Shown here: positions 1 through 64,000 of the stretch, piece by piece
How positions within the stretch are numbered: position 1 is the first letter of the stretch
Layout of the letters: each line of letters begins with the position of its first letter
From: Escherichia coli
GTDB taxonomy: Bacteria; Pseudomonadota; Gammaproteobacteria; Enterobacterales; Enterobacteriaceae
Length of the DNA: 64,000 bases
Assembly (NCBI RefSeq): GCF_003018255.1
Contig: NZ_CP027440.1
Direction: 5' to 3' (one strand)
The notes under the pieces: generated by a model
The model's input: only the letters and a program-made list of their open reading frames with translations
Database searches by the model: none
Told to the model about the DNA's origin: nothing
Program-made: the position numbers and the translations under genes

Positions 1-654
1 GCTAAAAAATCCTCCCTGTGCTTCCGGTATGTCAATTTCGACCGGTGCCTGCGTTTGCGGTGTTTCACGCACCCATTTTTGCACCAGCGTCGCAATCAGC
101 AACACCATCACCAGCCCCGCCACCAGACGAATCGCCGCAAAATCCCAGCCGAGGACGAACCCCATAAACACCAGCGTCGCCGGGTTTAACAACGGATTCC
201 CCATCCAGAATGCCAGCGCACCGCCCATCGACACCTGTTGGCGACGCATTCCCGCCGCGACCGGAGCCGCACAGCAGGTACACATCATGCCCGGCAGCGA
301 AAACAGCGTTCCCAGCAGCGTGCCGCGAAAGCGCGATTGCCCAAGCGTACGCAATAACCAGTCACGCGGGATCAGCACCTGAATCAACGACCCGAGCAGT
401 ACGCCCAGCACCGCCGCTTTCCATACCGCGAGGAAATAGATCATCGCGTAATCCAACGCCGCCTGCCACGGATTAGCATCCGCCTGCGCAAGGATAGATT
501 TACCGATACTGTGGGTTTCGGCAGCAGTAAACGCTTTGCCGTAGTAAGGTTGCCATTTCACATACCAGAGACCAGCAATGACAACGAGAAAGAAAAGCGC
601 GGGTTTCCACCACTGAATGGGCGTTGCCGCCTGAGATGAAGACTGACCAGTCAT
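1..654 (-). CDS. yraQ: Inner-membrane permease YraQ (partial; 3' end lies beyond window start)
   Basis: Own translation of minus strand from ATG at 654: MTGQSSSQAATPIQWWKPALFFLVVIAGLWYVKW..., hydrophobic, open to position 1 with no stop; absent from track because it has no stop in the window. Confidence 0.7.
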   Translation of the reverse strand, partial: MTGQSSSQAATPIQWWKPALFFLVVIAGLWYVKWQPYYGKAFTAAETHSIGKSILAQADANPWQAALDYAMIYFLAVWKAAVLGVLLGSLIQVLIPRDWLLRTLGQSRFRGTLLGTLFSLPGMMCTCCAAPVAAGMRRQQVSMGGALAFWMGNPLLNPATLVFMGFVLGWDFAAIRLVAGLVMVLLIATLVQKWVRETPQTQAPVEIDIPEAQGGFFS

Positions 655-726
655 AGCATTCCCCAGGAATAAGTTATGATAATTGAGCGCGTGAATATTA
701 CGCTCACTATCAATTCTTGGGAATAA

Positions 727-1476
<750 letters not shown>

Positions 1477-1477
1477 T

Positions 1478-1987
<510 letters not shown>

Positions 1988-2008
<21 letters not shown>

Positions 2009-2431
2009 GTTACGTAGCCAGATCATTTTTTTACCAAAGCCCAGCGTGTTGTCGGTGAATTTGATTTCATCAAGCCGGATTTCCCACACCGGGGCCGACA
2101 GCATTCTGGCAACCGGAAAGCGACGATTGTACGCCTGGCGCGCAAGGTCGCTTTCCTCACCTTCAAGCCTGCGGATCTCGCCTTTAAATTGCACGCCGCG
2201 AATTAACGCTACCGTTTTCGGCTGACCGTTTACCGTTCCGGCAACTGCCGCCTGCGGCCCACTCATCTGCGCGTGGCGCGTTTTTTCTTCCGTCAAAATG
2301 TAGAAGGCAACTTTCTGCGCATCAAAAAGATAAAAGGCATTAGCGCACCAGAGTTCCCCTTCCTGCTGCACACACCAGGTGACAACATGTTGTTTTGCCA
2401 GCCAACGGCTGATGGCGGTGAGTGTTTCCAT
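1988..2431 (-). CDS. yhbP: Pyridoxamine 5'-phosphate oxidase-like (FMN-binding) protein YhbP
   Basis: Track ORF, 147 aa, [19 protein letters not shown]...; convergent 21-nt overlap with yhbO. Confidence 0.9.
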
Positions 2432-2481
2432 TGCTGTTCTCTTTTATACTGTGGGCCTGACCTTAACATGCGACGCAGACG

Positions 2482-2784
2482 ATGACACCCTGGTTTCTTT
2501 ACTTGATCCGTACCGCCGACGATAAGCTTTATACCGGGATCACCACAGATGTCGAACGCCGCTATCAGCAGCACCAAAGCGGCAAAGGGGCGAAAGCACT
2601 GCGCGGGAAAGGAGAACTAACGCTGGCGTTTTCCGCGCCAGTGGGCGATCGTTCGCTGGCACTACGGGCGGAATATCGCGTTAAGCAACTGACCAAACGG
2701 CAAAAAGAGCGTCTGGTAGCGGAAGGCGCAGGGTTTGCAGAACTGTTGAGCAGCCTGCAAACCCCAAAGATTAAAAGCGATTGA
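2482..2784 (+). CDS. yhbQ: GIY-YIG domain nuclease-like protein YhbQ
   Basis: Track ORF, 100 aa, [27 protein letters not shown] (GIY-YIG motif YxG...R). Confidence 0.92.
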
Positions 2785-3274
2785 AGTGCTCGTGATACTC
2801 AACCAGACCAGTTACACCGTTCAGCGCGTCATCCGCTAAACGATGTACCTGGAAGGCACTTTCAGTGCCCGGCCAGCGGCAACGCAGATCGTGATGTGCC
2901 GCCAGTTCAAAGCCGAAACGGCTGTACAGCGCCGGATCGCCCAGCGTCACCACTGCGGCATAGCCGAACTCATTAAGCGAATCGAGTCCTTCATAGACCA
3001 GTTGGCGTGCCAGCCCCTGTCCACGGTATTTTTCATCTACCGCCAGCGGTGCCATGCCGACCCATTGCAGGTCTTCGCCCTGCACATCAACCGGACTAAA
3101 TGCCACATAGCCAATGACCTGACCTTCGTCATCTGTCGCCACCAGCCCCAGCGTCAGAAAGCCATCTTCACGCAGATCGTGAACCAGCTTCGCTTCCGCA
3201 TCACTTTCGAATGAACGACGCAGCAGGGCATCAATACCCGGCGCATCAATGGGAATTTCTACTCGAATTAGCAT
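2771..3274 (-). CDS. yhbS: GNAT family N-acetyltransferase YhbS
   Basis: Track ORF, 167 aa; acetyl-CoA binding motif QGLARQLV. Confidence 0.92.
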
Positions 3275-3792
3275 GGTTCACCTACCGATGTCTGTTTGGT
3301 TTCAGGCGCGGTTTTCATTCCCGCCTCAACAAAATCCGCCAGTTGCAGCAGCATCATGCGTAAGGCTTTCGGCATTTGCTCCAGTTCAATGGCGTCCATC
3401 AGGTTTTTCACATACAGCCCCAGCTCCGTATCGCCTTCAATTACCAGCCGACGCTGGAAGAAGAGCGTATCCGGATCTTGTTTACGCGCCGCAATCATCA
3501 GCAGATCGCTGGCGTCGGCACTAAAACTCACATCAGCTTGCGCGTTCTGGCTAACGACCAGTTTGCCATTCACCACCGAGGTAAACCATTGCAGGTCAAT
3601 ATCACGCACATGAATACTTAACCAGCGGCCTTCAAGAAACTCCAGCTCGCCATCATCCAACGCCTGGCGGAATTGCCAGCTTAAGACCTGCTCAAGAACC
3701 TGGCGTTTTAGCGCAAATGGCGTCAGTTTTACCGGTACACTCAACAGAGATGGCCCCAAATGCACAATACGGGAACGCAGTTTATCCAACAC
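3268..3792 (-). CDS. ubiT: SCP2 lipid-binding protein UbiT (YhbT), O2-independent ubiquinone biosynthesis accessory factor
   Basis: Track ORF 3268..3816 (TTG start); trimmed to GTG at 3792 preceded by AGGGAG Shine-Dalgarno, giving 174 aa; start choice uncertain. Confidence 0.85.
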   Translation of the reverse strand: MLDKLRSRIVHLGPSLLSVPVKLTPFALKRQVLEQVLSWQFRQALDDGELEFLEGRWLSIHVRDIDLQWFTSVVNGKLVVSQNAQADVSFSADASDLLMIAARKQDPDTLFFQRRLVIEGDTELGLYVKNLMDAIELEQMPKALRMMLLQLADFVEAGMKTAPETKQTSVGEPC

Positions 3793-4000
3793 GAGTTTTA
3801 CTCCCTGTTTCAACAATCATCCTATTTTGCCATATCAGAAAAATAACATAGCGGTATAAATCAACAATTCCATATGAAATTGCTGCTACCACCAATACAA
3901 CTTTAACTGCCTTAAATCAAAAATTGTCGCAGCAAGGTTAACTAAAATCCCAGTTCGTTAACATTTTTGCGCTTTGATAGCGCAACCTTCAGGAAAAATT

Positions 4001-4996
4001 ATGGAGCTGCTCTGCCCTGCCGGAAATCTCCCGGCGCTTAAGGCGGCCATCGAAAACGGCGCAGATGCTGTTTATATCGGGCTAAAAGATGATACCAATG
4101 CCCGTCACTTCGCCGGCCTTAACTTTACCGAGAAAAAATTGCAGGAAGCGGTGAGTTTTGTCCATCAACATCGCCGCAAACTTCACATCGCGATTAACAC
4201 TTTTGCGCATCCGGACGGTTACGCCCGCTGGCAGCGCGCCGTGGATATGGCGGCGCAGTTGGGTGCCGACGCGCTGATCCTCGCCGACCTCGCCATGCTG
4301 GAGTACGCCGCCGAGCGTTACCCGCATATTGAGCGTCATGTGTCAGTGCAGGCTTCGGCGACCAATGAAGAGGCGATTAACTTTTATCATCGCCATTTTG
4401 ACGTTGCCCGCGTGGTGCTGCCGCGCGTGTTGTCGATTCATCAGGTGAAACAACTGGCACGGGTCACACCTGTCCCGCTGGAAGTGTTTGCTTTCGGCAG
4501 CCTGTGCATTATGTCGGAAGGCCGTTGCTATCTGTCGTCGTATCTGACGGGTGAGTCGCCCAACACCGTGGGCGCGTGTTCTCCGGCCCGTTTCGTGCGC
4601 TGGCAGCAAACGCCGCAGGGACTGGAATCTCGCCTGAACGAAGTGCTGATCGACCGTTATCAGGATGGCGAAAACGCAGGTTATCCGACGCTGTGTAAAG
4701 GGCGTTATCTGGTGGACGGCGAGCGCTATCACGCGCTGGAAGAACCCACCAGTCTCAATACCCTGGAACTGCTGCCGGAGTTAATGGCGGCGAATATTGC
4801 TTCGGTGAAAATTGAAGGCCGCCAGCGTAGCCCGGCGTATGTCAGCCAGGTGGCGAAAGTCTGGCGTCAGGCTATCGACCGTTGTAAGGCCGATCCGCAA
4901 AACTTCGTACCGCAAAGCGCGTGGATGGAGACGCTCGGGTCGATGTCCGAAGGCACGCAAACTACCCTTGGCGCGTATCACCGTAAATGGCAGTGA
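4001..4996 (+). CDS. ubiU: Peptidase U32-family protein UbiU (YhbU), O2-independent ubiquinone hydroxylation
   Basis: Track ORF 3974..4996 trimmed to ATG 4001 (MELLCPAGNLPALKAA...) with AGGA RBS; clustered Cys (FGSLCIMSEGRCY). Confidence 0.93.
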   Translation: MELLCPAGNLPALKAAIENGADAVYIGLKDDTNARHFAGLNFTEKKLQEAVSFVHQHRRKLHIAINTFAHPDGYARWQRAVDMAAQLGADALILADLAMLEYAAERYPHIERHVSVQASATNEEAINFYHRHFDVARVVLPRVLSIHQVKQLARVTPVPLEVFAFGSLCIMSEGRCYLSSYLTGESPNTVGACSPARFVRWQQTPQGLESRLNEVLIDRYQDGENAGYPTLCKGRYLVDGERYHALEEPTSLNTLELLPELMAANIASVKIEGRQRSPAYVSQVAKVWRQAIDRCKADPQNFVPQSAWMETLGSMSEGTQTTLGAYHRKWQ

Positions 4997-5004
4997 GAAA
5001 AGCA

Positions 5005-5883
5005 ATGAAATATTCCTTAGGGCCGGTGCTATGGTACTGGCCAAAAGAGACGCTGGAAGACTTTTATCAGCAGGCCGCCGCCAGCAGCGCAGACGTGATT
5101 TATCTTGGTGAAGCGGTCTGTAGCAAACGCCGGGCAACCAAAGTTGGCGACTGGCTGGAGATGGCAAAATCGCTCGCCGGAAGTGGCAAGCAGATTGTGC
5201 TCTCCACGCTGGCGCTGGTGCAGGCGTCCTCCGAACTTGGCGAACTGAAACGTTATGTTGAGAACGGTGAGTTTCTGATTGAAGCCAGCGATCTCGGCGT
5301 GGTGAATATGTGCGCTGAACGCAAACTGCCGTTCGTCGCCGGGCACGCGCTGAACTGCTACAACGCGGTGACACTGAAAATATTGCTCAAACAGGGCATG
5401 ATGCGCTGGTGTATGCCGGTGGAGCTTTCCCGCGACTGGCTGGTGAATCTGCTTAATCAGTGCGATGAGCTGGGCATTCGCAACCAGTTTGAAGTGGAAG
5501 TCCTGAGCTACGGTCATCTGCCGCTGGCCTACTCCGCCCGCTGCTTTACCGCGCGTTCGGAAGACCGCCCGAAAGATGAGTGTGAAACCTGCTGCATTAA
5601 GTATCCGAACGGGCGCAACGTGCTATCGCAGGAAAACCAACAAGTGTTTGTACTCAATGGCATTCAGACCATGAGCGGCTACGTTTACAACCTCGGTAAC
5701 GAGCTGGCATCCATGCAGGGGCTGGTCGATGTGGTCCGCCTGTCACCGCAGGGTACTGACACTTTCGCGATACTCGACGCCTTCCGCGCCAATGAAAATG
5801 GCGCTGCACCACTGCCGTTGACGGCAAACAGCGATTGTAACGGCTACTGGCGGCGGCTGGCCGGGCTGGAGCTGCAAGCCTAA
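5005..5883 (+). CDS. ubiV: Peptidase U32-family protein UbiV (YhbV)
   Basis: Track ORF 4987..5883 trimmed to ATG 5005 (MKYSLGPVLWYWPKE...); C-terminal Cys cluster (CETCCIKYPNG). Confidence 0.93.
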   Translation: MKYSLGPVLWYWPKETLEDFYQQAAASSADVIYLGEAVCSKRRATKVGDWLEMAKSLAGSGKQIVLSTLALVQASSELGELKRYVENGEFLIEASDLGVVNMCAERKLPFVAGHALNCYNAVTLKILLKQGMMRWCMPVELSRDWLVNLLNQCDELGIRNQFEVEVLSYGHLPLAYSARCFTARSEDRPKDECETCCIKYPNGRNVLSQENQQVFVLNGIQTMSGYVYNLGNELASMQGLVDVVRLSPQGTDTFAILDAFRANENGAAPLPLTANSDCNGYWRRLAGLELQA

Positions 5884-5963
5884 GTAAATAGCTCACTTTG
5901 TTAACAACTTTAACTACTCTTTAATGCAGTATTAAAGATTAATCAGTAACAAAGTGAGCTGTT

Positions 5964-6971
5964 ATGACTGATAAAACCATTGCGTTTTCGCTACTCGATC
6001 TGGCCCCCATTCCCGAAGGCTCTTCAGCGCGGGAAGCGTTCTCCCACTCTCTCGACCTCGCCCGTCTGGCTGAAAAGCGCGGCTATCATCGCTACTGGCT
6101 GGCGGAACACCACAATATGACCGGCATTGCCAGTGCTGCAACATCAGTTTTGATTGGCTATCTGGCGGCGAATACCACTACGCTGCATCTGGGGTCTGGC
6201 GGCGTGATGTTGCCTAACCACTCACCATTGGTGATCGCCGAACAGTTCGGCACGCTTAATACGCTCTATCCGGGGCGAATCGATTTGGGGCTGGGTCGTG
6301 CGCCGGGTAGTGACCAGCGAACCATGATGGCACTACGTCGTCATATGAGCGGTGATATTGATAATTTCCCCCGCGATGTCGCGGAGCTGGTGGACTGGTT
6401 TGACGCCCGCGATCCCAATCCGCATGTGCGCCCGGTACCAGGCTATGGCGAGAAAATCCCCGTGTGGTTGTTAGGCTCCAGCCTTTACAGCGCGCAACTG
6501 GCGGCGCAGCTTGGTCTGCCGTTTGCGTTTGCCTCACACTTCGCGCCGGATATGTTGTTCCAGGCGCTGCATCTTTATCGCAGCAACTTCAAACCGTCGG
6601 CACGACTGGAAAAACCATACGCGATGGTGTGCATCAATATTATCGCTGCCGACAGCAACCGCGACGCTGAATTTCTGTTTACCTCAATGCAGCAAGCCTT
6701 TGTGAAACTACGCCGTGGCGAAACCGGACAACTACCGCCACCGATTCAAAATATGGATCAGTTCTGGTCACCGTCTGAGCAGTATGGCGTGCAGCAGGCG
6801 CTGAGTATGTCGTTGGTAGGTGATAAAGCGAAAGTGCGTCATGGCTTGCAGTCGATCCTGCGCGAAACCGACGCCGATGAGATTATGGTTAACGGGCAGA
6901 TTTTCGATCACCAGGCACGCCTGCATTCGTTTGAACTGGCGATGGATGTGAAGGAAGAGTTGTTGGGATAG
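5964..6971 (+). CDS. yhbW: Luciferase-like (flavin-dependent) monooxygenase YhbW
   Basis: Track ORF, 335 aa, [19 protein letters not shown]... Confidence 0.92.
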
Positions 6972-6984
6972 TATGTCTTAACGC

Positions 6985-7088
6985 GGGAAGCCTTATCCGA
7001 GCTGGCAACGCTGTCCTACGTAGACCTGATAAGCGAAGCGCATCAGGCATTGTGGAGGCAGCAGAAATGTCGGATAAGGCACCGCTGA
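6985..7088. repeat. REP/BIME cluster (about three REP-like palindromic units)
   Basis: Units resembling the REP consensus: gccttatccgagctggcaa, tagacctgataagcgaagcgcatcaggca, gcagaaatgtcggataaggcacc; fills the convergent yhbW/mtr gap. Confidence 0.6.
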
Positions 7089-8333
7089 TTACTGATACAC
7101 CGGCAGCAAATTAAAGCTCGATAAAATATGCACCAGTGCGTTGCCGACGCCAAATACCAGAATCAGCGCAATCATCGGCTTGCCGCCCCAGACGCGGAAT
7201 TTCGGGCTGCCAAAGCGTTTACGCGATGCGCGGGCCAACAGCGCCGGTACAATTGCCGCCCAGATAGTAGCTGCTAAGCCAGCATAACCAATGGCATACA
7301 GGAATCCGTTCGGAAATAGCAGACCACCCACAACAGGCGGGGCAAAGGTCAGCAACGCCGTTTTAAAGCGGCCCAGGGCAGAGTCGTCAAAACCAAACAG
7401 ATCTGCCAGATAGTCAAACAAACCCAGCGTTACGCCGAGGAACGAACTTGCTACCGCAAAGTTTGAGAACACGACCAGCAGAAGGTCCAGGCTACGGCTG
7501 TTCAGCACGCCGCTTAATGCCTGTACCAGCACATCAATATTACCGCCCTTCTCGGCGATGCCGATAAACTCCGGACGAGGGATGTTGCCCATCGTCGCCA
7601 GCAACCAGATGGTATACAGCGCCAGCGCCATCAGCGTACCGTACACCAGGCATTTCACGATGGTTTTCGGATCTTTGCCGTAATACTTCATCAGGCTCGG
7701 CACGTTACCGTGATAACCAAACGATGCCAGACAGAATGGCAGCGTCATCAGCAGATACGGTGCATAAGACGCATTGCTTTCGGCGACGTTGAACAATGTC
7801 GCAGGCTGCACATGCCCCAGTAGGCTACCGAAGGTGAGGAAGAAGGTAATGACTTTCGCCCCCAGCACAATCGCCGTCATGCGGCTGACGGCTTTAGTGC
7901 TCAACCACACCACAAACGCCACCAGCAGTGCAAAACCAAAACCCGCTGCCCGTGCCGGGACGTTCAATGACATCTCTGCGAAGGTATGATGCAGAATCGA
8001 ACCGCTGGCAGAAATATAGGCATAGGTCAGGATATAGAGCACAAAGGCAATGGAAATGCCGTTGACCACGTTCCAGCCTTTGCCCAGCAAATCTTTGGTG
8101 ATGGTGTCAAAGCTCGAACCGATTCGGTAATTCAGGTTAGCTTCCAGAATCATCAAGCCGGAATGCAGCATACAGAACCAGGTAAAGATCAGCGCCGCCA
8201 TTGACCAGAAGAACCACGCCCCGGACATGACCACAGGCAGAGAAAACATCCCTGCGCCAATAATGGTGCCGCCGATAATCACCACGCCGCCAAGCAGCGA
8301 CGGTGACGTTTGGGTGGTGGTTAGTGTTGCCAT
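7089..8333 (-). CDS. mtr: Tryptophan-specific permease Mtr (aromatic amino acid/H+ symporter)
   Basis: Track ORF, 414 aa, [34 protein letters not shown]... Confidence 0.96.
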
Positions 8334-8379
8334 GAGGGCTTCTCTCCAGTGAAAAATAGTGCGACTGCGTTGTTATGCA

Positions 8380-8405
8380 TTGCACTGTACCAGTACACGA
8401 GTACA
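8380..8405 (-). promoter_or_regulatory. Candidate TrpR operator in mtr promoter
   Basis: Minus strand reads GTACTCGTGTACTGGTAC (tandem GTACT half-sites) roughly 40-60 nt upstream of mtr ATG; position approximate. Confidence 0.35.
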
Positions 8406-8412
8406 AAAGACA

Positions 8413-8444
8413 GAAAAAAAGCCCCGATGGTAAAAATCGGGGCT
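8413..8444 (-). terminator. Intrinsic terminator downstream of deaD
   Basis: agccccgat..atcggggct stem followed on the minus strand by a U7 run. Confidence 0.7.
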
Positions 8445-8486
8445 GTATATATTATTTTACAGATTGTGTTCGCTGTTCAGCGATGA

Positions 8487-10376
8487 TTACGCATCACCAC
8501 CGAAACGACGACGACCGGTAGAGTCATCACGACGCGGAGCGCGGCCTTCACGACGTTCGCCGCTAAAACGACGACCATCACCACGACCACCTTCACGGCG
8601 TTCACCGCTGAAGTTACGACCGCCTTCACGACGTTCGCCACTGAAACCACGACCACCGCCACGACGCTCACCGCCAGTATGCGGCTGTGCATCGCCCAGT
8701 AACTGCATGTTCATCGGCTTGTTGAGAATGCGAGTGCGTGTAAAGTGTTGCAGCACTTCACCCGGCATACCTTTCGGCAGTTCGATGGTGGAGTGAGAAG
8801 CAAACAGCTTGATGTTACCAATGTAACGGCTGCTGATGTCGCCTTCGTTAGCAATCGCACCAACGATATGACGAACTTCAACACCATCATCGCGGCCCAC
8901 TTCAATGCGGTACAGCTGCATATCGCCAACATCACGACGTTCACGACGCGGACGATCTTCACGGTCACCACGCGGGCCACGGTCGTTACGATCGCGCGGA
9001 CCACGGTCATCACGGTCACGGAATTCACGTTTCGGACGCATCGGCGCATCTGGCGGAACAATCAGAGTACGTTCACCCTGTGCCATTTTCAGCAGTGCGG
9101 CGGCCAGAGTTTCGAGATCCAGCTCTTCACCTTCTGCCGTCGGCTGAATTTTGCTCAGCAGTGCACGGTATTGATCCAGATCGCTGCTTTCCAGCTGCTG
9201 CTGTACTTTAGCGGCGAATTTTTCCAGACGACGTTTGCCCAGCAGTTCTGCGTTCGGCAGTTCAACTTCCGGAATGGTCAGCTTCATGGTGCGTTCAATG
9301 TTACGCAGCAGACGACGCTCACGGTTCTCAACGAACAGCAGCGCACGGCCAGCACGGCCCGCACGACCAGTACGACCGATACGGTGAACGTAAGACTCAG
9401 AATCCATCGGGATATCGTAGTTAACTACCAGGCTGATACGCTCAACGTCCAGGCCACGGGCCGCAACGTCGGTCGCAATCAGGATGTCCAGACGACCATC
9501 TTTCAGTCGTTCCAGTGTCTGCTCACGCAGCGCCTGGTTCATGTCACCGTTCAGCGCGGCGCTGTTGTAGCCGTTACGCTCAAGGGCTTCTGCCACTTCC
9601 AGAGTCGCGTTTTTGGTACGAACGAAGATAATCGCCGCATCAAAATCTTCCGCTTCCAGGAAACGTACCAGTGCTTCGTTTTTACGCATACCCCAGACAG
9701 TCCAGTAGCTCTGGCTGATGTCAGGACGGGTAGTCACGCTGGACTGAATGCGCACTTCCTGCGGCTCTTTCATAAAGCGGCGGGTAATGCGACGAATCGC
9801 TTCCGGCATGGTTGCAGAGAACAGAGCGGTCTGATGACCTTCCGGGATCTGCGCCATAATAGTTTCAACGTCTTCGATGAAGCCCATGCGCAGCATTTCG
9901 TCAGCTTCATCCAGAACCAGACCGCTCAGTTTAGAAAGGTCCAGAGTGCCACGTTTCAGGTGATCCAGCAGACGGCCCGGAGTACCGACAACGATCTGCG
10001 GCCCCTGACGCAGGGCGCGTAATTGCACGTCATAACGCTGGCCGCCGTACAGGGCAACCACGTTTACGCCGCGCATGTGTTTAGAGAAATCCGTCATTGC
10101 CTCAGCAACCTGTACCGCCAGTTCGCGGGTCGGTGCCAACACCAGAATCTGTGGTGCTTTCAGCTCAGGATCAAGATTCTGCAGCAGAGGTAAAGAGAAT
10201 GCTGCAGTTTTTCCGCTCCCCGTCTGGGCCATACCCAGAACGTCGCGGCCATTCAGCAGATGTGGAATACACTCTGCCTGAATTGGAGATGGTTTTTCGT
10301 AACCCAGATCGTTAAGGGCTTCAAGGATAGGAGCCTTCAGGCCCAGATCTGCAAAAGTGGTTTCGAATTCAGCCAT
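8487..10376 (-). CDS. deaD: DEAD-box ATP-dependent RNA helicase DeaD (CsdA)
   Basis: Track ORF 8487..10442 (TTG) trimmed to ATG 10376 ([21 protein letters not shown]...), 629 aa; DEAD and SAT motifs; RG-rich C-terminal tail. Confidence 0.96.
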
Positions 10377-10449
10377 GTAGTACGTGTGCCTCAAAATTAA
10401 TGGCGGCCAGTCTACATAACTCATCATGAAATTGATCAGCAATTTTCAT
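10369..10449 (-). CDS. yrbN: Small protein YrbN (26 aa) in deaD leader
   Basis: Own translation: atg aaa att gct gat caa ... cat ggc tga = [26 protein letters not shown]; its stop overlaps the deaD ATG (ATGGCTGA). Confidence 0.6.
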
Positions 10450-10555
10450 TGAAAAGTGTGAACCGGCTCAAAGTAGGTGTATTAACGAACAACAACGCCC
10501 TCACCCGTTAAGGTGATGGCAATCAAAAAAGATTACGGGCTGATGTGTACGTCAG

Positions 10556-11440
10556 CTATTGCTGGTCCGATTCTGCCAGGTCATCTTGGTCCTGGCCCAG
10601 GAGCGATAATTCCAACAATGCGTATCGGTGCTCAACAAAGTTATGAACGTTGTTGGCAACCGCCAGTTTGAACAGTGCCGTGGCGCTGTCCAAATCCCCC
10701 AGACTTAGGTAGTACTTACCTAAATAGAAGTTGGTTTCACTGAGATGCTCAGCGAGCGAGGTGTTATCCGTTGCGTCCGCCTTGAGCCTTTCCATTAACG
10801 TTTGTTCGCTAATGTTGCCCAGGTAGAACTCGACAATGTTCCATCCCCACTGTTCCTTATCCGATTTTTCGAAGTGCTGTTTCAACACTTCTTTAGCCTG
10901 CTTCTCATCGAGCTTCTGCTCGGCGAGATAAAGCCACAGACTACGGAAAGGATCATTGGGATCGTCTTGATAAAACGCCAGCAGATCATCTTGCGCTAAC
11001 TTGTCACGACCGCCGTAATATAATGCGATCCCGCGATTCAAGTGCGCGTAGTTGTAAGTTGGATCAAGCTCAAGTACAGAATCAAACGCTTCATAGGCAG
11101 CATCAAAATTGCCTGCCTGCGTTAAATATATGCCTAAGTAATTGAATACTTCAGGCATATCCGGTCGGATTGCCAGCGCTTGCGAAAAATCGTTACGCGC
11201 TAATGCCCTCAGACCGAGACTATCATACAACACTCCGCGCTCATATAAAAGCTGTGCGCGTTCGTCATCGGTTAAAGCCCGACTGGCAAGGATTTGTTCC
11301 ATACGTGCCAGAATCACTTCCTGCTGTAAAGTCGGTTGCAATGGTACCGCGAGGACTTCACTTTTACGCCAGGAAGTATTACTGCATCCTGCAAGCGTAA
11401 GTGCTGTCGCAACGAAACACCAGCGCAAAAAAGGCTTCAT
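10556..11440 (-). CDS. nlpI: TPR-repeat outer-membrane lipoprotein NlpI
   Basis: Track ORF, 294 aa; lipobox LTLAGC; TPR repeats. Confidence 0.95.
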
Positions 11441-11504
11441 TTCCCACTCCCGAAGACCACGGTTGAATGAACGTCCTGTTCCCGGTTGCTAACAAGGCGT
11501 CCTG

Positions 11505-11542
11505 CCCGGTTAAAAGCCCCCCGCCGCAGCGGAGGGCAAATG
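11505..11542 (-). terminator. Intrinsic terminator downstream of pnp
   Basis: Minus strand gccctccgctgcggcggggggc hairpin followed by UUUU. Confidence 0.55.
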
Positions 11543-11548
11543 GCAACC

Positions 11549-13684
11549 TTACTCGCCCTGTTCAGCAGCCGGAGCTTCCGGTGCTGCAGCAGGTTGAGAC
11601 TGCTCAGTCGCTTCTTTAATGCTCAGACGGATACGGCCCTGGCGATCAACTTCCAGAACTTTCACCGGTACTTCCTGACCCATCTGCAGGTAATCGGTCA
11701 CTTTCTCAACGCGTTTGTCAGCGATCTGAGAGATGTGTACCAGACCTTCTTTACCGCCGCCGATGGCAACAAATGCGCCAAAGTCAACGATACGGGTCAC
11801 TTTACCATTGTAGACGCGGCCCACTTCGATTTCTGCAGTGATCTCTTCGATACGACGAATAGCATGTTTCGCTTTCTCGCCGTCGGTCGCTGCGATTTTC
11901 ACAGTACCGTCATCTTCGATTTCGATGGTGGTGCCAGTTTCTTCGGTCAGAGCACGGATAACAGAACCGCCTTTACCGATAACGTCTTTGATCTTGTCCG
12001 GGTTGATCTTGATGGTATGGATACGCGGAGCGAACTCAGAGATATCGCCGCGCGGCGCGTTGATCGCCTGTTCCATTACGCCCAGGATATGCAGACGCGC
12101 ACCTTTAGCCTGGTTCAGCGCAACCTGCATGATCTCTTTGGTGATACCTTCAATTTTGATATCCATCTGCAATGCAGAGATACCGTCACGGGAACCCGCA
12201 ACTTTGAAGTCCATATCGCCCAGGTGATCTTCGTCGCCCAAAATGTCAGACAGTACAACGTAGTTGTCGCCTTCTTTCACCAGACCCATTGCGATACCCG
12301 CAACGGCAGCTTTGATCGGCACACCTGCGTCCATCAGCGCCAGAGACGCGCCGCACACGGAAGCCATAGAAGAGGAACCGTTGGATTCGGTGATTTCAGA
12401 CACAACACGTACGGTATACGGGAATTTGTCCATATCCGGCATGACTGCCAGCACGCCGCGCTTCGCCAGACGACCGTGACCAATTTCACGACGCTTCGGA
12501 GAACCGACCATGCCGGTTTCGCCTACAGAGTACGGAGGGAAGTTGTAGTGGAACAGGAAGGTGTCAGTACGTTCGCCCATCAGTTCATCAAGAACCTGCG
12601 CGTCACGTGCAGTACCTAGCGTTGCGGTAACCAGCGCCTGAGTTTCACCACGGGTGAACAGCGCAGAACCGTGAGTACGCGGCAGCACACCAGTACGCAC
12701 ATCCAGACCACGGATCATATCTTTTTCACGACCGTCGATACGCGGTTCGCCTGCCAGTACGCGGCTACGAACAACATTTTTCTCGATAGCGTGCAGAATT
12801 TCACCCAGTTCGTTTTCGTCCAGGGTTTCGTCTTCAGCAAGCAGTGTCGCGATGGTTTCAGATTTGATGACATCAACCTGCGCATAACGCTCTTGTTTGT
12901 CGGTGATGCGGTAAGCATCGCTCAGACGAGCTTCAGCCAGTGCAGCAACGCGCGCGTTCAGCGCTTCGTTTACCGGCTCCGGCTGCCAGTCCCAACGCGG
13001 TTTACCGGCTTCTTTCACCAGTTCATTGATGTTCTGAATAACAACCTGCTGTTGTTCATGACCGAAGACTACTGCGCCCAGCATCTGGTCTTCGCTCAGC
13101 AGTTCAGCTTCAGATTCAACCATCAGTACAGCGGCTTCAGTACCCGCAACAACCAGATCCAGTTTGCTCTCTTTCAACTCGTCCTGAGTCGGGTTCAGTA
13201 CGTACTGGTCATTGATGTAACCTACACGGGCAGCACCAATCGGGCCATTGAACGGAATACCAGACAGAGACAGGGCTGCGGAAGCACCAATCATCGCGAC
13301 GATATCCGGGTTAACCTGCGGGTTAACAGAAACCACGGTGGCGATAACCTGAACTTCGTTGACGAAGCCTTCCGGGAACAGCGGGCGAATCGGGCGGTCA
13401 ATCAGACGCGCGATCAGGGTTTCGCCTTCGCTTGGGCGGCCTTCACGACGGAAGAAGCTACCCGGGATACGACCAGCAGCGTAGGTACGCTCCTGATAGT
13501 TAACGGTCAGCGGGAAGAAGTCCTGACCTGGTTTGGCTTTTTTCTGACCAACAACGGTAACGAATACCGCAGTGTCATCCATGCTAACCATAACAGCGGC
13601 AGTAGCCTGACGAGCCATCATGCCGGTTTCCAGAGTCACGGTGTGTTGGCCGTACTGGAATTTACGAACGATCGGATTAAGCAA
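11549..13684 (-). CDS. pnp: Polynucleotide phosphorylase (PNPase)
   Basis: Track ORF 11549..13771 trimmed to TTG at 13684 (recognised N-terminus [16 protein letters not shown]...), 711 aa; RNase PH, KH and S1 domains. Confidence 0.95.
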
Positions 13685-13724
13685 TGTAATATCCTTTCTC
13701 TTTCTTAGACAGTACCTTACGGCA

Positions 13725-13915
13725 CTGGTGTTAATACCCGATCTTCTGCGCATCCTCGCGACTAATGACAACCCTAACCCAGCTCTATGTGGGTAAAGCC
13801 TCTCATTAGCCGCGCGAACCTCTGCAGCGGAAGATCATTCATAGCAACAATACATTAGTTTCCAGTGAATTGCTGCCGTCAGCTTGAAAAAAGGGGCCAC
13901 TCAGGCCCCCTTTTC
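13725..13915 (+). ncRNA. sraG: Possible SraG (PsrO) sRNA antisense to the pnp leader
   Basis: Recalled location of SraG in the rpsO-pnp intergenic region on the opposite strand; plus-strand hairpin ggggccactcaggcccc + TTTT at 13893..13914 would give its 3' end; 5' end not determined. Confidence 0.3.
13886..13914. terminator. Bidirectional hairpin terminator (rpsO terminator)
   Basis: aaaaaaggggccactcaggcccccttttct: GC stem flanked by A-run and T-run. Confidence 0.75.
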
Positions 13916-13930
13916 TGAAACTCGCAAGAA

Positions 13931-14296
<366 letters not shown>

Positions 14297-14348
14297 TTAA
14301 GCGGCAGTATTCTACTCGTAGCGACCTGTTATCGCAAGACGGTTAACA

Positions 14349-15293
14349 TTACGCCGGGTATTCAACCACCAGGCGACGAGGCGCAACGCGGCCTTCATCG
14401 TCAATTTCGCCCATACCGATAAACTTGCCGTTCTCACCTTCTGTAACGCGAACCAGTCCTTCCAGCGGCGCACCGGATGTACGAACCGGGTTACCATTTT
14501 TGAAGTAAACAGAAGACGTTAACGGAAGATTCACCACTGGATAGTCCGAAGCTGGACTGTCCATTGGCATCAGTAATGGATCAAGTAACTCCGCAGCCGG
14601 AATATCCTGCTGTTCGGCTTGCTCAACCAGTTCACGCAGATGTTCCAGGGTCACCATCCGTTCAACCGGATATTTACTTACCGCCAGACGACGCAAGTAA
14701 ATAACATGCGCGCCACAACCGAGTTTTTCGCCGAGATCGTCAATGATAGTGCGGATATAAGTGCCTTTTGAGCAGTGAATTTCCAGCTCCAGCTCATTGC
14801 CTTCATGGCGAATAAACAGCAATTCATAAACGGTAATCGGGCGCGCTTCACGCGGAACTTCAATGCCCTGACGCGCGTATTCGTACAGTTTTTTGCCCTG
14901 ATATTTCAGTGCTGAATACATCGAAGGGATCTGTTCGATATCGCCACGGAAGGTATCCAGCGCCGCCGCCAGTTGCTCTGCACTAAAGGTTACCGGACGT
15001 TCTTCAACGATTTGTCCGTCGGCATCAGAAGTATCGGTACGCTGTCCAAGACGCGCAATGACCCGATAACGTTTGTCGGAGTCCAGCAGATACTGGGAAA
15101 ACTTCGTCGCTTCCCCGAGGCAAATTGGCAACATGCCGGTCGCCAGCGGGTCCAGCGCACCGGTATGCCCGGCACGGTTGGCGTTATAAATCCGTTTCAC
15201 TTTTTGCAGCGCATCGTTGCTGGACATCCCCTGCGGTTTATCCAGCAACAAAACGCCGTTAATGTCGCGACCGCGACGACGAGGACGACTCAT
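14349..15293 (-). CDS. truB: tRNA pseudouridine(55) synthase TruB
   Basis: Track ORF, 314 aa; HTGALDP catalytic-Asp motif. Confidence 0.96.
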
Positions 15294-15694
15294 TAGTCCT
15301 CCTTGCTGTCGTCCGGGTTAACACGACGTTCTTCGTCATGTTTGACCACGCTGGTCACCAGGTTTGACATGCGCATCCCTTCAACCAGAGAGTTGTCGTA
15401 GAAGAAGGTCAGTTCCGGCACGATACGCAGGCGCATCGCTTTCCCCAGCAGGCTGCGGATGAAACCAGAAGCTTCCTGCAGCGCTTTGATGCCCGCTTTA
15501 ACCGCGTCTTCATCTTTGTCGTTGAGGAACGTTACATATACTTTGGCATACGCCAGGTCGCGAGACATTTCGACACCGGAAACGGTGGTCATCATGCCCA
15601 GACGAGGATCTTTAATTTCACGCTGCAGGATGAGAGCGATCTCTTTTTGCATTTCCTGCGCTACGCGCTGCGGGCGACCAAATTCTTTCGCCAT
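15293..15694 (-). CDS. rbfA: Ribosome-binding factor A
   Basis: Track ORF 15293..15712 trimmed to ATG 15694 ([20 protein letters not shown]...), 133 aa; 1-nt overlap with truB start. Confidence 0.95.
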
Positions 15695-15710
15695 AATAAA
15701 TTCTCCTGAC

Positions 15711-15740
15711 AAAAAAGGGGCTGTTAGCCCCTTTTTAAAA
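15711..15740 (-). terminator. Hairpin with U-run between infB and rbfA (partial terminator/processing structure)
   Basis: aaaaaaggggctgttagcccctttttaaaa; GC stem flanked by A6/T5. Confidence 0.45.
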
Positions 15741-15771
15741 TTAATTTCAGGTGGAAGGGCTGTTCACGTTG

Positions 15772-15845
15772 GCCTGATAAGACGCGCCAGCGTCGCATCA
15801 GGCAATCCATGCCGGATGCGGCGTAAACGCCTTATCCCGCATGGA
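15772..15845. repeat. REP/BIME element
   Basis: gcctgataagacgcgccagcgtcgcatcaggc and gccggatgcggcgtaaacgccttatcccgc match the REP consensus. Confidence 0.65.
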
Positions 15846-15857
15846 ACCCTAAAAACC

Positions 15858-18530
15858 TTAAGCGATGGTACGTTGGATTTCGATGATTTCGAATACTTCG
15901 ATCACATCGCCAGTGCGGACGTCGTTGTAGTTCTTAACGCCGATACCACATTCCATACCGTTACGGACTTCGTTAACGTCATCTTTGAAGCGGCGCAGGG
16001 ACTCCAGCTCGCCTTCGTAGATAACCACGTTGTCGCGCAGAACGCGGATCGGGTTGTGACGTTTAACCACACCTTCGGTAACCATACAACCTGCGATGGC
16101 ACCAAATTTCGGTGATTTGAATACGTCACGAACTTCCGCCAGACCGATAATCTGTTGTTTCAGTTCCGGAGACAGCATACCGCTCATTGCCGCTTTCACT
16201 TCGTCGATCAGGTTATAGATGACGGAGTAGTAACGCAGATCCAGGCTTTCCGCTTCAATCACTTTACGTGCAGAGGCATCAGCACGTACGTTGAAGCCAA
16301 CCAGGATGGCATTGGACGCCGCAGCCAGGGTAGCGTCGGTTTCGGTGATACCACCTACGCCAGAACCGATGATCTTCACTTTAACTTCGTCAGTAGACAG
16401 TTTCAGCAAGGAGTCGGAGATAGCTTCCACAGAACCCTGTACGTCTGCCTTCAGGACGATATTCACTTCGTGAACTTCGCCTTCGGTCATGTTGGCGAAC
16501 ATGTTCTCGAGTTTAGATTTCTGCTGACGCGCCAGTTTAACTTCGCGGAATTTACCCTGACGATAGAGTGCAACTTCACGCGCTTTCTTCTCGTCACGTA
16601 CAACGGTAACTTCATCACCCGCAGCCGGAACGCCGGACAGGCCGAGGATTTCCACCGGAATGGACGGACCCGCTTCCAGCACTTCCTGACCCAGTTCGTT
16701 GCGCATCGCACGAACACGACCGTATTCGAAGCCACACAGAACGATATCGCCCTTGTGCAGAGTACCTTCACGTACCAGAACGGTAGCAACCGGACCACGA
16801 CCTTTATCGAGGAAGGATTCGATAACCGCACCGCTCGCCATACCTTTACGTACCGCTTTCAGTTCCAGAACTTCCGCCTGCAGCAGGATAGCGTCCAGCA
16901 GCTCATCGATACCAGTACCCGCTTTCGCAGACACATGTACGAACTGGCTTTCACCGCCCCACTCTTCCGGCAGGATGCCGTACTGGGAGAGTTCGTTCTT
17001 AACGCGATCCGGATCGGCTTCTGGTTTATCGATCTTGTTCACTGCAACCACCACCGGAACCTGCGCCGCTTTCGCGTGCTGGATTGCTTCGATGGTCTGC
17101 GGCATTACGCCGTCGTCGGCAGCAACAACCAGGACTACGATGTCCGTTGCCTGCGCACCACGAGCACGCATTGAAGTAAACGCGGCGTGCCCCGGGGTGT
17201 CCAGGAAGGTGATCATGCCGTTTTCAGTTTCAACGTGGTATGCACCAATGTGCTGGGTAATGCCGCCCGCTTCGCCAGAGGCCACTTTCGTTGAACGAAT
17301 GTAGTCCAGCAGAGAGGTTTTACCGTGGTCAACGTGACCCATGATGGTCACAACCGGCGCGCGCGGTTCAGCCGCTGCACCCGTGTCACGGTCGCTCATT
17401 ACCGCTTCTTCCAACTCGTTTTCACGACGCAGGATAACTTTGTGGCCCATCTCTTCAGCAACCAGCTGTGCGGTTTCCTGATCGATAACCTGGTTGATGG
17501 TTGCCATTGCGCCCAGTTTCATCATCGCTTTGATGACCTGAGAGCCTTTAACCGCCATCTTGTTCGCCAGTTCGCCAACGGTGATGGTTTCGCCGATCAC
17601 AACGTCACGGTTAACGGCCTGAGCAGGCTTCTGGAAGCCTTGCTGCAGCGAAGAACCTTTACGTTTTCCGCCCTTACCGCCACGTACTGCTGCGCGTGCT
17701 TCTTCACGATCAGCTTTTGATTCAGCGTGTTTGTTGCCTTTCTTCGGACGCGCAGCTTTCGCGTTACGACCACGGCCACGGCCGCCTTCGACTTCACGAT
17801 CGCTTTCGTCTTCTGCCTGGCGAGCATGTTGAGAAGTAGTAACGTGATAATCGCTGGAATCTTCAGTCGGTTCCGCGTTATCAGTCCATTTGTTTTCTTC
17901 CGCCATACGACGTGCTTCTTCAGCAACGCGACGTGCTTCTTCTTCGAGTTTACGACGCGCTTCTTCTTCGGCTTTACGCTTGAGCTCTGCAGCTTCCTGC
18001 TCACGGCGGGCTTTTTCAGCCTGGGCGTTTTTAGTCATATCGTCTTGTTGATTGCTCACTTTGTCTTTTTCCGCAGCTTCACGTTTCGCTTGTTCAGCAG
18101 CTTCACGCTTAGCTTGTTCTGCGGCCTCACGTTCAGCTTTTTGTTGCGCCTCACGTTTGGCCGATTCTTCTGCCTCACGACGGGCTTGCTCTTCCGCTTC
18201 ACGCTGCGCTTGCTCTTCCGCAGCAAGGCGTTCAGCCTCTTGCGGATCGCGTTTCACAAAGGTGCGTTTCTTGCGGACTTCGATTTGTACCGATTTGCTT
18301 TTTCCACCGGTACCAGGAATGTTAAGGGTGCTGCGTGTTTTACGTTGCAGCGTCAATTTGTCCGGGCCTGAATTTTTCTGATTCAGGTGGTCAATCAAAG
18401 TCTGTTTCTCTTGTGCAGACACAGAGTCGTCAGCAGACTTCCGGATACCTGCATCAGCAAATTGCTGTACCAGGCGTTCCACGGAGGTCTGTCGCTCTGC
18501 GGCCAGCGTTTTAATCGTTACATCTGTCAT
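15858..18530 (-). CDS. infB: Translation initiation factor IF-2
   Basis: Track ORF, 890 aa; GTPase G1 motif GHVDHGKT; repetitive [10 protein letters not shown]-terminal region. Confidence 0.97.
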
Positions 18531-18554
18531 GCTGTTCCTTCCTGCTACAGTTTA

Positions 18555-20042
<1,488 letters not shown>

Positions 20043-20069
20043 CGCGGGCTTTTCACCTCATCCAGACTA

Positions 20070-20522
20070 TTAAAAGTGGGGAACCAGGTTCGCCTTCTGG
20101 ATATTACTCAGCGCGAACACTTCATCTTTACCTTCGACGGTAACTGTGATCATTTCACCGTCTACCGCTTTGATAACGCCCTGCCATTTACGACGGTTTT
20201 GTACCGCCATGCGGAGAACCAGAGTCACCTCTTCTCCGACGAAACGGGCGTAGTGTTCAGCCGTGAACAGTGGGCGATCGAGACCCGGTGAGGAGACTTC
20301 CAGGTTATAAGCAACGGTGATGGGATCTTCAACATCCAGCACAGCACTTACCTGGTGGCTCACATCAGCACAATCATCAACATTGATGCCATCTTCACTA
20401 TCAATATAGATGCGCAGTGTGGATGTGCGACCGCGAATAAATTCGATGCCAACCAGTTCAAAACCCAGGGCCTCAACTGGCGCAGTAATCATCTCTGTTA
20501 ATTTTTGCTCTAATGTGGACAA
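20070..20522 (-). CDS. rimP: Ribosome maturation factor RimP
   Basis: Track ORF 20070..20534 trimmed to TTG at 20522 (recognised N-terminus [20 protein letters not shown]...), 150 aa. Confidence 0.9.
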
Positions 20523-20545
20523 GCCCACCCCCAAGACATAAAAAA

Positions 20546-20608
20546 AGGGCCTAAAGCCCAGTTATTCTGTAGTCAGATAACAAAAAACCCCGATAAATCG
20601 GGGCTTTA
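20546..20608 (-). terminator. Two tandem hairpin/U-run structures between metY and rimP
   Basis: Minus strand gggctttaggccc + U-run and agccccgatttatcggggtttttt. Confidence 0.5.
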
Positions 20609-20728
20609 TATAACTGAACCCTATAACCGCAACTGCGGTCTGGAGCACTTTCCAGAAGGATTTTTTCAAATCCCACTACGAAGGCCGAAGTCTTCACAGT
20701 ATATTTGAAAAAGGACTCTAAGGGAAAG

Positions 20729-20805
<77 letters not shown>

Positions 20806-21065
20806 CCTGAAACGTGGCAAATTCTACTCGTTTTGGGTAAAAAATGCAAATACTGCTGGGATTTGGTGTACCGAGACGGGACGTAAAATCTGCAGGCATT
20901 ATAGTGATCCACGCCACATTTTGTCAACGTTTATTGCTAATCACGTGAATGAATATCCAGTTCACTTTCATTTGTTGAATACTTTTGCCTTCTCCTGCTC
21001 TCCCTTAAGCGCATTATTTTACAAAAAACACACTAAACTCTTCCTGTCTCCGATAAAAGATGATT

Positions 21066-21101
21066 AAATGAAAACTCATTTATTTTGCATAAAAATTCAG
21101 T
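21066..21101 (+). promoter_or_regulatory. Candidate ArgR operator (ARG boxes) upstream of argG
   Basis: tttgcataaaaattcagt fits TnTGAATwwwwATTCAnw, with a weaker adjacent box aaatgaaaactcatttat; a further ARG-like box gTGAATgaatATCCAgt lies near 20944..20961. Confidence 0.4.
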
Positions 21102-21137
21102 GAGAGCGGAAATCCAGGCTCCTCATCAGTTAATTAA

Positions 21138-22496
<1,359 letters not shown>

Positions 22497-22503
22497 TTCG
22501 ACA

Positions 22504-24129
22504 TCAACCCTGCCCTTCAGGGGTGGGGTTACCTTGCTTATCCTCTGTAAACTCCTTTCTGAGCATCACATAATCGAAAACATCATGGTTTGCATCCACA
22601 ACCCGTGAGTCTCCTTTATAGTGTGCAATCACTTCCTCCAGCGTTTTCGGTTGTTCCGGCTTTGTTACCCCCATCCACGCATTAATCAGGTAATTATTGT
22701 AAGCTGTGGAAAAGATGTTGTTTTCCGTTGTGCGATCCACGCCATCCCCAAGAACGGGGCTATACCAGATAAACATCGGGACATGATATGCCTGCTGGCT
22801 GGCCTCCCTGCCTCCATGAAAATAGACGTTCTTCTTCGTAGGGTCACGTTCCAGGCCGTGGTCGGCAAAATACATGACCGAGGCGCGGCGATCTTTTAAT
22901 AATTCAAAAACCTGACCTAGCAAACTATCTGTGTAATGAATGGAGTTGTCATAGCAGGCATCCTGATCGTCCTGCGGTTGAAACACGGCGCTGGATTGCG
23001 GATAGGCGCTACAAGCCGGTTCATGGCTTCCATTTAAATGAAGAACAATCAGTTTCTTTTGCTGCGTATTTTGCTGTAATGCTTGCGATAAATGCGGCAA
23101 CAACAATTCATCAAATCCTCTGACATAAACTGTTTCCATGGCGCGCATGGCGATACTGGTAACTGCTGTACCATTCTGCCGAAAAGCGGATTGCGAGCTT
23201 AGCCAGAAAGTCTGAAATCCTGCTTGATTAGCCATATTAATAATGTTGTCCGGGTAATTATGAATGTCATGACTCAAAACGGAATCAGCAGTTAAAGAAA
23301 GGGGAACCGACAGCGCAGTGTAAGGTGCACCGCTTATTGCTTGATTAAACAGTTTGATCTGTTTTCTTTGTGCTTCGACTTGCGGTGTCGTAGAGCGTGT
23401 ATATCCATACAAAGACATATTGTCGACGCGTACAGACTCCCCCACAATCAACACGTAGGTATCAATACCTGTATCCCTGACTGATAATTGAAAATACGGC
23501 ACCGTGTTTGCAATTGAGAGTAATCTTTGATGCTCTTTCGCTGCTAAAGCAAAATAATTGAGATTGAAAAACGGTGTATAGGTAGCAAATCGCGACGCTA
23601 GTATATATGGACTGAACGCTTTTTTATTTTTTGCATCTTTATAAGCAAATTGACAAGCGGAAAATAAACTGCCCGAAATGACAATCAGCAATAATATTCC
23701 TGTCACTTTTTTCGTCGGCAAGGAAACATCATATTTTATTATTACTGCCAAAAAAAGAAGGGATAAAAAGGCAAAAGCACATAGATAAGGGATATACATC
23801 CCCAGCATTTTGACAACTTCATCCGGATCACTCTGCAGCACACTAATCGCAAATCCATCATTGAAAGTTGTACCAAAGGTACACCATGAATAGAGGCTAA
23901 TACTCATGTCTGCCGCTGTCAGTAACACAAATGGTGCGGCAACAAGCAGGCGAAGCGGAAGGGATGATATACGTTTAACAACCAGGATGGTCAGAACGAA
24001 GAACAGCAATCGCTGAACCATATGCGCTCCGGAAGAGGCGACTAAGTTCGTAATACCAAAAACAATAACACAAAGATACAACAACCAATGAGATTTAAAA
24101 CTTCTAACAAATTTGTTGAATACTGTCAT
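22504..24129 (-). CDS. yhbX: Sulfatase-family putative phosphoethanolamine transferase YhbX
   Basis: Track ORF 22504..24162 trimmed to ATG 24129 (MTVFNKFV...), 541 aa; N-terminal TM helices plus sulfatase domain; markedly AT-rich. Confidence 0.85.
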   Translation of the reverse strand: MTVFNKFVRSFKSHWLLYLCVIVFGITNLVASSGAHMVQRLLFFVLTILVVKRISSLPLRLLVAAPFVLLTAADMSISLYSWCTFGTTFNDGFAISVLQSDPDEVVKMLGMYIPYLCAFAFLSLLFLAVIIKYDVSLPTKKVTGILLLIVISGSLFSACQFAYKDAKNKKAFSPYILASRFATYTPFFNLNYFALAAKEHQRLLSIANTVPYFQLSVRDTGIDTYVLIVGESVRVDNMSLYGYTRSTTPQVEAQRKQIKLFNQAISGAPYTALSVPLSLTADSVLSHDIHNYPDNIINMANQAGFQTFWLSSQSAFRQNGTAVTSIAMRAMETVYVRGFDELLLPHLSQALQQNTQQKKLIVLHLNGSHEPACSAYPQSSAVFQPQDDQDACYDNSIHYTDSLLGQVFELLKDRRASVMYFADHGLERDPTKKNVYFHGGREASQQAYHVPMFIWYSPVLGDGVDRTTENNIFSTAYNNYLINAWMGVTKPEQPKTLEEVIAHYKGDSRVVDANHDVFDYVMLRKEFTEDKQGNPTPEGQG

Positions 24130-24547
24130 CCAGAAATCCAAGTTCACAACCAATATAAACAATTATCAACAATGTTCAATTTTATATCAGACATGTTTTT
24201 CAACTCTGATCCATATCAGACCGAAACACTGTTAGTTTTTTCTTTTTAAATGATGCGGCCATTGTTCTCAGTAATTAAATAACATTATCAATGCGTCTCT
24301 AAACATTACGCAGAACGTAGCCATCAGTAGTTATACTGACAGGAGCAGGATGGTTTATCGAGAAGTAAACATATCCGTATTCGTACCGGAACTGGAGTTG
24401 ACACAATAAAGTGCCAATTATGTCAGCAGAAGGGAAAAGTTTATAACTAAGGCGTACCGATACCATCGTTTCAAAGTACCAGCTACGAGTAAAGCAACTG
24501 GACGAGATACAGATACCTGACAACCATTCCTCAGACCAGGACCAAAA

Positions 24548-24580
24548 CGAAAAAAGACGCTTTTCAGCGTCTCTTTTCTG
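24548..24580 (-). terminator. Intrinsic terminator after leuU
   Basis: Minus strand gacgctgaaaagcgtc hairpin followed by UUUUUU. Confidence 0.7.
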
Positions 24581-24585
24581 GAATT

Positions 24586-24672
24586 TGGTACCGAGGACGG
24601 GACTTGAACCCGTAAGCCCTATTGGGCACTACCACCTCAAGGTAGCGTGTCTACCAATTCCACCACCTCGGC
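24586..24672 (-). tRNA. leuU: tRNA-Leu (GAG)
   Basis: Reverse complement is GCCGAGGTGGTGGAATTGGTAGACACGCTACCTTGAGGTGGTAGTGCCCAATAGGGCTTACGGGTTCAAGTCCCGTCCTCGGTACCA: long variable arm, CCA end. Confidence 0.93.
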
Positions 24673-24686
24673 ACGGATACTACTTT

Positions 24687-25019
24687 TTAGTTCGGGATAT
24701 CGCTGGTCGGCTTAGCCGGAGCTGCTGGCTGAATTTGTTCGGTTTTCGTCGGCGCACTCAGGTTTTCCCATTCGCTACCTTTATTGGTTTTGTTGCTATT
24801 GATGTTACCCAGCACCAGACTGATGATGAAGAATAACGTTGCCAGCAGCGCTGTCATGCGGGTCATGAAGTTACCAGAACCACTTGAACCAAACAGCGTA
24901 GCGGAAGCGCCTGCTCCGAAGGAGGCTCCCATATCAGCGCCTTTACCTTGCTGCAGCATGATCAGACCAACAAGGCCAATTGCCACAATAAGGAAAACTA
25001 CTAAAAGAGCTTCGTACAT
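24687..25019 (-). CDS. secG: Protein-export membrane protein SecG
   Basis: Track ORF 24687..25067 trimmed to ATG 25019 (MYEALLVVFLIVAIGLVGLIMLQQGKGADMGASFG...), 110 aa. Confidence 0.94.
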   Translation of the reverse strand: MYEALLVVFLIVAIGLVGLIMLQQGKGADMGASFGAGASATLFGSSGSGNFMTRMTALLATLFFIISLVLGNINSNKTNKGSEWENLSAPTKTEQIQPAAPAKPTSDIPN

Positions 25020-25203
25020 AATCAACCTGTTCCTTGCGGAGTTGCCGCGTACCAATGCTTCAACCAATAAAGCGGGAGTTTTTAATCTTTCCCACTGAAG
25101 CGGGTGTGAATACTAACCAAAGCGAATGACCTTCGCAAGGGCAATTTTATTGCATTGTATCAACTGCGGAAAAAAACAGCAAAACCGATGTGTTCGCTGA
25201 GAA

Positions 25204-25230
25204 AAAAGGCGACAATCGCCGCCTTTTTAG
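25204..25230 (-). terminator. Intrinsic terminator after glmM
   Basis: ggcgacaatcgcc stem with flanking A/T runs. Confidence 0.6.
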
Positions 25231-25246
25231 CCAGTTATTTATCGTT

Positions 25247-26584
25247 TTAAACGGCTTTTACTGCATCGGCGATGCGGTGTGCAAATTCAGTCACCTGCGC
25301 TTCGTCTTCGCCTTCCACCATCACGCGAATTAACGGTTCGGTGCCGGATTTACGCAACAGCACACGTCCACGGCTACCCAGCGCAGCTTCAACTTCTGCG
25401 GTCACAGCTTTGACTGACTCATGCTCCAGCGGATCGCCGCTGCCTGCTGTGTAACGCACGTTAACCAGAATCTGCGGGAACATTTTCATGCCGCTGCAAA
25501 GGTCGTGCAGGCTCATATGGTTACGCGCCATCGCCGCCAGCACCTGCAAGCCAGCAACAATGCCGTCACCGGTAGTGGTTTTATCCAGCAGGATCACATG
25601 ACCGGAGTTCTCTGCACCGATACGCCAGCCTTTCTCCTGCATTTTTTCCAGTACGTAGCGGTCACCCACTTTCGCGCGCGCAAATGGAATACCTAACTGT
25701 TTCAGCGCCAGTTCAAGCCCCATGTTGCTCATCAATGTACCCACAGCACCACCACGCAGCTGGCCCTGACGAAGACCTTCACGCGCGATGATATACATGA
25801 TCTGATCGCCATCGACTTTATTGCCTTCATGGTCAACCATAATCACGCGATCGCCGTCGCCGTCGAAGGCAATACCGAGATCCGCTTTTTCAGCCAGCAC
25901 ACGAGCCTGGAGCGCGCGAACGTCGGTAGCCCCCACTTCGGCATTGATGTTTACACCGTTCGGCTCACAACCGATAGCGATAACGTTCGCCCCCAGTTCG
26001 CGCAGCACGTTCGGCGCGATGTGATAAGTCGCACCGTTTGCACAATCCACCACAATCTTCAGTTCACTGAGGCTAAGTTCGTTCGGGAACGTGGCTTTGC
26101 AAAACTCGATATAGCGACCCGCAGCATCAACGATACGGCTGGCTTTACCCAGTTCTGCCGAATCAACGCAGCTGATCTCTTTTTCCATTTCCGCTTCGAT
26201 GGCCTCTTCTACCGCATCCGGTAGTTTGGTGCCGTCGATAGAGAAGAATTTAATGCCGTTATCGTAGAATGGGTTATGCGATGCAGAAATTACAATTCCA
26301 GCCTCTGCGCGGAAGGTACGCGTCAGATAAGCCACGGCCGGTGTTGGCATCGGGCCAGTGAAGAGCGCGGAAAGACCGGCTGCCGCAAGCCCCGCTTCCA
26401 GTGCTGACTCCAGCATATAGCCAGAAATACGCGTGTCTTTACCAATAATAATCTTACGGGAGCCGTGGCGCGCCAGCACTTTACCCGCGGCCCAACCCAG
26501 CTTAAGCACAAAATCAGGGGTGATCGGCGCATCCCCTACACGACCACGAATCCCATCGGTACCGAAATATTTACGATTACTCAT
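25247..26584 (-). CDS. glmM: Phosphoglucosamine mutase GlmM
   Basis: Track ORF, 445 aa; active-site motif SASHNP. Confidence 0.97.
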
Positions 26585-27425
26585 AGCGTTTGTTTTCCTT
26601 TGCAGACAGAGTGGCTTCCACCACCCGCATCGCTTCTACGGTTTCTTTGACGTCATGAACACGAATGATGTGCGCGCCTTGCATTGCGGCAATGACCGCA
26701 CAGGCCAGACTACCGCTCAAACGCTCGGACGGCCCCACGTTCAGCAGCTGTCCAATCATCGATTTTCGTGACATACCCACCAACAGCGGCAGGTTGAAAT
26801 GGTGAAATTCAGCCAGGCGCGCCAGTAATGAATAGTTATGGGAGAGATTTTTACCGAAACCGAATCCGGGGTCGAGCAACAATTTCTCTTTTGCGATACC
26901 CGCCTGCTCGCAACGTGCTATTTGCTCAATAAAGTAGCGATTCACTTCTGCAAAGACATCGTGATACTTCGGGGCTTCCTGCATGGTTTTTGGATTTCCC
27001 TGCATATGCATCAGACAAACCGGTAAACCGGTTTCTGCAGCCGCCTCCAGAGCGCCAGGTTCGGAAAGGGAGCGGATATCGTTAATAATGTGAGCGCCAA
27101 CTTTCGCTGACTCACGGATGACTTCTGGTTTGGATGTATCTACCGAGATCCAGACTTCGAAGCGTTGAGCAATTGCCTCAACCACAGGAATAACACGTTG
27201 TAACTCTTCTTCAACGCTAACTTCCGCCGCCCCTGGACGTGTGGACTCGCCACCAACGTCAATGATCGTCGCGCCAGCGTTGATCATCAGATTCGCATGT
27301 TTCACCGCATCTATCAGCGAGTTATGCGTGCCACCATCCGAAAAGGAATCAGGCGTGACGTTGAGGATCCCCATTACGTGAGGATGGCTAAGGTCCAGTG
27401 AAGTACCCTGGGCAAAGAGTTTCAT
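26577..27425 (-). CDS. folP: Dihydropteroate synthase
   Basis: Track ORF 26577..27491 trimmed to ATG 27425 ([32 protein letters not shown]...), 282 aa. Confidence 0.95.
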
Positions 27426-27452
27426 AATGTTATCCCTGGTATGAATTGATAA

Positions 27453-27486
27453 GAAAAAACCCCGGAGCACGCCCCGGGGTTTTTGG
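27453..27486 (-). terminator. Hairpin terminator after ftsH
   Basis: aaaaaaccccggagcacgccccggggttttt. Confidence 0.65.
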
Positions 27487-27514
27487 TACAAATACAGTCA
27501 TCTGATGCGGGAAC

Positions 27515-29449
27515 TTACTTGTCGCCTAACTGCTCTGACATGGTGTTACCCGGGTTCGGCGTACGCGGTTCATCAACCGGACGAGGAGCCTTTGGACTAC
27601 CATTGTCGCCAGAATTGTTAGAAGCGCCTGGTTCTTCCCAGCCCGCTGGCGGACGTACATCGCGACGTGCCATCAGGTCATCAATCTGCGGTGCGTCGAT
27701 AGTCTCATATTTCATGAGAGCATCTTTCATCGCATGCAGTATATCCATATTGTCGGTCAGAAGCTGACGCGCACGATTATAGTTGCGCTCAATCAGTGCT
27801 TTCACTTCCTGGTCGATGATACGTGCAGTTTCATCGGACATATGTTTCGCCTTCGCTACGCTACGGCCGAGGAACACTTCACCTTCTTCTTCCGCGTACA
27901 GCAGTGGACCCAATTTCTCAGAGAAGCCCCACTGAGTCACCATGTTACGTGCCAGGTTGGTCGCAACTTTAATATCGTTGGACGCACCGGTAGAAACATG
28001 TTCCGGCCCGTAGATGATCTCTTCTGCCAGACGACCACCGTACAGCGTAGAAATCTGGCTTTCCAGTTTCTGACGGCTAGCGCTGATTGCGTCGCCCTCA
28101 GGCAAGAAGAAAGTCACACCCAGCGCACGACCGCGTGGGATAATCGTCACTTTGTGCACCGGATCATGTTCCGGCACCAGGCGACCGATAATCGCATGAC
28201 CCGCTTCGTGGTAAGCCGTCGATTCTTTCTGCGCTTCCGTCATCACCATGGAGCGACGTTCCGCACCCATCATGATTTTGTCTTTCGCTTTCTCGAACTC
28301 AACCATCGACACAACGCGTTTGTTGCCACGAGCAGCGAACAGTGCCGCTTCGTTCACCAGGTTCGCCAGGTCAGCACCGGAGAAACCAGGAGTACCACGG
28401 GCAATGATTGCCGCGTCGATATCGGGTGCCAATGGTACGCGACGCATGTGAACTTTCAGGATCTGTTCACGACCGCGAACATCTGGCAAGCCAACCACAA
28501 CCTGACGGTCGAAACGGCCAGGACGCAGCAGCGCCGGGTCGAGAACGTCCGGACGGTTAGTCGCGGCGATAACGATGATACCTTCGTTACCTTCGAAGCC
28601 ATCCATCTCAACCAGCATCTGGTTCAGAGTCTGTTCACGTTCATCGTGACCACCGCCCAGACCTGCGCCACGCTGGCGGCCTACGGCGTCGATTTCATCG
28701 ATAAAGATGATGCAGGGTGCCGCTTTCTTCGCCTGTTCGAACATGTCACGAACACGGGATGCACCCACACCGACGAACATTTCTACGAAGTCAGAACCGG
28801 AGATAGTAAAGAACGGAACTTTCGCTTCGCCTGCAATCGCTTTCGCCAGCAACGTTTTACCGGTACCCGGAGGACCGACCATCAGGACGCCTTTCGGGAT
28901 CTTACCGCCGAGTTTCTGGAAGCGGCTCGGCTCGCGCAGATACTCAACCAGTTCAGCAACTTCTTCTTTTGCTTCGTCGCAGCCCGCAACGTCAGCAAAG
29001 GTCGTTTTGATCTGATCTTCAGTCAGCATGCGCGCTTTGCTCTTACCAAACGACATGGCACCTTTGCCACCGCCGCCCTGCATTTGACGCATGAAGAAGA
29101 TCCAGACACCAATCAGCAACAGCATCGGGAACCAGGAGATGAAGATAGAAGCCAGCAGGCTTGGTTCTTCAGGCGGTTCACCGACAACCTTGACGTTCTT
29201 GGTCAACAAGTTATCCAGTAATTTCGGATCCTGAACCGGAATGTAAGTGGTATAACGGTTACTATCTTTCTTGGTAACGTTGATTTCACGTCCGTTGATA
29301 CGCGCTTCACGAACCTGGTCGTTATTGACCTCTTGTAGGAAGGTAGAGTAATCCACCTTACGGCCATTAGACTCGCTGGGCCCAAAGCTCTGGAATACTG
29401 ACATCAGCACAACGGCAATGACCAGCCAGAGTATTAGGTTTTTCGCCAT
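27515..29449 (-). CDS. ftsH: ATP-dependent zinc metalloprotease FtsH (HflB)
   Basis: Track ORF 27515..29458 trimmed to ATG 29449 ([14 protein letters not shown]...), 644 aa; Walker A GPPGTGKT; HEAGH zinc site. Confidence 0.96.
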
Positions 29450-29548
29450 GTCACTCAAGGGATTAACCTCTTATTACAACTGTGTTAAAAACAGCGTCAG
29501 GATACTCTATATCCAGCATCTTTCAAACTTTCGTCTGAAATCTCCCGG

Positions 29549-30178
29549 TTAGGGTTTACGCCCGGTCGCTACAATATACACTTCCCGCGAACGTGCGCGA
29601 GAAGAGTCCGGCTTACGAACTTTGACCTTCGTAAACAGGGAGCGAATTTCCCTTAGATACTCATCGAAACCTTCGCCCTGGAACACCTTCACTACAAAAC
29701 TGCCACCTGGCGCTAATACATCACGACACATTTCTAGCGCCAGTTCCACCAGATACATGGCACGGGGGATATCCACCGCCGGTGTTCCGCTCATGTTTGG
29801 TGCCATATCGGACATGACAACCTGGACTTTGCTGTCGCCAACGCGCTCCAGCAGTGCTTTCATCACCAGTTCATCACGAAAATCGCCCTGAAGAAAGTCC
29901 ACACCAACGATAGGATCCATAGGTAAAAGATCGCAAGCGATGATACGGCCTTTACCGCCAATTTGGGTGACCACATATTGTGACCAACCACCCGGCGCAG
30001 CACCAAGGTCGACAACCGTCATTCCCGGTTTAAAGAGTTTGTCACTTTGCTGTATTTCATCAAGTTTAAACCAGGCACGGGAACGTAACCCCTTTTTCTG
30101 TGCCTGTTGAACATATTTATCGCTAAAGTGTTCCTGAAGCCAGCGGCTGGAGCTGGCAGAACGCTTCTTACCTGTCAT
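29549..30178 (-). CDS. rlmE: 23S rRNA 2'-O-ribose U2552 methyltransferase RlmE (FtsJ/RrmJ)
   Basis: Track ORF, 209 aa; SAM-binding [12 protein letters not shown]. Confidence 0.96.
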
Positions 30179-30303
30179 TTAACTTTCCCATTGGGATAAC
30201 TCATCGTAACCAATTGCGTAAATTTTTACGCGCCTATTTGGCGATATATGGGAGATGGCGGTAGAATGACCCGTTTTCAATCCCAACGTAAGCAAAAAAT
30301 ACG

Positions 30304-30597
30304 ATGAATCTGAGTACTAAACAAAAACAGCACCTGAAAGGTCTGGCACATCCGCTCAAGCCAGTTGTTCTGCTTGGCAGTAATGGTTTGACCGAAGGGG
30401 TGCTGGCCGAGATTGAACAAGCGTTAGAGCACCATGAACTCATCAAGGTGAAAATCGCCACCGAAGATCGCGAAACTAAAACCTTGATCGTGGAAGCTAT
30501 CGTGCGCGAAACCGGCGCCTGTAATGTACAGGTCATCGGTAAAACGCTGGTGCTTTATCGCCCAACTAAAGAACGTAAAATCTCGCTGCCACGCTAA
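30304..30597 (+). CDS. yhbY: CRM-domain RNA-binding protein YhbY
   Basis: Track ORF, 97 aa, MNLSTKQKQHLKGLAHPLKPVV... Confidence 0.93.
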   Translation: MNLSTKQKQHLKGLAHPLKPVVLLGSNGLTEGVLAEIEQALEHHELIKVKIATEDRETKTLIVEAIVRETGACNVQVIGKTLVLYRPTKERKISLPR

Positions 30598-30685
30598 GAT
30601 TATCCTAAAGTTACACACATTTGCTGTGTAAAACGAGGGGTTTTCCGCAGGCAGGAGAGCAAAATGCCACGCTCTGTTCGTTGAT

Positions 30686-30710
30686 AAAAGGCCGCATAGC
30701 GGCCTTTTTC
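30686..30710. terminator. Bidirectional terminator between yhbY and greA
   Basis: aaaaggccgcatagcggccttttt. Confidence 0.7.
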
Positions 30711-30752
30711 CTTTCTTTACAATACATCAACATCTTGAGTATTGGGTAATTC

Positions 30753-31229
<477 letters not shown>

Positions 31230-31321
31230 TTGTTATACCTCTTGAATATTCCTGATGGGGCAAGTCTTCACCCACCCCGGCTGTTCGGCCTGCCCGGCAT
31301 AACTCCTCACCGGGACCAGAA

Positions 31322-31358
31322 GCAAAAAAATACCGACCCGGGTACAAGTCCCAGGTCA
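31322..31358 (-). promoter_or_regulatory. graL: Leader terminator in greA 5' region (GraL-type attenuator)
   Basis: Minus strand: imperfect stem ACCUGGG/CCCGGGU followed by a U7 run, about 100 nt upstream of the greA ATG; coordinates approximate. Confidence 0.4.
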
Positions 31359-31476
31359 GCTACAATTCACATTTTGATAGTCATTTTACCCTGAAGTTCC
31401 CGAAGGGTCATCGTTTACTTTATAGGGCGTTGCGCCGTAGTATGACGGCTCGATTCCAGGTTGTTAGCGCGAGATT

Positions 31477-32910
31477 ATGCGATTTTCCAGATTTATCATC
31501 GGATTGACCAGCTGTATAGCGTTCAGTGTTCAGGCCGCAAATGTTGATGAGTACATTACTCAACTCCCCGCTGGTGCCAACCTTGCCCTGATGGTGCAAA
31601 AAGTCGGCGCGTCGGCCCCCGCTATTGATTACCACAGTCAGCAGATGGCGCTGCCCGCCAGTACGCAGAAAGTGATTACTGCACTGGCGGCGTTGATTCA
31701 ACTCGGCCCCGATTTTCGTTTTACCACGACGCTTGAAACCAAAGGCAATGTGGAAAACGGCGTACTTAAGGGTGACTTAGTGGCGCGATTTGGTGCCGAT
31801 CCGACGTTAAGACGTCAGGATATTCGCAATATGGTCGCGACTTTGAAAAAATCTGGCGTCAACCAAATCGATGGCAATGTGTTGATAGATACCTCCATTT
31901 TCGCCAGCCACGATAAAGCCCCCGGCTGGCCATGGAATGACATGACACAATGCTTTAGCGCTCCGCCTGCCGCCGCCATAGTTGACCGCAACTGTTTCTC
32001 CGTCTCGCTCTATAGTGCCCCAAAACCTGGTGATATGGCTTTTATACGCGTGGCATCTTATTACCCCGTTACGATGTTCAGCCAGGTACGCACCCTCCCC
32101 CGTGGTTCTGCCGAAGCGCAATACTGCGAGCTGGATGTGGTGCCAGGCGACCTGAACCGCTTTACGCTGACCGGATGCCTGCCACAACGTTCTGAGCCGC
32201 TCCCGTTGGCTTTTGCCGTGCAGGATGGTGCCAGCTATGCTGGAGCAATTCTGAAAGATGAGTTAAAACAGGCAGGTATCACCTGGAGCGGAACACTGCT
32301 GCGTCAGACGCAGGTTAACGAACCCGGAACGGTAGTTGCCAGTAAACAGTCGGCCCCGTTGCACGATCTGCTTAAGATTATGCTGAAAAAGTCGGACAAC
32401 ATGATTGCCGATACGGTTTTCCGCATGATCGGCCATGCGCGCTTCAATGTGCCTGGAACATGGCGGGCCGGGTCGGACGCCGTGCGTCAGATCCTGCGCC
32501 AGCAAGCCGGTGTCGATATTGGAAATACCATTATTGCCGATGGTTCAGGGCTTTCGCGGCATAACCTGATTGCTCCCGCCACCATGATGCAGGTGCTGCA
32601 ATACATTGCCCAACACGACAATGAACTTAACTTTATCTCTATGCTGCCGCTGGCGGGCTATGACGGCTCTTTGCAGTACCGTGCAGGTCTGCATCAGGCG
32701 GGCGTGGATGGAAAAGTCTCAGCGAAAACCGGTTCGTTGCAGGGGGTATATAACCTGGCGGGATTCATTACCACAGCGAGCGGGCAACGAATGGCGTTTG
32801 TGCAATATCTTTCTGGCTATGCAGTAGAACCGGCGGATCAGCGTAATCGCCGTATTCCGTTGGTACGTTTTGAAAGCCGTTTGTATAAGGATATTTACCA
32901 GAACAATTAG
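31477..32910 (+). CDS. dacB: D-alanyl-D-alanine carboxypeptidase/endopeptidase PBP4
   Basis: Track ORF, 477 aa; signal peptide; active-site STQK. Confidence 0.96.
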   Translation: MRFSRFIIGLTSCIAFSVQAANVDEYITQLPAGANLALMVQKVGASAPAIDYHSQQMALPASTQKVITALAALIQLGPDFRFTTTLETKGNVENGVLKGDLVARFGADPTLRRQDIRNMVATLKKSGVNQIDGNVLIDTSIFASHDKAPGWPWNDMTQCFSAPPAAAIVDRNCFSVSLYSAPKPGDMAFIRVASYYPVTMFSQVRTLPRGSAEAQYCELDVVPGDLNRFTLTGCLPQRSEPLPLAFAVQDGASYAGAILKDELKQAGITWSGTLLRQTQVNEPGTVVASKQSAPLHDLLKIMLKKSDNMIADTVFRMIGHARFNVPGTWRAGSDAVRQILRQQAGVDIGNTIIADGSGLSRHNLIAPATMMQVLQYIAQHDNELNFISMLPLAGYDGSLQYRAGLHQAGVDGKVSAKTGSLQGVYNLAGFITTASGQRMAFVQYLSGYAVEPADQRNRRIPLVRFESRLYKDIYQNN

Positions 32911-32920
32911 TCTAAAGAGA

Positions 32921-32946
32921 AACCCCGGCACATGGCCGGGGTTTTG
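32921..32946. terminator. Bidirectional terminator between dacB and obgE
   Basis: ccccggc-acatg-gccgggg followed by tttt. Confidence 0.7.
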
Positions 32947-32950
32947 CTGA

Positions 32951-34138
<1,188 letters not shown>

Positions 34139-35104
34139 TCATTCGCCTGCGCGGGGTTGCGATACCACCGTTGTATGCTTACGTAATCCGCCCCAAATAC
34201 GATGACCAATGGCGGAATACATCGCGCCCGCAACCACGACAAACGCACCGAGATAACCTAAAAGGTTTAACATCGGTCTGGCGAAGAAATCGGGCCAGGC
34301 CAGTGATAAAAGATCTGAAAAAAACAGCGTAAACAGTGGGGTGAGCGTAATGATCGCGCTCACCTGCGCTGCCTGCCAGCGAGCCATCGCTTCCGCCAGG
34401 GCGCCATATCCTACCAATGTATTCAGTCCGCAAAAAATTAAACATGCGAGCTGCCAGTGGCTAAGCTGCGCTATCACTCCAGGCTTTGCCAGAGGGAAGA
34501 GCGCAATTGTACATAAAGTGTACAGCAAAAACAGGATCTGCGGTGAGGCCAGTCGACGCAATAAAACCTTTTGCGCCACGCCATAACTCACCCACACCGT
34601 CGCCGCACCGACCCCAAAGATTACTCCCCAGGTGTAATCGGTGAGCTTTGTAAATATCTCGACCAGACTGGTGTTAAAAAACATCACCAGGCCGCTCAGG
34701 AGCATCAATGCCCCTACAACCTGAGTGCTGCGCATTTTCTCTTTCAGGATAAATACGCTGGCAACCATCATGCCAACTGGCGAGAGTTGCCCAATCACCT
34801 GCGAAGCGGTCGGACTCAGGTATTGCAAGGATGAGCTGAACAGGATGAAGTTCCCAAACAGCCCGGCGGTCGCCACTGCCAACAAAATCAACCAGCGTGG
34901 CTTACGAAACACGCGTAATGGCGGCAACCGCTTCTTCACCGCAAGAATGGCACCCAGGCCAATACTCGCCATCAAGAAACGGTAAAACACGATTGTCGGA
35001 GGTTCCATCACCTCCAGCACCTGCTTCATTGCGATTGGCAACGCCCCCCAGCAAATTGCTGTGGTGAGCGCCAAAAGAATGCCAATGCCTGCCTGCTGCT
35101 TCAT
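34139..35104 (-). CDS. yhbE: EamA/DMT-family inner-membrane transporter YhbE
   Basis: Track ORF, 321 aa, about 10 predicted TM helices. Confidence 0.9.
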   Translation of the reverse strand: MKQQAGIGILLALTTAICWGALPIAMKQVLEVMEPPTIVFYRFLMASIGLGAILAVKKRLPPLRVFRKPRWLILLAVATAGLFGNFILFSSSLQYLSPTASQVIGQLSPVGMMVASVFILKEKMRSTQVVGALMLLSGLVMFFNTSLVEIFTKLTDYTWGVIFGVGAATVWVSYGVAQKVLLRRLASPQILFLLYTLCTIALFPLAKPGVIAQLSHWQLACLIFCGLNTLVGYGALAEAMARWQAAQVSAIITLTPLFTLFFSDLLSLAWPDFFARPMLNLLGYLGAFVVVAGAMYSAIGHRIWGGLRKHTTVVSQPRAGE

Positions 35105-35175
35105 ACCGTATTCCCTGCAAAGCGCATTTGCGGATTAACGTCGCACCATGCGCATTTTTACCGGTTATCGAATGT

Positions 35176-35208
35176 AAAAAGCCCCGCAACGTGTTGCGGG
35201 GCTTTCAT
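35176..35208 (-). terminator. Intrinsic terminator after rpmA
   Basis: Minus strand gccccgcaacacgttgcggggc followed by UUUUU. Confidence 0.7.
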
Positions 35209-35230
35209 CCGTTACCGGGACGCGAAAAAC

Positions 35231-35856
<626 letters not shown>

Positions 35857-36078
35857 TCAGAGTGCGCTATAAATATTCACAATAGGGCGCGAATATTACG
35901 CAAAACGCACGCCTTTGACAAGTGCTACAGTCAATACACGAAGAAAAAAAACACAACTTGTACGGTAACGTTTATCTGTGCCATTTTTTCAGTACAATCA
36001 CCCTATATTCCTAACCATAAACCCTAAGTTGCCTTTGTTCACAGTAAGGTAATCGGGGCGAAAAGCCCGGCTTTTGCG

Positions 36079-37050
36079 ATGAATTTAGAAAAAATCAATG
36101 AGTTAACCGCGCAAGATATGGCGGGTGTTAATGCGGCAATCCTTGAGCAGCTTAATTCCGACGTCCAACTGATCAATCAGTTAGGCTATTACATCGTCAG
36201 CGGCGGCGGTAAACGTATTCGTCCGATGATTGCTGTACTGGCTGCACGAGCTGTTGGCTATGAGGGAAATGCGCATGTCACCATTGCTGCCCTGATCGAG
36301 TTTATCCACACGGCGACTCTGCTGCACGACGACGTTGTGGATGAATCAGATATGCGCAGGGGTAAAGCTACCGCCAACGCTGCATTTGGCAATGCCGCCA
36401 GCGTGCTGGTAGGCGATTTTATTTATACCCGCGCGTTCCAGATGATGACCAGCCTCGGCTCGCTCAAAGTGCTGGAAGTCATGTCAGAAGCCGTAAACGT
36501 CATCGCAGAAGGTGAAGTTCTGCAACTGATGAACGTTAACGATCCGGACATCACTGAAGAAAACTACATGCGCGTTATCTATAGCAAAACCGCGCGTCTG
36601 TTTGAGGCTGCCGCGCAGTGTTCCGGGATTCTGGCTGGCTGTACGCCGGAGGAGGAGAAAGGCCTGCAGGATTATGGGCGCTATCTCGGCACTGCTTTCC
36701 AGTTGATCGACGATTTACTCGATTACAATGCCGATGGCGAACAGTTAGGTAAAAACGTCGGCGACGATCTGAACGAAGGTAAACCGACGCTGCCGCTGCT
36801 GCATGCAATGCATCATGGCACACCAGAACAGGCACAGATGATTCGTACCGCCATCGAACAGGGTAACGGTCGCCATCTTCTGGAACCGGTTCTGGAAGCA
36901 ATGAACGCTTGTGGATCTCTTGAATGGACGCGTCAGCGTGCCGAGGAAGAAGCAGACAAAGCCATCGCAGCGTTACAGGTGCTCCCGGACACCCCGTGGC
37001 GAGAAGCACTCATCGGCCTCGCGCACATCGCTGTTCAACGCGATCGTTAA
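36079..37050 (+). CDS. ispB: Octaprenyl diphosphate synthase IspB
   Basis: Track ORF, 323 aa; DDxxD motifs (LLHDDVVDESD, DDLLDY). Confidence 0.96.
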   Translation: MNLEKINELTAQDMAGVNAAILEQLNSDVQLINQLGYYIVSGGGKRIRPMIAVLAARAVGYEGNAHVTIAALIEFIHTATLLHDDVVDESDMRRGKATANAAFGNAASVLVGDFIYTRAFQMMTSLGSLKVLEVMSEAVNVIAEGEVLQLMNVNDPDITEENYMRVIYSKTARLFEAAAQCSGILAGCTPEEEKGLQDYGRYLGTAFQLIDDLLDYNADGEQLGKNVGDDLNEGKPTLPLLHAMHHGTPEQAQMIRTAIEQGNGRHLLEPVLEAMNACGSLEWTRQRAEEEADKAIAALQVLPDTPWREALIGLAHIAVQRDR

Positions 37051-37277
37051 TCCCCTCCCCTCATCCCGCGCAGCGCGCGGGATGATTCCAGTAAATTCCA
37101 TAAAAACACTTATTCAGCTCTATAACACCTGAAAAATAGGGACGTACATCTTTATATATTCTGAATATTCACACTCTTTACAGGAACTTTTTAGAGCAAT
37201 AGGCCATCAGGAGTATAGTGATGCTCGACAGAAGAAGTGTTCTGAATGAAAGCGACTAACTTAAGGAGTGAGGAAAG

Positions 37278-37556
37278 ATGGAAAGTAATTTCATTGACTG
37301 GCATCCCGCTGACATCATTGCGGGTTTGCGCAAGAAGGGAACGTCAATGGCGGCGGAATCTCGCAGAAATGGTTTGAGTTCCTCAACGCTGGCGAACGCA
37401 TTATCGCGCCCCTGGCCGAAAGGAGAGATGATTATTGCGAAAGCCCTGGGAACTGACCCCTGGATTATCTGGCCATCTCGCTACCATGATCCGCAGACCC
37501 ATGAGTTTATCGACAGAACGCAGTTGATGCGTAGCTACACTAAACCGAAAAAATGA
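37278..37556 (+). CDS. sfsB: Ner-like DNA-binding regulator SfsB (Nlp)
   Basis: Track ORF, 92 aa. Confidence 0.92.
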   Translation: MESNFIDWHPADIIAGLRKKGTSMAAESRRNGLSSSTLANALSRPWPKGEMIIAKALGTDPWIIWPSRYHDPQTHEFIDRTQLMRSYTKPKK

Positions 37557-37603
37557 GTGGTCTGGCGGTAGCCCCGCGAACGGGGCTGCCAGCTCTCAGA
37601 CAA

Positions 37604-38863
<1,260 letters not shown>

Positions 38864-38917
38864 TTAGTTTGTTCTCAGTTAACAATTCATATCCGCTACC
38901 GGCGAATCGCCCATAGC

Positions 38918-39172
38918 TCAAAAGCCGTTCAGTTTGCGATCGCGCGCCCACTCCGCAGGGGTATACGCTTTGATCGACACAGCATGAATGCGGTTATCCG
39001 CAATATATTCCATCAGCGGGCCATAGACCGTCTGCTGTTTTTTAACCCGACTCATGCCGTCAAACAACTCACCCACGGCAATAACCTGAAAGTGGCTGCC
39101 ATCGCCGGAAACGTGGACTTCCTGGAGGGAGAGAGCGTTCATCAACACGCTCTGAATTTCATTATTTTCCAT
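38918..39172 (-). CDS. ibaG: BolA-family protein IbaG (YrbA)
   Basis: Track ORF 38918..39187 trimmed to ATG 39172 ([14 protein letters not shown]...), 84 aa. Confidence 0.92.
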
Positions 39173-39289
39173 GGGATCTTCAATCATCAGTTAATAAACC
39201 AGCGAAACATCTTAGAGCAAAGTTGCGCTGGCATAAATAAGCAAAAAGCCTCGCTGATAAATCAGACAAGGCTCGACTTGCAGGCAGGT

Positions 39290-39324
39290 TTGCCGGACAG
39301 GCGGTTAACGCCATATCCGGCCTG
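39290..39324. repeat. REP element
   Basis: gccggacaggcggttaacgccatatccggcc, a REP-like palindrome between mlaB and ibaG. Confidence 0.55.
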
Positions 39325-39331
39325 AAAAAAT

Positions 39332-39624
39332 TTAACGAGGCAGAACATCAGCAGGCAAATTATACAATTTCGCCAGGGTATACACTTTGTCGTTTACCCC
39401 CTGAAGCGTCACATTGTTGCCCTGCTTTTTCGCCAGATCGATAAGATGGAGCAGCAGCGCCAGTCCACCTGTATCAACGCGGGATACACGGCTAAGATCG
39501 ATACAGGTAATCCCCTTCACCGCTTCCTCACGCATTTCCCAAAGCGGTAGCAGAACGTCCTGATCCAGCTCTCCGGATAACGCCAGCGTGTCACCCGTCT
39601 GCATCCAGCTCAGTGACTCGCTCA

Positions 39625-39625
<1 letters not shown>
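39332..39625 (-). CDS. mlaB: STAS-domain protein MlaB
   Basis: Track ORF, 97 aa. Confidence 0.94.
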
Positions 39626-42435
<2,810 letters not shown>

Positions 42436-42644
42436 AATTCACCCTTCGTCTTGCGTTGATTTTCTAAGCATGGCGCTCAATTTAACCTTGACCCCAACAT
42501 ATTTACAGAATATTACCCGCCGTGGTTAGCGAAAGCTGGCATTTGTTTTACTTTTTAGCCGCATAAAGTCAAAATTAAGAATCCGTTACGGCTTTCTGAA
42601 AATCTTCAGCGGACCGGCGAGTATACCTGAAGAAAGGACGTTAG

Positions 42645-43622
42645 ATGCTTTTAGCTACGGCACTGTTAATTGTTGGTTTACTTTTGGTCGTTTACAGTGC
42701 CGACCGCCTGGTTTTTGCCGCGTCTATTCTTTGCCGAACCTTTGGCATCCCGCCGCTAATCATCGGCATGACGGTGGTCAGTATTGGTACATCGTTACCA
42801 GAAATCATCGTCTCGCTTGCCGCGTCTCTGCACGAACAACGCGATTTAGCCGTTGGTACAGCCCTCGGCTCAAACATTATCAATATATTGCTGATCCTCG
42901 GTCTGGCTGCGCTGGTTCGTCCTTTTACCGTCCATTCTGATGTTCTACGCCGTGAATTACCCTTAATGTTGTTGGTCAGCGTGGTGGCCGGTTCCGTACT
43001 CTATGACGGACAACTTAGTCGAAGCGATGGTATCTTTCTCCTCTTTCTGGCTGTGCTATGGCTGCTGTTCATTGTTAAACTTGCACGTCAGGCTGAACGT
43101 CAGGGGACTGACAGCCTGACCAGAGAGCAGCTTGCAGAGCTGCCTCGTGACGGCGGATTGCCCGTCGCGTTTTTATGGCTCGGCATTGCGCTTATCATCA
43201 TGCCAGTGGCCACGCGGATGGTGGTTGATAACGCCACGGTGCTGGCGAATTACTTTGCCATCAGCGAGTTGACGATGGGTCTGACGGCAATTGCTATCGG
43301 AACCAGCCTGCCGGAACTGGCAACCGCAATAGCGGGGGTTCGCAAAGGTGAAAACGACATTGCTGTCGGAAATATCATTGGCGCAAACATTTTTAATATT
43401 GTCATCGTATTGGGTTTACCCGCGCTGATAACGCCAGGAGAGATTGATCCACTGGCGTACAGTCGTGACTACAGCGTGATGTTGCTGGTGAGCATTATTT
43501 TTGCGTTGCTGTGCTGGCGGCGCTCCCCGCAACCGGGCCGTGGTGTAGGGGTATTATTAACTGGCGGATTTATCGTATGGCTGGCGATGTTGTACTGGTT
43601 ATCGCCAATACTCGTTGAATAA
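42645..43622 (+). CDS. yrbG: Na+/Ca2+ exchanger-family inner-membrane protein YrbG
   Basis: Track ORF, 325 aa; duplicated GTSLPE alpha-repeat motifs. Confidence 0.93.
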   Translation: MLLATALLIVGLLLVVYSADRLVFAASILCRTFGIPPLIIGMTVVSIGTSLPEIIVSLAASLHEQRDLAVGTALGSNIINILLILGLAALVRPFTVHSDVLRRELPLMLLVSVVAGSVLYDGQLSRSDGIFLLFLAVLWLLFIVKLARQAERQGTDSLTREQLAELPRDGGLPVAFLWLGIALIIMPVATRMVVDNATVLANYFAISELTMGLTAIAIGTSLPELATAIAGVRKGENDIAVGNIIGANIFNIVIVLGLPALITPGEIDPLAYSRDYSVMLLVSIIFALLCWRRSPQPGRGVGVLLTGGFIVWLAMLYWLSPILVE

Positions 43623-43635
43623 CTGGAAACGCATT

Positions 43636-44622
43636 ATGTCGCACGTAGAGTTACAACCGGGTTTTGACTTTCAGCAAGCAGGTAAAGAAGTCCTGGCGAT
43701 TGAACGTGAATGCCTGGCGGAGCTTGATCAATACATCAATCAGAATTTCACGCTTGCCTGTGAAAAGATGTTCTGGTGTAAAGGGAAAGTTGTCGTCATG
43801 GGGATGGGGAAATCGGGGCACATCGGGCGCAAAATGGCCGCAACGTTTGCCAGCACCGGTACACCTTCATTTTTCGTCCATCCTGGTGAAGCCGCGCATG
43901 GTGATTTAGGCATGGTCACCCCACAGGATGTGGTGATTGCTATCTCTAACTCAGGTGAATCCAGCGAAATCACGGCCTTAATTCCAGTGCTTAAGCGTCT
44001 TCACGTACCGTTAATCTGCATCACCGGTCGCCCGGAGAGCAGCATGGCGCGCGCCGCAGATGTGCATCTGTGTGTTAAAGTAGCGAAAGAAGCCTGTCCG
44101 TTAGGGCTGGCACCGACCAGCAGCACCACCGCCACGCTGGTTATGGGCGATGCCCTCGCTGTCGCGCTGTTAAAAGCACGCGGCTTTACTGCTGAAGATT
44201 TTGCGCTCTCACACCCAGGCGGCGCACTGGGTCGTAAACTTCTGCTGCGCGTAAACGATATTATGCATACGGGCGATGAGATCCCGCATGTTAAGAAAAC
44301 GGCCAGTCTGCGTGACGCATTGCTGGAAGTTACCCGCAAAAATCTTGGTGTGACTGTCATTTGCGATGACAATATGATGATTGAAGGCATCTTTACCGAC
44401 GGTGATTTACGCCGTGTCTTCGATATGGGCGTGGATGTTCGTCAGTTAAGTATTGCCGATGTGATGACGCCGGGGGGAATACGTGTGCGCCCTGGCATTC
44501 TGGCCGTTGAGGCACTGAACTTAATGCAGTCCCGCCATATCACCTCCGTGATGGTTGCCGATGGCGACCATTTACTCGGTGTGTTACATATGCATGATTT
44601 ACTGCGTGCAGGCGTAGTGTAA
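43636..44622 (+). CDS. kdsD: D-arabinose 5-phosphate isomerase KdsD
   Basis: Track ORF 43615..44622 trimmed to ATG 43636 (MSHVELQPGFDFQQAG...), 328 aa; SIS plus tandem CBS domains. Confidence 0.95.
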   Translation: MSHVELQPGFDFQQAGKEVLAIERECLAELDQYINQNFTLACEKMFWCKGKVVVMGMGKSGHIGRKMAATFASTGTPSFFVHPGEAAHGDLGMVTPQDVVIAISNSGESSEITALIPVLKRLHVPLICITGRPESSMARAADVHLCVKVAKEACPLGLAPTSSTTATLVMGDALAVALLKARGFTAEDFALSHPGGALGRKLLLRVNDIMHTGDEIPHVKKTASLRDALLEVTRKNLGVTVICDDNMMIEGIFTDGDLRRVFDMGVDVRQLSIADVMTPGGIRVRPGILAVEALNLMQSRHITSVMVADGDHLLGVLHMHDLLRAGVV

Positions 44623-44642
44623 AGATTCAAGGATAAACAACA

Positions 44643-45209
44643 ATGAGCAAAGCAGGTGCGTCGCTTGCGACCTGTTACGGCCCTGTCAGCGCCGACGTTA
44701 TAGCAAAAGCAGAGAACATTCGTCTGCTGATCCTCGATGTCGATGGCGTACTGTCAGATGGCCTGATTTATATGGGCAATAATGGCGAAGAGCTGAAAGC
44801 GTTCAATGTTCGTGACGGTTATGGCATTCGTTGTGCGCTCACCTCTGATATTGAAGTCGCTATCATTACCGGGCGAAAGGCTAAACTGGTAGAAGATCGT
44901 TGTGCCACATTGGGGATCACTCACTTGTATCAGGGGCAGTCAAACAAACTGATCGCCTTTAGCGATTTGCTGGAAAAACTGGCGATTGCCCCGGAAAATG
45001 TGGCTTATGTCGGCGATGATCTCATCGACTGGCCGGTAATGGAAAAAGTGGGTTTAAGCATCGCCGTGGCCGATGCGCATCCACTGTTAATCCCGCGCGC
45101 CGATTACGTGACGCGCATTGCTGGCGGTCGTGGTGCAGTGCGTGAAGTTTGCGACTTATTACTCCTGGCGCAGGGCAAACTGGATGAAGCCAAAGGGCAA
45201 TCGATATGA
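44643..45209 (+). CDS. kdsC: KDO 8-phosphate phosphatase KdsC
   Basis: Track ORF, 188 aa; HAD motif LLILDVDGVLSDG. Confidence 0.96.
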   Translation: MSKAGASLATCYGPVSADVIAKAENIRLLILDVDGVLSDGLIYMGNNGEELKAFNVRDGYGIRCALTSDIEVAIITGRKAKLVEDRCATLGITHLYQGQSNKLIAFSDLLEKLAIAPENVAYVGDDLIDWPVMEKVGLSIAVADAHPLLIPRADYVTRIAGGRGAVREVCDLLLLAQGKLDEAKGQSI

Positions 45210-45781
45210 GTAAAGCCAGACGTTGGGTTATCATTGTGCTGTCACTGGCGGTTCTGGTGATGATCGGCATTAATATGGCCGAAAAAGACGATACCGCCCA
45301 GGTGGTCGTCAACAACAATGATCCCACCTATAAAAGCGAGCATACGGACACGCTCGTCTATAACCCAGAAGGGGCACTAAGCTATCGATTGATTGCTCAA
45401 CACGTTGAATATTATTCCGATCAGGCCGTTTCGTGGTTTACGCAGCCGGTACTTACCACGTTTGATAAGGATAAAATCCCGACATGGTCCGTAAAAGCAG
45501 ATAAAGCCAAGCTGACCAATGACCGGATGCTCTATTTATATGGACACGTTGAAGTCAACGCACTCGTGCCGGACTCTCAACTTCGCAGAATCACGACGGA
45601 TAACGCGCAGATCAATCTGGTGACGCAGGATGTTACCTCTGAAGACCTCGTCACGTTATACGGAACAACATTTAACTCCAGCGGTCTGAAAATGCGCGGC
45701 AACTTACGCAGCAAGAACGCCGAGCTGATTGAAAAGGTTAGAACATCCTATGAAATTCAAAACAAACAAACTCAGCCTTAA
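45206..45781 (+). CDS. lptC: LPS export protein LptC
   Basis: Track ORF, 191 aa, N-terminal TM anchor; 4-nt overlap with kdsC. Confidence 0.95.
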   Translation: MSKARRWVIIVLSLAVLVMIGINMAEKDDTAQVVVNNNDPTYKSEHTDTLVYNPEGALSYRLIAQHVEYYSDQAVSWFTQPVLTTFDKDKIPTWSVKADKAKLTNDRMLYLYGHVEVNALVPDSQLRRITTDNAQINLVTQDVTSEDLVTLYGTTFNSSGLKMRGNLRSKNAELIEKVRTSYEIQNKQTQP

Positions 45782-46307
45782 TCTTGTGCTTGCCAGCTCA
45801 CTTCTGGCCGCCAGCATTCCGGCATTTGCCGTAACCGGAGACACTGATCAGCCGATCCACATTGAATCGGACCAGCAATCTCTTGATATGCAAGGCAACG
45901 TGGTTACCTTTACCGGCAATGTCATCGTCACCCAGGGCACCATCAAAATTAATGCCGACAAAGTGGTCGTTACCCGTCCGGGCGGCGAACAAGGTAAAGA
46001 AGTGATTGACGGCTACGGTAAACCGGCAACGTTCTACCAGATGCAGGACAACGGTAAACCCGTTGAAGGTCACGCTTCACAGATGCACTACGAACTGGCA
46101 AAAGATTTTGTCGTTCTGACGGGTAATGCTTATCTGCAGCAGGTCGATAGCAACATTAAGGGCGATAAGATCACTTACCTGGTGAAAGAGCAGAAAATGC
46201 AGGCTTTCAGCGACAAAGGCAAGCGCGTAACCACCGTTCTGGTGCCGTCGCAGCTGCAGGACAAAAACAATAAAGGCCAGACCCCGGCACAGAAGAAGGG
46301 TAATTAA
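45750..46307 (+). CDS. lptA: Periplasmic LPS transport protein LptA
   Basis: Track ORF 45729..46307 trimmed to ATG 45750 (MKFKTNKLSLNLVLASSLLAASIPAFA...), 185 aa; overlaps lptC 3' end. Confidence 0.94.
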   Translation: MKFKTNKLSLNLVLASSLLAASIPAFAVTGDTDQPIHIESDQQSLDMQGNVVTFTGNVIVTQGTIKINADKVVVTRPGGEQGKEVIDGYGKPATFYQMQDNGKPVEGHASQMHYELAKDFVVLTGNAYLQQVDSNIKGDKITYLVKEQKMQAFSDKGKRVTTVLVPSQLQDKNNKGQTPAQKKGN

Positions 46308-46313
46308 TTCGTT

Positions 46314-47039
46314 ATGGCAACATTAACTGCAAAGAACCTTGCAAAAGCCTATAAAGGCCGTCGCGTGGTAGAAGACGTCAGCCTGACCGTCAACTCCGGG
46401 GAAATTGTCGGTCTGCTGGGGCCAAACGGTGCCGGTAAGACCACCACTTTCTACATGGTTGTTGGCATTGTGCCGCGCGATGCGGGCAACATCATTATTG
46501 ATGATGACGATATCAGTCTGCTGCCTCTGCATGCACGCGCGCGCCGCGGTATCGGCTATCTGCCGCAGGAAGCCTCCATTTTCCGTCGCCTCAGCGTTTA
46601 CGATAACCTGATGGCGGTACTGCAAATTCGTGACGACTTGTCTGCTGAACAACGTGAAGACCGCGCGAACGAGCTGATGGAAGAGTTTCACATTGAGCAC
46701 CTGCGTGACAGCATGGGGCAGTCACTCTCCGGGGGTGAACGTCGCCGTGTAGAAATTGCCCGTGCACTGGCTGCGAATCCGAAATTTATTCTGCTCGACG
46801 AACCGTTTGCCGGGGTTGACCCGATCTCGGTTATCGACATTAAACGCATCATTGAGCACCTGCGCGACAGCGGCCTGGGCGTACTGATCACTGACCACAA
46901 CGTGCGTGAAACACTGGCGGTTTGTGAACGCGCTTATATCGTCAGTCAGGGGCATTTGATCGCCCACGGCACGCCTACAGAAATCTTACAAGACGAACAC
47001 GTTAAGCGTGTATACCTTGGGGAAGACTTCAGACTCTGA
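46314..47039 (+). CDS. lptB: LPS export ABC transporter ATPase LptB
   Basis: Track ORF, 241 aa; Walker [10 protein letters not shown]; signature LSGGERRR. Confidence 0.97.
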
Positions 47040-47086
47040 TAGGGTAGAAGTTTGCGATGTTTTAGCAGGAGAGTACGATTCTGAAC

Positions 47087-48520
47087 ATGAAGCAAGGTTT
47101 GCAACTCAGGCTTAGCCAACAACTGGCGATGACGCCACAGCTCCAACAGGCAATTCGTCTGTTGCAGTTGTCGACGCTGGAACTTCAGCAGGAGCTACAG
47201 CAGGCGCTGGAGAGTAATCCGCTGCTTGAGCAAATCGACACTCATGAAGAAATCGACACCCGCGAAACGCAAGACAGTGAAACACTGGACACCGCCGACG
47301 CGCTCGAACAAAAAGAGATGCCGGAAGAGCTGCCGCTCGATGCCAGTTGGGACACCATTTACACCGCTGGTACACCATCCGGCACCAGCGGTGACTACAT
47401 TGACGACGAGCTGCCGGTCTATCAGGGCGAAACGACGCAGACCTTGCAGGATTACCTGATGTGGCAGGTCGAGCTGACACCGTTTTCCGACACTGACCGC
47501 GCTATTGCTACCTCTATCGTCGATGCCGTTGATGACACCGGTTATCTGACTGTCCCGCTGGAAGATATTCTCGAAAGTATGGGCGATGAAGAGATTGACA
47601 TCGACGAAGTTGAAGCCGTCCTTAAGCGGATCCAACGGTTTGATCCGGTCGGTGTGGCGGCAAAAGATCTGCGTGACTGTCTGCTGATCCAACTCTCCCA
47701 ATTCGATAAAACCACGCCATGGCTGGAAGAGGCCAGACTGATCATTAGCGATCATCTCGATCTGTTAGCCAATCACGACTTCCGCACTTTAATGCGCGTC
47801 ACGCGGCTGAAAGAAGATGTGCTGAAAGAAGCCGTCAATCTGATCCAGTCGCTCGATCCGCGCCCCGGGCAGTCGATCCAGACGGGCGAACCTGAGTATG
47901 TCATTCCAGATGTGCTGGTGCGTAAGCATAACGGTCACTGGACGGTAGAACTCAACAGTGACAGCATTCCGCGTCTGCAAATCAACCAGCACTACGCCTC
48001 GATGTGCAATAACGCGCGCAACGATGGTGACAGCCAGTTTATCCGCAGCAATCTGCAGGATGCCAAATGGTTGATCAAGAGCCTGGAAAGCCGTAACGAT
48101 ACGCTACTGCGCGTGAGTCGCTGTATCGTTGAACAGCAGCAAGCCTTCTTTGAGCAAGGCGAAGAATATATGAAACCGATGGTACTGGCCGATATCGCCC
48201 AGGCTGTCGAAATGCATGAATCGACGATATCTCGCGTGACCACGCAAAAATACCTGCATAGTCCACGAGGCATTTTTGAACTGAAGTATTTCTTTTCCAG
48301 TCACGTCAATACCGAGGGCGGCGGCGAAGCTTCCTCCACGGCGATTCGTGCGCTGGTGAAGAAATTAATCGCGGCGGAAAACCCAGCGAAACCGTTGAGC
48401 GACAGCAAGTTAACCTCTTTGCTGTCGGAACAAGGTATCATGGTGGCACGCCGCACTGTTGCGAAGTACCGAGAGTCTTTATCCATTCCGCCGTCAAACC
48501 AGCGTAAACAGCTCGTTTGA
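47087..48520 (+). CDS. rpoN: RNA polymerase sigma-54 factor
   Basis: Track ORF, 477 aa; Gln-rich N-terminus; RpoN box ARRTVAKYR. Confidence 0.97.
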
Positions 48521-48542
48521 CCCAACCGATAAGGAAGACACT

Positions 48543-48830
48543 ATGCAGCTCAACATTACCGGAAATAACGTCGAGATCACCGAGGCACTGCGCGAATTTG
48601 TTACAGCCAAATTTGCCAAACTTGAGCAATATTTTGACCGAATCAACCAGGTCTATGTTGTTCTGAAAGTGGAGAAAGTCACCCACACCTCAGATGCAAC
48701 ACTGCATGTAAACGGTGGTGAAATTCATGCCAGCGCGGAAGGTCAGGACATGTACGCTGCCATTGATGGCTTAATTGATAAGCTGGCACGCCAGTTGACC
48801 AAACATAAAGATAAACTGAAACAACACTAA
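48543..48830 (+). CDS. hpf: Ribosome hibernation promoting factor
   Basis: Track ORF 48459..48830 trimmed to ATG 48543 (MQLNITGNNVEITEALR...), 95 aa. Confidence 0.95.
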   Translation: MQLNITGNNVEITEALREFVTAKFAKLEQYFDRINQVYVVLKVEKVTHTSDATLHVNGGEIHASAEGQDMYAAIDGLIDKLARQLTKHKDKLKQH

Positions 48831-48947
48831 TTGTCCGGGCAATTAGCATGTGCATGGCGGCCTGTTGTGCGGCACAACGGGCCATTTGTACGGTTAATGC
48901 TCCGAGCCTGTTCCACTGTTTGAGTGGGCAGGTTCTTAGGTGAAATT

Positions 48948-49439
48948 ATGACAAATAATGATACAACTCTACAGCTTAGCAGTGTTCTTAACAGGGAATG
49001 TACGCGAAGCCGCGTCCACTGTCAGAGCAAAAAACGCGCCCTGGAAATCATCAGCGAGCTGGCGGCGAAACAACTTAGTCTGCCGCCTCAGGTGGTTTTT
49101 GAAGCTATCCTGACGCGGGAAAAAATGGGCAGTACCGGTATCGGCAATGGTATTGCCATTCCGCATGGCAAACTGGAAGAAGATACTCTGCGCGCCGTTG
49201 GCGTTTTCGTTCAGCTCGAAACGCCTATAGCTTTCGATGCCATTGACAACCAACCGGTAGATTTACTATTTGCCCTGCTGGTGCCGGCAGACCAAACTAA
49301 AACGCACCTGCATACTCTGTCACTGGTGGCGAAACGTCTGGCGGACAAAACCATCTGCCGCCGTTTACGCGCAGCCCAGAGCGATGAAGAGCTGTATCAA
49401 ATCATTACGGATACCGAAGGTACTCCGGATGAAGCGTAG
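48948..49439 (+). CDS. ptsN: PTS(Ntr) EIIA component PtsN
   Basis: Track ORF 48924..49439 (GTG) trimmed to ATG 48948 (MTNNDTTLQLSSVLNREC...), 163 aa. Confidence 0.95.
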   Translation: MTNNDTTLQLSSVLNRECTRSRVHCQSKKRALEIISELAAKQLSLPPQVVFEAILTREKMGSTGIGNGIAIPHGKLEEDTLRAVGVFVQLETPIAFDAIDNQPVDLLFALLVPADQTKTHLHTLSLVAKRLADKTICRRLRAAQSDEELYQIITDTEGTPDEA

Positions 49440-49484
49440 TTATTCGGTAATGTCTCTTTTAGACGTTGTGAGGAGAAACAGTAC

Positions 49485-50339
49485 ATGGTACTGATGATCG
49501 TCAGCGGACGTTCAGGTTCAGGTAAATCTGTCGCCCTGCGTGCGCTGGAAGATATGGGTTTTTACTGCGTGGATAACCTTCCCGTAGTGTTGTTACCCGA
49601 TCTGGCTCGAACCCTGGCCGATCGCGAGATTTCTGCCGCCGTCAGCATTGATGTTCGTAATATGCCGGAGTCACCAGAAATATTCGAACAGGCGATGAGT
49701 AACCTGCCTGACGCTTTCTCACCGCAACTACTGTTCCTGGATGCCGACCGTAATACCTTAATTCGTCGTTACAGTGACACGCGCCGACTGCATCCGCTTT
49801 CCAGCAAAAACCTGTCGCTGGAAAGTGCTATCGACAAAGAAAGCGATTTGCTGGAGCCTCTGCGTTCGCGAGCGGATCTGATTGTCGACACCTCAGAAAT
49901 GTCCGTTCACGAGCTGGCTGAAATGCTGCGTACCCGTCTGCTGGGTAAACGTGAACGCGAACTGACCATGGTCTTTGAGTCTTTCGGCTTCAAACACGGT
50001 ATCCCTATCGATGCAGATTACGTCTTTGACGTGCGCTTCTTGCCGAACCCGCACTGGGATCCGAAACTGCGTCCAATGACAGGTCTTGATAAACCTGTCG
50101 CCGCGTTCCTCGACCGCCACACAGAAGTACACAATTTTATCTACCAGACGCGAAGCTATCTTGAGCTATGGTTACCTATGCTGGAAACCAACAACCGTAG
50201 CTACCTGACGGTCGCCATTGGTTGTACCGGCGGGAAGCACCGTTCGGTGTATATTGCAGAGCAACTGGCAGACTACTTCCGCTCGCGCGGTAAAAACGTC
50301 CAGTCACGCCATCGTACGCTGGAAAAACGTAAACCATGA
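49485..50339 (+). CDS. rapZ: RNase adapter protein RapZ (YhbJ)
   Basis: Track ORF, 284 aa; Walker A GRSGSGKS. Confidence 0.96.
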
Positions 50340-50608
50340 CCGTCAAGCAAACTGTTGAAATCACAAACAAGCTGGGCATGCATGCCCGGCCTGCAATGAA
50401 GCTGTTTGAATTAATGCAAGGTTTTGACGCAGAAGTGCTGTTACGTAATGACGAAGGTACCGAGGCCGAAGCCAACAGCGTTATTGCACTGCTGATGCTG
50501 GATTCTGCCAAAGGACGGCAGATTGAAGTTGAAGCGACCGGTCCACAGGAAGAGGAAGCACTGGCCGCCGTTATCGCCCTCTTTAATTCTGGTTTTGATG
50601 AAGATTAA
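50336..50608 (+). CDS. npr: Phosphocarrier protein NPr (PtsO)
   Basis: Track ORF, 90 aa; HPr-like His in GMHARPA; ATGA overlap with rapZ. Confidence 0.95.
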
Positions 50609-50754
50609 TCTTCATCACTTTGACATTCAAATCCCTTCAAGCTCCCCCCGACAATAAGAAAATCACGTACTGAAATCGTTCTCAATCAACGTCATTTGTA
50701 CATTTTGTGCGCTTTTCACTTTCAGAAGAACCTTAAGAAAACCTTAAGAAGCAT

Positions 50755-50771
50755 TGTTTAGGTTTCGTTTA
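50755..50771 (+). promoter_or_regulatory. Candidate PhoP box upstream of yrbL
   Basis: TGTTTA-ggttt-CGTTTA direct repeat (PhoP consensus (T/G)GTTTA-N5-(T/G)GTTTA) about 50 nt upstream of the yrbL ATG, followed by a TTAAT -10-like element. Confidence 0.5.
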
Positions 50772-50821
50772 AGTTAATCGACCATACTGGAGATCGTCAG
50801 AAAATATTTCCAGGAGATGGC

Positions 50822-51454
50822 ATGATTCGCTTATCTGAACAAAGTCCCCTGGGCACCGGAAGACATCGGAAATGTTATGCGCATCCGGAAGATGCCCAAC
50901 GCTGTATCAAGATTGTCTACCATCGTGGCGATGGTGGCGATAAAGAGATCCGCCGTGAGTTAAAGTACTACGCGCATCTTGGTCGCCGGTTAAAAGACTG
51001 GAGTGGAATACCGCGCTATCACGGTACCGTTGAGACGGATTGCGGAACCGGTTATGTCTACGATGTGATTGCAGATTTTGACGGCAAACCCTCCATTACG
51101 CTGACCGAATTTGCTGAACAATGCCGTTACGAAGAAGACATTGCACAACTGCGCCAGCTACTGAAACAGCTGAAGCGTTATTTGCAGGATAACCGTATCG
51201 TGACGATGTCGCTGAAGCCGCAGAATATCCTCTGTCACCGCATCAGTGAGTCAGAGGTTATCCCCGTCGTCTGCGACAACATTGGTGAAAGCACATTGAT
51301 TCCACTGGCGACCTGGTCGAAGTGGTGTTGTCTGCGTAAGCAAGAGCGGTTATGGAAACGATTTATCGCCCAACCGGCGCTGGCTATTGCCCTGCAGAAA
51401 GATCTGCAACCTCGTGAGAGCAAAACGCTGGCCCTCACTTCGCGCGAAGCTTAA
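50822..51454 (+). CDS. yrbL: Uncharacterised protein YrbL
   Basis: Track ORF, 210 aa, [32 protein letters not shown]... Confidence 0.9.
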
Positions 51455-52179
51455 TCCAGCTGGTGCTGTTGCATAAACGACTCACCGCCTAACTGATACA
51501 TCTGCCGTAAAATCCACGCCTGACGGCTACGCACGTAGCCCGATGGCGCGGAGACTTTGAAACGAAGTGGATTAGGTAATACAGCAGCCAGTAATGCAGC
51601 TTCCGAGCGGGTAAGTTTGCTCGCGGGTTTGTGGAAATAACGTTGTGCCGCAGCTTCGACGCCAAACACACCGTCGCCAAATTCGGCGATATTCAGGTAA
51701 ACCGTCAGGATACGCTTTTTGCTCCAGACAGTTTCTATCCCCAGCGTTAATCCAGCTTCCAGCCCTTTTCGAACCCAGCTACGCCCATCCCATAAAAAGA
51801 GATTTTTGGCTGTCTGCTGAGAAATCGTTGACGCACCGCGAATACGGTTTTCATTGCGCTCGTTGTGGGCCAGGGCTTGCTCAATGGAGGCGACATCAAA
51901 GCCCCAGTGCTCAGGAAACTTCTGATCTTCTGCGGCAATCACCGCCAGTCCCATCCACGGCGAAATTTGATCCATACTGACCCAGTCAGAATGTGCCACG
52001 TAACGAAAATTGCCATGCAGCCAGGCGCTGACTTGTCGCTCGGCCATTACCGCTGAGAAAGGAACAGGCGCAACGCTAAACAACGCGATGCCCCCGCCCC
52101 AGAAAACGGCGAGGACAACCATTAACCGCAGAAGAAAACGGCGAACGAAACTAAACACCGTTAAGCGGCTTTTACTCAT
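51451..52179 (-). CDS. mtgA: Monofunctional peptidoglycan glycosyltransferase MtgA
   Basis: Track ORF, 242 aa; GT51 motifs ([16 protein letters not shown]). Confidence 0.96.
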
Positions 52180-52829
52180 TCAGCCAGAACCAGCACGCGG
52201 GAAACCAGCTTATCAATGCCGCTCGCCGCTTCTGCAATGTTCTGCGCCAGCATATATGCCGGGGTGGTGACAATCTTATTGTCTTCATCAACCACGATAT
52301 CATCGACAGGACATGGCACATGCTCCGCGCCCATCTCTTCCAGCACTTCTGCGGTATCGATATCAGTACCGATGGTCAAACGCAGCGGGAAATCGAAAAT
52401 TTTCGGCAGCATCGCCGGGGCAATACACATAAAACCAAGCGGTTTTCCGGCCTGATGCATCGCTTGTGCCAGCGCCTTTAATTCACGGTCAACGGTGCAT
52501 TCGCTACCAAGACTGGCAAAATTGCTTAAATTCTTCGCCGCGCCAAAACCCCCCGGCACAATCAACGCATCCAGTTCAGCGGCATCGGCCTGGGCCAGAG
52601 GACGGATTTCACCGCGCGTTATTCGTGCCGCTTCAATCAGCACATTGCGCGTTTCCGTCATCGCTTCGCCCGTTAAATGGTTGATAACATCAACCTGCTG
52701 CTTATCCGGTGCAAAGCAGACCGCCTGCGCACCGCTGCGTGAAATAGCTAACAACGTCAACACCGCTTCATGAATTTCAGAACCGTCATAGACGCCGCAT
52801 CCGCTCAGAATTACGCCAATTTTCTTCAT
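52176..52829 (-). CDS. elbB: Glyoxalase ElbB (DJ-1/PfpI superfamily)
   Basis: Track ORF 52176..52838 trimmed to ATG 52829 ([16 protein letters not shown]...), 217 aa. Confidence 0.93.
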
Positions 52830-52946
52830 TGTGATCATCCTTTCGCAATTGACTGAAACACATTAATTTTTTTAATAAAAATGCTACGCATCACACATTT
52901 AACTGATTCATGTAACAAATCATTTAAGTTTTGCTATCTTAACTGC

Positions 52947-53067
52947 GTGCGGCCTGAAAAACAGTGCTGTGCCCTTGTAACTCATCATAATAATTTACGG
53001 CGCAGCCAAGATTTCCCTGGTGTTGGCGCAGTATTCGCGCACCCCGGTCTAGCCGGGGTCATTTTTT
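52947..53067 (+). ncRNA. arcZ: ArcZ (SraH/RyhA) sRNA
   Basis: Sequence matches recalled ArcZ: gtgcggcctgaaaaacagtgctgtgccc...acggcgcagccaagatttccctggtgttggcgcagtattcgcgcaccccggtctagccggggtcatttttt; terminator hairpin plus T6 overlaps the arcB stop on the opposite strand; 5' end approximate. Confidence 0.75.
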
Positions 53068-55395
53068 AGTGGCTTTTGCCACCCACGCTTTCAGCACTTC
53101 TACGTCGTGACGCCACTCTTCTTTCATCTCTTCAATCCATTCACCGACGTTATCTTCCCAGGCAGGAAGGTCAGGAGACTGAATTTGCTGACCCAGCTGT
53201 TGCAGATGGCGTAACCCCACTGACCCCGCCGCACCTTTAATTTTATGTCCTTCCTCAACAATGCCTTTTTTATCCTGCGCCGTCAGATTCGACTCCAGCA
53301 CGCTGACATAGCCCGGCATCATCTTCTCAAACACCGCTAACCCGTCGGTGATCAGCTTCGGTCCTACAAGTGCGAGATACTGTTCCAGCATGGGAATATC
53401 GAGCAATGCTTCTGATTTACTGTTCTCTTCTGTCGTCACCGTACTCTCCTCATCATCCTGGGTATCCCAGAATTTCTTGATCATCGCGGTTAGCGCCGGA
53501 ACCGAAAGCGGCTTACTCAGCACATCATCCATTCCAGCATTGAGGTACTCTTGTTTGTCTTTCAGCACGTTAGCGGTTAAGGCCACCAGCGGCGGTAAAT
53601 CCTCGCGCGGATAACGCTTCGTCAGTTCACGAGAGATATCCAGCCCGGTCATATCTGGCAACTGAATATCCAGCAACACCAGGTCGTATTCGCCCGGTTT
53701 AAACATCTCCAGCGCCGCCTTGCCGGTCATGGCGACATCAACGCTGTTACCTAATTTTTCCAGCACAGAACGCGCAACAATCACGTTCAGTTCAATGTCT
53801 TCCACCAGCAGCACATTCAGCGCCGGTAAAGGCATATCGTCTTCATCAAACGCATCATCGACCTCTTCTGCTACCGACGGTGCGTGGATCGTCAACGTAA
53901 AGGTTGAACCTTTGCCCTGTTCGCTGGTAACCGTAATATCGCCGCCCATATTTTTCGCCAGACGACGAGAAACGGCCAGACCAATACCGGTGCCGGTGGC
54001 AGGTTTACCGCCATGACTGTCTTTCACCTGGTAATACATGGCGAAAATTTTATCCAGCTCATCCTGCGGAATGCCGATACCAGAGTCTTCCACTTCAAAA
54101 TGCAGCATATCGCCTTCATCGTAGCGCACGCGCACGGTAACCTGGCCTTGCTGGGTGAATTTGACGGCGTTACTGATGAGATTCCACAGGATCTGCCGTA
54201 AACGCGTCCCGTCGGTAATGACCTGATGCGGTAATGGCAGCGTAGGCTCCAGGTTAAAGCGCAATCCTTTTTGTTGCGCCTGCAATGCGGAAAGATTTTC
54301 CAGATCGGCAAGGAAGCTGGTGAAATCAACCGGCTGATTATCAAGCTGGACCTTACGCCGTTCCATCTTATCCATGTCGATAATATCGTTGAAGATATTC
54401 CCGAGCGTGACGGCCGAAACATGGATGGTTTTGAGATATTTTTCCTGCTCGGCGGTGAGTTCGGTATCCAGCAGAATGCGGCTCAGGCCGACGATACCAT
54501 TCAGCGGTGTACGCAATTCGTGACTGATGGTGGAGATAAACGTCGTTTTGTCGCGGCTGGCCCGTTCAAGCGCATCCTGATACCGCTTACGCTCGGTAAT
54601 GTCGCGACCAAAGCCCATCAAACCGTGACGTTTACCCACGCGGTCGTAGTACGGCACTTTACGGATTTCAAAGCAGGCTTTGCGTCCGTCGGGATAATCC
54701 AGCCACTGCTCATAGGTCAGTGACACATTATGACGGAACACTTTTTCATCGGTTTCAATGACTTTCGCAGCGGCTTCCGGTGAGTAAACATCAGCAGGTT
54801 TCAGATGAACCAGTTGTTTTTCGCTTTTTCCGGTCAGCAGCTCCATCGCGCGGTTACAGCCGGAAAACTCTTTATCTTCGTTACGATAAAAAACCAGGTC
54901 GGGTGAAGCGTCAAGGAAGGAACGTAAGAATGAGGATTGCTGCTCGAGCTGAATTTGTGTCTCTTCGCGCTCTTTGATTTCAATTTTCAGTTGGCCGAAG
55001 GTTTCCTGCAGTTCTGCTTCCGCTTTTTCACGAACGGCGATTTCCTGATTTAGCTGGGCAATATTATCTTTTAACTGAACGTTGAGGCTCAAATCGCGCT
55101 CGCGCATCTCCTCCAGTTTTTGCACCAGTCGTGACAGACGTTGTCGTGACTCCTCCAGTTGCTCGACGACCACCGATAGAAAGTAGACCGCCCACGGCGT
55201 AATCAGCAAACCAAAGAAGATAGAACGAATAACATCAATGCTTTCGACCTGACCATGCAGCACCATGGTTACCGCCATTTGTACCACAATGGCAAGAACG
55301 ACGAGGGCCAGCGCCAGTAACATTGAGAAGCGCACCAGACCTAACTTCATCATCAGGTCAACATAATACTGCGCCAGCAGACGAATTTGCTTCAT
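53059..55395 (-). CDS. arcB: Aerobic respiration control sensor kinase ArcB
   Basis: Track ORF, 778 aa; H-box ISHELRTP; receiver and HPt domains. Confidence 0.97.
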   Translation of the reverse strand: MKQIRLLAQYYVDLMMKLGLVRFSMLLALALVVLAIVVQMAVTMVLHGQVESIDVIRSIFFGLLITPWAVYFLSVVVEQLEESRQRLSRLVQKLEEMRERDLSLNVQLKDNIAQLNQEIAVREKAEAELQETFGQLKIEIKEREETQIQLEQQSSFLRSFLDASPDLVFYRNEDKEFSGCNRAMELLTGKSEKQLVHLKPADVYSPEAAAKVIETDEKVFRHNVSLTYEQWLDYPDGRKACFEIRKVPYYDRVGKRHGLMGFGRDITERKRYQDALERASRDKTTFISTISHELRTPLNGIVGLSRILLDTELTAEQEKYLKTIHVSAVTLGNIFNDIIDMDKMERRKVQLDNQPVDFTSFLADLENLSALQAQQKGLRFNLEPTLPLPHQVITDGTRLRQILWNLISNAVKFTQQGQVTVRVRYDEGDMLHFEVEDSGIGIPQDELDKIFAMYYQVKDSHGGKPATGTGIGLAVSRRLAKNMGGDITVTSEQGKGSTFTLTIHAPSVAEEVDDAFDEDDMPLPALNVLLVEDIELNVIVARSVLEKLGNSVDVAMTGKAALEMFKPGEYDLVLLDIQLPDMTGLDISRELTKRYPREDLPPLVALTANVLKDKQEYLNAGMDDVLSKPLSVPALTAMIKKFWDTQDDEESTVTTEENSKSEALLDIPMLEQYLALVGPKLITDGLAVFEKMMPGYVSVLESNLTAQDKKGIVEEGHKIKGAAGSVGLRHLQQLGQQIQSPDLPAWEDNVGEWIEEMKEEWRHDVEVLKAWVAKATKK

Positions 55396-55490
55396 TAGGG
55401 AATTCCTTCACGACAACCTGCCCCAATAATACCCAATTCTGACAGTTACGTTATAAATTGTGTGAGAAATGCGGAATTCCCCTCAATGGC

Positions 55491-56420
55491 CTACGCCGTT
55501 GGAGGTAGCCACGGACGTCCCAGCGCCGATCCCTGTACGCCATGTTCATTCAGATAACGATCCAGCTCGACCATTCCCGTCCATCGATTTTCGCACCACA
55601 GCGGAGCAAGCAGCGTCGGGCGACGGGCGCTGGCGGAAATGCGGTGGTAGATCACTTCCGGTGGCGTATGGCGAATCATTTCTCCGGCAGTGAGCGTGTA
55701 ATCCTCCAGTTCAATTCCGTTCAAACGCCCCGCTTCCCAGGCTTTCGCCATAATACTGCCTTTCACAATATGCAGCGGATGCAGCTTTATGCCGTCCACG
55801 CCGGTTTCAACCACTCGCTCCAGCGTTTGCAAACATTCCGTCTGCCCTTCGCCAGGCAGGCCGACAATTAAGTGGGAACACACCTTCAGCCCGCGCTGAC
55901 GTGCCAGCTGGGTTGTACGCTGATAACAGGCAAAATCATGGCCGCGGTTGATGCGATGCAGCGTTTTGTCGTGGGCGGTTTGTAGCCCCAGCTCCAGCCA
56001 CACTTCGTAACCCTGGTCCTTATATTCGCAAAGCAGATCCAGCACCGCATCCGGCACGCAGTCCGGGCGGGTACCAACACACAAACCGACAATATTGGCC
56101 TGGCTCACCGCCTGCTGATACATAGAACGCAGCACCTGAACTTCCGCAAAGGTGCTGGTATACGCCTGAAAGTAGGCCAGATAGCGTTTAGCGCGGTTAA
56201 CTAAATTCGCCTGGTGCGCCAGTTGCTCGGCAATGGAACGATGCTGCTGCGCTTCATCGGCAAACGAGGCCACATTACAGAATGTGCAGCCACCACGCCC
56301 GATGGTACCGTCACGGTTAGGGCAGCTAAAACCGCCGTGCAGCGTCAGCTTATGCACCTTTTGCCCATAACGACGGGTGAGATCACCACCAAACATATTG
56401 ACTAATTTCTGTAACTGCAT
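55491..56420 (-). CDS. yhcC: Radical SAM family protein YhcC
   Basis: Track ORF 55491..56453 (TTG) trimmed to in-frame ATG (MQLQKLVNMFGG...), 309 aa; Cys cluster CPNRDG...CTFC. Confidence 0.9.
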   Translation of the reverse strand: MQLQKLVNMFGGDLTRRYGQKVHKLTLHGGFSCPNRDGTIGRGGCTFCNVASFADEAQQHRSIAEQLAHQANLVNRAKRYLAYFQAYTSTFAEVQVLRSMYQQAVSQANIVGLCVGTRPDCVPDAVLDLLCEYKDQGYEVWLELGLQTAHDKTLHRINRGHDFACYQRTTQLARQRGLKVCSHLIVGLPGEGQTECLQTLERVVETGVDGIKLHPLHIVKGSIMAKAWEAGRLNGIELEDYTLTAGEMIRHTPPEVIYHRISASARRPTLLAPLWCENRWTGMVELDRYLNEHGVQGSALGRPWLPPTA

Positions 56421-57094
56421 AATCTGATAGACCGCGCCTTGAAAAGAGGCCAAAGCCTGCCATTTTTAGCCCAATTCGGCGATGACCTGGATCAATCGTC
56501 CCGGCCTGCTTTTATCAACTGCATAATCAATCAAAATTACCGAAATTTCATGCACAATCACATAAATCACTTTTGCTTATCTTGTGTCAGATTTTTTTAT
56601 CTCCTTATGGATTTTAGGCAAAAACAGTAGCATGAAACGTTATTACCAATTAAGGCAGTATAAAATGCTGGTTTTCTCGTCAGTTCAAGGCAGGATAAGG
56701 GTTAACACGCCTTTATGACAGTCAGGAATTGGCTGTTTCTCTAACGACGCCCCTTTTAGCCTTAAATAGAAAATCCACTTTAATTTCAGCCAATTAATAA
56801 AGAATTTTGCGCTAAAGCACATTTCTGTACCAATAAGCTTGCCATTTGACCTGTATCAGCTTTCCCGATAAGTTGGAAATCCGCTGGAAGCTTTCTGGAT
56901 GAGCAGCCTGCTCATCATATTTATGCAGTAATTGAGATCCCCTCTTCACCGTATTAACCGATGCGAAAAGGACAACAAGGGGGCGAATGCGAGGCGCGCG
57001 TATGACACGCAAACCCCGTCGCCACGCTCTTTCTGTGCCCGTGCGCAGCGGTTCGGAAGTGGGGTTCCCGCAGAGCCTGGGGGAGGTTCACGAT

Positions 57095-60000
57095 ATGTTG
57101 TACGATAAATCCCTTGAGAGGGATAACTGTGGTTTCGGCCTGATCGCCCACATAGAAGGCGAACCTAGCCACAAGGTAGTGCGTACTGCAATACACGCAC
57201 TGGCCCGCATGCAGCACCGTGGCGCGATTCTCGCCGATGGTAAAACCGGTGACGGTTGCGGCTTGCTGTTACAAAAACCGGATCGCTTTTTTCGCATCGT
57301 TGCGCAGGAGCGCGGCTGGCGTTTAGCAAAAAACTACGCCGTCGGGATGCTCTTCCTGAATAAAGATCCTGAACTCGCCGCTGCCGCACGCCGCATCGTT
57401 GAAGAAGAGCTGCAACGCGAAACGTTGTCGATTGTGGGCTGGCGTGATGTCCCCACTAACGAAGGCGTGCTGGGTGAAATCGCCCTCTCCTCTCTGCCAC
57501 GCATTGAGCAAATTTTTGTGAACGCCCCGGCAGGCTGGCGTCCGCGCGATATGGAGCGCCGTCTGTTTATCGCCCGCCGCCGCATTGAAAAGCGTCTCGA
57601 AGCCGACAAAGACTTCTACGTCTGTAGCCTGTCGAATCTGGTCAATATTTATAAAGGTCTGTGTATGCCGGCGGATCTGCCGCGCTTCTACCTGGACCTC
57701 GCGGACCTGCGTCTGGAATCGGCTATCTGCCTGTTTCACCAGCGCTTTTCCACTAACACCGTACCGCGCTGGCCGCTGGCGCAGCCGTTCCGCTACCTCG
57801 CGCATAACGGTGAAATCAACACCATCACCGGTAACCGCCAATGGGCGCGTGCGCGTACCTATAAATTCCAGACGCCGCTGATCCCTGACCTGCACGACGC
57901 CGCGCCGTTCGTCAACGAAACCGGCTCTGACTCCAGTTCGATGGATAACATGCTGGAACTCCTGCTGGCAGGCGGGATGGATATCATCCGTGCCATGCGT
58001 CTGTTAGTGCCACCAGCCTGGCAGAACAACCCGGATATGGACCCGGAACTGCGTGCCTTCTTTGACTTTAACTCCATGCATATGGAGCCGTGGGATGGTC
58101 CGGCAGGGATCGTGATGTCCGATGGCCGTTTCGCCGCCTGTAACCTCGACCGTAACGGTCTGCGTCCGGCACGCTACGTCATCACCAAAGATAAACTGAT
58201 CACCTGCGCCTCTGAAGTCGGTATCTGGGATTATCAGCCTGACGAAGTGGTCGAAAAAGGCCGCGTAGGGCCAGGCGAACTGATGGTGATCGACACTCGC
58301 AGTGGGCGCATTCTACACTCGGCAGAAACCGATGATGACCTGAAAAGCCGCCATCCCTATAAAGAGTGGATGGAGAAAAACGTCCGCCGTCTGGTACCGT
58401 TTGAAGATCTGCCCGATGAAGAAGTGGGTAGCCGCGAACTGGACGACGACACGCTTGCCAGCTACCAGAAACAATTTAACTACAGCGCGGAAGAGCTGGA
58501 TTCGGTGATCCGCGTACTGGGTGAAAACGGTCAGGAAGCGGTCGGTTCGATGGGCGACGATACCCCATTCGCCGTGCTCTCCAGCCAGCCGCGCATTATT
58601 TACGACTACTTCCGCCAGCAGTTTGCTCAGGTAACCAACCCGCCAATCGACCCGCTGCGCGAAGCGCATGTTATGTCGCTCGCCACCAGTATCGGTCGTG
58701 AAATGAACGTCTTCTGTGAAGCAGAAGGCCAGGCGCACCGTTTAAGCTTTAAATCGCCGATTCTGCTCTATTCCGATTTCAAACAGCTCACGACGATGAA
58801 AGAGGATCACTACCGCGCAGATACGCTGGATATCACCTTTGACGTCACTAAAACCACGCTCGAAGCGACGGTGAAAGAGCTGTGCGACAAAGCCGAAAAA
58901 ATGGTACGTAGTGGCACCGTGCTGCTGGTGCTCTCCGACCGGAATATCGCTAAAGATCGCCTGCCGGTTCCGGCTCCGATGGCGGTTGGCGCGATCCAGA
59001 CCCGTCTTGTCGAGCAAAGCCTGCGTTGCGATGCCAACATCATCGTAGAAACCGCCAGCGCCCGTGATCCGCACCACTTCGCCGTGTTGCTGGGTTTCGG
59101 CGCGACGGCTATTTATCCATACCTTGCCTATGAAACGCTGGGCCGCCTGGTAGACACCCACGCGATTGCCAAAGATTATCGTACCGTGATGCTCAACTAT
59201 CGTAACGGCATCAACAAAGGCTTGTACAAAATCATGTCCAAAATGGGCATCTCCACCATCGCCTCTTACCGCTGCTCGAAACTGTTTGAAGCGGTCGGTC
59301 TGCACGATGATGTCGTGGGCCTGTGCTTCCAGGGGGCGGTTAGCCGCATTGGGGGGGCTAGCTTTGAAGACTTCCAGCAGGATCTGCTGAATCTGTCGAA
59401 ACGAGCCTGGCTGGCGCGTAAGCCTATCAGCCAGGGCGGCCTGCTGAAATACGTGCACGGTGGCGAATACCACGCCTACAATCCGGACGTGGTGCGCACG
59501 CTGCAACAGGCGGTACAGAGCGGCGAGTATAGCGACTATCAGGAATACGCGAAGCTGGTTAATGAGCGTCCGGCAACCACGCTACGCGATCTGCTGGCAA
59601 TTACGCCGGGTGAAAACGCGGTCAACATTGCTGATGTTGAACCGGCAAGCGAACTGTTTAAACGCTTCGATACCGCCGCGATGTCTATCGGCGCGTTAAG
59701 CCCGGAAGCCCACGAGGCGCTGGCGGAAGCGATGAACAGCATCGGCGGTAACTCAAACTCCGGCGAAGGCGGTGAAGACCCGGCGCGCTATGGCACTAAC
59801 AAAGTGTCGCGCATCAAGCAGGTGGCGTCCGGTCGCTTCGGCGTTACTCCGGCGTACCTGGTCAATGCCGACGTCATTCAGATAAAAGTCGCCCAGGGCG
59901 CGAAGCCGGGTGAAGGTGGTCAGTTACCGGGTGATAAAGTCACTCCTTACATTGCCAAACTGCGCTATTCGGTGCCGGGCGTGACGCTGATCTCCCCGCC

Positions 60001-61555
60001 GCCGCACCACGATATCTACTCTATTGAGGATTTAGCGCAGCTGATTTTCGACCTCAAGCAGGTTAACCCGAAAGCGATGATCTCCGTGAAGCTGGTTTCC
60101 GAACCGGGCGTAGGCACCATCGCGACTGGCGTGGCAAAAGCTTATGCCGATTTAATCACCATCGCAGGCTATGACGGCGGCACCGGCGCAAGTCCGCTTT
60201 CATCGGTGAAATACGCAGGCTGTCCGTGGGAGCTGGGGCTTGTTGAAACCCAACAGGCGCTGGTTGCCAACGGCTTGCGTCACAAGATCCGTTTGCAGGT
60301 CGATGGCGGCCTGAAAACGGGTGTCGATATCATCAAAGCAGCGATTCTTGGCGCGGAAAGTTTTGGCTTCGGCACTGGCCCGATGGTAGCGCTTGGCTGT
60401 AAATATCTGCGAATTTGCCACCTGAACAACTGCGCCACGGGTGTAGCAACTCAGGATGACAAACTGCGTAAGAATCACTATCACGGCCTGCCGTTCAAAG
60501 TGACTAATTACTTTGAGTTTATCGCCCGTGAAACCCGCGAGCTGATGGCACAGCTGGGGGTAACGCGTCTGGTGGATCTGATTGGTCGCACCGACCTGCT
60601 GAAAGAGCTGGACGGTTTCACCGCCAAACAGCAGAAACTGGCACTGTCGAAGCTGCTGGAGACTGCTGAGCCGCATGCTGGTAAAGCGCTCTACTGCACC
60701 GAAAACAACCCGCCGTTTGATAACGGCCTGCTGAACGCGCAGTTGCTGCAACAGGCAAAACCGTTTGTCGATGAACGCCAGAGCAAAACCTTCTGGTTCG
60801 ATATCCGCAACACCGACCGTTCTGTCGGCGCATCGCTTTCAGGCTATATCGCCCAGACGCACGGCGATCAGGGGCTGGCTGCCGATCCTATCAAAGCGTA
60901 CTTCAACGGCACCGCAGGCCAGAGCTTCGGCGTGTGGAACGCGGGCGGCGTGGAACTGTACCTGACCGGTGATGCCAACGACTATGTCGGTAAAGGCATG
61001 GCGGGCGGCTTAATCGCCATTCGTCCTCCGGTTGGCTCAGCCTTCCGCAGCCATGAAGCGAGCATTATCGGCAACACCTGCCTGTATGGCGCGACCGGTG
61101 GTCGTCTGTATGCCGCAGGCCGCGCGGGTGAACGTTTCGGCGTGCGTAACTCCGGTGCTATCACCGTGGTAGAAGGCATTGGCGACAACGGCTGTGAATA
61201 TATGACGGGTGGTATCGTCTGTATTCTGGGTAAAACCGGCGTTAACTTCGGCGCAGGCATGACTGGCGGCTTCGCTTACGTTCTCGATGAAAGCGGCGAT
61301 TTCCGCAAACGCGTTAACCCGGAACTGGTCGAGGTCTTAAGCGTTGACGATCTGGCGATCCATGAAGAGCATCTGCGCGGTCTTATCACCGAGCATGTTC
61401 AGCATACCGGTTCTCAGCGCGGTGAAGAGATTCTGGCGAACTGGTCAACCTTCGCCACTAAATTTGCGCTGGTTAAACCGAAGTCCAGTGATGTAAAAGC
61501 ACTGCTGGGTCACCGTAGTCGTAGCGCAGCAGAGTTGCGCGTGCAGGCGCAGTAA
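57095..61555 (+). CDS. gltB: Glutamate synthase (NADPH) large subunit
   Basis: Track ORF 56987..61555; start set at ATG 57095 (MLYDKSLERDNCGFGLIA...) preceded by GGGGGAGG Shine-Dalgarno, 1486 aa; in-frame ATGs at 56987 and 57002 are alternatives. Confidence 0.95.
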   Translation: MLYDKSLERDNCGFGLIAHIEGEPSHKVVRTAIHALARMQHRGAILADGKTGDGCGLLLQKPDRFFRIVAQERGWRLAKNYAVGMLFLNKDPELAAAARRIVEEELQRETLSIVGWRDVPTNEGVLGEIALSSLPRIEQIFVNAPAGWRPRDMERRLFIARRRIEKRLEADKDFYVCSLSNLVNIYKGLCMPADLPRFYLDLADLRLESAICLFHQRFSTNTVPRWPLAQPFRYLAHNGEINTITGNRQWARARTYKFQTPLIPDLHDAAPFVNETGSDSSSMDNMLELLLAGGMDIIRAMRLLVPPAWQNNPDMDPELRAFFDFNSMHMEPWDGPAGIVMSDGRFAACNLDRNGLRPARYVITKDKLITCASEVGIWDYQPDEVVEKGRVGPGELMVIDTRSGRILHSAETDDDLKSRHPYKEWMEKNVRRLVPFEDLPDEEVGSRELDDDTLASYQKQFNYSAEELDSVIRVLGENGQEAVGSMGDDTPFAVLSSQPRIIYDYFRQQFAQVTNPPIDPLREAHVMSLATSIGREMNVFCEAEGQAHRLSFKSPILLYSDFKQLTTMKEDHYRADTLDITFDVTKTTLEATVKELCDKAEKMVRSGTVLLVLSDRNIAKDRLPVPAPMAVGAIQTRLVEQSLRCDANIIVETASARDPHHFAVLLGFGATAIYPYLAYETLGRLVDTHAIAKDYRTVMLNYRNGINKGLYKIMSKMGISTIASYRCSKLFEAVGLHDDVVGLCFQGAVSRIGGASFEDFQQDLLNLSKRAWLARKPISQGGLLKYVHGGEYHAYNPDVVRTLQQAVQSGEYSDYQEYAKLVNERPATTLRDLLAITPGENAVNIADVEPASELFKRFDTAAMSIGALSPEAHEALAEAMNSIGGNSNSGEGGEDPARYGTNKVSRIKQVASGRFGVTPAYLVNADVIQIKVAQGAKPGEGGQLPGDKVTPYIAKLRYSVPGVTLISPPPHHDIYSIEDLAQLIFDLKQVNPKAMISVKLVSEPGVGTIATGVAKAYADLITIAGYDGGTGASPLSSVKYAGCPWELGLVETQQALVANGLRHKIRLQVDGGLKTGVDIIKAAILGAESFGFGTGPMVALGCKYLRICHLNNCATGVATQDDKLRKNHYHGLPFKVTNYFEFIARETRELMAQLGVTRLVDLIGRTDLLKELDGFTAKQQKLALSKLLETAEPHAGKALYCTENNPPFDNGLLNAQLLQQAKPFVDERQSKTFWFDIRNTDRSVGASLSGYIAQTHGDQGLAADPIKAYFNGTAGQSFGVWNAGGVELYLTGDANDYVGKGMAGGLIAIRPPVGSAFRSHEASIIGNTCLYGATGGRLYAAGRAGERFGVRNSGAITVVEGIGDNGCEYMTGGIVCILGKTGVNFGAGMTGGFAYVLDESGDFRKRVNPELVEVLSVDDLAIHEEHLRGLITEHVQHTGSQRGEEILANWSTFATKFALVKPKSSDVKALLGHRSRSAAELRVQAQ

Positions 61556-62986
<1,431 letters not shown>

Positions 62987-63168
62987 GCCTGTCCCAGCGC
63001 CGCCTCCTCAGAAAAGAGTCGGCGCTGAAATTCTCCTTTCTTTCTGGAAAGCGCCTCGCATAATCTGAAGAAAACCAATGTAATACGCTCATCTGGATTG
63101 TTACCGGTAGATGCCCGGCGTATAGCTGATTCCATTATTCAACGCAGCGCCATATAAAGGGACAGATA

Positions 63169-64000
63169 ATGGAATCGCTCTCAGAGAGAACCTCAACAGG
63201 CTACCAGCAAATCCACGACGGTATTATTCACCTGGTCGATAGCGCCCGGACGGAAACGGTACGTAGCGTTAACGCGCTGATGACCGCGACATACTGGGAA
63301 ATTGGCCGACGAATTGTCGAATTTGAACAAGGTGGCGAGGCCAGGGCTGCGTATGGTGCGCAGCTAATCAAGCGACTATCAAAGGATTTAAGTCTAAGGT
63401 ATAAGCGTGGGTTCTCTGCAAAAAACTTACGCCAAATGAGGCTTTTTTACCTCTTTTTTCAACATGTTGAAATTCGCCAGACAGTGTCTGGCGAATTAAC
63501 ACCATTGGGAATTCCGCAGACACCATCTGCAGAATTCCCATCGGCAAAGATTTGGCAGACGCTGTCTGCCAAATCTTTCCCCCTGCCCTGGTCCACCTAC
63601 GTCCGTTTACTTTCCGTTAAAAACCCTGATGCCCGCAGCTTTTATGAAAAAGAGACGCTCCGCTGTGGTTGGTCTGTCCGCCAGCTAGAGCGGCAAATTA
63701 CGACCCAATTTTATGAGCGAACACTACTGTCACATGACAAATCAGCCATGCTGCAACAACACGCTCCTGCCGAGATGCATATTCTTCCGCAACAGGCGAT
63801 ACGCGATCCCTTTGTGCTCGAATTTCTGGAGTTGAAAGATGAATACTCAGAATCTGATTTTGAGGAGGCGCTGATCAACCACCTGATGGATTTCATGCTG
63901 GAACTTGGGGATGATTTTGCCTTTGTTGGTCGGCAGCGAAGGTTACGCATTGATGACAACTGGTTTCGGGTCGATCTGCTGTTTTTCCACCGCCGTTTAC
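63169..64000 (+). CDS. DUF1016/YhcG-like PDDEXK-nuclease-family protein (partial; 3' end beyond window)
   Basis: Own translation from ATG about 63169, open to window end: MESLSERTSTGYQQIHDGIIHLVDSARTETVRSVNALMTATYWEIGRRIVEFEQGGEARAAYGAQLIKRLS...PWSTYVRLLSV...IRDPFVLEFLELKDEYSESDFEEALINHLMDFMLELGDDFAFVGRQRRLRIDDNWFRVDLLFFHRRL; absent from track because it has no stop in the window. Confidence 0.7.
   Translation, partial: MESLSERTSTGYQQIHDGIIHLVDSARTETVRSVNALMTATYWEIGRRIVEFEQGGEARAAYGAQLIKRLSKDLSLRYKRGFSAKNLRQMRLFYLFFQHVEIRQTVSGELTPLGIPQTPSAEFPSAKIWQTLSAKSFPLPWSTYVRLLSVKNPDARSFYEKETLRCGWSVRQLERQITTQFYERTLLSHDKSAMLQQHAPAEMHILPQQAIRDPFVLEFLELKDEYSESDFEEALINHLMDFMLELGDDFAFVGRQRRLRIDDNWFRVDLLFFHRRL
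63471..63577 (+). repeat. Three consecutive hairpin-forming palindromic units inside the DUF1016 coding sequence
   Basis: aattcgccagaca-g-tgtctggcgaatt (perfect 13-bp arms); ggaattccgcagac-acc-atctgcagaattcc (14-bp arms, 2 mismatches); aagatttggcagac-gct-gtctgccaaatctt (perfect 14-bp arms); coordinates approximate. Confidence 0.8.

Follow-up and report, generated by a model that had tools for sequence, protein, structure and literature searches.

A structured spacer between hpf and ptsN in the rpoN operon of Enterobacterales, very probably maintained as sense-strand RNA

We report here that the 117-nt spacer between hpf and ptsN in the Escherichia coli rpoN operon is very probably a selected RNA structure of the sense strand, and that this fold is maintained across Enterobacterales while the underlying sequence is replaced. 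The spacer is transcribed within the rpoN operon mRNA. In growing E. coli, the structure depresses neither ptsN mRNA nor ptsN translation. We tentatively regard it as a junction (anti-polarity or coupling) element, a mechanism that we infer from the predicted pairings between the end of hpf and the start of ptsN. The operon is a very well-studied one, in which the structure appears to be undescribed and absent from Rfam; a full-text literature search found no paper describing an hpf-ptsN hairpin. Conserved intercistronic hairpins as such are an already known kind of element.

The window (the whole stretch of E. coli DNA that was analyzed, 64,000 nt) carries this chromosomal operon in the order lptB-rpoN-hpf-ptsN-rapZ-npr; its products are sigma-54, a ribosome hibernation factor, nitrogen-PTS proteins, and RapZ. 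The hpf-ptsN spacer is the sole long untranslated gap of the operon (Table 1). Of 5426 complete E. coli genomes, 5406 contain the 470 nt surrounding the hairpin at 99% identity or more, with hpf and ptsN annotated and nothing annotated in between. K-12 MG1655 differs from the window spacer by a single substitution, C48861T (NC_000913.3; position 1992 of L001), which turns a hairpin C-G pair into U·G. Because the difference is one base only, published K-12 data are applicable to the window. As the spacer amounts to 39 codons, hpf and ptsN share a reading frame, and an in-frame TGA (48921-48923) blocks read-through from one to the other in the window. Two database proteins, one of 224 aa (Shigella flexneri) and one of 282 aa, combine an Hpf domain (PF02482) with a PtsN domain (PF00359); these may be fusions or gene-call artefacts.

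Table 1. Features of the hpf-ptsN junction in the window
Feature	Position	Strand	Description
hpf CDS	48543..48830	+	ribosome hibernation promoting factor, 95 aa; from the ORF list and the RefSeq annotation of an identical E. coli sequence
hpf end strand CAC TAA TTGTCC	48825..48836	+	last codon, stop, and first 6 spacer bases; predicted to pair with the ptsN RBS region
hpf stop codon TAA	48828-48830	+	end of hpf CDS
hpf-ptsN spacer	48831-48947	+	117 nt, hpf TAA to ptsN ATG
Rod	48837..48902	+	66 nt; MFE fold and RNAalifold consensus
Rod lower helices	48837-48841/48898-48902, 48843-48847/48893-48897, 48849-48854/48887-48892	+	carry H1 at the tip
Apical hairpin H1	48859..48883	+	finding of the first-pass annotation; stem GGCCUGUUGUG/CACAACGGGCC, loop CGG 48870-48872, U·G 48863:48879
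Second hairpin H2	48904..48935	+	lineage-specific insertion of ~35 nt; base GARYCUG/CAGRUUC conserved, apex variable
ptsN Shine-Dalgarno AGGTG	48938..48942	+	5 nt 5′ of ATG; read from the sequence
ptsN CDS	48948..49439	+	EIIA-Ntr, 163 aa; ATG 48948-48950

A first-pass annotation of this DNA had quoted a palindrome, ggcctgttgtgcggcacaacgggcc, as a hairpin with 12-bp arms and one mismatch. We located it at 48859-48883, and the hairpin (H1) stands, but not in the form described. A twelfth pair would leave an impossible 1-nt loop; the stem that can fold pairs 48859-48869 with 48873-48883 (11 bp) and closes a 3-nt loop, and the presumed mismatch, T48863/G48879, is a U·G wobble. RNA folding, proposed in that annotation as a check, gave -19.1 kcal/mol for the 38-nt stretch that bears H1 (48855-48892; z = -2.6, with 3 of 200 shuffles equally stable). 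Segments of 38 nt that fold as well make up 0.29% of the same strand of the 64-kb window (about 19 loci), and the stability of H1 is uncommon within the window, but not unique. These figures come from a sliding-window fold scan, used in place of an inverted-repeat search that had missed H1 (its longest exact seed is 7 nt).

H1 forms the tip of an interrupted rod of 27 to 28 predicted base pairs, amounting to roughly two turns of helix broken by small internal loops, and the rod is followed by H2. The structure as a whole starts 6 nt past the hpf stop and ends 2 to 3 nt before the ptsN Shine-Dalgarno (SD) sequence. The complete spacer has a minimum free energy of -55.2 kcal/mol (z = -5.06), a stability reached by none of 200 shuffles and by 0.12% of the 117-nt segments in the sliding-window fold scan of the 64-kb window. 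Two further 117-nt stretches on the + strand match this fold strength, at approximately 63476-63592 (-58.5 kcal/mol) and 60201-60317 (-56.7 kcal/mol). Perfect 13-nt palindromes are found at the npr end (50596-50617, TGATGAAGATTAA/TTAATCTTCATCA), at 63471-63497, and at 35178-35205, the last of which, AAAGCCCCGCAAC..GTTGCGGGGCTTT, is terminator-like in appearance. The hpf-ptsN spacer matched none of the Rfam 15 covariance models, including those for GlmY/GlmZ; the only four hits obtained at E <= 10 were to unrelated families and no better than chance. Nor is it a REP/BIME element: at blastn sensitivity, the median number of places matched per genome by a 99-nt query spanning H1 and H2 was 1 across 5425 E. 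coli genomes, and the H2 motif occurs once in the window.

Comparison of related genomes indicates that the fold is under selection. A protein-guided scan yielded 66 distinct hpf-ptsN spacers from 80 Enterobacteriaceae loci, and the rod was aligned in 38 rows, comprising the window spacer and 37 homologous spacers (from Escherichia, Salmonella, Citrobacter, Enterobacter, Lelliottia, Leclercia, and others). In this alignment, 97.7% of cells are paired over the named structure (98.1% for the rod), compared with 37 to 44% when partners are slid, and an RNAalifold consensus of the 38 spacers independently gives the same rod at -34.1 kcal/mol. Double-sided changes are seen at six base pairs, including GC<->AU exchanges in the rod at columns 12:68 (G-C to A-U in Escherichia) and 20:61 and changes in H2 at pairs 77:110, 78:109, and 79:108; most of the changes in paired columns are wobble-compatible transitions. 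All 10 unpaired columns vary, with a mean entropy of 0.94 bit, compared with 0.15 bit for the 56 paired columns (p = 7e-7). Conservation of the arms in orthologous spacers was the point on which the first-pass annotation had staked its case, and here the H1 arms proved to be nearly invariant across the 38 spacers while the loop varies freely. Between genera, rod identity is 79 to 93%, compared with 38 to 58% at four-fold degenerate sites of hpf and ptsN.

The fold also depends on the strand. The antisense spacer folds at only -33.7 kcal/mol (z = -1.7), and in all but one of 67 unique enterobacterial spacers, the sense strand folds more stably than the antisense strand (means, -38.1 versus -28.4 kcal/mol). 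These 67 structures contain a mean of 5.3 G·U pairs per 29 bp, and such pairs become C·A mismatches on the opposite strand. Together with the conserved paired columns, this agrees with the earlier suggestion of an RNA element inside the rpoN operon. The same annotation had offered a protein-binding palindrome as an alternative, and the H1 arms do constitute an 11-bp inverted repeat around a variable 3-bp center, to which a dimeric protein might bind as DNA. We nevertheless consider a DNA site, or a functionless chance palindrome, extremely improbable. The fold needs its G·U pairs and loses much of its stability on the antisense strand, the lower helices of the rod have no DNA palindromy, and the same site holds unrelated hairpins in other genera; as for chance, conservation is far above that of synonymous sites and the z-scores are strongly negative. 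Three other candidates were rejected. A consensus scan found no sigma-70 promoter in the spacer; a sigma-54 promoter candidate picked out by eye (TGGCGG-N4-TTGT) is wrongly spaced, has an incorrect -12 element, and is absent in the Citrobacter and Enterobacter versions; and a CsrA site is unlikely, as the E. coli loops lack GGA.

Unrelated hairpins occupy the same spacer in Klebsiella, Kluyvera, Kosakonia/Phytobacter, Trabulsiella, Pseudescherichia, and Shimwellia and, outside Enterobacteriaceae, fill it in Yersinia, Dickeya, and Erwinia. Across 15 representative spacers, drawn from the genera with unrelated hairpins and from the H1 class, z-scores ranged from -2.3 to -6.3. At least 10 hairpin sequence classes (L030-L087) can be distinguished at this junction, the replacement being wholesale, while the first 10 and last 17 spacer bases are almost constant across classes. 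Repeated palindrome insertion or template switching could account for such replacement. H2 consists of some 35 nt inserted between GCGCU and UAGG (window 48904-48935; also L002-L008, L020-L025, L029, L039, and L045). It is carried by Escherichia, Salmonella, Citrobacter of the C. koseri/amalonaticus/sedlakii-like kind, and Intestinirhabdus, whereas the C. freundii complex, Enterobacter, Lelliottia, and Leclercia lack it. The hairpin has a conserved base, CCGAAyCUG/CAGrUUC, and an apex that is unlike in each species, yet always paired.

Farther afield, five more distant PtsN relatives were sampled, and three of the five genomes had no adjacent hpf and were uninformative. In one of the pair L091 and L088 (PtsN 54% identical), the hpf-ptsN gap is 6 nt, and in the other (PtsN 67% identical), there is no hpf and ptsN comes immediately after rpoN. 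Given these arrangements, the structured spacer is lineage-restricted. Another of the more distant relatives has an 11-bp hairpin within a 101-nt spacer.

The structure is most likely not an efficient intrinsic terminator. It has the GC-rich stem-loop of one, but the tail of H1, AUUUGUAC, has a run of only 3 U and 4 U in 8, where a terminator U-tract would have at least 5 U in 8, and a terminator scan of the spacer made no call; the first-pass annotation had rightly seen neither a U-tract nor a terminator here. In 72 of 73 orthologous or analogous spacers, the hairpin tail has 4 U or fewer in 8 nt (the exception, L053, has 5 in 8), and the U runs in these tails never exceed three. The contiguous-stem measure applied to this set captures bulged rods incompletely, for instance in Shimwellia and K. 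pneumoniae. Term-seq was another of the checks proposed. The curated tables of Adams 2021 (LB at OD 0.4, LB at OD 2.0, and M63 glucose) contain no hpf entry and no 33465xx coordinate, and hence no 3′ end at MG1655 3346513 (H1 end), 3346532 (rod base), or 3346565 (H2 end). The SMRT-Cappable-seq supplements are likewise without an hpf or ptsN entry. The mRNA levels reported by Burkhardt 2017 are 203 for lptB, 213 for rpoN, 254 for hpf, 175 for ptsN, and 159 for yhbJ, giving an hpf/ptsN ratio of 1.45, or a drop of 31% across the junction. Dar & Sorek 2018 (PMC5927463) analyzed 390 operons, a set that leaves out gene pairs split by intrinsic terminators and that includes lptB-rpoN-hpf-ptsN-yhbJ (S2); it appears neither in the group of 47 operons found to decay differentially nor in the tables of protective structures (S3-S7). 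In growing cells, then, there is little termination at the spacer element and no large stability difference arising from it. The literature look-up thus gave neither a 3′ end nor a loss of downstream transcript of the kind that a terminator produces.

A weaker effect might be imagined, in which H1 and the AUUUGU after it stop a few polymerases, or do so only with a cofactor, and thereby produce a modest excess of hpf. The 31% fall in mRNA and the GC-rich stem base followed by 3 consecutive U would fit a weak or conditional terminator or pause of this sort, as would the distant relative L090, in which an 11-bp hairpin is likewise followed by (A)UUUCAU. However, the site fails the terminator scan, its UUUGUAC tail is itself paired inside the rod, the tails of other hairpin classes hold 0 to 3 U, and Term-seq lists no 3′ end (Adams 2021). 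We therefore think this quite improbable.

The main rival to a junction element, and one that we consider rather unlikely, is a nuclease barrier or processing element that tunes the hpf:ptsN ratio, perhaps mainly in stationary phase, in which Hpf is required. It corresponds to the processing or stability element proposed in the first-pass annotation. Two variants can be envisaged. Following cleavage downstream, the rod could stop 3′-to-5′ exonucleases and so stabilize rpoN-hpf, as at malE-malF; alternatively, following cleavage upstream, it could shield ptsN-rapZ-npr as a stem-loop at the 5′ end, in the manner of papBA. A strong hairpin without a U-tract, stable and conserved inside an operon mRNA, resembles known protective structures, and since any stable hairpin would do, a barrier fits the replacement of sequence between genera. 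Dar & Sorek 2018 (PMC5927463) reported conservation of such protective structures among E. coli, Salmonella, and Enterobacter. The 1.45-fold excess of hpf mRNA over ptsN mRNA would also fit, but it lies within the scatter of the operon (203/213/254/175/159). Furthermore, the Term-seq tables of Adams 2021 have no 3′ end at H1, the rod base, or H2, and the operon is present in S2 of Dar & Sorek and missing from the differential-decay tables S3-S7. Published data, mostly from growing cells, thus show neither a 3′ end nor a difference of 2-fold or more in half-life or abundance, and do not speak in favor of a processing or stability role. A barrier also leaves unexplained why the structure spans the entire spacer and why the basal 5′ strand is conserved across hairpin classes.

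A related possibility, which we judge quite unlikely, is that RNase III cuts the interrupted duplex and so splits the transcript into an hpf half and a ptsN half. The rod, with about two helical turns and small internal loops, offers 27 to 28 predicted pairs where some 20 bp or more of near-continuous duplex is called for, and according to Altuvia 2018, RNase III sites are enriched in intergenic regions within transcripts. On the other hand, mRNA is near level across the junction and Adams 2021 lists no 3′ ends there. hpf and ptsN are not among the sites listed from Gordon 2017 or mentioned in the main text of Altuvia 2018, which weighs only lightly against cleavage.

We also considered whether the spacer is bound in trans. 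RapZ, whose gene lies two genes downstream, is an RNA-binding adaptor that hands GlmZ to RNase E, and the rod sequence is strongly conserved in the Escherichia-Salmonella-Citrobacter-Enterobacter group, as might be expected of a binding site for ProQ, RapZ, or a small RNA that conferred feedback on the operon. Yet the unpaired bases, where contacts would be expected, are the variable ones; sister genera have unrelated hairpins despite highly conserved RapZ and PtsN; and the spacer matches neither GlmY/GlmZ nor other Rfam models. A trans-acting factor is accordingly quite improbable in our estimation, and the narrower proposal, in which a factor from the same operon (chiefly RapZ, or else Hpf-loaded ribosomes) specifically recognizes the rod, is very improbable. 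Were the latter true, the rpoN-hpf-ptsN-rapZ-npr mRNA would be feedback regulated at its own hpf-ptsN junction, and the unrelated hairpins of other genera would be co-evolved or structure-only equivalents.

Two features go further than the mere presence of a hairpin: the structure takes up nearly the entire gap, and the 5′ basal strand hardly changes even where the hairpin above it has been replaced. The ptsN SD, AGGTG, is kept in all Enterobacteriaceae spacers, and the predicted partner of the basal-pairing strand, CACUAAUUGUCC, is the SD region. Base-pair probabilities for CACU:GGUG pairing with the ptsN SD are 0.45 to 0.87 in E. coli and Salmonella. In species without H2, the predicted partners are AAUUA-UG for CAC-UAAUU, the GG of the SD for CC, and GCUU for GGGC (P of about 0.9 to 0.99), and in Erwinia, with an unrelated 177-nt spacer, CACU:AGUG reaches a P of 0.97. 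At least in silico, then, the SD and start of ptsN are paired to the terminal part of hpf. From one hairpin class to another, UUGUCCG(G/A)GC, which makes up the first 10 bases of the spacer, is nearly invariant, as would be expected if this strand must match an unchangeable ribosome-binding site. Because the flanks are nearly invariant, the basal helix shows no true covariation; the changes seen in them (UAA to UGA, GGGC to GAGC/AGGC, and GCUU to GCUC) are all single-sided and wobble-compatible. Members of the C. freundii complex (L009-L019, L023, and L026) have an extra base past the stop, TAA-C-TTGTCC, and the predicted stop-to-start pairing there is bulge-shifted and still forms (P of 0.4 to 0.96).

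One way in which such an element might operate is as follows. By folding on itself, the spacer would loop out 55 to 125 untranslated bases and bring the hpf stop against the ptsN ribosome-binding site, with CAC-UAA-UUGUCC at the end of hpf paired to the SD and AUG-proximal bases of ptsN. A ribosome completing hpf, whose stop lies 6 to 8 nt from the rod, would melt the basal helix, expose the ptsN site, and be released right beside the ptsN start. Meanwhile, in a fully paired spacer, Rho would find no long unpaired stretch on which to load, nor RNase E one at which to enter. As a net result, ptsN-rapZ-npr expression would be continuous with hpf despite the long untranslated gap. We favor a junction element, in this tentative sense, because it accommodates a structure as wide as the gap, an invariant basal strand, near-level mRNA, and good translation of ptsN. 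Translation efficiencies in Burkhardt 2017 are 0.35 for rpoN, 0.62 for hpf, 1.12 for ptsN, and 0.75 for yhbJ, and the same study gives a low in vivo DMS Gini index, 0.286, for the ptsN start region.

Several observations constrain how literally this scheme can be taken. In E. coli, the inserted H2 displaces the simple stop-to-start closure, and opening the SD costs only about 2.2 kcal/mol. Masking the bases under a terminating ribosome gave no consistent rise in calculated SD accessibility, as the freed strand re-pairs with ptsN codons. Ribosome density is higher on ptsN (196) than on hpf (157) (Burkhardt 2017), and for this reason re-initiation alone cannot feed ptsN and independent initiation is required. 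Stop-to-start closure is not predicted in Yersinia or Dickeya. Moreover, the distant relative with 6 nt between hpf and ptsN indicates that the element is dispensable in principle.

The relative dosage of rpoN operon products matters for stress, potassium, and cell-envelope control, and the spacer structure provides a defined, easily mutated handle on the linkage or separation of hpf and ptsN-rapZ-npr. It is also a clean case of structure being conserved while sequence is turned over, with a lineage-specific hairpin insertion (H2) in addition. It overturns nothing, and the available data suggest no more than mild effects in growing cells.

With regard to known systems, H1 shares with intrinsic terminators a GC-rich hairpin soon after a stop codon but differs from them in having no U-tract, a tail that is paired in the rod, no listed 3′ end, and read-through. 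The REP element between malE and malF is an operon-internal stabilizer hairpin. Dar & Sorek 2018 (PMC5927463) described 26 hairpins at decay-generated 3′ ends. Like these, the hpf-ptsN element is a stable stem-loop without a U-tract in a polycistronic mRNA, conserved in enterobacteria; unlike them, the H1 rod has no mapped 3′ end and the hpf-ptsN junction no decay or abundance difference of 2-fold or more. The protective structures of Dar & Sorek, moreover, are generally within coding regions, whereas this rod is in a spacer. From the malE-malF element it differs further in being single copy and not a REP.

Operon processing hairpins cut by RNase III are found at rpsO-pnp, at rplL-rpoB, and in the rnc leader. 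The rod resembles these in being a long, interrupted, intercistronic duplex of about two turns, and differs in that the accessible data yielded no evidence of its cleavage.

Translational coupling through masking of a downstream ribosome-binding site is exemplified by secM-secA and by the coat-replicase and lysis arrangements of RNA phage MS2. The likeness is that the ptsN SD and start are predicted to be paired with the 3′ end of hpf and that a ribosome at the hpf stop would open this pairing. In contrast to those systems, however, the mask on E. coli ptsN is weak (about 2 kcal/mol), ptsN is translated better than hpf, hpf-ptsN has no known stalling signal, and the element is for the most part a loop-out rod rather than a mask.

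Follow-up and report, generated by a model that had tools for sequence, protein, structure and literature searches.

The perfect 11-bp tandem repeat upstream of yrbL in this E. coli genome is very probably a BasR/PmrA operator of the yrbL promoter; from the motif, its spacing, its conservation and the secondary literature we put the probability at roughly 0.88. The promoter is a textbook dual-input promoter (PhoP on, PmrA/BasR off), and this dual control, with activation by PhoP and repression by PmrA/BasR, is already known biology. The repeat would be the second input, and the main value of the assignment lies in annotation. The window (the whole stretch of 64 kb that was analysed) covers the site within the rpoN-operon/npr - yrbL - mtgA region of E. 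coli, with the following features around the promoter:

50696-50715, no strand assigned: block A (TTGTACATTTTGTGCGCTTT), an invariant upstream block, 36 bp upstream of the BasR box
50729-50750, no strand assigned: perfect tandem 11-mer, AACCTTAAGAA twice, from the sequence and Tandem Repeats Finder
50732-50748, minus strand: predicted BasR/PmrA box (CTTAAGAAAACCTTAAG on the plus strand, CTTAAGGTTTTCTTAAG on the minus strand), at about -59 to -43 from the predicted transcription start site (TSS)
50755-50771, plus strand: PhoP box TGTTTA-GGTTT-CGTTTA, at about -36 to -20, overlapping the -35 region
50783-50788, plus strand: -10 hexamer CATACT, 11 nt downstream of the PhoP box, invariant in 12 aligned species
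50790-50791, plus strand: predicted yrbL TSS, by homology with Salmonella (32-nt leader) through the alignment
50822-51454, plus strand: yrbL coding sequence, PhoP regulatory network protein YrbL, PF10707

A perfect tandem 11-mer upstream of yrbL

The 11-mer AACCTTAAGAA is found twice in tandem, at 50729-50739 and at 50740-50750, and Tandem Repeats Finder picks up an array of 2.4 copies with a period of 11 there (50724-50751, score 49); the coordinates and the program agree that the repeat described in the first-pass annotation is real. It does lie upstream of the TGTTTA-N5-CGTTTA hexamers, but not immediately so, as had been stated: four nucleotides (GCAT) intervene between the end of the second 11-mer (50750) and TGTTTA (50755). 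The order in the intergenic region is cagaag, AACCTTAAGAA, AACCTTAAGAA, gcat, TGTTTA, ggttt, CGTTTA, agttaatcgac, CATACT, gg, and the ATG of yrbL is at 50822, 67 bp further on than TGTTTA-N5-CGTTTA. A consensus scan of 50550-50850 for promoters and terminators, on both strands, called no sigma-70-like promoter and no terminator.

The repeat is the only perfect tandem duplication with a period of at least 11 in the 64-kb window, where 0.02 would be expected (chance expectations per window are taken from 200 first-order Markov simulations). The window's only other perfect tandem repeat with a period of 9-15 is CGTCACCGC at 33991-34013, with a period of 9.

A predicted BasR/PmrA box in the repeat

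The PmrA box consists of CTTAAG/xTTAAT half-sites 5 bp apart, a direct repeat of YTTAAK, and is bound head-to-tail by a PmrA dimer (PMC3973317; PMC10927774). The core of the tandem 11-mer reads CTTAAG-AAAAC-CTTAAG (50732-50748, with hexamers starting at 50732 and 50743), which is the only exact YTTAAK-N5-YTTAAK in the 64-kb window (0.11 expected). Because CTTAAG is palindromic, the yrbL site is also a box on the minus strand (it scores 12 of 12 YTTAAK positions on both strands), and for the same reason the strand of the BasR box is something we infer. The site has the hexamers of a PmrA/BasR box, its 5-bp spacer and 11-bp period, a likeness to boxes of the same organism, and conservation.

We compared the site with the boxes of the BasR-activated promoters arnB, pmrR, and eptA of K-12, read in the direction of transcription: CTTAAGGTTAAGTTAAT at arnB, CTTAAGGTTCACTTAAT at pmrR, and CTTAAGGTTGGCTTAAT at eptA. 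The minus strand of the yrbL site (CTTAAGGTTTTCTTAAG) matches the extended BasR consensus CTTAAGGTTNNCTTAAT derived from these three promoters at 14 of the 15 specified positions, with a single mismatch, and it agrees likewise at 14/15 with the E. coli arnB/eptA/pmrR boxes written as CTTAAGGTTnnCTTAAT. Every other site in the window differs from the extended consensus at two or more positions. A site with two mismatches, CTTAAGGGTGACTTAGT at 31765-31781, was rejected; it lies inside an ORF of 477 aa (31477-32910) and is within chance expectation. A further copy of AACCTTAAGAA stands directly upstream of the BasR box in the K-12 eptA promoter (at about 4655-4673 of the extracted region, minus strand), and this extra copy provides a third CTTAAG hexamer (CCAACCTTAAGAACTTAAGGTTGGCTTAAT). 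The BasR box was reportedly described as a TTAAnnTT direct repeat in a genomic-SELEX study; our full-text literature search for the BasR-site sequence gave no relevant match.

The literature on yrbL itself points the same way. PmrA binds and represses the yrbL promoter in E. coli according to Zwir 2005, as cited in PMC3335776; repression of yrbL by PmrA is also stated in PMC4196223; and "BasR, PhoP" are the regulators given for yrbL in PMC4145685. A transcriptome study of 2026 on iron-evolved populations of E. coli B found yrbL among the genes most down in just those populations in which eptA, arn, basR, and pmrR were most up (PMC13405929), although this anticorrelation between yrbL and the BasR regulon comes from evolved populations and is indirect as a test.

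The PhoP box

The hexamer repeat downstream of the 11-mers is the PhoP box of yrbL, which was previously established: TGTTTA at 50755-50760, the spacer GGTTT, and CGTTTA at 50766-50771. Compared with KGTTTA-N5-KGTTTA it has one mismatch (the C at 50766), a level at which the window has two matches against 0.75 expected; because such one-mismatch matches are not rare, the significance of the box lies in its position and conservation and not in a motif count. The published subclasses of the PhoP half-site are (C/T/G)GTTTA (PMC3335776), and these take in the half-site of the window that starts with C.

In Salmonella, yrbL has a PhoP-activated, architecture-I promoter with a single box in direct orientation, TCGTTTAGGTTTTGTTTAA (Zwir et al. 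2012, PMC3335776); the promoter was mapped by S1, with 11 nt between the box and the -10 hexamer CATACT downstream of it and a leader of 32 nt (PMC3335776). The window has the same arrangement, a direct repeat oriented like the gene and 11 nt to CATACT, and this shared geometry bears out the reading of the hexamers as a PhoP box that the first-pass annotation had proposed. Its placement of yrbL in the PhoPQ regulon also stands, given the activation by PhoP in Salmonella (PMC3335776) and the data from Shigella, where PhoP-P shifted a yrbL promoter fragment in EMSA and yrbL was ∼50-fold lower in a phoPQ deletion mutant (PMC5775216). Architecture-I PhoP promoters (mgtA, phoP, slyB, and yrbL of Salmonella) likewise have one direct (T/G/C)GTTTA-N5-(T/G/C)GTTTA box, 11-12 nt upstream of the -10 and overlapping the -35 region, and the layout in the window is alike; the difference is in the second half-site, CGTTTA in the window where K-12 and Shigella carry TGTTTA.

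The PhoP half-site with its flank, GTTTAAG (50755-50773), includes TTTAAG, which is a legal PmrA half-site, and the PhoP box region of C. amalonaticus scores 12/12 as YTTAAK-N5-YTTAAK. Scans for PhoP and PmrA motifs can therefore cross-hit.

Conservation of the yrbL promoter across species

We compared yrbL promoters from 11 other species found by genome scan and seven more found through protein homologues. Conservation alternates along the promoter. Block A (50696-50715) has a mean column identity of 0.96 with 18 of 20 columns invariant, and is followed by a linker to the BasR box with an identity of 0.55 and 0/13 invariant columns; the BasR box itself has an identity of 0.95, with 14 of its 17 columns invariant, including all five of the spacer AAAAC (12 species). 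The gap between the BasR and PhoP boxes falls to 0.62 (0/6 invariant), the PhoP box has 0.88 (9/17), and the -10 hexamer 1.00 (6/6). Conservation of the BasR box is no lower than that of the PhoP box. Beyond about -100 upstream, the intergenic region cannot be aligned between genera.

The BasR box is present in Escherichia, Citrobacter, Salmonella, Siccibacter, Pluralibacter, Cedecea, and an Erwinia sp. Escherichia, Citrobacter, Salmonella, and Siccibacter all keep the BasR and PhoP boxes at an offset of 22-23 bp, in agreement with the published distance of "∼24 bp" from the PmrA box to the PhoP box of yrbL (PMC2681069). On the minus strand, E. albertii, three Citrobacter, and Pluralibacter have the canonical CTTAAGGTTTTCTTAAT; the box is TTTAAGGTTTTCTTAAT in Salmonella, CTTAAGGTTTTCCTAAT in C. 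amalonaticus, and CTTAATGTTTTCTTAAT in another Escherichia species. All species examined score 12/12 for YTTAAK on the minus strand, and 10 to 12 on the plus strand. The E. coli box appears to be best read on the strand opposite to yrbL, while in E. coli itself, with 12/12 on both strands, the orientation is ambiguous. Cedecea and the Erwinia sp. have a CTTAAGGTTTT element on the plus strand, at other distances from a PhoP-like box. Pluralibacter combines a perfect BasR box with a decayed PhoP box. Among the papers on yrbL that we searched, none was found to state that the PmrA box lies on the opposite strand, that the repeat arose by point substitution, or that block A is conserved.

A possible mechanism and other candidate regulators

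BasR is a response regulator of the OmpR/PhoB family. Fe3+ or mild acid gives rise to its phosphorylated form, BasR-P, by way of BasS and, in some species, of the PhoP-induced connector PmrD. BasR binds as a head-to-tail dimer to a pair of YTTAAK hexamers that begin 11 bp, or roughly one turn of the helix, from each other, and because of this spacing a good BasR site resembles an 11-bp tandem repeat. In the window, the BasR site (50732-50748) is 6 bp upstream of the PhoP box (50755-50771), and the half-sites start at 50732, 50743, 50755, and 50766, at intervals of 11, 12, and 11 bp; with these intervals, and 6 bp between the boxes, BasR and PhoP dimers could bind side by side on about the same face of the helix. 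In low Mg2+, PhoP-P activates yrbL, and BasR-P on the adjacent site (about -59 to -43) would repress the promoter, most likely by sterically hindering the binding of PhoP-P or the upstream contacts of RNA polymerase. Repression by occupancy fits better than an activation that depends on geometry, since in the core group the box is oriented away from yrbL; it also fits better with the opposite orientation and other distances in Cedecea and the Erwinia sp., and with a box that outlasts the PhoP box in Pluralibacter.

Another member of the OmpR family, such as the BasR paralogue QseB, could be the main user of the site, but we consider this very unlikely; QseB may, even so, use the site as well. 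The QseBC and BasSR regulons do overlap in shared targets, and a qseB-mutant lineage had yrbL down and arn up, as in a basR-mutant lineage (PMC13405929); this qseB effect can, however, run through cross-talk with BasR, the literature assigns the repression to PmrA/BasR (PMC3335776, PMC4145685, PMC4196223), and the sequence of the site agrees with that of BasR boxes in the same genome.

It is very unlikely that BasR uses the box to activate a divergent transcript on the minus strand, running towards npr, with any effect on yrbL being secondary. Such a transcript would explain why the best match is on the minus strand, in the orientation of the activated promoters, and why the invariant block A then comes "downstream" of the box; but no -10-like hexamer is found 10-12 nt past the box, unlike in arnB (TAAAAT) and pmrR (CATACT), the linker of 13 bp is unconserved, and no sigma-70-like promoter was called on either strand. 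Nor did we find a conserved small ORF or an Rfam RNA, and beyond block A the sequence is unalignable between genera.

The repeat had also been suggested, on first inspection, as a second binding site, and in this it seems to have been read correctly, though for a different regulator: for PhoP the suggestion fails, and the motif is that of BasR/PmrA. A second, upstream PhoP site that tunes PhoP activation in an architecture-II-like manner is highly improbable. The two kinds of half-site are related (GTTTAAG contains TTTAAG, and the PhoP box of C. amalonaticus has 12/12 positions of two YTTAAK hexamers), and some PhoP promoters do have two boxes (PMC3335776). Against this, the repeat is without a GTTTA core, the promoter is classified from footprinting as one with a single PhoP box (architecture I; PMC3335776), and the repeat has a 14/15 match to bona fide BasR boxes.

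Origin of the repeat and its variation within E. coli

The 60-mer at 50722-50781 is ungapped in 5,395 of the 5,426 complete E. coli genomes, and 603 genomes are identical to the window over it (the identical records listed include O157:H7 strains). For the 36-mer at 50719-50754, 5,167 genomes are ungapped, of which 1,999 match the window exactly and 3,160 match it with a single base difference. K-12 differs from the window by two SNPs, a G at 50750, making its second copy AACCTTAAGAG, and a T at 50766, making its second PhoP half-site the canonical TGTTTA. The A/G difference at 50750 is a common polymorphism at the last base of copy 2, outside the 17-bp BasR box, and the C at 50766 is an allele common to O157:H7-type genomes. 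With 5,395/5,426 genomes ungapped and polymorphism confined to the last base, the repeat is species-wide.

Neither a one-copy form nor a length difference of 11 bp was found in the ∼5,400 E. coli genomes, across the 12 species, or in any genus. The first-pass annotation had asked whether the duplication is strain-specific; it is not, being ungapped in nearly all E. coli genomes (5,395/5,426) and found at the same place in Citrobacter, Salmonella, and Siccibacter. Its idea that the repeat might alter spacing fails too, no length change having been seen in the genomes and genera compared. It had further named a repeat present in all strains, together with a PhoP box located elsewhere, as grounds for giving up its reading: the former is what we see, while the PhoP box is where it was said to be.

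Starting from the sequence in Salmonella and C. amalonaticus (AACATTAAGAA|AACCTTAA), the perfect repeat of E. coli is one substitution away, A to C at 50732; starting from that in E. albertii and Citrobacter (AATA...), it is two substitutions away, and in both cases the length is constant. Thus the two copies probably became identical at 11/11 positions through point substitution at one or two sites within the lineage of E. coli, with no DNA duplicated: an ancestral canonical box (minus-strand CTTAAGGTTTTCTTAAT) would have become two identical CTTAAGGTT half-sites by substitution. A neutral, functionless, recent duplication of 11 bp by replication slippage, as the adjacent and 11/11 identical copies and a chance expectation of 0.02 per window might suggest, has next to no probability and is effectively ruled out by the absence of length polymorphism in any genome or genus, the ancestral state being already a repeat at 9-10 of 11 positions (AACATTAAGAA|AACCTTAAxAA) and the element among the best-conserved parts of a fast-diverging intergenic region. 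For genome scanning this means that a strong operator of the OmpR/PhoB family can mimic a tandem duplication, because such operators are direct repeats with a period of 11 bp, and that a comparison of length between strains separates the two.

One clinical isolate, E. coli Ecol_AZ161 (NZ_CP019012.1), has an IS66-family element, ISEc23 (tnpA, tnpB, and transposase), in the yrbL promoter. The insertion is at about the -10 hexamer (about position 50787 of the window, and from about 2687 onward in the extracted locus), and it cuts the PhoP and BasR boxes off from yrbL.

Block A and the rest of the npr-yrbL spacer

Block A (TTGTACATTTTGTGCGCTTT) is unique in the window; it does not vary in 18 of its 20 columns across Escherichia, Citrobacter, and Salmonella, and its distance to the BasR box is fixed at 36 bp. 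The block can still be made out in Siccibacter, Pluralibacter, and a diverged yrbL paralogue of Enterobacter hormaechei, which has kept block A and lost a good BasR box. The pattern of conservation makes block A a candidate cis element of the same promoter module.

Searches of Rfam found no family for block A, only a sub-threshold and meaningless snoRNA match, and a full-text literature search with its sequence gave no relevant match. By-eye fits to sigma-54, CRP, RstA/OmpR, and RcsB motifs were all too poor, and we rejected them. An ORF of 21 aa with a TTG start (50696-50761) spans block A and the box; it was rejected as well, given a stop at codon 4 in Citrobacter Awk4 and R56, four different bases at one second codon position, and conservation that runs in blocks and is not 3-periodic. 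A structured RNA at the yrbL promoter was likewise set aside, Rfam giving only the sub-threshold snoRNA.

A further proposal, tentative and in our judgement rather doubtful, is that the promoter forms a rigid module of three elements, in which block A might be the site of a third regulator and the BasR box would act through repression by occupancy, at a strength set by the allele. The occupancy part would be indicated by a box kept in either orientation across the Enterobacterales and symmetrised to CTTAAGGTT halves in E. coli; the alleles that would set the strength of repression are A/G at 50750 and C/T at 50766.

Further upstream, four loci from other genera have a short GC hairpin with a U-tract just past npr (-10 to -13 kcal/mol); for two of these hairpins the evidence is from folding only, the terminator scanner having made no call. 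The E. coli npr-yrbL spacer (50609-50695) folds into nothing stable (-2.5 kcal/mol, z = +1.35), and no terminator was called in it, so transcripts of the rpoN operon may read through into yrbL in this species.

Comparison with known PmrA- and PhoP-regulated promoters

The closest relatives of the yrbL box are those of arnB (pmrH), eptA (pmrC), and pmrR, which have the form CTTAAGGTTnnCTTAAK and the same period of 11 bp, in the same genome and for the same regulator family. These boxes point with transcription, lie about 10 nt upstream of the -10, and activate, whereas the yrbL box, when read on its better-matching strand, is directed away from the gene, sits upstream of the PhoP site (about -59 to -43), and represses according to the literature. 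In addition, the second half-site of the E. coli yrbL box is CTTAAG(GTT), compared with CTTAAT at arnB, eptA, and pmrR.

The pmrD gene encodes a connector that activates PmrA, so that repression of pmrD closes a loop; we know of no loop-closing role for YrbL. The promoter of Salmonella pmrD follows the same logic as that of yrbL, being a PhoP-activated and PmrA-repressed "bi-fan" or feedback promoter (PMC2681069), with a PmrA box near a single architecture-I PhoP box (PMC2681069; PMC3335776), but the distance between the boxes is ∼38 bp (PMC2681069) as against 22-23 bp at yrbL. A comparable BasR box was not found in the pmrD promoter of E. coli K-12.

The PmrA box of pbgP in Klebsiella and Salmonella (CTTAAT-ATTAT-CCTAAG) is similar in having tandem head-to-tail hexamers 5 bp apart, and differs from the yrbL box in its hexamer variants and spacer and in being an activating site (PMC3973317).

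The YrbL family in other sequences

A contig of 420 nt filed under "Tannerella forsythia ATCC 43037" (contig135, NZ_JUET01000135.1) encodes YrbL residues 1-129 with 99% identity to E. coli, and it is almost certainly E. coli contamination. In a human gut metagenome contig (ERZ920441), we observed two adjacent, convergent genes of the YrbL family (PF10707) by a dnaE-like gene. They are ∼51% identical to YrbL of E. coli, and neither PhoP nor BasR boxes lie upstream of them. Since these genes adjoin a dnaE-like gene, the YrbL family also exists outside the npr-mtgA context.

Follow-up and report, generated by a model that had tools for sequence, protein, structure and literature searches.

The arcZ small RNA gene of an Escherichia coli genome and its nine-nucleotide terminator-tail overlap with the arcB stop codon

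According to the literature, ArcZ activates the translation of rpoS: it pairs with the inhibitory stem in the rpoS leader, on the upstream arm, in the manner of DsrA and RprA, which are likewise Hfq-dependent and open the same target region by an anti-antisense mechanism (PMC4152358). DsrA and RprA are, however, encoded at different loci by genes unrelated to arcZ, lack a partner gene in cis-antisense, and do not arise by comparable RNase E maturation of a longer precursor. ArcZ is processed by RNase E, and its targets are paired only by the resulting 3′ fragment of 56 nt; flhDC, mutS, and other genes are repressed by ArcZ (PMC11331407, PMC4152358). The RNase E-dependent release of a stable 3′ fragment carrying the terminator and the Hfq-binding tail is shared with MicL and other sRNAs derived from 3′ ends (PMC11331407). 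In contrast to these, ArcZ has its own promoter instead of being cut from an mRNA, and its tail overlaps a convergent coding sequence. It has also been described as a cis-encoded 3′-end antisense RNA against arcB, whose mRNA is thought to destabilise ArcZ (PMC11331407, PMC4152358). Convergent bidirectional terminators resemble the arcZ site in that a single GC hairpin stands between two convergent transcription units; at arcZ, however, the U-tract and the mapped 3′ end are found on the plus-strand side only. ArcZ itself, the arcB overlap, the processing, and the role in the oxygen-sensing/RpoS network are already known, since 2001, and were reviewed in 2024.

The locus described here lies in a window of 64,000 nucleotides of E. 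coli DNA, which is the whole stretch that was analysed. In comparison with K-12 ArcZ (RF00081, b4450), the promoter, synteny, RNase E motif, seed, terminator, and 9-nt arcB overlap are all the same, no difference occurs within the gene, and the one upstream SNP, at position 52884, is a common natural variant. The plus-strand segment 52947–53067 is thus practically certain to be arcZ, the gene for the Hfq-dependent sRNA ArcZ of E. coli. Nothing that was found contradicts this identification, and the weak points touch the mechanism only.

When all 64 kb of the window were searched with cmscan against Rfam 15, with the gathering thresholds as cut-offs, an RF00081 (ArcZ) match emerged at 52947–53054 (+) with a score of 120.8 bits against a gathering threshold of 66 (E-value 4.1e-27), spanning positions 1–106 of the 106-position model without truncation. 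The Rfam model ends within the terminator hairpin, and the true 3′ end of ArcZ lies beyond 53054. The primary transcript (SraH/RyhA), 121 nt at 52947–53067 (+), is identical to curated MG1655 arcZ (b4450) at 121 of 121 nucleotides. The first-pass annotation, made from the letters alone, had read the plus strand here as ArcZ convergent with arcB and had named a covariance-model search as the way to check it; the full-length match far over the gathering threshold, the complete identity, and the K-12 synteny all bear this out, and the limits that it gave coincide exactly with those of the curated MG1655 gene. It had also called the element a known one, in agreement with the literature, in which the overlap, the processing, the activation of rpoS, and the mutual repression of ArcZ and ArcB are already described. 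Its remark that ORF-based annotation misses the gene holds for the RefSeq records annotated by PGAP, which leave arcZ unmarked: those shown have only arcB or nothing under the arcZ match, whereas curated MG1655 carries an ncRNA feature.

According to the curated MG1655 annotation, the arcZ ncRNA occupies 3350577..3350697 (+) and arcB (b3210) 3350689..3353025 (−), with an overlap of 9 nt, and the geometry of the two genes in the window is the same, down to the 9-nt overlap. Here, the ORF list and the RefSeq annotation place arcB, which encodes a sensor histidine kinase of 778 aa and is convergent with arcZ, at 53059–55395 (−). The elbB gene at 52176–52829 (−), taken from the ORF list and annotation, is the downstream neighbour of arcB and has the same orientation. 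ArcZ is placed antisense in the 229-bp spacer between arcB and elbB, and this elbB-arcZ-arcB synteny matches K-12. Among complete E. coli genomes, arcZ is single-copy in 5416 of 5426, and 5395 of these 5416 carry a gene at least 99% identical to it. The window as a whole is 98.2–98.5% identical to K-12 and therefore belongs to a different E. coli lineage. A comparison of 262 nt around arcZ revealed a single difference from K-12, a C in place of G at 52884, which is position −63 relative to the arcZ start. This C was considered as a strain-specific promoter mutation and rejected, since it recurs in further E. coli genomes whose sequence matches at 100% identity.

The arcZ promoter (52912–52940, +), read from the sequence and the cross-species alignment, consists of a −35-like GTAACA (52912–52917), a 17-nt spacer, and an extended −10 element TGcTATCTT (52932–52940), which ends 6 nt upstream of the transcription start. 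The start, G 52947, equals the annotated start of MG1655 arcZ. In the alignment on the start site, TTTGCTATCTT is kept in all 50 loci except those of Photorhabdus/Xenorhabdus, which have TTTGCTATGTT. A generic sigma-70 scan of 52600–53400 called no promoter, because the extended −10 promoter of arcZ scores only 8 of 12 matches. The same alignment reveals a conserved block, TCACACATTTAACTGATTCATGTAACAAA, at 52891–52919 (+), which is nearly invariant in about 50 Enterobacteriaceae/Photorhabdus loci and represents a candidate regulator-binding region. As for ArcA, a search with the consensus GTTAATTAAATGTTA at up to 3 mismatches found no ArcA box at the arcZ promoter or anywhere in the window. 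Mandin and Gottesman (2010) is said to be the primary paper on the ArcAB/ArcZ loop. The binding of ArcA-P at arcZ rests on one primary paper, and the ChIP study of Park et al. 2013 (PMC3798270) reported no ArcA site upstream of arcZ. The strongly conserved block at 52891–52919 could be a non-canonical ArcA site.

Within the transcript, the Rfam consensus structure gives a 5′ stem-loop at 52966–53006 (+), in which GCTGTGCC (52966–52973) pairs with GGCGCAGC (52999–53006). This is the first stem of the consensus and stands just upstream of the RNase E site. In an alignment of 109 sequences from the loci listed in the cross-species scan described below, 7 of its 8 pairs are changed on both sides. 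MAFFT, however, puts the stem out of register in sequences of the Erwinia/Pantoea type, which lowers the paired fraction to 73.6%, and an alignment-free duplex calculation was used instead. According to this calculation, the duplex of the two arms has an energy of −15.3 kcal/mol versus −9.1 kcal/mol for shuffled 5′ arms and is better in 106 of the 109 listed sequences; the pairing holds despite 73 distinct 3′-arm sequences among them.

A putative RNase E site, GA|UUU (consensus RN|WUU), occupies 53010–53014 (+), as suggested by the motif and by the position given in PMC11331407. The predicted cut falls between 53011 and 53012, and counting 56 nt back from 53067 likewise leads to 53012. In 104 of the 109 listed species UUU stands before CCCUGG, with GUU in the other 5. 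The predicted processed ArcZ of 56 nt, the active Hfq-bound form according to the literature (PMC11331407, PMC4152358), would extend over 53012–53067 (+). The seed CCCUGGUGUUGGCGCA is present exactly at 53015–53030, directly after the RN|WUU motif, and a small hairpin, GCGC-AGUAUUC-GCGC, occupies 53026–53040. G 53028, which is the site of a known loss-of-function G-to-A allele 17 nt past the cut, is intact.

The transcript ends in an intrinsic terminator hairpin, ACCCCGG-TCTAG-CCGGGGT, at 53041–53059 (+), with a stem of 8 pairs (6 of them GC), a loop of 3, and CATTTTTT after it. A consensus terminator scan of 52600–53400 found one terminator-like site, on the plus strand, and the MFE fold of 52947–53067 gives the same hairpin. 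The ArcB C-terminus reads ...AKATKK* in the ORF translation; the TGA stop of arcB corresponds to 53059–53061, and the codons of Lys777 and Lys778 to 53062–53067, the complement of the ArcZ T6 tract. According to the ORF coordinates, the terminator tail, and the MG1655 annotation, the two genes thus share 9 nt (53059–53067) that are used on both strands. On the plus strand this overlap reads U-CA-UUUUUU and forms the ArcZ terminator and Hfq-binding tail, the role of Hfq being taken from the literature, and on the minus strand it reads AAA AAA TGA, i.e., Lys777-Lys778-stop of arcB. The hairpin is located immediately 3′ of the arcB stop, so that only its last stem base and the CA-T6 tail are shared with arcB. 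The first-pass annotation had let both the hairpin and the T6 overlap the end of arcB; the overlap of the T6 tail with the stop and the Lys codons is correct, but the hairpin itself lies outside the arcB coding sequence.

A scan of 100,044 species genomes with a core pattern returned at least 120 loci, all of the listed ones in Enterobacterales; the core was the search pattern, and its invariance in this set holds by construction and is not evidence. Among the matches listed, 119 of 120 loci have the coding sequence for the ArcB C-terminus a short way downstream, on the other strand. In 102 of the 118 scorable species among these matches, the arcB stop comes directly after the hairpin's GGGG; the overlap amounts to 9 nt in 16 of these species, to 10 nt in 42, and to 11 nt in 44. 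ArcB ends with Lys-Lys in 103 of the 118. In all 119 scored loci on the list, the hairpin is separated from the T-run by either TCA (88) or TTA (31). As for the terminator helix, 96.9% of the cells are paired in the 109-sequence alignment of listed loci, two of its pairs switch from G-C to A-U in 22 and 19 of these sequences with none left unpaired, and controls with a slid partner all collapse to 28–50% paired.

In the 16 listed exceptions, which belong mostly to Pantoea and Mixta and also to Pluralibacter, Morganella, and Chimaeribacter, the arcB stop has moved 6–68 nt away or, in one of them (L045), is placed 13 nt before the hairpin end. The tail of UCA plus U5–9 after the hairpin is unchanged in these 16 species. 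A shorter ArcB C-terminus that has no overlap with ArcZ was observed in Pantoea/Mixta and a few other genera, with UCA plus U7–9 still downstream of the hairpin; loci with a shortened ArcB include L019, L030, L032, L035, L041, L052, L072, L087, L096, and L106.

Published 3′-end maps of MG1655 agree with the position of the terminator. Term-seq (Adams et al. 2021, PMC7815308 supplement 1) reports a plus-strand 3′ end at 3350696, which equals position 53066 of the window, within the T6 tract, where the K-12 sequence is identical; this end has three entries in the file and is classed as arcZ-internal and arcB-antisense (PMC7815308). The Term-seq lists run by coordinate and give the two strands together, and at the depth and conditions used they hold no minus-strand 3′ ends from mtgA to about 17–23 kb further on (PMC7815308); therefore, no defined 3′ end of the arcB mRNA was detected. 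The terminator scan likewise called no minus-strand terminator in 52600–53400. In the minus-strand reading, A6 stands before the hairpin and GCGCGAAUACUGCGCC after it, the latter being a second hairpin that has no U-run. Thus, having no minus-strand U-tract, the hairpin is unidirectional by sequence, and arcB has no intrinsic terminator there. The transcripts of arcB probably extend across the region antisense to arcZ or end by another route, as far as can be read from the DNA, and transcripts that span this region would make the cis-antisense interaction possible. The genes arcB, elbB, and mtgA are all on the minus strand, and neither a minus-strand terminator-like site nor a Term-seq 3′ end is found between arcB and elbB. 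Either the transcription of arcB continues into elbB-mtgA, or elbB has a promoter that diverges from the arcZ promoter and lies in the region of the latter or next to it.

In DirectRNA-seq data obtained in the presence and absence of bicyclomycin (PMC7815308 supplement 2), a region of Rho-dependent termination antisense to arcB is listed on the plus strand. It corresponds to approximately 53068–53831 (+) of the window (MG1655 3350698–3351461), with a peak at 3351461, a Rho score of 15.2, and 20 downstream reads without versus 418 with bicyclomycin (PMC7815308). This position, about 760 nt past the ArcZ 3′ end, is approximate, because the 800-nt upstream counting window includes the ArcZ end. 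The signal possibly represents read-through of the ArcZ terminator, which would give a long antisense RNA to arcB. A joint reading, according to which ArcZ is the dominant constraint on the dual-coding overlap and the cis-repression of arcB works partly via this read-through, is tentative and in our view rather doubtful. It would also account for the Lys-Lys-stop of ArcB, since AAA-AAA-TRA is the complement of the U-YA-U6 tail of ArcZ.

Bidirectional terminators are often common to convergent genes, and the hairpin might be the terminator of arcB or one that both genes have in common, with a position that reflects arcB biology. It begins one base past the arcB stop codon on the arcB strand, and its minus-strand fold is just as good. 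The minus strand has, however, no U-tract, with A6 before the hairpin and GCGCGAAUACUGCGCC after it, no terminator is called there in 52600–53400, and Term-seq has only a plus-strand 3′ end at this site. Moreover, the hairpin and UCA plus U5–9 are kept in the 16 listed species in which the arcB stop has moved, and the constraint therefore comes from ArcZ. An origin of the hairpin in arcB biology is thus very unlikely, and we assign the terminator to ArcZ.

Two further explanations concern the plus-strand gene itself. A small protein could be encoded there, either by a 62-aa ORF at 52881..53069 or by a 40-codon frame that starts from GTG at +1 and is open from the first base of the transcript to a TAG at 53067–53069, just past the T-tract. 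However, only 28 of the 109 listed species keep this frame open throughout the 5′ region, the transcript lengths of 120–125 nt differ by non-multiples of 3, the 5′ half of ArcZ evolves as a covarying stem and not as codons, and the active molecule is the 56-nt 3′ fragment (PMC11331407), all of which leaves a coding function with hardly any probability. As for a defective copy of the gene, RNase E processing is indeed blocked by G-to-A or G-to-U changes that occur naturally in Dickeya solani as well as in certain strains of Salmonella and Yersinia (PMC10168573, PMC11331407). The possibility that the window carries such an inactive allele is negligible in our estimation: all 121 nt are identical to the functional K-12 allele, including G 53028, and the only local difference from K-12 is the C versus G at 52884, a polymorphism common to other E. 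coli. The preferred reading is that of an intact arcZ gene that acts as an RNA. Separately, the 62-aa ORF at 52881–53069 (+) spans the arcZ promoter and all of arcZ; it is an artefact and might be annotated as a gene by mistake.

According to the literature, Hfq would bind the 121-nt primary transcript and RNase E would release 53012–53067, after which the exposed seed of the 56-nt fragment may pair with target mRNAs and open the rpoS leader stem. In a crude, unconstrained duplexfold calculation, the 56-nt ArcZ and positions −200 to +30 of rpoS gave −39.5 kcal/mol for a duplex that includes the known GGGGAAA site, and 635 of 1000 shuffles were as good in the same crude calculation. Upstream of these steps, ArcA-P is described as repressing arcZ at low oxygen, and ArcZ and arcB mRNA would antagonise each other, resulting in a mutual-repression switch. 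To this scheme of the literature our analysis would add that the hairpin gives arcB no intrinsic terminator, and we infer that arcB RNA may run antisense to arcZ.

Elsewhere in the window, further Rfam matches above the gathering thresholds were found at 13743–13914 (+), 14144–14258 (−), 15771–15841 (−), 20540–20640 (−), and 31325–31446 (−). They comprise the SraG sRNA (162 bits, opposite the pnp/rpsO region), the S15 leader, naRNA4/CssrE, the rimP leader, and the greA leader. The window also contains two tRNAs, metY and leuU by position, and both tRNAs as well as these Rfam matches are known K-12 features. At about 32941–32948, between dacB and obgE, approximately 146 bp of K-12 (MG1655 3330427–3330579 region) are absent; this segment is probably a K-12-only repetitive extragenic element. 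At the end of the window (62988–64000), similarity to K-12 ends with the end of gltD, which is directly followed by yhcG, encoding a PDDEXK nuclease-domain protein, and the K-12 segment gltF-yhcA..F is absent from this strain after gltD. The gltD-yhcG arrangement, with at least 80% of the query covered, occurs in 3350 E. coli genomes and is a known variable spot.

In comparison with the published description of ArcZ, two points go slightly beyond the literature consulted, namely the cross-species count of the arcB stop against the terminator tail and the hint of Rho-terminated plus-strand antisense RNA, and neither changes the classification. As long as arcZ is unmarked, readers of ORF-only annotation meet an unexplained terminator at the arcB stop together with a spurious 62-aa ORF. 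As for the family, the fraction of listed species in which the arcB stop abuts the hairpin puts a number on what the review states qualitatively.

Follow-up and report, generated by a model that had tools for sequence, protein, structure and literature searches.

A conserved, partly structured mRNA leader in the yhcC–gltB control region of Escherichia coli

Main finding

The spacer between yhcC and gltB in the window (the whole 64,000-nt stretch of E. coli DNA analyzed here) is, with a probability of about 0.88, the divergent yhcC–gltB control region, with the gltB side organized as already described for K-12, translation starting at 57095 and an untranslated leader ahead of it. What the first-pass annotation reported for this spacer re-describes known biology, and the conserved leader alone goes beyond the literature within our reach. 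We regard the leader as a modest new lead.

The yhcC–gltB spacer and its flanks

The window locus corresponds to the E. coli yhcC (mnmL)–gltB control region, and the flanking genes are so annotated in both K-12 and a RefSeq genome that matches at 100%. Of 5426 complete E. coli genomes, 5416 matched a 1-kb query spanning the spacer, including this one at 100%, and these 5416 carry yhcC/mnmL and gltB annotation with a gltB start equivalent to 57095. The spacer measures 674 bp (56421..57094) with both boundaries backed by annotation, in line with the approximately 670 bp estimated on first inspection. Its AT-rich character was likewise read correctly, the G+C fraction being 0.35-0.40 across ~56400-56900 versus 0.55-0.60 in both flanking genes. 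K-12 positions were converted by subtracting 3297630 to obtain window positions. The two sequences are identical over 56794-57140 and show 14 differences within 56471-56793. The features on the yhcC side are as follows.

55491..56420, minus strand: yhcC/mnmL coding sequence, encoding a radical SAM protein; its start codon (56418-56420) forms the left edge of the spacer (RefSeq annotation and open reading frame list)
56421..56447, minus strand: yhcC 5' untranslated region, from the published yhcC start site at K-12 3354077, window 56447 (PMC7967276 supplement)
56434..56539, plus strand: candidate small RNA G0-10702 (K-12 3354064-3354169), divergent from yhcC (PMC7967276)

G0-10702, which runs opposite to yhcC, has its 5' end 13 nt within the yhcC leader. 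Term-seq mapped a 3' end inside the candidate, at K-12 3354141 (window 56511; PMC7815308 supplement), and the abundance of this RNA is cited in PMC4070566 as depending on Hfq. The entry was dropped from EcoCyc in 2019, evidence lacking.

The gltB promoter and its regulator sites

The gltB side of the spacer holds the promoter and the following regulator sites; positions given as published are relative to the transcription start.

56518..56561, unstranded: ArgR-protected region, published as -361 to -318 (PMC1784095)
56623..56737, unstranded: Lrp-binding region, published centers -246, -215 and -152, corresponding to ~56633, 56664 and 56727 (PMC1784095)
56766..56804, unstranded: IHF-protected region, published as -113 to -75 (PMC1784095)
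56803..56824, unstranded: Crp site, published as -76 to -55 with center -65.5, 21 bp from the -35 hexamer, repressing (PMC1784095)
56846..56874, plus strand: PgltB core promoter, -35 TTGACC (56846-56851), 17-bp spacer and -10 TAAGTT (56869-56874), by direct reading

The sigma-70-like TTGACC-N17-TAAGTT that had been picked out near 56846..56874 is the promoter of the experimental literature (PMC1784095), with hexamers conserved across genera. TTGACC carries five of the six sigma-70 consensus bases and TAAGTT three of six; a consensus promoter scan called no promoter at this position, the -10 being too weak for its threshold, and shuffled sequence yields 1.3 stronger promoter matches per kb. The hexamer pair by itself is thus not above chance, and it is conservation together with the literature that raises it above chance. 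We consider the PgltB hexamers credible because they are conserved across the Enterobacterales and match the published PgltB geometry (PMC1784095). Both are kept across 16 enterobacterial species ranging from Escherichia to Photorhabdus, where ATTTGACC is invariant and the -10 retains T1, A2 and T6 across genera (TAAGTT, TAACTT, TAACGT, TAATTT). Back-calculation from the site positions in PMC1784095 would place +1 at ~56879 (±2), since the 21-bp spacing between Crp and the -35 puts the Crp 22-mer at 56803-56824. A gltB start site entry was not found in a Cappable-seq supplement searched in two coordinate systems.

PgltB is bound by Lrp at three sites, IHF, Crp and ArgR (PMC1784095), and the expectation that the AT-rich part would suit nucleoid-associated and global regulators is borne out by the consistent mapping of these published sites onto the window. 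The motif checks proposed along with it gave a similar picture. The top match to the Lrp consensus in the whole 64-kb window, with one mismatch at 56656-56670, is centered at -216, next to the published -215. The Crp core, represented by TTTGCGCTAAAGCACA at 56806-56821 with three mismatches, has its center exactly 65.5 before 56879, as published. For IHF, the core-like TTTCAGCCAATTA at 56784-56796 (-95 to -83) does lie within the published footprint, but it has two mismatches to WATCAANNNNTTR and is absent from a scan run at one mismatch; two K-12 differences fall within this core, both at degenerate N positions. A match to the ARG-box consensus at 56518-56535 starts at -361; it has three mismatches and is one of six such matches in 64 kb. 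Lrp excepted, the Crp, ArgR and IHF matches are each no better than chance, and the agreement lies in their positions.

Transferred to the window, the published model (PMC1784095) would make PgltB a weak sigma-70 promoter with +1 at ~56879 that relies on distant activation, in which Lrp bound at three sites (~-150 to -250) is delivered to RNA polymerase via an IHF-induced bend at ~-90, and Crp at -65.5 and ArgR at ~-340 would lower expression.

The start of gltB translation

Three in-frame ATG codons serve as the gltB start in one public annotation or another.

57095..57130, plus strand: gltB start codon, propeptide and catalytic Cys; ATG 57095-57097, the 11-codon MLYDKSLERDN and Cys codon TGT 57128-57130
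56987..56989, plus strand: upstream in-frame ATG 1, start of a 1522-aa annotation, within conserved block AGGGGGCGAATGCGAGG
57002..57004, plus strand: upstream in-frame ATG 2, start of an older 1517-aa annotation, in the loop of a variable tip hairpin

Sequence comparison places the gltB start at 57095, with a predicted 11-residue propeptide before the catalytic Cys. From this ATG, which has GGAGG (57082-57086) 8 nt ahead of it, the N-terminus reads MLYDKSLERDN-CGFGLIAH, so that the catalytic Cys directly follows a short peptide. In N-terminal-nucleophile (Ntn) amidotransferases a propeptide is cleaved off to expose the catalytic Cys. By this precedent and that of solved structures the first 11 GltB residues would be a propeptide whose removal exposes the Cys; the PDB chains 1ea0, 2vdc and 1llw begin at the Cys aligned with residue 12 counted from 57095. 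We compared 80 gammaproteobacterial gltB loci: each one aligns as protein from residue 1, 2 or 9 of the 57095 frame onward, and most have a Met at most three residues from the conserved Leu-Tyr.

The first-pass annotation had listed the ATGs at 56987 and 57002 as alternative starts preceded by G-rich, Shine-Dalgarno-like sequences, leaving the N-terminus and propeptide length ambiguous. Both ATGs are indeed present, 36 and 31 codons upstream of 57095, in frame and with no stop between. The ribosome-binding claim stands for 57002, where GAGG (56991-56994) is plausibly spaced at 7 nt, and fails for 56987, where GGGGG (56979-56983) is only 3 nt away and poorly spaced. The ambiguity is real when a single sequence is considered, and annotators have differed accordingly: the identical protein is deposited at 1486 aa on at least 1000 contigs, at 1517 aa on 830 and at 1522 aa on 5. 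Comparison of the 80 loci and of 41 leaders, on the other hand, picks 57095. The leader set consists of 41 non-redundant enterobacterial leaders (16 genomic and 25 metagenomic, <93% identity). An in-frame stop fewer than 31 codons upstream bars both extensions in 26 of them, and 25 are without any in-frame upstream ATG. Among the 80 loci, five Enterobacteriaceae have an in-frame stop 7 codons upstream of the gltB start. The leaders are similar as nucleotides, yet carry frame-shifting 1- and 2-nt indels, which indicates that the conservation is non-coding rather than at the level of codons; the translated upstream frame of Enterobacter cloacae resembles a different E. coli frame. The block around ATG 56987, GGGCGA(C)ATGCGAGG, has an adjacent 1-nt indel (CGA-ATG versus CGACATG) and reads ACG or ACA in some genera, and the tip hairpin around ATG 57002 is missing in several genera. 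The proposal of alternative starts is not supported by these comparisons, and the two ATGs appear to be chance in-frame triplets within the leader. No gltB entry was found in the supplements of two N-terminomics and translation initiation papers.

It is very improbable that E. coli additionally starts at 57002, and perhaps at 56987, in which case GltB precursors would carry propeptides of 42 or 47 residues and mature to the same enzyme. Such starts could draw on the open frame from 56987, the GAGG 7 nt before 57002, the adoption of the upstream ATGs in many deposited annotations and the longer N-terminal extension ahead of the Cys in Azospirillum GltB. However, the extension is not kept as protein, being interrupted by stops, frame shifts and lost ATGs in most other Enterobacterales, and 57002 sits in a hairpin loop that several genera lack, just as the 3-nt gap disfavors 56987. 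Both ATGs are practically fixed in E. coli, the leader being invariant there, but that invariance spans the entire leader and the promoter, well beyond the upstream frame. Databases still carry the 1517- and 1522-aa GltB models, which should be 1486 aa.

Extent and conservation of the gltB leader

56879..57094, plus strand: gltB 5' untranslated leader, 216 nt, from the +1 given by published site positions and from nucleotide conservation

Transcription from PgltB would yield a 216-nt untranslated leader, with translation beginning at ATG 57095. The leader is conserved in blocks across the Enterobacterales. Identity to E. coli across genera reaches 0.97-0.99 at 56875-56894 and 56915-56934 and 0.84-0.85 at 56975-56994 and 57015-57034, compared with 0.43 upstream of the promoter and 0.71 at gltB third codon positions. 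Between the window and K-12 there are no differences in the 299 nt of 56796-57094, whereas the first 876 nt of gltB differ at 24 of their 292 third codon positions. Among 5416 complete E. coli genomes, 5408 keep this 299-nt block at 99% identity or more, a level reached by the preceding 299 nt in 114 genomes and by the first 299 nt of gltB in 4935. The G+C-richer part downstream of the promoter (56879-57094), which the first-pass annotation had missed, coincides with this conserved transcribed leader.

A 22-base degenerate leader pattern matched 120 metagenomic contigs; a gltB-type start (ATG-Leu-Tyr-Asp/Asn) follows downstream, within the stretch extracted, in 108 of the 108 that extend far enough, and the remaining 12 are without one mostly through the contig ending first. 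A covariance model built from the leader alignment gave a single match in the window, at 206 bits, and found no relative at 65 non-enterobacterial gltB loci (Orbaceae, Vibrio, Shewanella, Pseudoalteromonas, Pseudomonas and others). A scan of 56300-57300 against Rfam 15 at E <= 10 returned noise only and no relevant family. The leader appears confined to the Enterobacterales in the sampled loci. We conclude that it is under strong purifying selection and that at least part of it is structured as RNA.

Structure of the leader RNA

The structure proposed below was derived from pair probabilities averaged over the 41 leaders. This route was taken because RNAalifold on the 41-sequence alignment was hampered by the poorly aligned middle and recovered P0/P1 and the Shine-Dalgarno hairpin only.

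56883-56886 with 56926-56929, plus strand: P0 pairing, GCUG with CAGU, invariant (averaged pair probabilities, 41 leaders)
56898..56916, plus strand: hairpin P1, GATGAGCA-GCC-TGCTCATC, with compensatory changes in other genera
56917..56935, plus strand: nearly invariant AU-rich block CATATTTATGCAGTAATTG, 0.99 identity across genera, including ATG-CAG-TAA (56923-56931) and the P0 3' side
56936..57067, plus strand: proposed closed domain (mean pair probabilities over 41 leaders and pair counts)
56936-56942 with 57061-57067, plus strand: long-range helix, GATCCCC with GGGGTTC, pair-compatible
56957-56965 with 57044-57052, plus strand: inner helix, ACCG-AT-GCG with CGC-AG-CGGT, covariation above slid controls
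56982..57023, plus strand: hairpin GGCGA...TCGCC, with the variable tip GCGT-ATGAC-ACGC (56998-57010)
57073..57089, plus strand: invariant Shine-Dalgarno hairpin GAGCCT-GGGGG-AGGTTC, containing GGAGG (57082-57086), 97% paired

Over the whole model, 88% of cells are paired versus 32-47% with slid partners, and 22 pairs (78 cells) are altered on both sides versus 9-17 (19-38) when slid; the observed covariation was reached by none of 500 shuffles, in a model derived from the same sequences used to test it. When the helices are scored one at a time, compensatory changes exceed the slid controls in P1 and the inner helix (56957-56965/57044-57052) alone. In P1, 92% of cells are paired and 26 are changed on both sides (at most 9 in slid controls), and in the inner helix 20 are changed on both sides (at most 10). 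The other helices of the closed domain are 76-84% paired and compatible, with covariation no higher than in slid controls, and the Shine-Dalgarno hairpin, being invariant in sequence, shows no covariation. G-U pairs are numerous in the leader helices, with 11 at one P1 position; since each would be an A-C mismatch on the other strand, the covariation comes specifically from the sense RNA.

Single-sequence folding gave no comparable signal: the E. coli leader is no more stable than its shuffles (z = 0.29), and neither are two leader sub-regions. The segment AGAGGG (56978-56983) could pair with either of two alternative, equally compatible partners, CCCTCT upstream or GCTCTT downstream, both ~82% paired. 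An additional hairpin, P2, is present in most genera and is deleted in E. coli and an Escherichia-like relative.

Upstream open reading frames were also considered. A 14-codon frame at 56962-57006, whose stop overlaps the ATG at 57002, was rejected, its ATG being lost in several genera. The ATG-CAG-TAA mini-frame hardly varies, although four leaders have TTA in place of its stop, and it is more likely conserved as part of the P0 pairing.

A published RNA 3' end at 57027

57027, plus strand: published RNA 3' end, K-12 3354657 (Term-seq; PMC7815308 supplement)

This 3' end lies 4 nt past the hairpin at 56982-57023 and ahead of TCTTTCTGTG, an interrupted UCUUUCU. The authors of the Term-seq study filed it 25 nt inside gltB, counting from K-12 3354632, which is window 57002 (PMC7815308). 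It was filed as gene-internal because the old gltB start at 57002 was used, and at least one transcriptome study has thus called a 3' end in the leader gene-internal through that start. A terminator scan flags P1 plus ATATTTAT; the published 3' end instead follows a different hairpin, and its position at 57027 fits trimming back to that hairpin as well as termination.

What the leader may do

Most likely, the leader adds post-transcriptional control of gltB. Candidate modes are restriction of ribosome access by the Shine-Dalgarno hairpin, the formation of premature 3' ends in the leader, and the pairing or docking of small RNAs on it. A more specific proposal, which we put forward tentatively and at rather less than even odds, is that 56879-57094 makes up a cis-regulatory RNA, not described before and specific to the Enterobacterales, that responds to a defined input and sets glutamate synthase output after transcription. 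Its parts would be the 5' hairpin, the invariant AU-rich single-stranded block, the domain closed by the long-range helix and the Shine-Dalgarno hairpin; it would act by controlling how ribosomes gain access, by forming 3' ends prematurely, or by both. Its input could be iron status via RyhB, or a nitrogen or carbon signal.

The same conservation has been weighed against two other readings. An improbable one is that the leader is conserved mainly for DNA sites downstream of +1, such as an operator or polymerase contacts, and not for an RNA function. The most invariant blocks (56875-56894 and 56915-56934) never vary and hence give no covariation signal, and RNA polymerase footprints at PgltB are altered by Crp and ArgR (PMC1784095). 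Against this, P1 and the helix 56957-56965/57044-57052 change on both sides with the pairs kept, the many G-U pairs tie the signal to the sense RNA, and the conservation runs over 216 nt, well past polymerase contacts. Somewhat less improbable, though still unlikely, is that the leader chiefly serves as a docking platform for trans-acting regulators such as RyhB (iron sparing), with a proposed site in the invariant 5' segment, or CsrA, with proposed sites at the GGA motifs of 56885-56902 and at the Shine-Dalgarno hairpin. Ribosome profiling newly listed gltB as RyhB-repressed in ribosome occupancy (1.06 log2, p = 0.014) with mRNA unchanged (PMC4666370), and 56883-56906 is predicted to form a bipartite pairing with nt 42-62 of RyhB, the known seed region, at -23 kcal/mol. 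This predicted pairing is, however, not above shuffled leaders, 12% of which do as well, and the segment lies ~190 nt from the start codon. A full-length RyhB-leader duplex from global folding was discarded as meaningless; the windowed version gave a plausible, non-significant site. GltB and GltD drop upon OmrA or OmrB overproduction, but the authors of that work consider an indirect effect via ppc possible. Glutamate synthase mRNAs are reported to be targeted by iron-sparing sRNAs in Staphylococcus. No CsrA CLIP-seq link to gltB was found in our literature search.

Much of the ATP flux of the cell can go to glutamate synthase, whose regulation has been regarded as transcriptional only. With a leader that out-conserves the start of its gene and has covarying helices, an internal 3' end and a reported response to RyhB at the level of translation, post-transcriptional control of ammonia assimilation would become directly testable in enterobacteria.

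Comparison with known systems

The region is the same locus as the K-12 gltBDF control region, with identical hexamers and with the regulator sites at the same distances from +1 (PMC1784095). The differences are strain-level SNPs in the part bound by Lrp, IHF and ArgR, and nothing among them points to altered regulation. At the protein level, E. coli GltB resembles other Ntn-type glutamate synthases (Azospirillum GltB, Synechocystis Fd-GOGAT and Bacillus GltA), in which the Cys likewise follows a short removable N-terminal peptide and the solved chains begin at the Cys. Propeptide length depends on the lineage, with 11 residues in E. coli GltB and 2-3 residues either side of this in other Gammaproteobacteria; the deposited Azospirillum precursor has a longer stretch before the Cys than E. 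coli GltB.

Riboswitches upstream of nitrogen-assimilation genes in other phyla offer one parallel for the leader. In cyanobacteria, the glutamine riboswitch is a cis-acting RNA ahead of a glutamine-pathway gene. The gltB leader and the ppGpp and glutamine riboswitches share the placement of a putative cis-acting RNA before a glutamate- or glutamine-pathway gene, but no Rfam model, theirs included, matches the leader in sequence or structure. Long structured mRNA leaders of enterobacteria such as those of rpoS and mgtA, which govern translation or premature termination, offer another. Unlike these, the gltB leader is without an Rfam family match and its regulatory role is putative; we know of no regulator, ligand or leader peptide for it. 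The paper on the ppGpp riboswitch mentions gltB once (PMC6003355). With the rpoS- and mgtA-type leaders, the gltB leader has in common an untranslated length of ~200 nt, conserved helices, a hairpin at the Shine-Dalgarno sequence and an RNA 3' end within the leader.

Conservation of the yhcC-gltB region among strains

The promoter and untranslated leader of gltB are conserved more strongly than the start of its coding sequence (5416 complete E. coli genomes). When positions 56471-57140 were compared with K-12, all 14 differences in the spacer fell within 56471-56793, and the window strain was identical to K-12 throughout 56794-57140; third codon positions of gltB differ at 8%. The yhcC-gltB region is missing from 10 of 5426 complete genomes, and of the 5417 places that match this part of the chromosome, one is on a record classified as a plasmid. 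At the protein level, the 90%-identity cluster containing GltB also holds a variant of the E. coli protein with 1489 aa (P0010) and a 426-aa Salmonella enterica entry named cytosine deaminase (P0011), the latter looking like an oddity of naming or clustering.

Putative regulator sites in the spacer, and candidate small RNAs

The IHF core-like sequence at 56784-56796 reads TTTCAGCCAATTA, as against TTTCAGTCATTTA in K-12, and both changed bases occupy degenerate NNNN positions of WATCAANNNNTTR. Further downstream, TTGACCTGTATCAG at 56846-56859 resembles an FNR site (TTGAT-N4-ATCAA; 8/10 by eye) and overlaps the -35 hexamer of PgltB. An Fnr site in this promoter is listed as predicted and unconfirmed in the consulted part of PMC1784095, which gives no coordinates for it.

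One small-RNA candidate has been placed in the spacer:

56434-56539 (K-12 3354064-3354169), + strand, candidate small RNA G0-10702, within the yhcC-gltB spacer and divergent from yhcC

The start site of G0-10702 has been mapped, its 3' end by Term-seq corresponds to window position 56511 (PMC7815308), and its abundance is reportedly Hfq-dependent (PMC4070566). EcoCyc removed the entry in 2019. The 3' part of the candidate overlaps the ArgR-protected region (56518-56561). A second candidate, the 90-nt cis-antisense ECS0018, was described opposite gltBDF with no position given, and was not detected by northern blot in the same study (PMC3175480).

The gltB leader RNA

Within the invariant 5' end of the leader (56883-56906), two segments, GCUGGAAGC and UGAGCA, are complementary to nucleotides 42-62 of RyhB; the match was not significant against shuffled sequences. 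Taken with the published effect of RyhB on gltB ribosome occupancy, this complementarity is suggestive. Deeper in the leader, an RNA 3' end at 57027 on the + strand has been reported from Term-seq (PMC7815308), 4 nt past a hairpin spanning 56982-57023. That study took 57002, the older start, as the beginning of gltB and for this reason counted the end as lying within the gene; 57002 is upstream of the start codon at 57095.

Another leader hairpin varies between genera. The GCAAGU...ACUUGU hairpin found in most other Enterobacterales (columns 79-98 of A4, an alignment of enterobacterial gltB leaders) is absent from E. coli, where the equivalent stretch is 56944-56956, and from an Escherichia-like metagenomic relative with a 95.8% identical gltB. 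At the same leader site, Photorhabdus carries a far longer hairpin.

Follow-up and report, generated by a model that had tools for sequence, protein, structure and literature searches.

A probably ancestral gltD-yhcG-nanQ junction in Escherichia coli and a conserved palindrome inside the predicted nuclease gene yhcG

Organization of the gltD-yhcG junction

The window, i.e. the whole stretch of 64,000 nucleotides of E. coli DNA analysed here, carries gltB, gltD and the 5' part of yhcG, a gene of the DUF1016 family, in this order. The features of the junction are as follows.

56987 to 61555: gltB (ORF list).
61568 to 62986, plus strand: gltD, glutamate synthase small subunit, 472 codons, stop codon TAA at 62984-62986 (ORF list, and gltD annotation in every best-hit genome).
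62987 to 63168: gltD-yhcG spacer, 182 nt.
62989 to 63040: 52-nt stretch missing from K-12, which has about 7.1 kb instead (sequence comparison).
62995 to 63027, plus strand: hairpin CAGCGCCG...CGGCGCTG with a T-rich tail (inverted repeat I9; RNA fold −21.1 kcal/mol, z −2.6).
63041 to 63168, plus strand: yhcG upstream region, with its homologue in the K-12 yhcF-yhcG spacer; other genera have it in recognisable form.
63169 to 64000, plus strand: 5' part of yhcG, 277 of 375 codons, ATG at 63169, frame open to the window end (translation of 63169 to 63999).

The hairpin at 62995 to 63027 is likely the gltBD terminator; it was not flagged by a simple terminator scan because its loop is 9 nt long. 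A promoter scan of the gltD-yhcG spacer found no sigma-70 consensus match. A preliminary description of this DNA had placed the start of the ORF about 180 bp past the gltD stop, close to the 182 nt measured, and had reported gltF and the yhc fimbrial genes as missing; tblastn with K-12 GltF, YhcA, YhcD and YhcF likewise gave no match in the 64 kb. The window itself stops at codon 277 of yhcG. In LF82 and MS1170, which are 99.9% identical to the window, yhcG is intact and is followed by nanQ.

The K-12 order given in the preliminary description is correct: gltD, gltF, yhcA, yhcD, yhcE (interrupted by IS5), yhcF, yhcG and nanQ. K-12 does not share the arrangement of the window, since about 7.1 kb of gltF-yhcADEF lie between its gltD and yhcG. 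In place of 62989 to 63040, K-12 has 13 nt, a palindrome, an AT-rich spacer, gltF-yhcA-yhcD-yhcE::IS5-yhcF and 55 nt. The K-12 yhcF-yhcG spacer aligned to window positions 63041 to 63168 with a local alignment score of 110 (shuffles 16.0 ± 2.2), and the K-12 left flank had no similarity to the window (score 16.0; shuffles 16.5 ± 2.2). The GC content is 43% in the K-12 island, 32% in the gltD-gltF spacer and 56% in gltD. A target-site duplication around the island, suggested by a weak resemblance in a three-way alignment, was not significant and was rejected. IS remnants or direct repeats, which had been proposed as something to look for at the window junction, were not evident on inspection of the sequence (made without an IS library screen), and the spacer there is the conserved, presumably ancestral one.

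Haplotypes of the gltD-nanQ locus

Among 5426 complete E. coli genomes, a 582-nt probe composed of the gltD 3' end, the spacer and the yhcG 5' end matched contiguously in 3140, and a longer junction probe of 1601 nt in 2419. The K-12 island was present at a coverage of at least 80% in 1122 genomes (about 21%), a yhcG-less haplotype with a gltD|nanQ junction in 947 (17%), and a 3'-truncated yhcG in roughly 13%. Alleles of yhcG with one to three repeat units also segregate at the locus. With at least four haplotypes among these genomes, the junction is strain-variable, as had been supposed. That gltD-yhcG is the majority order in E. coli had escaped the preliminary description.

The K-12-type and yhcG-less haplotypes have in common the 13 nt and the palindrome after gltD. 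The breakpoints of the E. coli haplotypes other than that of the window coincide with a palindrome of about 27 nt; in the truncated yhcG allele (e.g. in O104:H4 2009EL-2050 and in A17) the breakpoint is exactly the right edge of the third palindrome of yhcG described below. The gltD-nanQ locus is a rearrangement hot spot. In the truncated alleles, the 3' part of yhcG is replaced by a 101-aa ORF that had no match in NCBIfam or PADLOC; it is labelled 'transposase' in RefSeq. The yhcG-less junction and the window spacer share 9 nt in inverted orientation (GGTAACAAT and ATTGTTACC, respectively), which was regarded as chance.

PMC5216030 describes the yhc locus as a beta-class chaperone-usher operon that, within its small set of strains, occurs in phylogroup A alone; the restriction rests on that published set and not on the 1122 island genomes. 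The 'yhc' fimbrial operon is attributed to Korea et al. 2010 and Nuccio & Baumler 2007, as these are cited in PMC5216030.

Origin of the junction

Synteny of gltD-yhcG-nanQ was found in E. whittamii, Escherichia sp. E1V33, Pseudocitrobacter, C. koseri, C. amalonaticus and Superficieibacter, and adjacency of gltD and yhcG in Kluyvera, C. gillenii and S. enterica arizonae. The spacer between the two genes is recognisably conserved across these Escherichia, Pseudocitrobacter, Citrobacter, Kluyvera, Superficieibacter and Salmonella arizonae genomes. The terminator hairpin appears to be part of the ancestral spacer: the spacer comparison found it conserved in E. whittamii, Escherichia sp. E1V33, O157 and Pseudocitrobacter, and K-12 is without it. 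Judged from synteny in one genome per species rather than from a tree, gltD-yhcG-nanQ appears to be the order from which the other enterobacterial arrangements derive; it is also the one that most E. coli genomes have, K-12 being the exception. The adjacency is not purely vertical: the spacer and yhcG of C. gillenii are flanked by a duplicated 97-nt piece of the gltD 3' end, so that yhcG can be re-acquired via gltD homology.

The preliminary description had allowed for either a deletion or the ancestral state. Outgroup synteny and the conserved spacer favour the latter, in which the window strain would never have had the gltF and yhc genes at this site and nothing would have been deleted; K-12 and its relatives would have gained the low-GC gltF-yhcADEF operon of about 7.1 kb, in exchange for 52 nt of the spacer, among them the gltD terminator hairpin. 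It is highly improbable that the window strain had a K-12-like ancestor from whose locus gltF-yhcADEF was later deleted. Palindromes of the same family do lie on both sides of the segment from gltF to yhcG in K-12, so that palindrome-mediated deletions do occur at the locus, and the yhcG-less haplotype could stem from a K-12-like allele through such an event. However, a deletion would not recreate the conserved spacer, and the spacer of the window, along with the terminator hairpin proper to it, has been kept in other Escherichia species and can still be recognised in four further genera. The window also lacks a palindrome after gltD and any remnant of the island, and the K-12 island is low in GC and confined to about a fifth (21%) of genomes. 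The outgroup comparison already contradicts a deletion.

We give a probability of about 0.85 to the overall explanation, namely an ancestral gltD-yhcG-nanQ junction, an insertion in K-12 and a rearrangement locus marked by palindromes. The gltD-yhcG junction itself is ordinary and already known. For annotation, K-12 is a poor reference for the gltD locus and gltF should not be expected after gltD; the yhc fimbrial operon would be a lineage-specific addition.

The YhcG protein

The 277 residues of YhcG encoded in the window match the 375-aa YhcG of E. coli LF82 at 100% identity, and the residues past 277 were taken from genomes 99.9% identical to the window. By hmmscan, LF82 YhcG contains DUF1016_N (PF17761) at residues 19-184 (E 3.5e-42), all within the window, and the PDDEXK domain YhcG_C (PF06250) at residues 208-360 (E 1.6e-56), of which the window covers 208-277. 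Both matches bear out the earlier assignment of the product to the PDDEXK family. The PADLOC profile PDLC04807 (PDC-S02) matched residues 8-370 with E 3e-136. NCBIfam has no YhcG family, and a sequence search of PDB gave only noise (E > 0.1). Among 81 homologues, E245, D284 and K286 are invariant and D269 nearly so; D269 still falls within the window, and D284 and K286 lie past its end.

The AlphaFold2 model of YhcG is of moderate quality (pLDDT 71, pTM 0.44). Foldseek found NucS/EndoMS (2vld, 5gke) as the best structural matches of the C-terminal domain, with E about 5e-4 and probability 1.0, at a target TM-score of 0.37 and an rmsd of 6 Å from this model of pLDDT 71; other fold matches were Can2 and Bax1. 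YhcG is modelled as a DUF1016 protein of two domains, one helical and N-terminal and the other a PD-(D/E)XK nuclease with a putative NucS/EndoMS-like fold. A nuclease with the E-D-E(I/L/V)K signature and a relationship to DUF91 and YraN was predicted by Kosinski 2005 (PMC1189080), and deletion of yhcG is synthetically lethal with dnaB, dnaN and parE hypomorphs (PMC2672614). Most likely, YhcG is a structure- or sequence-specific DNA endonuclease, as predicted here, that acts in defence or in the processing of replication intermediates.

Palindromic repeats within yhcG

The part of yhcG in the window contains three tandem repeat units, each holding a palindrome of about 27 nt. They were not mentioned in the preliminary description.

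63472 to 63588, plus strand: three tandem 39-nt units of 13 aa each, IRQTVSGELTPLG / IPQTPSAEFPSAK / IWQTLSAKSFPLP.
63471 to 63497: palindrome 1, AATTCGCCAGACAGTGTCTGGCGAATT, 13 of 13 arm positions complementary, stem of 11 bp with a 3-nt loop.
63510 to 63536: palindrome 2, AATTCCGCAGACACCATCTGCAGAATT, imperfect, 10 of 13.
63549 to 63575: palindrome 3, GATTTGGCAGACGCTGTCTGCCAAATC, 12 of 13.

As RNA, the three hairpins of the window fold with −65 kcal/mol (z −10.9); as DNA, they fold with −44.5 kcal/mol (z −11.7). When up to three mismatches were allowed, the palindrome pattern occurred only in yhcG within the 64-kb window. There is no T-run after the internal hairpins and the terminator scan found none there, so they do not qualify as intrinsic terminators. 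A search of 62700-64000 against Rfam gave only a chance microRNA match (E 0.32). The segment encoded by the repeats is predicted to be disordered, with AlphaFold2 pLDDT below 50 at residues 103-125. The number of units varies: O157:H7 has one, its gene being 78 nt shorter, and other alleles have two.

Conservation of the hairpin in DUF1016 genes

DUF1016 genes of many phyla, ranging from E. coli to Wolbachia phage WO and Acidobacteria, carry a hairpin of 11-13 bp in the same place, even where the proteins share as little as 27% identity. In 84 of 85 homologues there is a site at which 9 or more of the 11 stem pairs form, and the mean pairing was 9.59/11, compared with 5.54 ± 1.7 after synonymous-codon resampling. 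Ser in the motif is encoded by TCT 108 times out of 114, while TCT makes up 21% of all Ser codons in the same genes. The covariation score was 0.300, compared with 0.107 in shuffles (none of 500 reached 0.300) and at most 0.10 in slid controls, and 158 cells were changed on both stem sides, compared with 65 ± 9 in shuffles (0/500); the sequences in this test are interrelated and the structure was defined from the same sequences. Covariation of the stem can also come from template-switch (quasi-palindrome) mutation without selection on pairing.

Nine distant homologues of 27-39% identity, picked by protein similarity alone with tblastn on phage records, all have a hairpin at the same position with differing stem sequences. 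A search of viral contigs that included the protein alignment found one locus only, because the patterns derived from the alignment were too specific. The palindrome lies in another reading frame in three loci (L097, L117 and L120) and in 4 of 92 metagenomic genes.

The palindromes might be the mere DNA shadow of a protein motif, I-x-Q-T-x-S, with no role at the nucleic acid level. This motif is indeed conserved in the closest subfamily, where it adjoins a conserved (S/P)W(S/G)H motif. Such an explanation is nevertheless scarcely tenable in view of the pairing (9.6 of 11, compared with 5.5 after resampling), the near-exclusive TCT codon and the behaviour of Leu, whose partner residues change with its codon: Leu as CTC pairs with downstream 'GE' and Leu as TTG with 'AK'. 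It is already contradicted by the frame-shifted examples and by the distant homologues, in which the hairpin is kept while the encoded peptides are unrelated; the extragenic copies and the predicted disorder of the encoded segment also speak against it. These results show that the palindrome is a nucleic acid element and not a protein motif.

In 1.06 Mb of related loci, 110 palindrome copies lie inside yhcG ORFs; outside them we found only Escherichia-specific copies adjacent to the gene and one other. In Escherichia, an extra palindrome lies about 17 nt past the yhcG stop codon (centre 31 nt). No DUF1016 gene is nearby in about 28% of metagenomic palindrome copies and in 15 of 38 viral loci, and so the palindrome is not strictly tied to the gene. 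Copies outside DUF1016 genes were located in phage intergenic regions and in defence islands.

Possible role of the hairpin

We tentatively prefer, at well short of an even chance, a role of the hairpin or cruciform as a putative cis element tied to the nuclease, which could serve as the substrate of the enzyme, as the site where it binds or as a means of restraining its expression. The presence of the hairpin would make the locus break and recombine there. The fuller proposal, that the hairpin is a putative cis-acting element coupled to its own nuclease and at the same time a site of exchange for genes or neighbouring cassettes, is possible but doubtful. If true, it would account for the gltD-nanQ haplotypes bounded by palindromes and explain why palindromes have stayed behind alone in defence islands and phage genomes, and it would define a previously unrecognised class in which a protein-coding family keeps a conserved structured DNA or RNA element in its own ORF.

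The hairpin could instead act in the mRNA and limit the expression of a potentially toxic nuclease, for instance as a translational brake, as a target of RNase III or of another processing enzyme, or by binding YhcG itself, the rearrangements being a side effect. The fixed position of the hairpin, always within the transcribed ORF, and the high stability of the stems (−65 kcal/mol for three) agree with this, and variation in copy number could tune expression. Stem mismatches, however, comprised 25 G:T and 32 A:C; this lack of a G:T excess argues against a purely sense-strand RNA role, as G:U-compatible mismatches are not favoured over A:C. Since the internal hairpins also have no U-tract and match no Rfam family, and the extragenic phage copies lie in varied contexts, we consider an mRNA role rather unlikely. 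It is more unlikely still that the palindrome is a selfish, self-perpetuating sequence that is kept perfect by template-switch mutation, is tolerated in a disordered linker and has local instability as its only effect. Several observations would suit a selfish palindrome, i.e. one to three units per gene, deletion and replacement breakpoints at the palindrome edges, copies in phage intergenic regions and defence islands outside DUF1016 genes, the absence of a G:T excess and the disorder of the linker. Neutral palindromes should be lost in many lineages, because palindromes are prone to deletion and the linker tolerates changes in length, yet at least one copy is kept at the same position in 84 of 85 close and 9 of 9 distant homologues despite identities as low as 27%.

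DUF1016, which is listed among the defence candidates, is a very widespread nuclease family with an enrichment beside restriction-modification and BREX loci. On the preferred reading of a cis element tied to the nuclease, the conserved in-gene hairpin offers a testable handle on DUF1016 recognition or control. The hairpin would also be the reason why yhcG is a length-polymorphic typing marker and why the E. coli locus has many haplotypes.

Comparison with known systems

The K-12 gltBDF-yhcADEF-yhcG locus shares with the window gltB and gltD upstream and yhcG and nanQ downstream, and K-12 YhcG is orthologous to YhcG of the window with 97% amino acid identity. Only K-12 has the gltF-yhcA-yhcD-yhcE::IS5-yhcF segment of about 7.1 kb and the palindrome after gltD, whereas the window has the 52-nt stretch, probably ancestral, with a different terminator hairpin.

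As a protein, YhcG of the window has the full two-domain architecture and the conserved acidic and Lys residues of the PD-(D/E)XK core of the DUF1016/YhcG family (COG4804), and nothing sets it apart from this family. The best structural matches of its C-terminal domain are NucS/EndoMS (DUF91) and archaeal Holliday-junction-resolvase-like PD-(D/E)XK nucleases, a relationship also predicted from the profiles of Kosinski et al. 2005. A mismatch- or junction-cleaving activity of YhcG would be putative; identity to these enzymes is just 13-19%, the TM-score is about 0.37 and the N-terminal domain is unrelated. PDC-S02 is a candidate single-gene defence system in PADLOC, and the literature found on it reports its presence in genomes only. 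The window gene occupies a conserved chromosomal position and not a mobile island.

The LSPA-6 polymorphism of yhcG in E. coli O157:H7 is probably the same indel, i.e. one versus three 39-nt units (78 nt); the LSPA-6 typing alleles presumably differ by exactly 78 bp. The length alleles of yhcG form an LSPA-6 lineage typing locus in O157, and the LSPA-6 literature treats yhcG as a length marker only (PMC3514354). The palindromic nature of the units and their family-wide conservation are not mentioned in the literature searched, and a search for a 39-bp VNTR under the possible name CVN001 gave no usable match. The yhcG hairpin is apparently a DNA or RNA element without earlier description, and it matches none of the Rfam families.

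REP/BIME sequences, Rickettsia palindromic elements (RPEs) and integron attC sites are short imperfect palindromes in which compensatory changes maintain the structure; RPEs sit in frame in coding sequence and enter many unrelated genes, and attC sites mark points of recombination. Like these elements, the yhcG palindrome is in frame, conserved in structure and located at recombination points. It differs from REP/BIME in lacking many dispersed extragenic copies and from attC in having no associated integrase or attC core motifs. Compared with RPEs, the yhcG palindrome belongs mostly to one gene family and to one position, which it keeps across phyla.

Gene order at the gltD-yhcG junction

The right end of the window contains the following features:

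56987..61555, + strand, gltB (ORF list)
61568..62986, + strand, gltD (ORF list)
62995-63027, hairpin after gltD (fold of -21 kcal/mol)
63169 to the window end, + strand, 5' part of yhcG (ATG, 277 codons, translated open frame)
63472-63588, three tandem 39-nt units inside the yhcG ORF
63471-63497, 63510-63536 and 63549-63575, palindromes of about 27 nt, one per unit

The gltD stop codon and the yhcG ATG are 182 nt apart, and the 277 YhcG residues of the window are identical to those of E. coli LF82. LF82 YhcG (375 aa) matched Pfam DUF1016_N at residues 19-184 (E 3.5e-42) and the PDDEXK domain YhcG_C at residues 208-360 (E 1.6e-56). GltF, YhcA, YhcD and YhcF are not encoded anywhere within the 64-kb window. 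In K-12 the order is gltD, gltF, yhcA, yhcD, yhcE with an IS5 interruption, yhcF, yhcG and then nanQ on the opposite strand. The preliminary description had given this order correctly, including the interrupted yhcE, and was accurate in reporting a DUF1016/YhcG-like ORF about 180 bp after gltD and the lack of gltF and the yhc fimbrial genes; the nuclease-like product that it predicted is recovered by Pfam with both domains. Read from its first in-frame ATG, gltB has a longest frame of 1522 codons; the gene in RefSeq (LF82 and other genomes) has 4461 nt (1486 codons), its start lying 108 nt further downstream (window 56987-57094).

Haplotypes of E. coli

Among 5426 complete E. coli genomes, a contiguous 582-nt probe (gltD 3' end, spacer and yhcG 5' end) was found in 3140 (58%), and a contiguous 1601-nt probe reaching 832 nt into yhcG in 2419. 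The K-12 island between gltD and yhcG was present at a coverage of at least 80% in 1122 genomes (21%), and 1142 had a spacer in the K-12 identity class (80-90%). In 947 genomes (17%), such as Nissle 1917, yhcG is lacking and gltD is followed by 67 nt and nanQ. About 720 genomes, e.g. O104:H4 2009EL-2050 and A17, have a window-type junction with a truncated yhcG, annotated as 'DUF1016 N-terminal domain-containing protein'. The closest matches of the window are B2 strains, e.g. LF82 and MS1170 (99.9%). By these counts the arrangement of the window is the majority state of the species and that of K-12 a minority, and the junction varies between strains as had been proposed.

Ancestral order and the K-12 insertion

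The preliminary description had left open whether the window arose by deletion or kept the ancestral state. We searched for YhcG in one genome per species and inspected the flanks. The order gltD-yhcG-nanQ occurs in Escherichia whittamii, Escherichia sp. E1V33, Pseudocitrobacter vendiensis, Citrobacter koseri, C. amalonaticus and Superficieibacter, and gltD-yhcG in Kluyvera georgiana, Kluyvera genomosp. 3, C. gillenii and Salmonella enterica subsp. arizonae. The spacer of the window, including its own post-gltD hairpin, is almost unaltered in other Escherichia species and recognisable in Pseudocitrobacter, and blocks of it survive in Citrobacter, Kluyvera and Salmonella.

Only window 63041-63168, directly upstream of yhcG, has a counterpart in K-12 (score 110 versus 16.0 +/- 2.2 when shuffled), and alignment of the K-12 sequence after gltD found no similarity to the window spacer; thus about 7.1 kb in K-12 replaces window 62989-63040. 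The GC content of this island is 43%, and that of the gltD-gltF spacer 32%, compared with 56% in gltD. The yhc locus has been described as a beta-class chaperone-usher operon, confined to phylogroup A among the strains examined (PMC5216030). Together, outgroup synteny, spacer conservation, low island GC and phylogroup restriction show that the window carries the ancestral gene order and K-12 one derived by insertion, so the ancestral alternative stands and the deletion does not. As a caveat on ancestry, C. gillenii has the spacer and yhcG between direct repeats of 97 nt from the gltD 3' end (L013 5701-5810 and 7100-7210). This looks like the mark of a single-crossover (Campbell-type) integration, or else like a long target duplication, and it shows that yhcG can also be regained through gltD homology.

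A hairpin conserved within DUF1016 genes

The three hairpins in yhcG fold at -65 kcal/mol as RNA (z -10.9) and -44.5 kcal/mol as DNA (z -11.7); hairpins of such quality number seven in the whole 64-kb window, versus 0.75 expected from shuffling. The yhcG gene of O157:H7 has one unit and is shorter by 78 nt; the LSPA-6 typing assay makes use of length alleles of yhcG (PMC3514354). The one-unit allele of O111:H8 (L006 9302-10349) is annotated as frameshifted, a further sign of yhcG decay in some lineages.

At least one hairpin site was found at the same position in 84 of 85 homologues (55-97% identity), with the consensus RATT-NNN-CAGAC-NNN-GTCTG-N'N'N'-AATY in the closest subfamily. The flanking triplets covary (CGC/GCG, GTG/CAC, TGG/CCA, TTG/CAA, CTC/GAG, TTT/AAA, CCG/CGG), so that the residue preceding Q-T (R, V, W, L, P, A, C, F or S) shifts with those after S (GE, AQ, AK or EK); a CTC-encoded Leu is accompanied by 'GE', a TTG-encoded one by 'AK'. 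Of 114 motifs, 108 use TCT for their Ser, a codon that makes up 21% of all Ser codons. Stems hold 9.6 of 11 pairs, compared with 5.5 +/- 1.7 under synonymous resampling, and the covariation score of 98 distinct units is 0.300, against 0.107 in shuffled units (0/500) and at most 0.10 with slid partners.

A pattern scan that left the triplets free gave 40 viral-contig and 133 metagenomic sites. Nearly all have complementary triplets (in metagenomes 3/3 pairs in 87 and 2/3 in 36 of the 133), and DUF1016 ORFs of just 30-50% identity enclose 22 of the 38 viral loci and 92 of the 133 sites from metagenomes. One viral lineage and 4 of these 92 genes read the palindrome in a different frame (EFARQCLTN). 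From phage records, among them Wolbachia phage WO, we selected nine distant homologues (27-39% identity) solely on protein similarity; in each of the nine, a hairpin of 10-13 bp immediately precedes the conserved (S/P)W(S/G)H motif, with different stems (TCCGC/GCGGA, TCGAC/GTCGA, CCAAC/GTTGG, CCACA/TGTGG, CAGGA/TCCTG, GTCAAC/GTTGAC) and unrelated peptides (IASAVRTQL, IFSTPWRIL, IGQQAVDQL). The segment encoded by the hairpin is predicted to be disordered and is the least confident part of the AlphaFold2 model (pLDDT <50, residues 103-125). Pairing, covariation, codon choice, frame, distant homologues and disorder together show that the hairpin is conserved throughout the family as a structure, with its peptide as a passenger. 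Across phyla, the window and the compared loci (L001-L087, L089-L126, L128-L257) share a covarying hairpin of 11-13 bp at one position of DUF1016/YhcG genes, in 1-3 tandem copies.

Palindromes at rearrangement breakpoints

Breakpoints at the E. coli gltD-nanQ locus coincide with palindromes. Escherichia has a copy about 17 nt past the yhcG stop, centred 31 nt downstream. The 67-nt gltD-nanQ spacer of the yhcG-less haplotype (EcPF5, L004 12119-12185; L005; Nissle 1917, H61) holds exactly one copy, identical to unit 1 of window yhcG. In K-12 a copy lies directly after gltD at the left end of the island, and its 13-nt left flank is that of the yhcG-less haplotype. Truncated yhcG (L088 2628-3505 in A17; L127 1884-2761 in O104:H4 2009EL-2050) has its breakpoint precisely at the right-hand edge of unit 3, between ...GTCTGCCAAAT and TGAGAGG; beyond it, about 470 nt carrying an unrelated 101-aa ORF stand in place of the remaining yhcG sequence and the downstream palindrome. 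This ORF is a 'transposase' in RefSeq (WP_000639208.1) and had no NCBIfam or PADLOC match.

Alleles of HS-02 (L007 9050-9700), E. whittamii (L022) and locus L009 diverge from L001 mainly in a hypervariable patch of about 200 nt at and just before the units; identity of the HS-02 and E. whittamii alleles to the window type is 60-78% in this patch, versus mostly 89-100% elsewhere in yhcG. The gltD 3' end of HS-02 is also divergent (annotated 466 aa versus 472). About 6 kb downstream, beyond the window, dcuC is a second presence/absence polymorphism: it lies between nanR and sspB in O157 (L003 19266-20630), O111 (L006 16265-17632) and HS-02 (L007 16264-17631), and is absent from LF82 and yhcG-less B2 strains (L001, L004, L005).

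Beyond Escherichia, single or paired copies of the palindrome lie in intergenic regions of phages and beside type I R-M, AbiE, SocA-like toxin-antitoxin and AAA-ATPase/PDDEXK_9 genes; they may mark where such cassettes entered or were lost. On viral contig L102 (4700-6090, ~26% GC) two-unit arrays flank a two-gene SocA-like toxin-antitoxin cassette beside an integrase; on viral contig L126 (9450-10630, ~26% GC) an array is followed by the same cassette and then a DUF1016 gene. In both, the array lies just downstream of an AAA-ATPase/PDDEXK_9-like ORF.

Possible role of the hairpin and of YhcG

The data show the gene order and its distribution, the boundaries of the K-12 insertion and the domain content, and equally the covarying hairpin throughout the family and the match between breakpoints and palindromes. 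We give a probability of roughly 0.3-0.35 to a functional coupling of hairpin and nuclease, in which the hairpin would be a candidate substrate, binding site or expression brake; it may also cause the local instability. G:T mismatches in the stems were not favoured over A:C, a weak hint that the hairpin acts as DNA rather than as sense-strand RNA. Template-switch correction of quasi-palindromes could produce the covariation without selection and is a partial rival, but it leaves unexplained the retention of at least one copy across the lineages sampled.

A prediction of 2005 classed YhcG as a PD-(D/E)XK nuclease, kin of DUF91 and YraN-like resolvases (PMC1189080). The best solved structural match of its AlphaFold2 model (81 homologues, pLDDT 71) was NucS/EndoMS (E 5e-4), followed by Can2 and Bax1 nuclease domains. 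PADLOC places it under PDC-S02, a candidate single-gene defence system (E 3e-136), and the 'DUF1016 family protein' is enriched beside programmed-inversion targets, e.g. type I R-M and BREX genes (PMC9881135). Deletion of yhcG in K-12 is synthetically lethal with hypomorphic alleles of dnaB, dnaN and parE (PMC2672614). As to function, the best-supported guess is a DNA endonuclease that serves in defence or acts on replication intermediates. The identity of YhcG to homologues from Betaproteobacteria, Acidobacteria, Cyanobacteria, Planctomycetes, Nitrospirae and Deltaproteobacteria (L018-L087) is 55-68%, unusually high for such distances, which suggests frequent horizontal transfer or strong constraint.

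Rfam has no family for the yhcG hairpin, and our literature search, with most subscription journals outside its scope, found no paper tying DUF1016 or yhcG to a palindrome or structured element. The conserved intragenic hairpin appears undescribed, and it can be tested directly. Already known are the polymorphism of the junction, the restriction of the yhc operon to a lineage, the assignment to DUF1016 and the use of yhcG as a length marker; the junction finding itself is correct, ordinary and already explained.

What the first reader, a model, noticed from the sequence alone, without database searches (positions are those of the whole stretch)
63471..63577. Three tandem hairpin palindromes embedded in-frame in the DUF1016 (YhcG-like) gene
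Within about 107 bp of coding sequence there are three inverted repeats with 13-14 bp arms, two of them perfect, all sharing a GCAGAC / GTCTGC core and an AATT-containing flank. Each unit encodes a variant of the peptide I-x-Q-T-x-S-x-x (EIRQTVSGE, IPQTPSAEF, IWQTLSAK). From what I recall of DUF1016 proteins, this region normally carries one such segment just before the conserved W-S-x-Y-V-x-LL motif, so the arrangement looks like an in-frame expansion of a palindromic unit, or an in-frame miniature palindromic insertion. Perfect 27-31 bp palindromes are rare inside ORFs. They could act as recombination or slippage hotspots, a protein-binding site, or an intragenic RNA structure.
Basis: partly seen in the sequence, partly recalled or inferred. 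Interest (0 to 1): 0.5.

Follow-up and report, generated by a model that had tools for sequence, protein, structure and literature searches.

The report
Conserved hairpin palindrome inside YhcG genes
The three palindromes in E. coli yhcG are real, and they are tandem copies of a hairpin-forming DNA element found at the same spot in the coding sequence of almost every gene of this widespread nuclease family; the element is kept at the DNA level, and its purpose is unknown.

Summary
Window 63471-63581 holds three palindromes 39 nt (13 codons) apart, in frame in yhcG (DUF1016_N + YhcG_C PD-(D/E)XK nuclease; PADLOC candidate defence gene PDC-S02).

The array is not a dispersed element. It occurs once per E. 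coli genome, on chromosomes only. It varies in copy number (1, 2 or 3 units). Its 78/80-bp deletion alleles match the published yhcG amplicon sizes of the LSPA-6 typing scheme for O157:H7.

The new result is that the unit is ancient and family-wide. In about 150 DUF1016 genes from many bacterial phyla, archaea and phages, a 12-13-bp stem with a 3-nt loop sits just 5' of the codons for the W-S-H-Y motif.
- The arm sequences differ between genes but stay complementary at all 12 pairs.
- Codon choice is bent to the pairing.
- One synonymous loop position is always a purine.
- The peptide I-x-Q-T-x-S-[GA]-[EK] is the translation of the palindrome.

G:T wobble pairs are not favoured and the loop constraint is strand-symmetric, which argues for DNA rather than mRNA. 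E. coli also carries a fourth, non-coding copy just after the stop codon, outside the window. Function is unknown. A selected DNA hairpin and a self-maintaining palindrome kept by template switching remain close rivals. I found no prior description.

The parts
63169..64000 (+). 5' 832 nt of yhcG (DUF1016_N + YhcG_C PD-(D/E)XK nuclease). The gene runs off the window end; the full gene is 1128 nt in the near-identical locus L001.
   Evidence: Translation; annotation of a 99.9%-identical record, gltD-yhcG-nanQ; Pfam PF17761 E = 3.5e-42 and PF06250 E = 1.6e-56; PADLOC PDC-S02 E = 3e-136.
63471..63581 (.). Array of three hairpin-forming palindromes with a 39-nt (13-codon) period, in frame. It encodes residues about 101-138 of YhcG.
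   Evidence: family D1, spacing 39 and 39; three hairpins, z about -10; covariance-model hits only here in 64 kb.
63471..63497 (.). Unit 1: perfect palindrome AATTCGCCAGACA-G-TGTCTGGCGAATT. It folds as a 12-bp stem with a 3-nt loop AGT and encodes (E)IRQTVSGE(L).
   Evidence: DNA fold -13.1 kcal/mol, z = -8.1; model hit E = 2e-10. The AF2 model places this peptide in a low-confidence segment, pLDDT below 50.
63506..63540 (.). Unit 2: imperfect palindrome TGGGAATTCCGCAGA-CACCA-TCTGCAGAATTCCCA (core 63510-63536). It encodes (G)IPQTPSAE(F). On the + strand both stem defects are C:A mismatches, which become T:G wobbles on the - strand.
   Evidence: DNA fold is -12.9 kcal/mol on the + strand and -15.4 on the - strand. 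Model hit E = 1.5e-5. K-12 has G instead of A at the closing pair, which gives a 3-nt loop.
63543..63581 (.). Unit 3: GGCAAAGATTTGGCAGAC-GCT-GTCTGCCAAATCTTTCCC (perfect core 63549-63575; 18-nt arms with one mismatch). It encodes (K)IWQTLSAKSF, directly before PLPWSTY.
   Evidence: -15.8 kcal/mol, z = -8.2; model hit E = 1.3e-9. AF2 predicts a helix at residues 125-136. Rearrangement breakpoints in BL21-type and RM14721-type strains lie at its two ends.

Best explanation
The three palindromes are tandem, in-frame 39-bp copies of one ancient element. That element is a hairpin-forming palindrome with a 12-13-bp stem and a 3-nt loop R-S-Y closed by C:G. In the YhcG clade the consensus is (G)ATT-nnn-CAGAC-RSY-GTCTG-nnn-AAT(C). 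It is embedded in the coding sequence of nearly every DUF1016/YhcG nuclease gene, just 5' of the codons for the conserved W-S-H-Y motif.

Shown: the element is maintained at the nucleic-acid level. The two arms change together, synonymous codons are chosen to pair, and one loop base is constrained at a synonymous site. The peptide I-x-Q-T-x-S-[GA]-[EK] is its translation.

Shown: Escherichia expanded it to three coding copies, plus a fourth non-coding copy 13-15 nt after the stop codon. Recombination or slippage between copies gives 1-, 2- and 3-unit alleles, deletions and rearrangement breakpoints.

Inferred: it is a selected, structure-forming cis element that acts as DNA (a hairpin or cruciform that either strand can form) rather than as mRNA. 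Its arms are kept matched by replication template switching, which homogenises the arms and inverts the spacer.

Not shown: what the hairpin does. The candidates are control of expression of a potentially toxic nuclease, or a ligand or target of the gene's own product.
For: Position. In 130 unique homologues, the strongest palindrome of the whole gene lies within 150 nt 5' of the WSH motif in 112. The loci were collected by protein similarity only, from many phyla, archaea and phage contigs.

Codon choice. The mean best-palindrome score is 10.6, against 5.3 after synonymous-codon shuffling. 112 of 130 genes have p < 0.05, and in 80 none of 200 shuffles reaches the observed score. The Ser codon after the centre is TCT in 93 of about 100 cases, against about 20% gene-wide.

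Covariation. Over 129 units, 92.5% of cells are paired, against 70.6% in shuffles. All 12 pairs show changes on both sides. 319 cells have double changes against 88 expected, and the score is 0.548 against 0.149 (0 of 500 shuffles). Controls with the partner slid by 1-3 columns score 0.04-0.12. Core sequences differ completely between subfamilies yet remain palindromic.

Loop. The pair next to the centre does not covary (AT 64, AC 32, GT 23, GC 13), so the loop is 3 nt. Its first base is a purine in 102 of 102 Thr codons (ACA 75, ACG 27, ACC/ACT 0), although 45% of Thr codons in the same genes end in a pyrimidine.

DNA rather than mRNA. Stem mismatches are G:T 13, A:C 27 and other 54, so there is no wobble tolerance on the sense strand. 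All three stem mismatches in the E. coli alleles are A:C or C:A on the sense strand. The loop pattern CRSYG is its own reverse complement, and loop triplets occur in reverse-complement pairs.

Pairing kept outside coding sequence. The fourth copy after the E. coli stop codon shows a compensatory change between alleles, TGC/GCA to TCC/GGA. Other extragenic copies lie next to DUF1016 genes.

Retention and specificity. The model hits all 80 genome loci and 62 of 66 viral loci at the expected position, and almost nowhere else in 560 kb. The model was partly trained on these loci; the window hits are independent of it.

Turnover in close relatives. The first unit of syntenic Enterobacteriaceae orthologues reads CGCC/GGCG, GTGC/GCAC, CTGC/GCAG and CCGC/GCGG.

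Template switching that homogenises inverted-repeat arms and inverts spacers, including in coding DNA, is documented (PMC8794818, PMC8604942, PMC7202029).
Against: - There is no functional or experimental evidence of any kind, and no partner is identified.
- A neutral, self-correcting palindrome explains most of the same data: perfect arms, no wobble, arm extensions that differ by lineage, and persistence in dead gene fragments.
- In E. coli the majority allele carries a synonymous change that breaks the closing pair of unit 2, and the K-12-type allele carries an A:C mismatch in unit 1. Both are widespread.
- Deletion alleles lacking two units, and frameshifted or IS-disrupted genes, are common.
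- Copy number ranges from 0 to 5 across the family.
- The units used for the pair counts were picked as palindromes, and the sequences are phylogenetically related, so the shuffle statistics are not probabilities.
- The A:C over G:T excess (27 against 13) is weak.
- The peptide may itself be under protein-level selection. Unit 3 is predicted to be a helix, and the motif persists where the palindrome is weaker.
Confidence: 0.45

Rival explanations
1. Self-maintaining palindrome with no function. A quasi-palindrome that arose once in the ancestral gene is kept perfect by replication template switching. A mutation in one arm is either reverted or copied to the other arm, and spacers flip. Coding constraints limit which states survive. 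The tandem units are neutral in-frame duplications in a permissive linker.
For: - There is no G:T wobble preference, and most stem mismatches are neither wobble type.
- Many stems are perfect, with arms that extend to lineage-specific lengths of 9-19 nt.
- The variable triplet turns over quickly among close relatives.
- Loop triplets occur in reverse-complement pairs.
- Hairpins persist in non-coding remnants whose flanks no longer look like DUF1016: L087 (five units, all spacings multiples of 3) and L180.
- Units 1 and 2 fall in a low-confidence, probably disordered segment of the model.
- Copy number varies freely, and deletion alleles are common.
- The mechanism is documented, including in coding DNA (PMC8604942, PMC8794818, PMC7202029).
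Against: - Retention is near-universal across a family diverged to about 30% identity, with no comparable palindrome known in other families.
- The first loop base is a purine at a synonymous site in 102 of 102 cases. Pairing and template switching do not explain this directly.
- The CAGAC/GTCTG core is kept even in units that encode disordered linker.
- Mismatches persist across large E. coli clades, so correction is not fast.
Confidence: 0.33
2. An mRNA hairpin. The structure acts in the transcript, for example on translation speed, mRNA stability or processing, or attenuation of a toxic nuclease.
For: - The element lies in a transcribed coding region in a fixed frame; the centre is codon position 1 in 128 of 134 units.
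- The predicted RNA fold is very stable (-65.2 kcal/mol, z = -10.3).
- A further copy just after the stop codon sits where a 3' stem-loop would.
Against: - G:U pairs are not favoured. G:T is 13 of 94 stem mismatches, fewer than A:C at 27.
- The E. coli mismatches are all A:C on the sense strand.
- The loop constraint is strand-symmetric.
- No U-tract follows any unit, and the terminator scan finds nothing at the array.
- No Rfam family matches above threshold.
Confidence: 0.12
3. A dispersed miniature palindromic element (like RPE, MITE or REP) that inserted in frame into yhcG.
For: - The palindromic unit is of the right size and is translated in frame.
- A few extragenic copies exist next to DUF1016 genes.
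- 17 of 41 pattern matches in viral contigs had no tblastn hit to DUF1016.
Against: - There is one place per E. coli genome and none on plasmids.
- No other hit occurs in the 64-kb window.
- The position relative to the protein motif is the same across the whole family, so the element is inherited with the gene.
- Several of the 'no hit' viral sites are DUF1016 remnants, and at least one (L198) looks like a generic terminator hairpin. About 15 chance matches among generic hairpins would be expected, by my own rough estimate.
Confidence: 0.03
4. A purely protein-level repeat, for example a linear motif Q-T-x-S, whose DNA palindromy is incidental.
For: - The peptide motif is widespread in the family and persists where the palindrome is weaker.
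- Unit 3 is predicted to be helical and to pack before the WSHY helix.
Against: - Synonymous-codon shuffling destroys the palindromes.
- Codon usage is strongly skewed at the Ser, Thr and Gln positions.
- Distant subfamilies have unrelated peptides (SHALRD, CYTLCS, LVSLIR, VQQLVA) that are still encoded by palindromes.
- A non-coding copy keeps its pairing.
Confidence: 0.02

Closest known systems
Quasipalindrome / template-switch mutational hotspots (Ripley model; E. coli QP reporters, PMC7202029; coding-sequence and RNA-stem cases, PMC8604942 and PMC8794818)
   Same: Short inverted repeats whose arms are homogenised and whose spacers invert in single events. This gives apparent multi-base compensatory changes without G:U intermediates. 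It is seen here as perfect arms, reverse-complement loop pairs and no wobble excess.
   Different: The known cases are individual, recent events or hotspots. Here one palindrome is retained at one position of a protein family across bacteria, archaea and phages. It also carries a loop-base constraint that the mechanism alone does not predict.
Rickettsia palindromic elements (RPE): palindromic repeats inserted in frame into ORFs (from my own knowledge: Ogata et al., Science 2000)
   Same: A palindromic DNA unit translated as part of a protein, tolerated in a surface or linker region.
   Different: RPEs are 100-150 bp, present in many copies per genome and inserted in many unrelated genes. This unit is 25-30 bp, occurs at a single locus per genome and is bound to one gene family at one position.
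yhcG locus of the LSPA-6 lineage typing scheme for E. coli O157:H7 (PMC3514354, PMC8733641)
   Same: The same polymorphism. The 78-bp in-frame deletion allele (O157:H7 Z903) and the 80-bp frameshift allele, which lacks a further 'AT', match the published 394-bp and 392-bp amplicons.
   Different: The typing papers I read report only amplicon sizes and the 2-bp deletion. They do not mention the palindromic units or their conservation. The 39-bp MLVA locus CVN001 is a different locus: its forward primer is absent from the window.
Integron attC sites
   Same: A structure-conserved, sequence-variable imperfect palindrome in which pairing rather than sequence is kept. attC sites function as folded single-stranded DNA.
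   Different: attC sites are 57-141 bp, have conserved R/L boxes and extrahelical bases, lie between cassettes and need an integrase. None of these features was found here, and the element lies inside an ORF.
Type III toxin-antitoxin RNA repeats (ToxIN-like; from my own knowledge)
   Same: Tandem repeats of about 36-39 nt associated with a nuclease gene implicated in phage defence.
   Different: ToxI repeats lie upstream of the toxin gene, are not palindromic hairpins of this kind and act as RNA. Here the repeats are inside the ORF and the mismatch spectrum argues against RNA. This is an analogy only.

Membership tests
DUF1016 / YhcG family (host gene) | DUF1016_N (PF17761) followed by the YhcG_C PD-(D/E)XK nuclease domain (PF06250) | tested here: met
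   PF17761 residues 19-184, E = 3.5e-42; PF06250 residues 208-360, E = 1.6e-56. RefSeq annotates the gene as yhcG.
PADLOC PDC-S02 (candidate phage-defence gene) | Match to the PDC-S02 profile HMMs | tested here: met
   PDLC04807, E = 3e-136, over residues 8-370. This is a candidate family only; defence activity has not been tested.
Variable-number tandem repeat | Head-to-tail units of constant period whose copy number differs between strains | tested here: met
   Period 39 nt. Proteins of 349, 362 and 375 aa carry 1, 2 and 3 units. TRF itself reports nothing because the units are only 70-74% alike.
Dispersed palindromic elements (RPE / MITE / REP-BIME) | Many copies per genome, in unrelated genes or intergenic regions | tested here: not met
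   Median of 1 place per genome, at most 2, chromosome only. No other site in 64 kb. Confined to DUF1016 genes and their flanks in 560 kb.
Dispersed palindromic elements (RPE / MITE / REP-BIME) | Presence/absence relative to orthologues, with a clean 'empty site' | tested here: not met
   The syntenic orthologues examined and nearly all homologues carry at least one unit at the same position. Only the number of units varies.
Rfam RNA families | Score at or above the gathering threshold of a curated covariance model | tested here: not met
   the best matches score 21 bits or less, against gathering scores of 34-100.
Intrinsic (Rho-independent) terminator | G+C-rich stem-loop followed by a T/U run | tested here: not met
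   no terminator-like site at 63471-63581. The tails are AACACC, CCCATC and TTTCCCCC. The fourth, post-stop copy is followed by TTTAAAA, which is only weakly T-rich.
CRISPR array | Repeats of 23-50 nt separated by unique spacers of similar length, non-coding, usually with cas genes nearby | tested here: not met
   The spacers are 12 nt, the array is translated in frame, and the repeats are 70-74% alike.
Quasipalindrome maintained by template switching | Arm homogenisation and spacer inversion seen as single multi-base events on a phylogeny | tested here: inconclusive
   The patterns are compatible, but no ancestral reconstruction or rate measurement was possible.
Structured cis-element under selection (DNA or RNA) | Covariation that preserves pairing beyond what the coding sequence requires | tested here: met
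   Caveats: the units were chosen as palindromes, and the sequences are related.
Structured cis-element under selection (DNA or RNA) | A demonstrated effect of the structure on a molecular process | not testable with these tools
   This needs recoding, binding or probing experiments.

The most novel reading that the evidence does not exclude
The hairpin is a nucleic-acid ligand of the DUF1016 nuclease itself. It would be a cis-encoded recognition or auto-inhibitory element, built into the open reading frame of a widespread candidate phage-defence nuclease and sometimes repeated beside it. The protein would bind or cut it to control its own activity or expression, and the specificity of hairpin and protein would co-vary between subfamilies.
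Probability: 0.12. Interest if true: 0.85.

Novelty: new variant of a known kind. Interest (0 to 1): 0.62.

Why it matters
DUF1016/YhcG is a very large PD-(D/E)XK nuclease family of unknown function. A search of 1.84 billion cluster representatives found 24,775 proteins at E of 0.001 or better. The family is found in defence islands, type I restriction-modification operons, integrative elements and phages.

A 12-bp hairpin that covaries inside the coding sequence of nearly all members would be one of two things. It could be an unrecognised cis element tied to how these nucleases are controlled or what they recognise, which would give a direct experimental handle on the family. Or it could be an unusually clear natural example of a palindrome that perpetuates itself by template switching and dictates a conserved peptide. 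That second case would caution against reading covariation and 'conserved motifs' as evidence of selection.

Locally, the result explains the yhcG size polymorphism used to type E. coli O157:H7, and why yhcG is a recurrent site of deletion and rearrangement.

Tried and rejected
- Tandem Repeats Finder found no array, because the units are too divergent. The period comes from the repeat finder.
- The Rfam scan found only sub-threshold chance matches.
- NCBIfam gave no family. PDB sequence search gave no homologue.
- Foldseek of the AF2 model against the PDB gave only weak matches to generic PD-(D/E)XK nucleases (Cas4-like, MGME1, EndoMS), all with E above 1e-3. They say nothing about the hairpin. 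The model itself is mediocre, with mean pLDDT 63.
- I suspected the array might be the 39-bp MLVA locus CVN001. Its forward primer is absent from the window, so I rejected this.
- The first attempt to fetch homologous loci with a very diverse alignment failed, because it had no conserved stretch. A narrower alignment worked.
- In one search I used wrong coordinates for L002. This was redone.
- Promoter and terminator scan: nothing at the array.
- I considered and dropped a -1 frameshift signal. The TTTTTT run upstream of unit 1 is E. coli-specific and absent from homologues.
- I considered and dropped LexA and MetJ boxes, whose spacing does not fit.
- I considered and dropped tyrosine-recombinase core sites. 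A protein site would not need the variable triplets to be complementary, and different units in one gene have different triplets.
- The pattern scan of viral contigs for extragenic copies gave 17 of 41 sites without a DUF1016 tblastn hit. Some are gene remnants and at least one (L198) looks like a generic terminator hairpin. This did not establish an independent element.
- Literature searches found no paper containing both DUF1016 and hairpin. Four papers contain both yhcG and palindrom*, and none is titled on the subject; I opened three of them for their yhcG or DUF1016 passages and found no mention of the palindromes.
Full report
**1. What is in the window**

Positions 63471-63581 contain three palindromes.
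- Unit 1: AATTCGCCAGACA-G-TGTCTGGCGAATT (63471-63497), perfect.
- Unit 2: AATTCCGCAGA-CACCA-TCTGCAGAATT (63510-63536), one mismatch. It extends to 15-nt arms over 63506-63540.
- Unit 3: GATTTGGCAGAC-GCT-GTCTGCCAAATC (63549-63575), perfect. It extends to 18-nt arms with one mismatch over 63543-63581.

Starts are 39 and 39 nt apart. The units lie in frame in an ORF that begins at ATG 63169 and runs off the window. They encode ...HVEIRQTVSGELTPLGIPQTPSAEFPSAKIWQTLSAKSFPLPWSTYVRLL....

The segment folds into three separate hairpins. As RNA the energy is -65.2 kcal/mol (z = -10.3); as DNA it is -44.5 kcal/mol (z = -10.8). Each hairpin alone has z between -6.7 and -9.3, on either strand. The core pattern occurs nowhere else in the 64 kb.

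**2. The gene and its E. coli population**

The ORF is yhcG, lying between gltD and nanQ. It has DUF1016_N and YhcG_C PD-(D/E)XK nuclease domains and matches the PADLOC candidate defence family PDC-S02.

The 161-bp three-unit segment is present in 3966 of 5426 complete E. coli genomes. It occurs once per genome (at most twice) and never on plasmids. 3430 genomes cover at least 80% of it. It is therefore not a dispersed repeat.

Copy number does vary.
- Escherichia proteins of 349, 362 and 375 aa carry 1, 2 and 3 units, with several different junctions.
- O157:H7 strain Z903 has an exact 78-bp in-frame deletion.
- Strains RM9975 and 08_4358 lack a further 'AT' (80 bp in all) and are frameshifted.
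- These alleles correspond to the 394-bp and 392-bp yhcG alleles of the LSPA-6 typing scheme (PMC3514354 and PMC8733641).
- BL21-type strains are truncated exactly after unit 3. Strain RM14721 has IS1 abutting the start of unit 3.

The 39-bp MLVA locus CVN001 is a different locus.

**3. Orthologues**

The syntenic orthologues differ in unit number and in how well the arms pair.
- Salmonella enterica has one perfect unit (ATTCCGCAGACACTGTCTGCGGAAT), followed by a degenerate segment.
- S. salamae and Citrobacter koseri have one unit with a mismatch.
- Pseudocitrobacter and a divergent E. coli allele (strain M160133) have two units.

The variable triplet of the first unit differs in almost every lineage yet mostly stays complementary: CGCC/GGCG, GTGC/GCAC, CTGC/GCAG, CCGC/GCGG. 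The three-unit array is therefore an Escherichia expansion of a unit native to the gene.

**4. The unit is family-wide and is a nucleic-acid feature**

Protein searches showed the motif I-x-Q-T-x-S and its variants, in 0 to 2 or more copies, before the W-S-H-Y motif in diverse representatives. I then fetched DNA for 80 homologues from genomes of many phyla and archaea and for 80 more distant ones from viral contigs. Both sets were chosen by protein similarity only.

Almost every gene has a palindrome with 11-16-nt arms at that position. In distant subfamilies the core sequence is completely different but still palindromic. Examples are GTCACGCACTGCGTGAC, ATTCTCGTATCACTGATACGAGAAT and CAATTTGCTACACACTGTGTAGCAAATTG.

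In numbers:
- In 112 of 130 unique genes, the strongest palindrome of the whole gene lies within 150 nt 5' of the WSH motif.
- Synonymous-codon shuffling halves the score (10.6 against 5.3). 112 of 130 genes have p < 0.05.
- On 129 aligned units, all 12 stem pairs show changes on both sides. 92.5% of cells are paired against 70.6% in shuffles, and the covariation score is 0.548 against 0.149 (0 of 500 shuffles). Slid controls score 0.04-0.12.
- A covariance model built from these units finds the three window units, which were not in the training set, at E = 2e-10 to 1.5e-5, and nothing else in the window.
- The same model hits the expected position in all 80 genome loci and in 62 of 66 viral loci. 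These hits are partly by construction.

Rfam has no such family. I found no paper that links DUF1016 or yhcG to a hairpin or palindrome.

**5. Anatomy**

The pair next to the centre does not covary (AT 64, AC 32, GT 23, GC 13), whereas pairs 2-12 are 92-99% Watson-Crick. The structure is therefore a 12-13-bp stem with a 3-nt loop closed by C:G. The centre base is C or G and is codon position 1 in 128 of 134 units.

The first loop base is the third position of a Thr codon. It is ACA 75 times, ACG 27 times and ACC/ACT never, although 45% of Thr codons in the same genes end in C or T. The following Ser codon is TCT in 93 of about 100 cases, against about 20% overall.

The loop pattern C-R-S-Y-G is its own reverse complement. 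Loop triplets occur in reverse-complement pairs at similar frequencies: ACT 33 and AGT 28, AGC 9 and GCT 12, GGC 7 and GCC 5, ACC 23 and GGT 10.

Multi-unit genes in many taxa share the 13-codon period.

In the AF2 model, units 1 and 2 (residues 101-126) have pLDDT below 50. Unit 3 forms a helix (residues 125-136) before PLPWS. The model is only moderate, with mean pLDDT 63.

**6. DNA or RNA?**

Stem mismatches at pairs 2-12 are G:T 13, A:C 27 and other 54. There is therefore no tolerance of sense-strand G:U, which an mRNA structure would predict.

The three stem defects in the two major E. coli alleles are all A:C or C:A on the sense strand. Unit 2 folds better on the minus strand (-15.4 against -12.9 kcal/mol). 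With the strand-symmetric loop, this points to a DNA-level feature, meaning a hairpin on either strand or a cruciform, or to a purely mutational process. The A:C excess is weak and has not been corrected for phylogeny.

**7. Copies outside the coding sequence**

E. coli has a fourth hairpin of the same family 13-15 nt after the yhcG stop codon: GAATTCTGCAGACAGTGTCTGCAGAATC at L001 4310-4340. That corresponds to about window 64309-64339, beyond the window end. The divergent allele has GAATTCTCCAGACACTGTCTGGAGAATC, which is a compensatory change plus a flipped loop centre.

Other cases:
- L087 has a non-coding array of five units upstream of its DUF1016 gene. All spacings are multiples of 3, which suggests a decayed gene fragment.
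- L099 has a near-identical second copy at the 5' end of the ORF. L014 has an intergenic copy identical to a unit of another subfamily. L142 has a small copy after the stop codon.
- A scan of viral contigs for ATTNNNCAGACNNNGTCTGNNNAAT gave 41 sites, 24 of them in recognisable DUF1016 genes. Of the rest, some are remnants (L180, L181, L205), at least one (L198) looks like a generic terminator hairpin, and L195 is a pair next to a serine recombinase gene.

**8. Interpretation**

Three things are shown.
- The element is inherited with the gene family.
- Pairing is maintained beyond what the coding sequence requires.
- The E. coli array is a local, unstable expansion.

Two explanations fit almost equally well.

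(a) A selected DNA-level structural cis element. This is favoured by near-universal retention, apparent uniqueness to this family, the purine constraint at a synonymous loop site, conservation of the core in units that encode disordered linker, and pairing kept in non-coding copies.

(b) A self-maintaining quasi-palindrome. Template switching homogenises the arms and inverts the spacer (PMC8794818, PMC8604942, PMC7202029). This explains the perfect arms, the lack of wobble, the variable arm extensions, the rapid concerted turnover, the persistence in dead fragments and the free variation in copy number.

I give (a) 0.45, with template switching as the mechanism that keeps the arms matched. I give (b) 0.33, an mRNA structure 0.12, a dispersed mobile element 0.03 and a purely protein-level repeat 0.02.

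No function has been demonstrated. The most novel reading that the evidence does not exclude is that the hairpin is a ligand or target of the nuclease itself.

**9. Verdict**

The 'in-frame expansion' reading is right and the 'inserted dispersed element' reading is wrong.

The E. coli polymorphism is already used for typing. The family-wide, covarying hairpin inside the coding sequence appears to be undescribed and is moderately to highly interesting.

Noticed in passing
Outside the window: L001 4310-4340, about window 64309-64339 by extrapolation; also L004 3770-3800 and L005 3795-3825: A fourth hairpin of the same family lies 13-15 nt after the yhcG stop codon, in the spacer between yhcG and nanQ. 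Two E. coli alleles differ by a compensatory stem change and a flipped loop centre. It is absent downstream of the Salmonella and C. koseri orthologues.
   Followed up: partly
window about 62987-63168, with the homology break near 63041: In this strain gltD is followed directly by yhcG, with a 182-nt spacer. K-12 has yhcE (interrupted by IS5) and yhcF directly upstream of yhcG (L004), and its similarity to the window starts only at about 63041. The window strain therefore appears to lack the gene block that lies between gltD and yhcG in K-12.
   Followed up: no
L003 about 3575 (BL21/Rosetta); L007 about 3000 (RM14721); L006 about 3000 (strain 4/2-1): Independent disruptions of yhcG. One is a truncation exactly after unit 3, next to a transposase remnant. 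One is IS1 abutting the 5' arm of unit 3. One is an IS629 fragment plus a group II intron about 70 nt upstream of unit 1. The hairpin bases coincide with rearrangement breakpoints.
   Followed up: partly
L181 4660-4830 and 5980-6150; L205 10480-10660: In a low-GC viral contig, a pair of hairpins plus about 100 bp of DUF1016-like sequence is repeated directly 1.3 kb apart. The sequence after the hairpins looks like a frameshifted DUF1016 (EFKLSC** followed by ...ARNFYEIEA). This could be a gene interrupted or duplicated at the hairpin.
   Followed up: partly
L195 9938-9985: Two adjacent hairpins of the same consensus lie immediately beside the start of a 572-aa ORF that resembles a large serine recombinase. 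There is no DUF1016 similarity anywhere in the locus. This could be an attachment-site region or a remnant of a target gene.
   Followed up: no
L182 5813-5837; L185 1209-1233: A perfect hairpin of the same consensus (ATTTAACAGACANTGTCTGTTAAAT) lies about 65 nt upstream of an ORF that looks RhuM-like. RhuM is another accessory gene family reported, like DUF1016, as enriched next to inverting type I restriction-modification genes (PMC9881135).
   Followed up: no
L087 116-320: A non-coding array of five hairpin units lies about 0.8 kb upstream of a DUF1016 gene, right after the stop of an upstream gene. All unit spacings are multiples of 3 (36, 48, 48, 42).
   Followed up: partly
K-12 region upstream of yhcG (from the literature; not in the window's strain context): A stationary-phase ncRNA, G0-10703, is reported divergent from and antisense to the yhcG 5' region, with a 128-bp overlap (PMC7967276). 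It does not overlap the hairpin array.
   Followed up: no
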